Source of the DNA: Octopus sinensis
Taxonomy: Eukaryota
Assembly (NCBI RefSeq): GCF_006345805.1
Contig: NW_021835293.1
Coordinates: 1 to 41,941 of the forward strand
Direction: 5' to 3'
DNA: 41,941 nt
Positions 1 to 41,941 of the stretch are shown piece after piece (within the stretch, counting starts at the first letter, position 1; each line of letters opens with the position of its first letter). The notes below the pieces were generated by a model. The model was not told where the DNA came from. It did not search any database and was given only the letters and a program-made list of their open reading frames with translations. The translations under genes were made by a program, and so were the position numbers.

Positions 1-77
1 TGGGTCGATTTTCTCGACTAAAGGCGGGCTCCAGCATGGCCACAGTCAAATGACTGAAACACATAAAGAGTAAAAGA

Positions 78-79
<2 letters not shown>
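1..79 (+). mobile_element. 3' end of tRNA-derived SINE family A (octopus OK/OR-type; exact family name not verified)
   Basis: Matches the 3' end of full copies at 1931, 24133 and 37095 (ctccagcatggccacagtcaaatgactgaaac, then the gagtaaaa tail). Confidence 0.9.
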
Positions 80-117
<38 letters not shown>

Positions 118-129
118 TATATTATATAT

Positions 130-649
130 ATTTTGCTTTGCCAGATTCTTGATGTGAATTCGTGTGTTGAAATTGATATTGTTGTATTTGGGAATGGTCA
201 TGTTGCCAGTTTCGCCAATAAAAACACACGCCTCAGCTATATTTTATATAAATCATTTTTCGGCCAGAGTTCTTTCGTCACACTTCTGTGACCTCATCAG
301 TGGTCCTTTGCTTTCTTATTTCTTTTGTGTGTCTTTCCTTACAAATGATCAGCCATTTTGTATTCCTATTGTATTTGTCTTTATTTACGCATGCGTATAC
401 CCCTGTGTGTGTCCATGTTTAGTAAGTGTGCGTGTGTGTGGGAATGTGCCTGTATTATCAGTATACTCTGTTTATATACGTTCGTTTAATTTGTTTTTAT
501 TTATTTTGTTCATTTGTTTATACCTACTTATTTATTCACAGTCGAAATACGTTTAATATAAAATAAAGCTGGAGCAAATGAATACCAAATATATAGTGCG
601 TGTGTATTTATCGGCTAAACTGGGCAACATGACCATCCCCAAATACAAT

Positions 650-650
<1 letters not shown>
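130..650 (-). mobile_element. Fold-back, hammerhead-carrying non-autonomous element, probably derived from a Penelope-like pseudo-LTR
   Basis: Imperfect inverted repeat 181-231 vs ~597-648; hammerhead motif at 262-306 (-); homologous to 37987-38378. Confidence 0.65.
262..306 (-). ncRNA. Minimal type I hammerhead ribozyme motif
   Basis: Minus strand reads GGACCA-CUGAUGA-G-GUCACA-GAAG-UGUGAC-GAAA-GAAC-UC/UGGCC: intact core, 6-bp stem II, CCA/UGG stem I, one extra G after A9, predicted cut between 267 and 266. Confidence 0.7.
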
Positions 651-692
<42 letters not shown>

Positions 693-702
693 ATATATAT
701 AG

Positions 703-1014
703 TCTTACTCTTTTACACATTTCAGTCATGGTACTTATTCTATCGGTCTCTTTTGCCGAACCGCTAATTTTCAGGGATATAAACACCCCAACATTGCTTG
801 TCGAGCGATGGTGGGGGACAAAGACAGACACAAAGACACACACACACACACATAAAAATATATATACTTATATATATACACGGCGGGCTTCTTTCAGTTT
901 CCGTCTACCAAATCCACTCACAAGACTTTGGTCGGCCCGAGGCTATAGTAGAAGATACTTGCCCAAGATGCCATGTGGTTGGTAAGCAAGCTACTTACCA
1001 CACAGCCACTCCTG
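703..1014 (-). mobile_element. SINE family A, internally deleted
   Basis: Reverse complement of the family A head (aggagtggctgtgtggtaagtagc), body and tail, with gaps. Confidence 0.9.
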
Positions 1015-1930
1015 TGATATTTTTGCATTATATCAAGTATTAAGAATATAGTAACTAGGATCTGAAAATTGGGGGAGAGAATTAGTAATAATAATGTTCT
1101 GACTTCGAATCCGCGGTTATCTTCCTTCAGACATGTCTGAACCTTCTTTGCCCTAGGGCAGCTTGCACCTTTTTACCGATATTTCTCTTCCCCTGAAAAC
1201 CTAGGGAGATGTCTAAACAAAAATTAGAGCTCTCTCACACACCTGCTGGAAGGCCATTGACTTCGAGTCCATCTGTATTTTGACAGGTTTTGTTTTTTAT
1301 CCTGCAGGGTGTCCAACGAAGACTACCCTCATTATCAAGCAGTCTCTCTAGCGCTCCAGGTGTGGTCGCTGACGGCCTGAATATGCGACAGGTTGTGCGG
1401 GTTTGCATGTAATTTACAACAGTAAGATTGATCTAGCAGAAAAACACACACTCACACACACAATTACACACACAGATACATGCCCGCATACACACACACA
1501 CAGACACAAACAGACGCATGCGCTTACACATGCTAAACGGGAATAAATACAAAAATAAATCTAATAAATAATATAATTAGAGTTGAATCATTTTCCACTC
1601 ATTACTGCATTCGTTAAGCTATATCTATAAATCCTAATTTGTAATTCAATGTTACATTCACACATACACACAATATGTATACACTTAGGCGCCACGCACA
1701 ATATGTATGCATATACGCGCTCACACTCAGAGTGACATGTAAATGCTTGTGTAATAAAAACTTCTGTGGCTTACATATTTCGTTGCTTCAAGCAATTGCA
1801 GTTTTCGTTCGTAATCGAGTTAATGAAACCGAAAACAATTATAAGCCGTATTATTTTTCTGGTTGCAATAGTAGTTATGTGGGAACAGAAAAGATTATAC
1901 CAAAATATTATACCAAAATTTTACCATATA

Positions 1931-2352
1931 GGCGCAGGAGTGGCCGTGTGGTAAGTAGCTTGCTAACCAACCACATGGTTCCGGTTCAGTCCCACTGCGT
2001 GGCATCTTGGGCAAATGTCTTCTGCTATAAGCCCCGGGCCGACCAATGCCTTGTGAGTGATTTGGTAGACGGAAACTGAAAGAAGCCTGTCGTATATATG
2101 TATATATATATATAAGTGTGTGTGTATATGTTTGTGTATCTGTGTTTGTCCCCCTAGCATGCTTGACAACCGATGCTGGTGTGTTTACGTCCCGTCACTT
2201 AGCGGTTCGGCAAAAGAGACCGATAGAGAAAGTACTGGGCTTACAAAGAATAAGTCCCGGGGTCAATTTGCTCGACTAAAGGTGGTGCTCCAGCATGGCC
2301 GCAGTCAAATGACTGAAACAAGTAAAAGAGAGTAAAAGTGAGTAAAGAGAGA
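1931..2352 (+). mobile_element. SINE family A, full length
   Basis: tRNA-like head ggcgcaggagtggccgtgtggtaag with B-box-like ggttcagtccc; internal (TA)n(TG)n; gagtaaaa tail. Confidence 0.95.
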
Positions 2353-2519
2353 GTATACAAGCATACACGTATACACACACGTTCATGGTAGTCTTTCGTA
2401 GTCCGAAAACGATGGTTCTGCAATTTCGTGCTAAACAACTTGCACAAATAATTTGTTTGTAGCTATAAAATGTATGTGTTGTACATTAGAGCGCTCCGTT
2501 CATCAAATGAATGTTGCCT

Positions 2520-2670
2520 GAAGAGGTGCTCATGGTGTACCACGCGTCATGTCGAAGTGATAGCAGATCAATAGGAGAAGCAGTGCTTTGCTCAAGAACA
2601 CGATGTACTGGCTGGTTCAAGTATCGAAACCATGACCTCACAATTGCGAGTGTATCACCGTAACCACTTG
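2520..2670 (-). mobile_element. Old degenerate tRNA-derived SINE head
   Basis: Minus strand agtggttacggtg...ggtttcgatac, followed by gtgttcttgagcaaagcact. Confidence 0.5.
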
Positions 2671-2677
2671 GAATTCG

Positions 2678-2779
<102 letters not shown>

Positions 2780-2789
2780 CTATTATACT

Positions 2790-2951
2790 TATGAGAGGTA
2801 TGACCACTATGTGGACAACCCTTATGCTAGAAGTAGATCGGCTATGGGCTTACCACTAAGAAATTTTATTGCGAACATTTCTTAGTGGTAAGACCATAGC
2901 GGATCTACTTCTAGCATAAGGGTTGTCCACATAGTGGCCATCCCTCTCATA
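2790..2951. repeat. 162-bp near-perfect palindrome (MITE-like)
   Basis: 75-bp arms 2790-2864 and 2877-2951 with 4 mismatches, 12-nt loop, TA at both ends. Confidence 0.9.
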
Positions 2952-4112
2952 TGTATGTATCTTTGTTGTCGTTGACGTTGCCGACATCGCTGACGCTGTT
3001 GGTGCATCGCATGTCATTATCGATCCCGTCATCATCATAAGCCTCATGACCACTCTCGATTAAATAGGAAAGGATGTTACCCTTGTTAAACTTAACCCCT
3101 GCAGCTTGCAATATACTCCACCTTTTTCTTCTTATTCAACATCCGCCAGAAATGTATTCAATTTAGTCTCCCTCATACTCTCACTCTCTCTTCCTCCCAC
3201 CTACACATTTCTTACCCATTTCCTAAGATGCGAGTAGCCGAGTTTTTTCTGCCTTTATTTTTGAATATTTTATTTTTTGTTCATTTATTTCGGGGTATTT
3301 TCTGAGAACTACGGAAGGACGTTCATTTTATGTACTTGCCCTCACACAAACTTAACCTTCGATCCAGTATGTGACCTTATTCTTCGCTATCTTGGCTGTG
3401 TTCGCCAAATCATATTCCCACACACTCCACTTGAAGCGAAGAATGTAAGGCGTAAGACGCGAACGGATGACTAATTTAGTCAATAAAATATCACAGTAAA
3501 ATAACATTAATATGGAAATTCTAGTTTGACAGCGTGGAAGTTATGCCCAGTAAAGCAGACATATACAAAAAGAAAATGGTTTTTGCTGACGAAAATATGC
3601 ATTAAATTCGTATCATGAATGAAATAAAACGTGTTGGATAATATTCGAAACTCGACGAAGTAGCCCAATGAAAAGAATGAAAGCGAAAATATAGCCATGT
3701 TGAATATTTATGTTTGCCGAAGAAAACCACGTACTTAGAGAATTAGTACACATAAAAACACTGGAATTTATTATTTGGTGGGGCGGGCAGATAGAAGGCG
3801 TTGAGAATGTCGTTGACCAAATAATATGTTGAGTTCGTATGATGAAGCAAAGTGTGAGGAGTAGAAAGAGTCTACTCTTCATGGTGTGCCAGAGGGAAAG
3901 AATCATCAAAACCAAATGTTTTTGTTTGACTGAACGAAAACTGTGTCAAATAAAGCAGCTTATCAAATAAAATTAACCAAATTGTATTTCGGAGGAAGAG
4001 AATAAATACAAATAATTATGCGACCATTTTCAGTCCACCACTCGGTACCAGAAATGAGGAATCACATCGTATGGAAGAAAGATTCAATTATTATAAGTAG
4101 ATTACATTTGAC

Positions 4113-4343
4113 GGCGGCGAACTGGCAGAAACGTTAGCACGCCGGGTGAAATGCTTAGCGGTATTTCGTCTGCCGTTACGTGCTGAGTTCAAATTCCACC
4201 GAGGTCGACTTAGCCTTTCATCCTTTCGGGGTCGATAAATTAAGTACCAGTTACACACTGGGGTCGATGTAATCGACTTAATCCGTTTGTCTGTCCTTGT
4301 TTGTCCTCTCTGTGTTTAGCCCCTTGTGGGTAGTAAAGAAATA
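4113..4343 (+). mobile_element. tRNA-derived SINE family B (Nin/Deu-domain-like core), full length with TSD
   Basis: ggcggcgaactggcagaa head, gagttcaaattcc B box, cctttcggggtcgataaattaagtaccag core; 16-bp direct repeat tataagtagattacat at 4092-4107 and 4344-4359. Confidence 0.95.
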
Positions 4344-6049
4344 TATAAGTAGATTACATGTTGAGCAGGTCAAAACTGATGTTTGTTTGGCTAATAAAGG
4401 AAGGATATTAATGAAGACATTTTGATTGCAGTGAAATGATTGTTTGGGAGTTCATAGCTAAGTGCGTCTGCTCCTAACAAGGAAAATATCATAAGTCGTA
4501 AAACAATAACACATCAAGTCATCCTTAATACATTATGGCGGTCTCAAGCCAGAAATAGCTGATCGTTGTTGGCTTTCGTCATCGGAGAATATCTAATCCC
4601 TTTGCATGATGTTTGTTCATAACACGTGAGTCACCGGTGTAAGGGAACTCTGAGATGCTGCGCCGTTTCGAATTTATTGGGTACTTTTTCAGCAATTATT
4701 TCCAGATGCATGTTGATAACTGCAAAGAAATGCACGCAGAATAACGGGAATCCAACCAAAATGTATCCATTCGTGATTATCTGATTATCTGTTGTATTTC
4801 GCCATCGGAGATCAAGTCTTCTCGTTAGATGTTGTGTGTTTATAAAACGCGATTCATCTGTTGAAGAGAACTTGGACGAACCGTGGTGTTTCGACCAACT
4901 ATCGAAACATATTGATGCATAGGAGACAAATTAAACCTTAGTAGTATCATTCTACCTGTTGCCAGAATAGTTATTAAAGGACAAACACACTACGACATTC
5001 TAGTATGTGCCAGGCTCCAACGCCCCAGGTGACTTATGTAACATCGTCCTTATTGTCAATTAGAAACCTTCGTAAACCTGATAATCTTTATATAACCTGT
5101 GGTTAACCTGGTTGGTTTATGTTCAGTGTGTATTCAAGCATACTAATAACTATAAAGAATTAATTGTTTTAAATTAATTTGAGGATGAAGGTTGAGTATT
5201 TCGAAGCAACAGACCATACTCAGATTATTCAAATCCATAAATAACTGGTATAATTTTCAAGTGCATCAAATTAACGAAAGGTAATAATCGTTTCGTCATC
5301 GAGGTTGCTAACTCTGAGGATAAACTGTCATTGTTCACTAGTCTGTGTACAAAGACGTCTATATTAATTACAGATAATTTTCGTTGGCTTTAATTTATGG
5401 TAATTAGATATCGCATATCATGGAAACCAACTGACATCTAAATATTCTAACAACGGAATACAGTCTAAACACATTATCCATTTAACTATAATTATATATA
5501 TACGTATGTATATAGATAAATGAAAGAATGGAGTCGAACGACGATTTAATAAAATTCCTTTATTTTCGACATATGTTTCGAAGACTGCATATTCTTAATT
5601 CCGAAGGAATAAAGGGTGCATTATGTATATATATATATATGTATCTACGTATACACACATATGCACATTCTCACACGCACTATGAATATGATTGTACTCG
5701 TTAGTCTACTGTCTCAAATGTGACCGTTTTACTTGCGAACAGTTTCGTTTCTTATCAAACCAAATTTGTCTGGTTTCGCTTCGGCATCAAATTGTGAAGC
5801 ATATTAAATCACTTCACCTCATTCTGAGTTTAGACTTTTTCCTTTATGCTCACTGACAAGACACCTTATTTTAACTCTAGAAATCCTTTCCGAGTTTTTC
5901 AAGAATTTTCCATTAGTGGCCCTTCTCGCAGTGTAAAGAATTTCGAATATTAGATGCTTTCGAATTTCGGATTTGCGAATGAAAGCTTAAGCAACTGCAC
6001 TTGAAAACGAAAATGAAATCGGATTTATGTAAATTAGCAAATTATTTAT

Positions 6050-6508
6050 TACTCTTTTACTTGTTTCAGTCATTTGACTGTGGCCATGCTGCAGCACCGC
6101 CTTTAGCCGAGCAACAAATCGACCCCAGGATTTATTCTTTATAAGCCTAGTACTTATTCTATCGGTCTCTTTTGCCGAACCGCTACATTACGGGGACGTA
6201 AATACATCAGCATCGGTTGTCAAGCGATGTTGGGGGGAACAAACACAGACACACAACACACACACACACCCACACACACACATACATGTATATATATATA
6301 TATATATAATATATATTATATATATATATAATATATACATATATACGACGGGCTTCTTTCAGTTTCCGTCTACCAAATCCACTCACATGGCTTTGGTCAG
6401 CCCGAGGCTATAGTAGAAGACACTTGGCCAAGGTGGCACGCAGTGCGACTGAACCCGGAACCATGTGATTCGTAAGCCAGCTACTTACCACGCAGCCATT
6501 CCTACGCC
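6050..6508 (-). mobile_element. SINE family A, full length
   Basis: Reverse complement aligns along its length with the 1931 and 24133 copies. Confidence 0.95.
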
Positions 6509-7434
6509 TATTAGCCGATTATAAATTGTTTTATTCATATCGATATCTAACATAGGCATCGAACATTACACACTAGGTAGACGATTAATCGGTTGTATCA
6601 ATACTTCTAGTACACTCACACTTAATTCATCGACGTCGGACGGACGTAAAACAAAGATGTCTTTGGAGGGATTCGAAATCACAATGTAAAGAAACCTAAC
6701 TGAACACCAGAAAGAGTATAAGCGTTCGAGTCGATAGAGTATCGAGTAAACCATGTGTCTATTTTTAATCTTTCACTTGTTTTCAGTTTTTGGATGACAA
6801 CCATGCGGCACCACCGCCTTGAAATATCTCAGTCGAAGAAATTGAAGTTAGTAATTATGCATTTAATGAAGTCTAGTACGAAGCGCAACGTGTGCAGTCT
6901 AATATTCAACGAACGGGTGGATGTTGAGGAACAGACAAAAACAAATATCTGTCTCTATATCTATAAATCTTTTTCGTATGTAATTTGTCTGAATAATTAA
7001 TTTTAGGTTGAAAGTTTGAAAAAGACTTTTGACTCATTCTGGTATAATTCCGTTTAGCCTTATACTAATGATAAATAATAATCTTGTTAATCCATTTATT
7101 GTTTTATTAATGCTTTGATCTGTCTGTGACATCATGTCGTGAGTGTTATTTTTGTAATTTTAATTTCACCTCGAAGATGTAAAGCAAGGAATGACAATTG
7201 CGCATTGGCTCTTGGCATAATAGACTGTCGATGCCGAGGCAAAGTTTAAAATATGGTTTTTAATATCTTCTTAAAAAGATTAAAGTAATAATGAGAAAGT
7301 TCTTAATAAAATTGCAGGCAAAATAAAGATATATGGAATATTCATAGAAACACCCATTCGCAAAACACACACACACACACACACACACACCACATACACA
7401 CCACACATACACACACACGCACACACGCACGCAC

Positions 7435-7714
7435 TGCTGTATCGCCAATTGTTACGACGACCCATTTTTACACAATAGCTGAGCAGTAACAATTAAACAT
7501 ATAAGAAAGCAGGATAACAACAATGTAACAATCCAACAAACCCTACACGGACTATACACGAACCAACAAACGATATTCCGACAAACTACCAAAACGACAC
7601 CTTACAACATCCTGCGATTAACGTCCACTCTCGCTCTATCTCACCCAGACCGCTTCTATTTATAATCGTGCGGTCAAGTCTATTCTCGCAAGGGAAAAGA
7701 ATATGGCCACAACG
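7435..7714 (-). repeat. 3' LTR
   Basis: Direct repeat of 9580-9879 (shared tgtatcgccaattgttacgacga...cacggactatacacgaaccaacaaacgatattcc...aagtctattctcgca). Confidence 0.9.
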
Positions 7715-7959
7715 TCTTCCCCTTTTGAGATTTCGACTTCCGTTGAATATTTTATTATTATTTTTTTTCTTTTTCTCCGAACCTCTCCCTTTTTGAAATT
7801 TTGCTTCCCCAGGGAGTTTAGACTCTTTGTCGAAGATCGATTTAATATTTCGAGATATCAATAACTCTGCAGGACTTGCCTGAACTGGTATTCGGATTGA
7901 GCGTTATTCTGTACGCCCTTAAGAATCTACCTAGCGCTCCGTCATTTCTTAACTCGTTC

Positions 7960-9322
7960 TTTGATTTTTTAGTGCTTCTTTGAATGTATCTACGAATTGT
8001 TCTGCTTGCCCATTTGAGCTCAGGTGGTAGGGCGGGGTCAATATGTGCTTGACTGTGTGTATGTTGCAGAATTTCTTGAACTGGTATCCTTTAAATTGTG
8101 TTCCATTGTCCTTTACTATAGTGTCCGGAACACCTTATCGAGCTAAAAGTTCGTACAGGAAATTTATTGTTGCCTTCAAGGATGGTTGACTATGCTTACA
8201 TACTCCAGCCACTTAGTAAAGCTATCAATAATGGTCAAGTAGTGAGCGCATTTCACTTGTCCAGCGTCGTCTATATGTACCATGGACCACAGACTATCAG
8301 TCTCAGGCCACGATTGGTATTTCACCGGTGTGCCTTGCCTGCTAGCGCACAACCTCTGCATGATTTCACCAATTTTTCATTGTCCCAGTCCATTATCGGC
8401 CAATATATGCAACTCCTCATCAAAGCTTTCATTCTTGACATCCCCGGGTGTCCATTATGAAATTCGTGTAATATCCATTTCTGTTCAGCAGTTGGTATTA
8501 CCAACTGAATCATCACAGAGTGAAAAATGTTCCGTTCGTGTTTCTCTTTTGTTTATTTTCCAAGATTTCCTTCATTTTTATGATATATTTGTCCTCCGCT
8601 AATTTACTTTTTATTTCTGTCTTTTACAGTTACTGCCAACTCCTGTATGACAAAAGTTTTAATTTCTTTTTCTGTCTGTAATGCGGCTATCACCTTATCT
8701 TCCAGCAGTTCCGCATTCTTCGGAATTAGCCTAGATAAACAATCCGCACGACAAACTTCTTAGAATGAATGTACTCCATCTTAAAGTTGTGATTTAACAA
8801 TATTGTACCTCAGCGTTGTAATCGCTCAGCTGTATGGATAAGAATTCCTTTCTTCGATCCGAAAATTGATAGTAACGGTCGTTGGTCCGTCTGAAGCCGA
8901 AAACTTCTACTGTGGAGAAATCTGTGAAATTTCTTCACGGCAAAAATATTCGCTAGAGCTTCTTCCTCTGTCTGACTGTAATTTTTTTGCCGCAATCAGA
9001 GAACGTGGAGCATGAACCACCGCCTTCATATTACCGTCTTTATATTTGTGTAGCACAACTGCCCCTACGCTGCGTTCAGAAGCATCAGAAGCTACAGCAA
9101 TCTCCGCTGCAGGATCGAAATGAGTCATCGACAAATCCGAAATTAATGTTTTAATATCTTGAAACGCCTTTTGAAAGTTATTTAACCAATTCCATTTTGG
9201 CGTTTTTCTTTAGCAAATTATTAAAGGGAGCTCTAAAGTCATACATGTCTGGTATGTAATTTCGATAATAATTCGCTAGGCCAAGAAAAACTTGTAATGT
9301 CGCTATGTTAGTTGGGGGAGGT
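7960..9322 (-). pseudogene. Gypsy pol remnant (RT C-terminus, RNase H, integrase), frameshifted
   Basis: PPTNIATLQVFLGLANYYRNYIP; ASDASERSVGAVVLH; NYSQTEEEALANIFAVKKFHRFL; HNGHPGMSRMKALMRSCIYWP...CRGC; PYHLSSNGQAEQFVDTFK. Confidence 0.92.
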
Positions 9323-9579
9323 CATAACTGAATTCTGATATAGAGTTCGATACGCGTTTGGCGAAAACGAACTTATAGTGTTTCCGGACTTCTTAAGACA
9401 TAGCTGTTGTTGTTTTTTCCTTGTTGCTGTAGTAGTTGTTTCTGCTACTCCTGTTACTGTTCGAGCTGTTGCTTTGCAACTGTATTATAGAAGCTAGTAG
9501 GTTTTCCATCATTAACAACTTGGTAACACAAAAATTTGTTAACTGACCTTCGTGAGCTTCGAATCATCGTCGCTAATAT

Positions 9580-9879
9580 TGTTGTATCGCCAATTGTTAC
9601 GACGATACTTTTTTTTACATAATAGCTGAGCAGTAACAATAAAACATATAAGAAAGCAAGGTAACAACAACGTAACATTCCAGCAACTCTTCACGGACTA
9701 TACACGAACCAACAAACGATATTCCAACAAACTACCAAAAGGACTCCTAAGGACTTCTTGCGATTAAAGAATACTCAAAGAATACTCTCACTAAAGAATA
9801 CTCTCACTCAAACCGTTACCATTTATAGTCGTTCGTTAAGTCTATTCTCGCAGGGAATGCCGTGAATCTCGTCACAACA
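9580..9879 (-). repeat. 5' LTR
   Basis: TG...CA termini (tgttgtatcg...cacaaca); paralogous to 7435-7714. Confidence 0.9.
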
Positions 9880-9903
9880 CATACATACATACATACATAC
9901 ATA

Positions 9904-10283
9904 TGTGTGGTAAGTAGCTTGCTTACCAACCACATGGTTCCGGGTTCACTCTCACTGCGTGTCATCTTGGGCAAGTGTCTTCTACTATAGCCTCGGGCCG
10001 ACCAAAGCCTTGTGAGTGGATTTGGTAGACGGAAACTGAAAGAAGCCCGTCGTATATATATATATATATATATATATAGATATATATGTATGTGCGTTTA
10101 TATGTTTGTGTGTCAGTGTTCGTCCACCCAACCTCGCTTGACAACCGATGCTGGTGTGTTTACGTCTCTGTAACTTAGCGGTTCGGCAAAAGAGACCGAT
10201 AGAATGAGTACTAGGCTTACAAAGAATAAGTCATGGCCGCAGTCAAATGACTGAAACAAGTAAACGAGTGAAGAGTAAAGAGT
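9904..10283 (+). mobile_element. SINE family A, slightly 5'-truncated with an internal deletion
   Basis: Aligns with the other family A copies. Confidence 0.92.
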
Positions 10284-10584
10284 ATATTGACTTCAACTAT
10301 GCAGCCTCAGTGAAACACCAGACAGGAACATAAACTCTATTAAATGTTCAATGGGTAGTTTGAAAGCCACAAAGTACGTAGATAGAGTTCATTCTTTTGA
10401 AAGCTGTCGAATTGTGTTAAATATTCATTCAGATATCCGTTTGTATCAGATGTCACTTCGTCACTTCACACGCGATCTCACGAACTGAAATCGTTCCCAC
10501 ACAAGCCACAAGACACAAAGAACCTGTGCCCGATGTATGTATGTGTGTTCATATCTTACTTACTCCGTCTATTGTGTGTGAGCG

Positions 10585-10646
<62 letters not shown>

Positions 10647-10778
10647 AGGAGTAAGTAAGATATATATATATAAGCATACATATTTTTCTTTCTCTGGCTA
10701 TTTATCTCTCCCACTCTCTCGCCCTCTTTGTATATATGTAGTATTCTTTTTTTGTCATATATATTATTATTATATATA

Positions 10779-10827
<49 letters not shown>

Positions 10828-10850
10828 CATGTTATAGCCTATCGTAGTTG

Positions 10851-10885
<35 letters not shown>

Positions 10886-11155
10886 TTTATACACATATCT
10901 TTCTGTATGCATATGTTATAGCCTATCGTAAGTTGTTAACGAAAAGAAAATACTATATTAAAATGTAAAATTTATTGAAGTAGAAATCATTAGTATATAA
11001 GTAAATAAGGTATATAATTGTTTTGAAAATAAATCTTATATTCACATCAAATGTTCAAAAGGTATTTCTGCATTTTTTGAAAATTTTGGAAATCGATGCG
11101 TCAAATTTGGGACATAAATCAGCAATCAATCAATGAAATTATTTGATGGTATAGT

Positions 11156-11463
11156 TTGTTGTTTGTTCCTTCTCGAGCCATGCCTGACTCATAAGGGCTG
11201 GTTTCCCGGTTTCCTTGGCGTATAGGTTCTCCACCTGGATGGGACGCCGGTCCGTCGCAGGTGAGCTGCAAGATGCAGGAGGAAAGAGTGAGAGAAAGTT
11301 GTGGCGAAAGAGTCAGCAGAAGTTCGCCATTACCTTCTGCCGGGGCCTCGTGGAGCTTTAGGTGTTCCGCTCATAAGCACACGCATCGACCGGTCTGAGG
11401 TTCGAACCTGCGATCCCTCGACCGCGAGCCCGCTGCTCTAACCACTAGGCCATGTGCCTCCAC
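11156..11463 (-). mobile_element. tRNA-derived SINE family C, full length with TSD
   Basis: Minus-strand head gtggaggcacatggcctagtggttagagc...tcgcg...ggttcgaacc (tRNA-Arg-like); (aaca)n tail; 10/11 TSD g(a/g)tggtatagt at 11145-11155 and 11464-11474; second copy at 26289. Confidence 0.93.
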
Positions 11464-11584
11464 GGTGGTATAGTCACTGGTTGTAAGCTTTCGATAATAC
11501 GTCTGATCGATTTCTTTGATCTGAGATTAGACAGTAACATAACGATAGCACACTACAGGATATAAACAAGTCAACAGTGAGGTT

Positions 11585-11754
11585 CGAGGAGGTCCTAAAA
11601 AGTTCCTGGCTTTGAGGGTATCGCGAAAGTCTTGGTTGGCGTTGCAATAAGTATGTCTGAATCTGAGAAGGGAATGTGTTGAATAAAATTACAAATAACT
11701 GATCCTTCTGCATTTTCTTTTACCCAAAGCCAGACATTTCTCAGCATCCCCTCG
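11585..11754. mobile_element. Short mariner-type MITE
   Basis: Imperfect TIRs cgaggaggtcctaaaaagttcctggctttg and the reverse complement of caaagccagacatttctcagcatcccctcg; TA on the right flank. Confidence 0.7.
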
Positions 11755-11767
11755 TAATGTTCTACAT

Positions 11768-12131
11768 CCGGGTTCAGTCCCACTGCGTGGCACCTTGGGC
11801 AAGTGTCTTCTACTATAGCCTCGGGCCGACCAAAGCCTTGTGAGTGGATTTGGTAGACGGAAACTGAAAGAAGCCCGTCGTATATATGTATATATATATT
11901 ATTATATATGCGTGTGTGTGTTTGTGTGTCTGTGTTTGTCCCCTAGCATTGCTTGACAACCGATGGTGGTGTGTTTATGTCCCCGTTACTTAGCGGTTCG
12001 GCAAAAGATACCGATAAAATAAGTACTGGGCTTACAAAAGAATAAGTCCCGGGGTCGAGTTGCTCAATTAAAAGGCGGTGCTCCAGCATGGCCGCAGTCA
12101 AATGACTGAAACAAGTAAAAGAGTAAAGAGT
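11768..12131 (+). mobile_element. SINE family A, 5'-truncated
   Basis: Starts at the B-box region and continues through the tail. Confidence 0.93.
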
Positions 12132-12495
12132 ATAAGACCTTTGATCTGCCTGAAATAGCAGCCAAATTGTCTTTGATATGAGGGCTACGTTAGATAATGT
12201 TGTTCTAAACCGACTACACATAATTTTAAGATAAAAACTTGTACTCTGAGGGTGCTGCTGTACACCGTCTACAAATGCAGAAGTCGATGCTTCCTCAAGC
12301 AGTGAAGCAGCAGCTTTGTAGGTGTTTCCACATCGACAGTAGAGCTTCCCGGGGCCACCCACCGATATAGGCACAAATCTCTTGCACAACAGCACGTGGA
12401 ACTATTATATAAGACGACAAGGAAGAGCTGGGGTCTAAATACAAAGCTTTGACCAGCTTGAAATAGCAGCTAACTTTTCCTCAGTAAGAAGTGTA

Positions 12496-12606
12496 CACCG
12501 GTAAAATTTCCACTTATTCCTTATTTCTATTTTCCTAAAATTTTCGTTGCGTCTTGCAACCTTTTCAATAGTTTTGAATAAGGAATAAGTGGAAATTTTA
12601 CCGGTG
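12496..12606 (-). mobile_element. 111-bp fold-back element: perfect 30-bp inverted repeat enclosing a hammerhead-like motif
   Basis: caccggtaaaatttccacttattccttatt (12496-12525) is the exact reverse complement of 12577-12606. Minus-strand interior reads CUA-UUGAAAA-G-GUUGC-AAGAC-GCAAC-GAAA-AU-UU/UAG. Confidence 0.7.
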
Positions 12607-13002
12607 AGTGTGTTAAATTATAAAGCACAAAAAGAAGATGACTCTCCCCAGACACAACAGATTGTGTAAAGTGAAGTAATACTAAGGTGACATAACTCAT
12701 GAATATAAAATCAAAGATAACAGTATTAGCTAGGACAAATATTAATGGTTGACAATCTCCGTACGATAGACTCTCATTGTTTTCTTCAGAAGACGCAGAC
12801 AGCTAGATAGACTGACAGATTGATATAGAAATACATAAAGAAAAAGAGTATTAATGAGTGTATGTGTGAGAGTTGTAGTTGCGGCCTTAATAAGCAGACC
12901 CATGCAATCTAAGCCTTTAATATTTCATCATGTATTTAATTTTTCAGACAAGCTGAAATACACACTCGTGATCTCGATTGTAGCTCCCAAATACTACGAA
13001 CG

Positions 13003-13036
<34 letters not shown>

Positions 13037-13524
13037 ACTACTACTACTACTCCTGCCGTTTGCCCGCGCTTCGTCTTCCGCTCCGTCAGCGGTTGCTATT
13101 TCCAGCACGAAGAGGCTCGCTCATTGGTTCTTTCGACAAAGCTGTGTGTACATTTGAGTGTGTGTGTGTGTGTGGTGGTGTTTGTGTGTGTGTGTGTGTG
13201 TGGTGTGTGTGTGTGTGTGTGTGTGTGCTGTGTGTGTGTGTGTGTGTGTGTGTACGTACGTATGCGTGCTCGCTCGTGTGTCTGACCGATATGATAGACT
13301 GCAGAAACACATTCAAAGCGATGTTGAAAGATGGCCGCCATCTGATGCCTGAAATTTCTGAAAGAATAAAATATTATGAGTGAATGAATACAACACACAC
13401 ACACACGTAAACGCTGTCACTCTTATAAATATAAATAACAAAATAAATATATATTTAAATATGAAAAATTTAGCAAGAGAATTATATATCTATATCTATA
13501 TTTACATGCGTATACATACATACA

Positions 13525-13558
<34 letters not shown>

Positions 13559-13623
13559 TATATATATACTGGTACAGGGCATATGCATGCATATAGGTAA
13601 ATGGGTATGCAACTAAATGTAAA

Positions 13624-14063
13624 TGGGTTGGTGCATAATTATTGCGGCTTTTTTCAACAAATTTTATTCAACAAAAACTACAACAACATGTAACGAAAAC
13701 ATCTTTAAATGATTATTCCGGCGCATATTCACAACCTACTTTAATTACTGCTTCCCATTTACTTGGCTGACGGTCAGACCGTCATCTAAAGATGTTTTTG
13801 TTAAATATTGGTATTGTCATTGTGAACAGGTCGCGGTCTGAAAGCGACGAAAATATTTTGACAAATTAAACTTAAATGTTGAAGTGAATCGAACGGCTTT
13901 TGTGTGTTTCTTAAATGGATTACAAACACCTTTCACGCTGCAATTGTTTTCATTTCAGCACACGATCTCAGATCAAATCACTTGCTATGCAAGTACATCT
14001 CCGTAATTGTTGAAGAAAGTTTGTTGGAAAAAAAAAAGCCTCAGTAATTATGCACCAAGGCAA
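13624..14063. mobile_element. Non-autonomous mariner derivative
   Basis: TIRs ttggtgcataattattgcggcttttt and aaaaagcctcagtaattatgcaccaa resemble classical mariner termini; TA after the right end. Confidence 0.85.
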
Positions 14064-15153
14064 TATATGTTTGAGTGAGGGATTTTATAGACGGGTGTGT
14101 GTGTATATATAATATAAATGCATACATATATATAAACATACATACACATGCACATATATGTCTATGCATATTCATATGTATGCTTGTATGTTTGTGTATT
14201 GCATATAGTTTCATATTCATAAATATTCGACTGAATATTTTAATGTTGTATGGAACGGAATAAATTAATAAACGTATAACTGAATAAATAGATAAATAGA
14301 TGACTAAATAACCATTATATAAATAAAATAATAACGAAATAAAAACCAAAATAAAATAAAATAAAATAAAACAAACAATTATCCCTTAACCGGAAGTTAT
14401 TGTTTCCAGTATCCACCTAATCATCAACCCCTCCCTCCATGCTCCCTCACTTTTCTAAATGTCAGCATGAATGACGAAAGTGATGACTACACAAAACAAA
14501 CATCAACAAAAACTAAAAAAAAAAAATTGCAATAACCACAACAAAAATACAACAACAATAACAAATATTTATTCGCTTTAATTTTTCTTAATATAGTTTT
14601 ATGATTTATTTTTTTAGATTTTCGTTCATTTTCGTTAATATTTGTTCACATTTAGCTATGTTTTATTTTTCAATTTTATTCCTTTATTTCATACTTATTC
14701 TCATTATTAAGTTAACCAGTAAAAAAAACTGATGGTTAAGTTGAGGAAAATAAATTAGGTCTATAATCTCGTTCACTTCTATTCCTTCTGCAGTCTTCTC
14801 GCGCATGCGTATGCGTGTTTATGAGTGCGTGTTATTGTTTCAACTTTTATTCGTTAATTCGGTGTATGTGTTGCTGAATTATCTTTACGTAGATGATAGT
14901 CTATCTCTACCAATAATAAACAGCCAACAACAACACTCAGCTTGTCAGGCCCTAAGTTTTTATTATCTATAATTCACAAACACACACATAGACACACATA
15001 GACACACACACACATACACACACACACACACCACACACACAGACACACACGCAAACAAGCAAACACACAAACGTGCAAACTCACATACATATGAATGTGT
15101 ATGTACATATGTATGTATGTTGTATGTATATATATATATATATTATATATATA

Positions 15154-15195
<42 letters not shown>

Positions 15196-15227
15196 CATAC
15201 ATATTATATATACACACACACACACAC

Positions 15228-15427
15228 TTTTACTTGTTTCAGTCATTTGACTGTGGCCATGCAGGAACACCACCATTAGTCGAGCAATAGACCCCAGGAC
15301 TTATTCTTTGGAAGCCTAGAACTTATTCTAGAACCGTTCTCTTTTGCCGAACCGCTAAGTTACGGGGACGTACACACACCAGCATCTGTTGTCAAGCGAC
15401 ACACACACACACACACCACACACACAC

Positions 15428-15482
<55 letters not shown>

Positions 15483-15615
15483 AACCATATGGTTCTGGGT
15501 TCAGTCCCACTGCGTGGCACCTTGGGTAAGTGGATTTGGGAGACGGAAACTGAAAAAAGCCCGTCGTATATATGGTTGGTAAGCAAGCTACTTAACACAC
15601 AGCCACTCCTGGGCC
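15228..15615 (-). mobile_element. SINE family A with an internally inverted segment
   Basis: 3' part (15228-15400) and head (15572-15615) are on minus; middle part (15481-15570) is on plus. Confidence 0.85.
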
Positions 15616-16239
15616 TATATATATATATATCTATATATACATATATATATATATACCGTTTATTATTTATTTCGTCTTTGACCTATGTCCATCGTCTTGA
15701 ATTACATTTATTCAGTTTCGTATGTCTACGTCTGTATCGCCTATTCCTATTCCATGTATTGTCTGTTCTCATCCTATATTCTTGGCAAATTTCGCGGACA
15801 CCGGCAGCATGGAAAACATCTCAGTCTTATCATTAATGGTGTAAAACTGAGTAATACCACTTGATTGATAACAGATGACGCATTAAATCCCTTCTGTTTC
15901 TGTTTTCCGTCCGTTTCTCCACTCCATATACGTTTTTCTGTTCGTCCATGCAATCAGGATACGCGTTTTTTTTACTTTTCTTTCGTGTATTTACTATAAA
16001 TTTATTAACACACACACACACACACGTATGCGCACACACATACATATACACACAACTGTATGCATACATACATGCAAACATACATACATAAATACATACA
16101 TACATACATATGTATTTATGTGCGTGTATTCTGTTTGAGTTGTGCACGTGTATGGATGTATGGGTATACATGTACACATATATATCTCTGTGCGTATTGA
16201 TGTGGATATGTGTATATTGCTCTACACATTGGAAACCCC

Positions 16240-16900
16240 ATTATAGTAACTTTATTGTATAACATTCATCAAGCTAGATTCTGATAGTTCTCAAAGTTTT
16301 CAATTTCTTTGGTATCGAATCTATCATAGGGAGTTACAAAGTCTTTCTTCTTAAACTGTTTATTTTGTCCACTATAATCATATCTGATCTTCTTGCTCCA
16401 ATAGCAAGGCCCACAAAATCTCGTAATTCTAATTTCCTAGCATAGCCTCTAGTTTGAGTTCACACCCCTTTTCTGTCATTTTCAAGCCACACAGTCGGCT
16501 AAAAACCCAAACACACTTTTGCCTATTTTGTAAATTCTACGTTTATACTCCTTTTGTGTTAGTATACTGCACTCACTCAAAATATGATTGATACTTTCCT
16601 CTCCTTTCCTACAAATTCCACATTTGCTTTCTGACGGAGGTTTTTCAATCATTACCTTTATCAGATTTGTTCTAATAGCTTGTTCTTAAGCGGCTGTGAT
16701 TAGCGTTTCTGTCTCTTGTTTCAAGTTCCCGTCTATCAACCATAGCCATTCTCGGTTTTTTGCATGAATTGGCTCTTTGCATTTGCTTATTCTGTTGTTC
16801 TTCCTCTTTATCTTTGAATTCCCCTACTGTCTCAGTCACTTTTGAGCATCTTTGACTGCATAAGTTTTCAGAACAGTTGTCGCAGTACTAAGAAAATTTC
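16240..16900 (-). pseudogene. Degenerate 3' fragment of an R4/Dong-type (RLE) non-LTR retrotransposon
   Basis: Minus translation KQETETLITAA*EQAIRTNLIK and CGICRKGEESINHILSECSILTQKEYKRR (CCHC knuckle), homologous to the 32641-32919 ORF. Confidence 0.8.
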
Positions 16901-16912
16901 TGCATAATCCTA

Positions 16913-17130
16913 AAGCGGCGAGCGGACAAAATGGTTAGTACGCAGGAAGAAAATACTTAGCGGTCTTCTTTCCGGTTTTACGTTCTGATTTCAAATTCCA
17001 CCGTGGTCGAATTTGCCTTTTATTCTTTCAGGGTGAATACAATTATGTACCAGTTGATTCCCGGAGTCGATGAAACCGACTTACCCCCACGTATAAGATT
17101 GTTGACCTTGCACCAAAATTTGAAACCATT
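16913..17130 (+). mobile_element. Old degenerate family B-like SINE
   Basis: gcggcgagcgg...cttagcggt...ttcaaattccaccgtggtcga...gtaccagtt...gtcgat. Confidence 0.75.
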
Positions 17131-17911
17131 ACATCGTGAAATGAGCTAATCCTTGATGAAATATTTCCCTGCGTAATTTCATTCTACTCATCTAAGGAAC
17201 CGAAGTGGGGTGGAGTCGTTTGACAATTTTATAAAAATTACACGAGTAATTGTTGAAATCATTATTCCAACAACAACTTGCATGAACTATAGTTACTTTT
17301 CCGATGCTGTTCTACTTTGCTTCCTCTTCGATGTTGATGCTTGTGTTTATCGGCATAGTAAATTCAAGCTTGAGACGAATTTGTGCTTGATCTTGAATGT
17401 AAAATACACTTCAATAAAGTTGATAATTGTGACATTAATGTCGGAAATAGCGTTCACCGGCAACGAATAATCATCTGCGACGAATATGGGTCTTTTTACG
17501 GTGAGCATGCATGAATGACTATATGTATGTGCCTATCAAGTTATCATCCATCTGTCCACTCTATCTCCAAACCTCTCTCTCTCCATCCCTTTCTCTCTGT
17601 CTCTCAATTTTTATTTAATTTGCTTTGCGGGAAGAAGGACTGTTTCAACGAAGTCGCGTCTTGTCCTTACCTTCGAACAGGGACAACTGAAGAAGGAGAA
17701 TATTCCTTGTGTTGTATGTCTTGTACTCTGTTTTTTCGTTGTTTGAAAAAAAGTTCGTTTCCTTGTTTTTGTTTTTATGTTTTCGTTTCTCATTGTGTTC
17801 AACGTTTTTTTTTTGTGTCCTGTGCCCATATATGCATGTATATATACATACAGATGTAGGTATGTACATATATGTATGTATATATGCATATGTTTATATA
17901 TTATTTATGTT

Positions 17912-17957
<46 letters not shown>

Positions 17958-18789
17958 GACATGTATATATGTGTATGTGTGTGTATGTGTGTATGCATGT
18001 GTGTGTCTTTCTGTGTGGATCCAACTATCCATCCATCTGGCTCTCTAGTTAACCAACTATAAAACTATATTTCTATATGCCTTAACATCTCCTCCTTCCC
18101 ACACTGTATCTACATATTTTCCACTTTACGTCATGTGTTCGTAACCATTCCTCATCTATTCTTCTTTTAATATTCTTCAGTGCATACTCCCTTGCATCCC
18201 ACCCTCTCAACCAAGACACACCCCACAGCCACCCACATTTTTTTTTCATTAGTCGATTATTCATTACATCCAATTCATTTCTGACGAGCAAAGCGGTTAT
18301 TCAATCAGAACGCCAGATTAAGCGCTTATACTGTAATGGCGGTTGTATACTTGTATGCATAACAAGCAGCGGAGGGTAACAGGCAGTTATGTAAATATTA
18401 ATAGGAAAACAAGAAAACAAAACATGCCAAAAGAATGGCTACCTAAGTTCCATATCCACACTATTTCCCTGTAAACAAATATCTCCCCTCTCTCTCCTCT
18501 AAATGCAGCAAAAGACGAGAACAAACATAACGAAGATAAAAAGAGAAACATTAACTTTGGTTCATAGTTTCGCGGTTATTATACAGAAAGGCGCCAACAA
18601 TGTTATTATGAAGTGAGAAATGCGTGGGGGTAGCGGAAAGAGTTGATTACCGAATGTATTGTAATAGATGCATGACTGTCTGTTTGTCCGTCCGTCCGTC
18701 CGTCTGTCCGTCCGTCTCTCCCTCCCCTCCGTCTGACTACCTTGCTGTCTATCTATTCCTCTATCTCCCTTTCTGTTTATTTATCTACC

Positions 18790-18924
18790 TACCTACCTTA
18801 CTATCATCCACAAATACACACACACACAACACACACAAACACACACACACACACACACACTCTCTCCTCTCTCTCTCTCTTTCTCACTCGCTCCTCTCTC
18901 TCATTCCGTATATATTAGATATAT

Positions 18925-18958
<34 letters not shown>

Positions 18959-19056
18959 ATATATATAGATATAATATATATATATATATAGATATATATA
19001 TTTTATATATATCATATAATATATATATATATATATATATAGATATATATATAATA

Positions 19057-19110
<54 letters not shown>
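18790..19110. repeat. Compound microsatellite (CA)n(CT)n(TA)n, representative of dozens of simple repeats in the window
   Basis: Directly visible. Confidence 0.95.
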
Positions 19111-19113
19111 AAT

Positions 19114-19370
19114 GGCCCCGCTCTCTTTAACATTACACCAAAACACATTAAAACAGAAACTGACCCTATAGGGTTCAAGAAGTCTTTGGACAGATTCCTT
19201 CAAGAAATCCCGGATAAACCCCCTACACACGATATGTCTCTGTAAACAATACTCTCTACTTGAGTGGGCCATAGTGCCCAAATTCTGACTTGAAAGACTT
19301 CACCAGGTGGTGCTATTAATTAGACATGGCCTGGGCCAATAATGGCCGAAACCTATCAAAATATCAAAGT
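19114..19370 (+). mobile_element. 3' end of a CR1/L2-like LINE
   Basis: Translates GPALFNITPKHIKTETDPIGFKKSLDRFLQEIPDKP, the typical C-terminal G-P-x-L-F-N...FK-x-x-LD-x-FL motif; tatcaaa repeat tail. Confidence 0.75.
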
Positions 19371-19427
19371 ATATATGTAGTTGGTATGTATGTATGTATG
19401 TATGTATTATGTATGTATGTATGTATG

Positions 19428-19526
<99 letters not shown>

Positions 19527-19752
19527 AAAGGAGAGAATAGCATAGTACGAAATGCATTGTTGTGCTTTATGTCCATCCCCTTCTTAGTTCAAATCCCGCC
19601 CATTATTTCTCTCTATGCTGGTTCTTCATTGCGGTTCGATAAAATAACTACTGTTAGAGGAAATATGTTAATCGCACTGATACTAGCGAACGGTAATGAA
19701 CAAGAAATGTGAAGAAAAAATGAAATACACATCCGCTTTATTTATTTATTTA

Positions 19753-19785
<33 letters not shown>

Positions 19786-20332
19786 TTATTTATCGATTTA
19801 TTTTACGAACCCTTAATATAGGACGTAAATCCATCCCTGCTTAATGACAGAAACAAAAAGAACATAAGGGGTAATGTTATATACATATAAGGGCCAATGT
19901 TATTCACGATCACTGGGATGATCAGAAATGAAGCATCGCTTGTCATAAGTTCATACGATTGAAGAAGACCAGGAATCAAAAGACAGATGATGTGATGCAT
20001 ACATCTTAGTTTGCTTTGACAGTCCGTGTTTCGTCTGAAATTGCAGAAAAAGTGCTTTGTCGGCATCATTCCGAAGACATAAATGCCTTTTAAAGTACCG
20101 TTAGAAGCAGCAACATTATCGGAGTGCTAGAATTATAACTCGCTTTGTCATGAACTGACGTAGATATATGGTGCAATGAGGTAATATTTATAACCGCTTA
20201 AACTCGGATTTTCTGTTAGGACAAATTTACTGCGTTAGAGAAACTCTCACAAAGGCGTTTGGTGCAGAATGCATGCTTCTTTGCTTATATCGCCAGCAGT
20301 GATATAAATCCTCATCAACTCCAGCCTCGAGA

Positions 20333-20378
20333 TCACCAGAACACGTGATTTCGACCTTCCTTGGTCTCATCAATGATT
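20333..20378 (-). ncRNA. Type I hammerhead-like motif with C3>U
   Basis: Minus: AUCA-UUGAUGA-GACC-AAGGAA-GGUC-GAAA-UCACGUGU-UC/UGGU; palindromic CACGUG in stem III. Confidence 0.55.
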
Positions 20379-21280
20379 GACGCTCGGCCGCTGGTGACTG
20401 CAGTGACTCATCACCCCAACAGCGATATATAGAAAACCAGTGCCATAAGAGGCACGGGTGTCGCGACTAGACTCTGAGCATGTTAAAAAAAAATCTATAT
20501 TTGCAACAGAGGTTGTATTAATGCCGAGCGGTAATATTTATGCCCATATCTTTTCCATGTGAGTAGAAGTATATACATATGCAGGCCTCCGTATTTAATC
20601 GATACATACACGTGGATTATTTGCTAAAGTTGAAAATCTAATTCCGTTTTGAATATGAATATATATTGTAACAAAAAACACGACCTTACGCACACACATA
20701 CACATATACACACTTATACACACACACCTTCCCCCAACCCAACACATATTGATTGATTATGTATGCATGTTGAATACCTACTTTTGTTATGTATATATGC
20801 AATTATACAACCATAGCACACGCACACGCATGTGCATATGCGAGAGAGCGACAGCCATAAATAAACAGCTAAACCTTCATTTATAAACCTCAATAGTAAA
20901 TCAGATGTGTACGGCTGTCTGTGTACCTACTGTATGCAACAATACGAATAACGGTATAAGCGCAGTTCATACTAAAGCCATATATTTTTCTATAAAACCC
21001 AAGTTGTTCTCTTGTCAGTTTTGATGGATAAAGTTTCCAGTGCTCTGTGCAACAGAACCATCTACACATTGTAGTATAGTGTCATGAGTTGAACATTCTA
21101 CAGGCATTTCAATATTTAAGGATCTACCATAAACTTCTGACACAATCATTGTGTCACAGTCTATGACAAGCTTAATTCAAAGTACGGCAAAAGTCTATCC
21201 AACAGGTTTGCACATAGTGTATCTCACTATCAGTTTCACTCATGCAAGTTGAGTTGATCCTACGATGCTCTAGATTCTAG

Positions 21281-21459
21281 AACATCGTCGGATCAACATC
21301 GTTGGATCAGCATCGTTGGATGAACATCGTCGGATCAACATTGTCGAGTCAACATCGTCGGATGAACATCGTCGGATCAACTCGTCGGATGAACAACGTC
21401 GGATCAACTCGTCGAATCAACATCGTCCGATCAATATCGTCGGATCAACTCGTTGGATT
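21281..21459 (+). repeat. 14-bp minisatellite, 13 units, consensus AACATCGTCGGATC
   Basis: Units counted directly; three are 13 bp (AAC-TCG); no spacers. Confidence 0.95.
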
Positions 21460-22541
21460 AAGGCATATTCTAGGATATAGAATACACTTTCCACGGCACC
21501 ACTTCAGAGACTTGCGCACATCTTGCGTGAGCAAGTGTTGCCAATCGAAAACTCCGCATAATGGACGCCAGTAAGTTTCAGAGGTCATCAGGAAAGAGTT
21601 CGTACGGTTTCGGAGAATTCCACCCACACCGGTTCCCCTACTGATCGACTGAATAGTATTCGATCTGAAATCCTTCATCTCAAGCCCATCAACAGCTTTC
21701 AAATTATGGAATCATACAGGTCTGTCTTGCCTTTCAGACAAGTAAGTACCTGACTCATGCCTATACATCACTTCTCTAACCAACTACTTGAGCCAGAAGC
21801 TTGCTGACTGCGAAGCTAGAAGTTAGCAAGGCGTGCCAGTGATCTCAAAATAAAATAAGTCAGTGTAATTTCGTTTCAAGAAGACACCCCAATAACAATA
21901 GAATGGTTGCAGTTGACTACACATATGCCAAATGCCAAATGGTGCTGTAAAAGTGCCAGTTAGTAGTCATGTATATAACTCAGTTATAAAAGTAATATCA
22001 GCTTTAATCCAGAATTTAATTATTGTACATGAGAGCCGAATTCTCCTTATCATTTTAATTTAAACTGGCAGGATTACGTTTCATCAAAAGTAGAGCCATC
22101 TCCACGTAAACATCATTTCTTTCCCCGCTCTTTTTTTATCGATAAGTAGACATTACATTTTGTTGTTAAAAATAAAGCGCCTGTGTCTCTAGATAAGCTT
22201 CGCTTAGGCGATTCTCGCCCTACGGAGGTTCACAGGGATTTTTTATCTCTAAAGTATCATAGACTGGCAGGAAATATTTACATCAGCATTTCACAGTAAT
22301 TCACTGTGTTAACCTACTTTCCAAGACATATACGCTCAGCACCGTATCTGACGAACATACTCATACACAGGCAAACACACACACACACAAATTCACACAC
22401 ACACAAGCATATATACATCCATATGTGTATATATATATATATATATAATATATAATATATCACATCCATATATATACATATGTAATTATACATCTATACA
22501 TATATATAATGATACATATATACGCATACACGTTTACATAC

Positions 22542-22572
<31 letters not shown>

Positions 22573-22838
22573 TATATATTATATATATATATATATGTAC
22601 GTATATATATATATGTGTATATATATGTACGTATATATATATACATATGTATATATATGTACGTATATATATATGTGTGTATGTATATATGTATGTATGT
22701 ATGTATATAGGCATTTATACAAGAAATATAGCATAGAAAAAGTTCGGAGTCGTAGATAATTCAATTAAAAGTGTAGTGTAGGTTGCATTTTTAAACAGAA
22801 ATTTCAAAATTTGAGAAGATAATGCGTGTGTGTGTGTG

Positions 22839-22878
<40 letters not shown>

Positions 22879-23289
22879 CATCTTGTGTTGAGTGTTTATG
22901 TATATGCATGCACATGTGCTGTTAACGTTGAAAAGTATCCTAGAAAAGAATTAGTCCCTTCGATTGACCAATGCTGGCATAAACACTACAATTCTTAGAG
23001 AGAGCAACTAGTCAATTGTCGTTGCTTTAATCGCTTCGCTATAGTTTAAAAATATAGCAACGGATGATTCCACTCGCCATCCGTTAATCTGGTTGTAATC
23101 TTCCTTTGGTGCTGCTTCAGTTATCGAATGTTTTTTCGTGCTTTACCTTGTACTAAACGTCTGCGCAAAACGCCTCCTCGCTTCCTAAGAAAACTATTTT
23201 ACTTCACAGGTCACATTATAATCAAGAAATGGATCGTTTCTGTTACAAAAACCTTACACAGCAAACTATATAAACACTTCTTCCTACCA

Positions 23290-23712
23290 TAAACACAAGG
23301 CCTGAAATTTTGTCGGGGAGAGGATAGTGATTACATCAAACCCAATGCTCGGCTTGTACTCATTTTATCGACCATGGACGAATGGTATAATCAATCTCGG
23401 TGGCATTTGAACTCTAAACGGGAAAACGTAAGAAATACCTATTTCTTTACTACCCAGAGGGGACTAAACACTGAGGAAACAAACAAGGACAGACAGACGG
23501 TTTAAGTCGATTACATCGACCCCAGTGCGTAATGGTACTTAATTTATCGACCCTGAAAGGATGAAAGGCAAAGTCGACCTCGGCGGAATATGAACTCAGA
23601 ACGTAACGGCAGACGAAATACGGCTACGCATTTCGCCCGGCGTGCTAACGTAAGAAATATCCCTAAGCATTTAGTCTGCTGTGCTAACGATTCTACCAAA
23701 TACACCGCCTTA
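23290..23712 (-). mobile_element. Young family B SINE (~23438-23650) nested in an older B-like SINE
   Basis: 13-bp direct repeat aacgtaagaaata at 23425-23437 and 23647-23659; halves of the older copy lie on either side. Confidence 0.85.
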
Positions 23713-23799
23713 CGAAGCTTCATATATAAAAACAAGTATTTTCTTTCAACACACGCGACAGAAATTTGTCGAAGTTTGTTTATGTTTCGAACAAGGTGC

Positions 23800-24060
23800 C
23801 AAAGCCAAACAAGCAGTGAATAGTCAACGATTAGTTCTGAAGCCTCGCAGGTGTTTACGACGGCTCGTTTTAATAAGTGAATGTTATCGCAGACAATCGT
23901 CGGAGCCTTTCCTCATCTTCCAGGTTTATCGTTTACGTTACGAGTTTTGGAACCAATGTTATGTTGCCCAAAACTTCAAGGCCTTCTGATTTGTATTTAT
24001 TGATAATGCACGTAGTATCCCCTATTTACATGCATTATCCCCTGTTCACATTCGATTTCG
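23800..24060 (-). pseudogene. Degenerate mariner transposase N-terminal fragment
   Basis: Minus translation across a frameshift gives WFQ...NLEDEERLRR, resembling WF-x-x-F...LEDE-x-RSGRP. Confidence 0.5.
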
Positions 24061-24132
24061 TACTCACAATAAAATCGCTAAAATTTGCGGCTAATTTATT
24101 TCTTTTCATAATTTAAATTTGACAACCTACTA

Positions 24133-24550
24133 GGCGCAGGAGTGGCTGTGTGGTATGTAGCTTGTTTACCAACCACATGGTTCTGGGTTCAGTCCCACTG
24201 CGTGGCACCTTGGGCATGTGTCTTCTACTATAGCCTCGGGCCGACCAAAGCCTTGTGAGTAGATTTGGTAGACGGAAACTGAAAGAAGCCCGTCATATAT
24301 ATGTATATATGTATATATGTATGTGTGTGTTTATGTGTTTGTATTTGTCCCCCCCCAACATCGCTTGACAACCGATGCTGGTGTGTTTACCTCCGCGTAA
24401 CTTAGCGGTTCGACAAAAGAGACCGATAGAATAAGTACTAAGCTTACAAAGAATAAGTTCTGGGGTCGATTTGCTCGACTAAAGGCGGTGCTCCAGCATG
24501 GCCACAGTGAAATGACTGAAACAAGAAAAAAGAAGTAAAAAAAAAGAGTA
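24133..24550 (+). mobile_element. SINE family A, full length
   Basis: Complete head, body, internal microsatellite and tail. Confidence 0.95.
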
Positions 24551-25383
24551 ACCTAAAATAAGCCAGAACTGACAGTAACAGTGGTAGCTTTAGTACATAA
24601 TATTCTACCCAAGTATGAGTTGCAGAATGATATATTACATGAACTTAGTTTAAAGAGGGTTTATTCCAAATTAATCTCCAGTAGTTTAAATGTTATAATA
24701 AATATTTTTACGCGAATTTAAAATAGAAATAGATAACGTATATTTAGCTATCTTTCTGATATACAATCGGAAGTGTACTTTGTGAAATACGTTTAAATAT
24801 ATGAAACTGAGAATCGTATGAGAAATCGCAACGAGCGCTTTATTAGCTCTACCGACACACGTGTATGCAACACAAAGTAGTTATAACTGCAGTGCATATT
24901 ATACGTCATACGGAACATTCGAGAAAACCCACGGTGATATGGCGTCTTTTTACCTATCGTCTTGTAATTTTAGCCTAACAGTGTATCCGTTTATCTCCCT
25001 TTCTCTGACTCTCTCTCTCTCTATATATATTTACATTCATATCTATGCGTGTGCATATATATGCGTATAAGTATGTATATGTGTGTATATATAGACATAC
25101 AGACATACAGACATGATTTTATACAGAGGATTACTGTCTGTCTATCGCTCTCTGACGAAACAGCTGATTACAGTTGAAACTTAATATCTTAACGCCGAGG
25201 TAAATCAAAGATTCATATTTATTTTAGTGTGAATCCTAATTATTTTTTGGGTGTATTATATTTGCTTGTATAACAGAATGCACCCTATATCTGTGGGAGT
25301 ATGTATATGTGTTCGTTATCTATATGTATACATACTACATACATACATATATATATATATATATTTATTTATAAATATTATAT

Positions 25384-25424
<41 letters not shown>

Positions 25425-25676
25425 TATATATATAGATTATAATATATATATGTATATATATATAATATACATACATATGTATGTATATGTATATGTATGT
25501 ATGTATATAATATAACATATATACATATATATATACATACATATATGCACATGCATAAGCATAGTTTATATACACACATACTTGAACACATACATATAAG
25601 TGCAAATAAAATATAATACGATGAAATTATGTATTTTGAGCGTATATGTGCATGATGTGTGCATGTATGTAAATAT

Positions 25677-25707
<31 letters not shown>

Positions 25708-25781
25708 CATAAACATATGTATGTATATATATATACATTATATATATATATACATATGTATATATAGTAGTATATATTATA

Positions 25782-25856
<75 letters not shown>

Positions 25857-26145
25857 CGGAGATAGACTCTCACAACATAGCATAAATGTTAAGAGAAAAA
25901 GAAATAGATAAAGACATGGGGTTAAGACAGCAATGACTGGTTAGAAGAGTAAAGCCCGATTGCGTTAACTCTGTTGTTTGTACAGTTCATGAGAGTCTAC
26001 TTCTTCCTCTCTAATTACGAAGGGCGTTGGCCAGAGATAACTAAGTATTAAAAGGAAAACGAAAATGAAAATTAGTTTGTTCTTCTTTGAGAATAACAGT
26101 CGTATAAGGGTAAATAATTCATTATCGTTATTTTTATATCATTAA

Positions 26146-26280
26146 GGCGGCAAACTGGCAGAAACGTTAGCACGATCGAGTAAAAGACATAGCACTATTT
26201 CGTCCGTCTTTACGTCCCGAATTCAAATTCGACCGTGGTCGACCTTGTCTTTCTTCGTTTCCGGGTCGATAAAATAAGCA
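26146..26280 (+). mobile_element. 5' part of an old family B-like SINE
   Basis: ggcggcaaactggcagaaacgttagcacg...ttcaaattc...gggtcgataaaataag. Confidence 0.8.
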
Positions 26281-26288
26281 TCTGGACT

Positions 26289-26570
26289 GTGGAGGCACAT
26301 GGCCCAGTGGTTAGAGCAGTGGACTCGCGGTCGAGGGATCGCAGGTTCGAATCTCAGACCGGGCGAAGTGTGTGTTTATGAACAAAACACCTAAGTTCCA
26401 CGCGGCTCCGGCAGAAGCTTAATGGCGAACTTCTGCTGACTCTTTCAGCACAACTTTCTCTTACTCTTTCCTCCTGCATCTTGCAGCTCATCTCCGACGG
26501 ACCTGCATCCCGTCCAGGTGGAGAACCTATACGCCAAGGAAACCGGAGCCAGGCATGGAACAAGCAAACA
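26289..26570 (+). mobile_element. SINE family C
   Basis: Homologous to 11156-11463; tRNA-like head. Confidence 0.92.
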
Positions 26571-26732
26571 CTGGAGTGTTTTACAATACGAGTATATTGT
26601 GTCTTTGTCTTTTTAACATTTTACCTTCAAATGATTATTTTTTTAATATTTCATTCTCATTTGCATGTTGTATTTTAATCAAACGCCACGCTTTTTATTG
26701 TTTATTATATATTGTTTCTTCCAATTCTCCAA

Positions 26733-27270
26733 ATCCTATTTTTTTGGTATTTCTTATGTGCTTGAATGTACACTGTATGAATGATGTATAGTCTATTGAC
26801 TAAATTTTTTCCTTCTCGCTAGACCACTGGTAGCTAAGAATTTTTTTGCGATAAATATTCTTGCTACCCTAAGATCTTAATTAATGATAAAATCTTTTTT
26901 GGTTAACACTGGAAGAAAATCGGCAATTTATTTATTTACTGCCGGATGAGTTCCGCATTTGCGCAGTGGATTAAAAAAATTAGAGCCTATAGATACGTGA
27001 GTGATTATTTATCGCTCCGTATCTATGTGTTTGGTCCTGGAAACCTACTGAAGACGCAGCGTCAGATATAGATTGAAATTATTGTATTTCAATCTGTATT
27101 TAAGTCTGCAGAAACCTTGCAAGGTCAAGGATAATAAGGTAAAAGTGTTTTTATTTTTCAATCACTTTCAGAATTACAACAATTAGTGGCTTGGAGTTTA
27201 ACTGCTCTTTCTAGTGAGTCAGATATCCTATTTTTTTGGTATCTCCTATGTGTTTGAATGTACACTGTAT
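26733..27270 (+). repeat. ~45-bp direct repeat at ~490-bp spacing bracketing a hammerhead; probable partial tandem Penelope-like pseudo-LTR
   Basis: atcctatttttttggtat(t/c)tc(t/c)tatgtg(c/t)ttgaatgtacactgtat at ~26733-26778 and ~27224-27270. Confidence 0.6.
27044..27130 (+). ncRNA. Type I hammerhead ribozyme motif with a long stem II
   Basis: CCUA-CUGAAGA(27048-54)-CGCAG...16-bp hairpin...CUGCA-GAAA(27111-14)-CCUUGCAAGG-UC/AAGG; stem III ACCTTGCAAGGT is a perfect palindrome. Confidence 0.7.
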
Positions 27271-27421
27271 TCTTATATATATATAAATTTATATAAATTA
27301 TATAAATTGTCCCTCTGTCTTATCTCATGGTGCGATATGAACGTTTAACGTGGTTTTTAGAGTCAGGGATTTGACTGCTATTTCGGCATGGTGGTGTCTC
27401 TCAGACATTCTTATTTTCAGT

Positions 27422-27460
<39 letters not shown>

Positions 27461-27893
27461 AAGTATATAAGTATGTATGTATCAAACTTATTGCAAAGAT
27501 CTTAAAGGATCTGGTAATAGGTCATATTTATTCTATATTCAGCAGTGAATATAGGAATAGATTTCTAATTATAATGTCACGTTCTAAATCCTACCATACC
27601 TGTTGCTAAGTCATACAGATCTGTCAGAAAATCTCCTACGCGGATTAATGATGTGAAAGAACAAAAGCTAAATCACTTACAGTTTCAGAAATGCTAAGAC
27701 ACGGAGGAATTTTACTTTGAAGATAAAAACGAACAAAATGCCTCTAAGCATTTAGTTCGGCATCCTAATGATCCTGTCAGATCGCCGTCTTGTATATTCA
27801 TACATTCAAAATATTGAAAAATCAGATTGTTCTGATATTTTGACAAGAAATCTACCGGTATTAAGGTATTTCAAGAATTATGAATACAAAATA

Positions 27894-28200
27894 TCTATTA
27901 TATAAAATCCGTTCTGTCTGTCTGTGCGTGTGTCTTCTAGGATCTCGGGCATCCTCCATCCGATTGAGCTCAAATTTGATATGTAAATGCCGACGGTATC
28001 AGGGCGTGTATAAGTCTTGAAAAAAATTACAAAAATCGATTCCAGGTGAGAATGCGATCGATAAAGCCGTGGGAACGTGCATTTGTACGCGCAAGTACAT
28101 CAGCTGTTGCGATCGATACTACGCGTACGCGAGAAAAATGTACGTGCAGTTTGCGCAAAAAAAGCCGGCTGGCTTGAAATAATGCCACAAAAGGCAGTAT
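27894..28200 (+). mobile_element. Possible 5' end of a non-autonomous Helitron
   Basis: A|TCTATTATATAAAA, then (tctg)n, then ccgattgagctcaaatttgatatg, resembling invertebrate non-autonomous Helitron 5' ends; 3' end not located. Confidence 0.5.
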
Positions 28201-29275
28201 ATTTAAGAGACCAAAAAAGTAAGAGGCAAAAGAGATATTTTCTTCAAACTTGGCATGAAGGAAGGGAAGACTATTTGGTTTCTCAAGATGCTTTTTTTTT
28301 TTGCCTTAACTTCGTTTAACAAAACCAAAAATTTTATTGAAATAAAGACATGCTTAATTATTTTTTAATGAAAAGAAACACTGATTGCTTTTTATTCAGC
28401 AGATATGATTCAGCATCGTCCATTGCACTGGGGGCGTTTTGCTCGTAGATAATATGATGAACAACATACGAGCTTCTTATTTGGATTATCTCTCCACTAG
28501 AAATAGATACCAAATGTCCCTCAAATTACAACATACCATATTTAACAAATAGAATAGTGCCAGACACACAGGCTAGGAAGACAACGATAGGCAGGCCTGG
28601 AATTCCTTTGATCATTGACATTGTTTCATCATGATTGACTCGGAACAAAGCAACGACAGCAGTAGCACCTCCACCACCCACACCCTCATCACCGCCACCA
28701 CCACCAACAACAACAACAGCAACTACAACAACAGCAGCAGCAGCAACTATAAGATGAAAAACAAAAAAAAGAAGCATAATAATAAAAAGTAATAAATTTA
28801 AAGATCTTTATATAACTTTCATAGTTTACGTTAATTTCTGTACAAATAAATGTTTCGTGGTTTTGTTAGTGTAAGGATTATATAAAATATAGGTTTAGGA
28901 AGGCGTATTTTATCTGCTTGACAGTAGTGTCTTTGTACAAGGCTTGTGATGGGTTAGTAGGCTGAGGTCAACTCGTAAAAAAGTTCAGTTTGGCAGGACA
29001 ACGATAAAAACAACAACCAACACGTTGTTCAAGAACAAAAGCTGCGACATTAGGAACAACCACGAAAATGGCATGATAATAATAGGCATAGAAAATTTAT
29101 TTCTGGCTTCTGGGTTATATATGTATATAAGTAGGTACGTGTGTGTACACACGCACACACACATACACACGCACAGACATACACAGACACACACACATAC
29201 AACCACCACCACCACCACCACCACCACCACCACCACCACCACTACCACCCAGACACATATAAATATAAATCTATA

Positions 29276-30140
29276 CGTAATCTGATCAATAAGTATCCGG
29301 ACTGTTGCCATAGTAACGAAGCTAAAGCACGCAGAGTTGAAACCGTTTCAAACAGATTGACCGTGACCTCTGCTGTGCATGCACAGTAGGTTTTAACATT
29401 CTAGCTCCCTTCCGCTGTTTCCAGCAGTGCATGGAAGGAAGGTGTGTAACGTGTGATCGTCGCATTGACCACGACAGAAATTTGAGCAGAGAATTTGCAT
29501 CAAATTTTGCCAAAAGTTTGACGATACCTGCTCAGAGGCCTACGCAAAGTTTACAAGAAGTTTTCATCGTTATCGACGCAAAGAGATCTTGTGCAAATGA
29601 AACCAATGTGTCTTCTTGGTCAGCCGAAAACAGCAAAAACTTGGCAGGCAAACGTCCCATACCCAAATATTCAGTAACTATGGACTGAACTAAAGCATAA
29701 CTAATCTGCAAATCCTCTGATATCTCACGGATGGTGATTCAACGATTTCCTCTCACAGCCGCATGCACATCTACGATATTTTTCTCACTTCTGCTGGTTG
29801 CGAGTCTTCCAGAACGTTTGCCAATAACGACATTTTTTCGGGCAGCTTGGAAACGTCTGAACCACTCAAACACTTGGGCGCGGTTCATACACTTCTCTCT
29901 CTATCATTTCCGTAAATTTGCGTCGGCCTCTGAGCAGGTATTGCGATAAGAAATTTCTCTGCCATGATCAATGTGACGATTACAGCCTACACGCCTTCCT
30001 TCCAAGAACTGCTGTAAACAGCGGAAGTGAGCTAGAACGTTAAAACTTAGTGCGCATGCAGAGCAGGGTGCAAATCCAAGCAGCTTAACTTTGCGTGCTT
30101 TCGCTACGGCAACAGTTCGAATGCTTATTGCTCAGATGCT
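29276..30140. mobile_element. Mariner derivative built from two inverted 5' ends
   Basis: TA-flanked. Plus strand EQRICIKFCQKFDDTCSEAYAK; minus strand CMNRAQVFEWFRRFQ...KRSGRLATS...ITIREISEDLQISY; ~290-bp diverged inverted arms. Confidence 0.88.
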
Positions 30141-30156
30141 TAGACTTCGTGTTTAT

Positions 30157-30250
<94 letters not shown>

Positions 30251-30506
30251 AAATAAGCAACAAAGATATCCAGAGGTAATGCAGTACAATCGTTTCACGC
30301 AACTCCATTTCATTAAACAATGCAACAACTACATCAATATAAATGCAGAGCAATCCTCAGCTGCACAAAGACATAGAATTTAACTAAATTAAAACAGATG
30401 GACACATTAGTATAATTTTGCCTAAAATCTCCGGGAAGTTAAGGAGATAGACAAAGAACATGCTGTCTTTCCTTCCACTTAGAAGCTAATAAGTTAACAG
30501 GAAAAA

Positions 30507-30620
30507 GATCAGAGATGCACATATCGTCAGCCACTAAGGGACATGGTCAACTGGTTAAGGTCAAACAACTGACAAGTAAATCTGTAGTATTGAGCAAAAC
30601 ATTTGCTGTAGCCCATCTTT
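30507..30620 (-). repeat. Partial copy of the ~550-bp unit
   Basis: Matches ~31860-31975. Confidence 0.9.
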
Positions 30621-30896
30621 TCTTCTTCTTCTTCTTCTTCTTCTTCTTCTTCTTCTTCTTCTTCTTCTTCTTCTTCTTCTTCTTCGTCTTCTTCTTCTTC
30701 TTCTTCTTCTTCTTCTTCTTCTTCTTCTTCTTCTTCTTCTTCTTCTTCGTCTTCTTCTTCGTCTTCTTCTTCTTCTTCTCCTTCTCCTTGTAGTAGTAGT
30801 AGTAGTAGTAGTAGTAATAGTAGTAGTAGTAGTAATAGTAGTAGTACTTGTTGCTGTTGTTATTATTATTATTATTAATATTATTAATATTATTAA

Positions 30897-30930
<34 letters not shown>
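30621..30930. repeat. Compound trinucleotide microsatellite (CTT)n(TAG)n(TTA)n
   Basis: Directly visible. Confidence 0.97.
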
Positions 30931-31459
30931 GAGTGAGAGAGCAGTTCATGCCATCAAAGTGACACTGGGGTAAAATATACGAAGCCCAATATACCCATCA
31001 TGACTACCCGTCTGATAAGGGTACACCAGGCACATGCATCACAACCATATGTGCGCGACATGGTGATCTCATATCAAGATAAACAGCACATGACCTTGCA
31101 GGTGGGGCTCAGTTAGAATTTTCTTCAGGTTGAGTAGCCCATCCCGCTCAAAAGGTCCCTGAATAAGGGTCATTTAAGGATGTTGAAAGAACCAACCATG
31201 TTTCCAGAGGTGAATTATTCAAACCCCAAAGAATCCCTCTCAACACATGCTCCCCCACTACTTCTGCTCATGATCAGAGATGCACATATCGTCAGCCACT
31301 AAGGGACATGCTCAACTGGTTAAGGTCAAACAACTGACAAGCAAATCTGTGGTATTGAGTAGAATATTTGCTGTAGCCCATCTTTTATACCAAGACAAAA
31401 CATGTACATGATAACACTTCCAATCAGTTAAGATCAGCCATGAAGCCACTGCCTGGTAT
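30931..31459 (-). mobile_element. ~530-bp non-coding unit flanked by (TAA)n, copy 1
   Basis: Highly similar to 31512-32067; strand inferred from the neighbouring LINE. Confidence 0.8.
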
Positions 31460-31475
31460 ATTATTATTATTATTA

Positions 31476-31507
<32 letters not shown>

Positions 31508-31511
31508 TATT

Positions 31512-32063
31512 GAGTGAGAGAGCAGTTCATGCCATCAAAGTGGCACTGGGGTAAAATATACGAAGCCCAATATACCCATCATGACTACCCGTCTGATAAA
31601 GGTACACCAGGCACATGCATCACAACCATATGTGCGCGACATGGTGATCTCATATCAAGATAAACAGCACATGACCTTGCAGGTGGGGCCCAGTTAGAAT
31701 TTTCTTCAGGTTGAGTAGCCCATCCCGCTCAAACGGTCCCTGAATAAGGGTTGTTTAAGGATTGAAAGAACCACCCATGTTTCCAGAGGTGAACTATTCA
31801 AACCCCAAAGAATCCCTCTCAACACATGGCTATGATGCCCCCCCACTACTTCTGCTCGTGATCAGAGATGCACATATCGTCAGCCACTAAGGGACATGCT
31901 CAACTGGTTAAGGTCAAACAACTGACAAGCAAATCTGTGGTATTGAGCAGAATATTTGCTGTAGCCCATCTTTTATACCAAGACAAAACAATGTACATGA
32001 TAACACTTCCAATCAGTTAAGATCAGAAGCCATGAGAGCCACTGCCTGGTACTGCATCAGGGC

Positions 32064-32067
<4 letters not shown>
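31512..32067 (-). mobile_element. ~555-bp non-coding unit flanked by (TAA)n, copy 2
   Basis: Tandem with copy 1, separated by (ATT)n. Confidence 0.8.
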
Positions 32068-32139
<72 letters not shown>

Positions 32140-32142
<3 letters not shown>

Positions 32143-34420
32143 CAGTTTTATTTTTATAGCGTGCTTTCACTTCACTACCGAGCACAGCTCTGTGTGCCTT
32201 GGGTATGTGCTGCGATTTGTTGTGATGCTCTGATGGTTATTGTATGGAAAGTGTTCTGCGTAGGATGTGTGCAGTGCCTAGTAGTGCAATTTTCTGTATG
32301 TTATATGTGTTTGTAAGTCCTGGTGTTTTTGTTATGTATTTGTCTGAATATTTTTTTATCATGCCTAATGCACCTACTATGATAGGAATTGTTTCTGTTT
32401 TCAGGTTCCACATTCTAGTTACCTCTATTTCCAGGTCTTTGTATTTTGAGAGTTTCTCCATTTCTTTTAGAGACACGTTGTCATCTGCCGGTATTGATAC
32501 ATCAATTAGAAGCATTTTTTTTCTTCATGATCTCTGACAACTATATCTGGTCTGTTGGCCTTAATTTCTCTATTGTGTGTATCGGCATATCCCAGTGTAT
32601 GGTTGCTTTCTCGTTTTCTGTGACCTTTTCTGGTGTGTGCCTATACCATCTTTTTTCTGTTGTTATTCCATAATTTGGCATAGCTTCCATGTATGTAGGT
32701 TCCAACTCTGTCATGTCTGTGAATATATTCCTTCTTAGCCAGGACTGGGCAGCTAGAGATAATATGATTTATTGTTTCTTGTCCATCTCCACATATTCTG
32801 CAGTTACTTGTAATATTTCTTTTCATTACATATTTTTGGTAATTTCTGGTGGGGAGGCTTTGGTCTTGTGCTGCAATTAAAAATCCCTCTGTTTCTGCTT
32901 TGAGTCCTGAGCTTCTCAACCATTGCTGGGATTTTCTTTGTCTATTTATTTTGCGTTTAGTTTAGTGCAGTATTTACCATGAAGGGGCTTTTCTTGCCAT
33001 CGTTTTATCATGGCTCGTTGCTGTTCTATTTTTAGTTTGGATTTCATTTGTTTTATAGCTTTTGTTGTTTCTTCATCATCATCTTCTTCTTCTTCTTGTG
33101 TTTATTAGGTGGTATGATTTCTTGTTTGTATTTGTCAGCTTCCTTAAATACTGAGAACAGTTTTTTGTTTTGCTCGTGTTTTGCAGCTATCTGGATCAGT
33201 TTTCCTTCCTTCTGAAGTAGGTATTTTTGCAGTCCTATGGTGGTTATTTTATAGTAGTTTTCCAGGTGTATAAGGCCTCTACCACCTTCTATACGTTGTA
33301 TATATAGTCTTTCTATGTCAGATTTTGGGTGATGCATCCTAGATCCTGTCAGTATTTTTCTTGTTTTCCTATCTATTTTGGACAGTTCATTTCGTGTCCA
33401 GTTAAGGATATTGTAGCTGTAACTTATAACTGGGACAGCTAAAGTGTTGATACCTATTATCTTGTTTTTAGCATTGAGCTCTGTTTTTAGTATTGATCTA
33501 ACTCGTCTATAATATTCTTTTTTTATTTTCTATTTGTTTTGTTTTTTATTTGTAAGTTTGGCTTTGGTCTAATTCTTTTATTTCATTGGTTTTATCTAGT
33601 GTGATGTTGTTACTCTTAACTAGTTTTCCTCTTTTCATGGTTACTTTGGCGCATTTTTCTAATCCAAATTTCATATCTATTTCTTTGGTAAATCCATGAA
33701 CTGTCTTTAATAGTGTTTCCAGCTGTTTGTCATTTGCAGCGTATAGTTTTAGGTCATCCATATATAAAAGGTGGCTGATCGTTTTGCCGTAACATTATAT
33801 CCGCATCCAGTTCTATTTAGCATATCAGATAGAGGTGACAGTGCCAAGCAGAAAAGGAGTGGAGAGAGCGTGTCTCCTTGGAATATTCCTCTTCTAATGG
33901 GGATGTCTTTGTTTTCATGAGTCCCTCTTTTGTTTGGAGTGTAGGACTGTTTGCCATTTATTCATAGAGTGCTCTATGAATTTTATGATTGTTGGTGCTA
34001 CTTTGTTAATGGCCAGTGTTTCGAGGATCCATGTGGGGGATGCTATCAAACGCCTTTTTGTAGTCAATCCAGGCCATACTGAGGCCTTTCTTCTTTCTGT
34101 GGCTGTCTTCAGTTATGGCTTTATTAATCATTAGTTGATCTTTACAGCCATATGAGCCCTTGCGGCATCCTTTCTGCTCTTCTGGGAACAGTTTGTTTTC
34201 GTCCAAGTGCTTGTTCAGCCTTTGCGATATCACTGCAGTAAATGCCTTGAACATAGTAGGGAGGGAGGTTATTGGTCTGTAGTTTTCTGGTTTTGTTGTT
34301 TCATTTGATTTGGGAATTAAGATGGTTTTCCCCTTCGTGAGCCATTCAGGCATTGTCTCTGGCTCTGCTAGTATGCTGTTAAAGTTTTCAGCCAGCTTTT
34401 TGTGCATTCCTGTTAGATAT
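32140..34420 (-). mobile_element. 5'-truncated Dong/R4-clade non-LTR retrotransposon (RT + CCHC + RLE endonuclease) in (TAA)n
   Basis: PENYRPIT, EQKGCRKGSYGCKDQL, WIDYKKAFDS, GIFQGDTLSPLLF, YMDDLKL, CRIC...HIISSC, RHD, RPD, E...KLSKY; several frameshifts; both ends abut (TAA)n. Confidence 0.95.
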
Positions 34421-34422
34421 TA

Positions 34423-34485
<63 letters not shown>

Positions 34486-34569
34486 GTCTTCGGTCTTTCA
34501 CAAAAGGTAGCAGAAGGAAAGAAAGAAAGAAAAAAACAAAAAGGGAAGAAAAGAATTGGGGAAAAAATT

Positions 34570-35398
34570 ATTGCCAAACAGTTATTATTTTGCAAACTCA
34601 CGTCATCCCATATTTATCTCCACCGCCGCTCTGATCATCCACATCATACACTCACATAAAATCCGAAGCCCCAGTTTTTGAGGATAAGATGTATTTGCAC
34701 AAACACTGAGGATTATAGGAAACAGGCGAATGCTTTTGTTCGCCCTTGAGTGTAAAGCGCGATCATAGCGAATTAAGATTAAAGGATATCGCGAATATCA
34801 AAGCTGAAAAGTGTAGGGATAATCAAACTTTCATGCCTAATTTTAGCAATCAGAAAAGAGCTCAAGGCCGAATTCCTTTAGTGATTAACTAGCACCGAAG
34901 TCACGCTGGCGTTTCAAAAGTGTTACATGACAGTTACCAACATATTTCAAAATATCTTCATTTCCGACAAATGTTTCCTCTTTCGCCTGTTGTAGCCTTT
35001 TAGACGTTATAGAAATATTAGAGAATTTTGACCATAACCTCTAATAAAACTCCATTGGAGTTTCTGAATGCTGCGCCCCACAATAAACCCGTGAGAGAAG
35101 TAAGCCCTATTCGTTCTGCAATAACATGAGTAAGAGCAATTCCATCAAGAATTATAACAGAGATGTTATGATTTACACACGAGGCACCTGTAAGACTTCC
35201 CATTTGGTGTATGCAGCGGGATGTACCATACACAAAATGATTTACGCTGGTTGCACAACAGAACGATACCAAAAAGATTTAATGGCCAGAGGTACGATGT
35301 CAGGCAAAATAACAGTGGTTCCACGGAACTTGCGGAGTATTTAACATCAAACGGGTGTAAATTTGAGGAAGCACTTTCAAAACCCATTAGGATAGATA
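34570..35398 (+). pseudogene. Penelope-like element remnant: RT thumb region plus GIY-YIG endonuclease
   Basis: CKLTSSHIYLHRRSDHPHH...QFLRIRCICT; GRIPLVIN; PVVAF-RRYRNIRE; TCKTSHLVYAAGC...IYAGCTT; KRFNGQRYD...ELAEYL; stops and frameshifts. Confidence 0.85.
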
Positions 35399-35653
<255 letters not shown>

Positions 35654-35660
35654 ATCTTGT

Positions 35661-35872
35661 GTTCATTCGATAATAGTCGCACTCTTCTTATTGTTTCTTT
35701 ACTTTTTTGGAGGAGTGACATAAATCCTTTAAATATTACCACAATGAAGTAGATTGAGATGTTTATTTTGAAATTGTGGAAGACACACGAGATGTCGAAA
35801 TATCGTTCATTCGATAACAATCGCACTTTTATTGTTTCTTTACTTTCTGGAGATGTAACACCAATCCTTTAG
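35661..35872 (+). repeat. Partial tandem direct repeat, 144-bp period; possible pseudo-LTR of the upstream Penelope-like element
   Basis: gttcattcgataa...tcgcact...attgtttctttacttt...aatccttta at 35661 and 35805. Confidence 0.7.
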
Positions 35873-35885
35873 ATATAATTATTAT

Positions 35886-36357
35886 TCAATGTTTGACTTT
35901 TGCTTTACATTTGCACAACTTGGCTCCAAATGTCACTCAAAGACCTCAAGAGACAACAAGTTGGAAGTTCATGTTGGTGTTATGCCTAGGGTGCCATATA
36001 TTTGGTTTTGTACTTAGTGTTGTTCTAGAGAATGTTTAAGAAACCATAAGAAAATTATGTTTGTTTTAAAACTTGAGATTACATAGAAAGTATTTTGCAT
36101 AGGATATGAGCAGTTCCCATGAGCACTATCTTTTGAATTTCTGCCATTTTGGGGGGTTCTTGGTATCTGAGTTAGGTAGCAATCAGCTCCTCTTGCTATC
36201 ATTCCCAGGGCACCTATGACAACAGGTATTGTTTTAGTCTTCGGGTTCCACATTTTGCTAATTTCTTTTTCAAGATCTTTATATTTGCTCAGTTTTTGGT
36301 AGGTCTTGATAGATACGTTTATATCGATTGGGACTGGTATATCAATGAGGAGGCATG

Positions 36358-36358
<1 letters not shown>
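35886..36358 (-). mobile_element. 3' end of a second Dong/R4-type LINE subfamily
   Basis: LLIDIPVPIDINVSIKTYQKLSKYKDLEKEISKMWN...IPVVIGALGMI; 3' UTR differs from the 32140 element; TAA repeats at both ends. Confidence 0.9.
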
Positions 36359-36426
<68 letters not shown>

Positions 36427-37094
36427 CATACACACACACACATATATATATATATACATATTTAGATATATACATATATACATGCATATATGTGTTTGCG
36501 TGTGAAAGTGTATGCGCGTGTGTATAGTCGCACATATACACACACGCACACACATGACTATCTCAGTGTGACTATTTATATATGTATATTTATATGCCTC
36601 TGTATATGTATATATATGCTTATATGCATATCTATCTTTTCATATAGATGTGTGTATGTGTGTGTATGTATTTGAATATTCTGGCGCTTGTGTGTATGTT
36701 TGAGTGCGTGTCTATGTGCATATGAATTAGCGTGTATACAGAATTAAGGGAGATATTAGAATGTATCATCAGGAACCAATGGAATCTAAGCATTTTTTCT
36801 GAATAATTTGGAATGGATTTGACAGAATAAGTAAAACAAAGTAGGCCAGGCTGTCACATCGTATAATTGCAACAAATTCTTTGCATTGAAGTTTTATATT
36901 CTGTTCCGAGCGTAAACTTGCGTATCAGTTCAGCAGAACGCTATTAAGTTGTGAAACCTAAAGTCTTGAAAATAATAAACACTGAAAGATTTATAAGATC
37001 ACAAATTAATACAATGTATTCTATCAAAAGAACTATCTGAGCCAATATTTATTGCGTAATTTTGAAAATGAATGTTAAATTAAATGAAAAACAT

Positions 37095-37500
37095 GGCGTA
37101 GGAGTGGCTGTGTTGTAAGTAGCTTGCTTACCAACCACATAGTTCCGGGTTCAGTCCCACTGCGCGGCACCTTGGGCAAGTGTCTTCTACTATAGCCTCG
37201 GGCCGACCAAAACATCGTGAGTGGATTTGGTAGTCGGAAACTGAAAGAAGCCCGTCGTATATATGTATACATGTATGTATGTGTGTGTATATGTTTTTGT
37301 GTCTGTGTTTGTCCCCCCAACACCGCTTGACAACCAAGGATGGTGTGTTTACGTCCCCGTAACTTAGCGGTTCGGCAAAAGAGACTGATAGAATAAGTAC
37401 TAGGCTTACAAAGAATAAGTCCTGGGGTCGATTTCCTCGACTAAAGGTGGTGCTCCAGCATGGCCAAGTCAAATAACTGAAACAGGTAAAAGAGTAAGAG
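37095..37500 (+). mobile_element. SINE family A, full length
   Basis: Complete head, body and tail. Confidence 0.95.
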
Positions 37501-37639
37501 CACGCAGGGGGCGCAAACCTCCACCAAAGCAACACTAACGTCCTCTCAACGATTAGCTCGAGAGGATTTTGAAAATGAGTATATCTGAAATGAACTCGAC
37601 TGCTCTCACAAACGAGAATACTAAATTTGTAGTTAATTG

Positions 37640-41941: not shown

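What the first reader, a model, noticed from the sequence alone, without database searches (positions are those of the whole stretch)
130..650. Fold-back hammerhead cassette, first of three loci sharing one architecture
Seen: a minus-strand hammerhead core with a downstream tail, and an inverted copy of that tail capping the other end. A homolog lies at 37987-38378, and an unrelated sequence with the same layout at 12496-12606. Known: Penelope-like elements carry minimal type I hammerheads in pseudo-LTRs that can be inverted. Inference: a family of tiny non-autonomous self-cleaving retroelements (retrozyme-like) mobilised by a Penelope-like RT. I cannot tell whether it has already been described.
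Basis: partly seen in the sequence, partly recalled or inferred. Interest (0 to 1): 0.72.

Follow-up and report, generated by a model that had tools for sequence, protein, structure and literature searches.

The report
Truncated Penelope retrotransposon end with hammerhead
This is the broken-off tail end of a common protein-coding jumping gene (a Penelope-like retrotransposon), inserted as two back-to-back pieces and carrying the small, predicted self-cutting RNA motif typical of that class; it is ordinary, not a new family of mini-elements.

Summary
In detail: a minimal type I hammerhead motif lies on the minus strand (core from 300, predicted cut 267/266), with an inverted partial copy at 543-655. 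The locus is not a fixed non-autonomous cassette. It is the 5'-truncated 3' end (3' UTR plus pseudo-LTR) of an abundant autonomous Penelope-like element with RT and C-terminal GIY-YIG endonuclease, joined head-to-head to a second, shorter truncated copy. Genomic copies share two fixed 3' ends but have variable 5' ends; 7 of 29 run straight into the endonuclease frame. The 'tail' is the start of the ORF. All 22 two-armed loci in a 52-locus sample have one long and one short arm, the published PLE tail signature. Locus 2 is a sister subfamily. Locus 3 is not unrelated: it is a sister family with a U3-A8 core variant. Cleavage was not tested. This architecture is in print (Arkhipova 2013, Cervera 2014, Craig 2021, Frangieh 2024), and this scan noted it before on other DNA of this genome. 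Open leads: a 5'-end hotspot about 90 nt upstream of the cut, and an A9C core change in the best-preserved subfamily.

The parts
125..537 (-). Main arm: 5'-truncated 3' UTR and pseudo-LTR of a Penelope-like element (family A), ending at the long 3' end
   Evidence: 368/410 identical to L003, which continues into the endonuclease frame; 308/354 identical to the 3' end of L038, which follows a 314-aa open EN frame; arm limits
262..306 (-). Minimal type I hammerhead motif; predicted cut between 267 and 266; unstable helix III
   Evidence: cross-family covariation; activity untested
125..201 (-). 'Tail': ATG at 201 and first ~25 codons of the element's ORF
   Evidence: translation matches the N-terminus that continues into the long ORF in L103, L115, L117, L122
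543..655 (+). Inverted second arm: shorter 5'-truncated copy starting 4 nt after the predicted cut site, ATG at 629, ending at the short 3' end (about ATG+25); no hammerhead core
   Evidence: 100/111 identical to L003
81..131 (.). (TA)n flank, likely target microsatellite
   Evidence: 47 of 64 arm ends in fetched copies are followed by a TA run
652..701 (.). (TA)n flank; no discernible target-site duplication
37984..38158 (-). Locus 2 left arm, family B: intact motif (core from 38092, predicted cut 38059/38058), internal deletions, short 3' end
   Evidence: 155/171 identical to L092, which continues into the EN C-terminus
38154..38394 (+). Locus 2 right arm, family B: decayed motif, ATG at 38312, long tail
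   Evidence: 185/218 identical to L088
12495..12576 (-). Locus 3 left arm, family C: minimal hammerhead with U3-A8 core (from 12568; predicted cut 12538/12537); its outer end is missing
12577..12661 (+). Locus 3 right arm, family C: ATG at 12638, short 3' end
   Evidence: ORF N-terminus 55-60% identical to family A copies

Best explanation
Locus 130-650 is the 5'-truncated 3' end (3' UTR plus hammerhead-bearing pseudo-LTR) of an abundant protein-coding Penelope-like retrotransposon, joined head-to-head to a second, shorter truncated copy, likely laid down in one insertion by the element's own RT-endonuclease. Shown: the sequence identity to full-length elements, the variable 5' ends, the two fixed 3' ends inside the ORF start, the one-long-one-short rule and the TA flanks. 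Inferred from the Poseidon in vitro model (PMC11167929): the protein nicks AT-rich DNA on both strands and starts reverse transcription at two internal sites in the ORF start (about ATG+25 and ATG+80), one for each arm. Both cDNAs stop early and are joined, often by microhomology. The hammerhead is a passenger from the master element's pseudo-LTR, where it would cut multimeric transcripts weakly, as a dimer or with protein help. This copy is likely dead on arrival.
For: Genome search: 2536 candidates, 40 scored. 7 of 29 fetched copies run colinearly into the EN frame. A search with that frame gives 6028 candidates and open frames up to 1044 aa. [quoted passage not shown] Pfam RVT_1 E 0.0022 and GIY-YIG E 0.0038 for L051; ESM Atlas neighbours at 0.96-0.97 carry RVT_1, GIY-YIG and HTH_animal. 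Motif-ATG-ORF-motif-ATG units of 3.9-5.6 kb in 4 of 8 fetched long loci. ATG 135 nt after C3 opens the ORF in L115 and L122. 22 of 52 tail-selected loci are two-armed and 22 of 22 are long+short. Published descriptions match. Across families the core is kept, C3-G8 swaps to U3-A8, and stem II and position 2.1/1.1 change in compensating pairs.
Against: Both Pfam hits are below the curated cut-offs; L056 and the L007 fragment gave none. No uninterrupted full-length ORF was seen in the loci fetched. Within family A the core is not clearly better conserved than its surroundings (0.961 vs 0.932-0.939, 33 motifs, motif-selected). 5' ends are not smoothly random: 15 of 74 arms start 86-99 nt upstream of the cut, which could mark a preferred short template. 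Short head-to-tail derivatives exist in the sister family (L134, three 331-nt units).
Confidence: 0.93

Rival explanations
1. A tiny non-autonomous, retrozyme-like family that is transcribed, self-cleaves, perhaps circularises, and is copied in trans by a Penelope RT.
For: Most copies are short. RNA reads of a related species cover only the pseudo-LTR part and none of the ORF beyond the tail. Tandem mini-units occur in family C (L134, L167) and L199 joins ORF-start sequence to the pseudo-LTR. Li et al. argue retrozymes derive from pseudo-LTRs.
Against: Locus 1 has no tandem unit and only one core. Its main arm reaches 271 nt upstream of the cut into ordinary 3' UTR. 5' ends vary continuously up to the ORF. 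Reads lie equally on both strands with no pile of ends at the cut, which fits read-through of many genomic copies.
Confidence: 0.05
2. A DNA-transposon MITE whose terminal inverted repeats give the fold-back.
For: Inverted ends and TA flanks.
Against: Arms are unequal (22 of 22 long+short), 30 of 52 loci have one arm only, inner junctions vary, and the sequence is the ORF start and 3' UTR of an RT element.
Confidence: 0.01
3. The fold-back arose after insertion, by recombination or inverted duplication during DNA repair.
For: Junctions often show short microhomologies.
Against: This would not give one long and one short 3' end in 22 of 22 pairs, nor the 24-nt deletion that is present in one arm only of locus 1 without a second template or later decay.
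Confidence: 0.01

Closest known systems
Canonical EN+ Penelope-like elements with the CX2-5CxxC linker (Neptune/Nematis type; PMC8557442, passages read)
   Same: RT then C-terminal GIY-YIG, linker motif, two Cys in the GIY-YIG core and a downstream HxxxxH, pseudo-LTRs with hammerhead, heavy 5' truncation, inverted 5'-truncated copy, one-sided tail, TA bias
   Different: Tail here is about 55-60 nt rather than 30-40; long N-rich N-terminal region; clade not placed on a tree
Adineta vaga Penelope families (PMC3846280, passages read)
   Same: Pseudo-LTR includes the first codons of the ORF, extended by the tail on one inverted arm; head-to-head inverted pseudo-LTRs; solo pseudo-LTRs; N-rich inserts in the ORF
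   Different: Low copy number and 8-10 bp TSDs there; thousands of candidates and TA flanks here
Minimal PLE hammerheads (PMC4209133, parts 1-2 of 4 read)
   Same: Unpaired base after position 9, G10.1-C11.1, long stem II, short stem I, vestigial helix III, mostly single motifs of truncated PLEs, opposite-strand pairs 100-700 bp apart, U3-A8 variant
   Different: Family A loop 3 is AA, so helix III is not fully palindromic; one subfamily has C at position 9
Poseidon of Anolis, PAc (PMC11167929, parts 1-2 of 4 read)
   Same: Two 3' ends inside the ORF start define the tail; AT-rich targets; hammerhead in the pseudo-LTR; no RNA-seq ends at the cut site
   Different: In PAc the ORF starts inside the ribozyme; here it starts 99-135 nt after C3; different clade
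Metazoan non-LTR retrozymes (PMC7229834, passages; bioRxiv 10.64898/2026.07.22.740005, part 1 of 5 and passages)
   Same: Type I hammerhead, a few hundred bases, Penelope link
   Different: Defined by head-to-tail tandems and circular RNAs; locus 1 is an inverted pair of truncated fragments

Membership tests
EN+ Penelope-like element | Single ORF with RT and C-terminal GIY-YIG endonuclease in the parent element | tested here: met
   889-907 aa frames with YVDD and GIY-YIG-like end; Pfam E 0.002-0.004, below cut-offs; Atlas neighbours; absent from the window copy itself (no window hit)
EN+ Penelope-like element | Partial tandem forming pseudo-LTRs that include the ORF start | tested here: met
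   L156, L158, L159, L162; ATG in pseudo-LTR opens the ORF
EN+ Penelope-like element | Variable 5' truncation with adjacent inverted truncated copy | tested here: met
EN+ Penelope-like element | Tail extension on one end only | tested here: met
   22 of 22 two-armed loci long+short; locus 1 likewise
EN+ Penelope-like element | Minimal hammerhead motif in the pseudo-LTR | tested here: met
Neptune/Nematis type | CX2-5CxxC linker before the GIY-YIG domain | tested here: met
   CX4CxxC read in L051-L060 translations; definition
Neptune vs Nematis clade | Placement in an RT phylogeny with reference PLEs | not tested
   no reference PLE proteins were fetched
Naiad/Chlamys | N-terminal endonuclease, no canonical hammerhead | tested here: not met
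   EN is C-terminal and the motif is present
Non-LTR retrozyme | Head-to-tail tandem of hammerhead-bearing monomers | tested here: not met
   no such array at the locus; seen only in family C derivatives L134, L167
Non-LTR retrozyme | Self-cleaved linear and circular RNAs | tested here: inconclusive
   fragmented, apparently unstranded reads of a related species, about 6% of each run; no end pile at the cut
Hammerhead ribozyme | Core nucleotides and helices I, II, III | tested here: met
   core complete; stem II -6.5 and stem I -5.1 kcal/mol; helix III unstable (+1.4 as self-duplex)
Hammerhead ribozyme | Self-cleavage | not testable with these tools
   needs an in vitro assay
MITE | Symmetric terminal inverted repeats, uniform length, TSD | tested here: not met

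The most novel reading that the evidence does not exclude
The thousands of short copies are a genomic record of the Penelope cycle. RT starting inside the ORF start copies only the mRNA leader, so 5' ends mark the transcription start (15 of 74 arms at -86 to -99) and in vivo ribozyme cleavage (arm starts step up from 11 in -60..-1 to 24 in 0..+31). The best-preserved subfamily, with C at core position 9 in 31 of 33 motifs, would be a natural ribozyme-weakened control.
Probability: 0.2. Interest if true: 0.5.

Novelty: new member of a known kind. Interest (0 to 1): 0.2.

Why it matters
As it stands it is a textbook Penelope-like insertion; its use is annotation: such fold-back hammerhead fragments should be filed as PLE ends, not as MITEs, SINEs or retrozymes. 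The family set is a good natural test bed for an open question, whether PLE hammerheads cut in vivo and matter for transposition, because three sister families differ in the core (C3-G8, U3-A8, A9C) and copies are numerous enough to map 5' ends precisely.

Tried and rejected
Rfam scans: no hammerhead (150 of 224 rows shown). Free folding of the monomer does not give the hammerhead fold, z -1.6, as expected with a vestigial helix III. Pfam on the 192-aa L007 fragment: nothing. PDB sequence search: nothing meaningful. Core versus flank conservation within families: not distinguishable in family A; the higher contrast in B and C (flank 0.76, 0.57) comes from truncation just upstream, so I did not count it. 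Cleavage footprint: 2 of 74 arms start exactly at the cut and 6 within 2 nt (nominal P 0.005 for that one window), but windows at -99, -97 and +15 hold 6-7 arms and several junctions have microhomology, so it is not shown; 8 of 60 loci were dropped as query or duplicate before this count, and one arm per strand was kept per locus. The control sample from the A9C subfamily returned nothing because common words are skipped. No RNA holder listed for the stretch. The sequence look-up of earlier findings was empty. One search's family A rows were spoiled by TA matches and redone. TSD: none discernible in TA flanks. No homolog search in the large protein databases was run.

Full report
Observation. 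The window is a contig of a 2.72-Gb animal genome, rich in microsatellites; earlier scan notes call it octopus, which I did not establish. On the minus strand, 306-262 reads as a minimal type I hammerhead: core CUGAUGA at 300-294, an unpaired G, stem II, GAAA, a two-pair helix III and a predicted cut between 267 and 266. An inverted partial copy lies at 543-655. Locus 2 is homologous (78% over the tail) with one intact and one decayed motif. Locus 3 is a strong hairpin with a U3-A8 motif at 12568. The descriptor finds 3 motifs against a mean of 0.01 in 100 simulations, though it was written after seeing them. Rfam reports no hammerhead.

What it is. A search of the genome with 135-330 gave 2536 candidates, of which 40 were scored and 29 other loci fetched. 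These share their 3' ends but start anywhere from 34 to more than 598 nt upstream of the cut. Seven of 29 continue into an endonuclease frame. That frame finds 6028 candidates, with open frames up to 1044 aa. [quoted passage not shown] Pfam gives RVT_1 (E 0.0022) and GIY-YIG (E 0.0038) on L051, both below cut-off, RVT_1 only on L052 and nothing on L056; Atlas neighbours agree. Four of 8 long loci have the layout motif-ATG-ORF-motif-ATG, 3.9-5.6 kb per unit. The main arm of locus 1 is 90% identical to L003 and 87% to L038, both ORF-linked. So the locus is the 3' UTR and pseudo-LTR of an autonomous Penelope-like element.

The tail. The 'tail' begins with an ATG (201 on minus, 629 on plus) and encodes the first codons of the ORF; in L103, L115, L117 and L122 the same frame continues into the protein. 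3' ends fall at about ATG+25 or ATG+77-85. In a sample chosen by the tail alone (52 loci after dropping 8 query or duplicate loci), 22 were two-armed and all 22 had one long and one short arm. Locus 1 follows the rule. 47 of 64 arm ends are followed by a TA run.

Mechanism. PMC11167929 (parts 1-2 of 4 read) shows that a Poseidon protein cuts both strands of AT-rich DNA and starts reverse transcription at two sites inside the ORF start, which define the tail; its ribozyme cut only with protein present, cutting was not needed for insertion in vitro, and no RNA-seq ends mapped to the cut. Applying this here is inference: each arm is one cDNA from one of the two start sites, both truncated and joined head-to-head. 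PMC3846280 proposes self-priming on an antisense template instead (passages); my data do not separate the two.

Is the ribozyme real? Within family A the core (0.961) is barely above stem, loop and flank (0.932-0.939) in 33 motif-selected copies; this is expected for copies that decay neutrally and is no support. Between families the structure is kept: C3-G8 in A and B, U3-A8 in 52 of 58 motifs of C, compensating changes in stem II, and A-U versus G-C at 2.1/1.1. This suggests selection in master elements. Against a strict need, the subfamily with the longest open frames has C at position 9 in 31 of 33 motifs. Helix III is unstable even as a self-duplex, so monomer cleavage should be poor, as PMC4209133 found for this class (parts 1-2 of 4). 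RNA reads from three runs of one study on a related species (about 6% of each run) cover the family on both strands at mostly 85-95% identity, only over the pseudo-LTR and tail, with no end pile at the cut; this fits read-through of many copies and says nothing on this locus.

Loci 2 and 3. Locus 2 belongs to sister subfamily B (2218 candidates); L092 links it to the endonuclease end. Locus 3 belongs to family C (943 candidates). Its motif lies about 104 nt before an ATG whose frame is 55-60% identical to family A copies, and L166, L169 and L174 have endonuclease sequence upstream. Family C also has short head-to-tail derivatives (L134, three units of 331 nt), the only retrozyme-like structures I saw.

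Comparison with what is known. PMC8557442 (passages) lists heavy 5' truncation, an adjacent inverted truncated copy, a one-sided tail, pseudo-LTR hammerheads and TA bias as PLE traits, and assigns the linker motif to Neptune and Nematis. PMC3846280 describes pseudo-LTRs holding the first ORF codons, extended by the tail on one inverted arm. PMC2377424 shows inverted repeats of variable size in Penelope (passages). PMC4209133 reports single and opposite-strand minimal motifs from truncated PLEs and the U3-A8 variant. Retrozymes are defined by tandems and circles (passages; part 1 of 5). Searches for octopus with hammerhead ribozyme (4 of 5 listed) and octopus with Penelope (15 of 20 listed) showed no paper on this family in their listings; PMC13282606 counts Penelope-like families without mentioning ribozymes in the main text (passages). 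Repbase, Dfam and supplements were not seen, so the family may already be named. The scan noted the same two-armed design on other DNA of this genome.

Leads. 5' ends cluster at -86 to -99 (15 of 74 arms), at a motif that resembles the YY1 site of LINE-1 promoters (recalled, not from a call), and step up at the cut site (11 arms in -60..-1, 24 in 0..+31). Only 2 of 74 start exactly at the cut, other 5-nt windows hold as many arms, microhomology blurs junctions, and RT stalling at the structure could give the same step. The control sample failed. These remain leads.

Verdict. Real feature, known kind: a 5'-truncated, two-armed insertion of a Neptune/Nematis-type Penelope-like element with a minimal hammerhead motif. 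Confidence 0.93, interest 0.2.

Noticed in passing
L045-L060, L101-L123, L156-L163 (e.g. L158:1498): The subfamily with the longest open frames has C instead of the conserved A at core position 9 in 31 of 33 motifs; reads of a related species have A there in nearly all cases.
   Followed up: partly
L134:1100-2100 (G000:C2:192752100-192753100); also L167, L199: Three head-to-tail units of 331 nt made of the U3-A8 pseudo-LTR plus about 70 ORF codons: a retrozyme-like mini-tandem derived from family C.
   Followed up: partly
window about 353-366 (minus) and homologous sites in copies: Hotspot of 5' ends 86-99 nt upstream of the cut (15 of 74 arms), candidate transcription start or RT stop.
   Followed up: partly
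family C copies L127-L155, L209-L238: Many arms start 38-46 nt upstream of the cut, at a small inverted repeat in the stem I 5' strand, which may drive fold-back joining.
   Followed up: partly
window 2783-2958: A 176-nt near-perfect hairpin (weak MIR2670 match, below gathering score); may be another two-armed element.
   Followed up: no
window 731-982, 6115-6514, 9870-10236, 11698-12038, 24113-24473, 37075-37434: Several copies of a SINE-like dispersed repeat, 83-96% alike.
   Followed up: no
L052:1544-2677, L056:3148-5607: Long asparagine-rich stretch in the N-terminal part of the element's ORF, as described for Adineta Penelope ORFs.
   Followed up: no
L053:2-940 (minus): A different GIY-YIG-like, Penelope-type frame next to the family A copy.
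   Followed up: no
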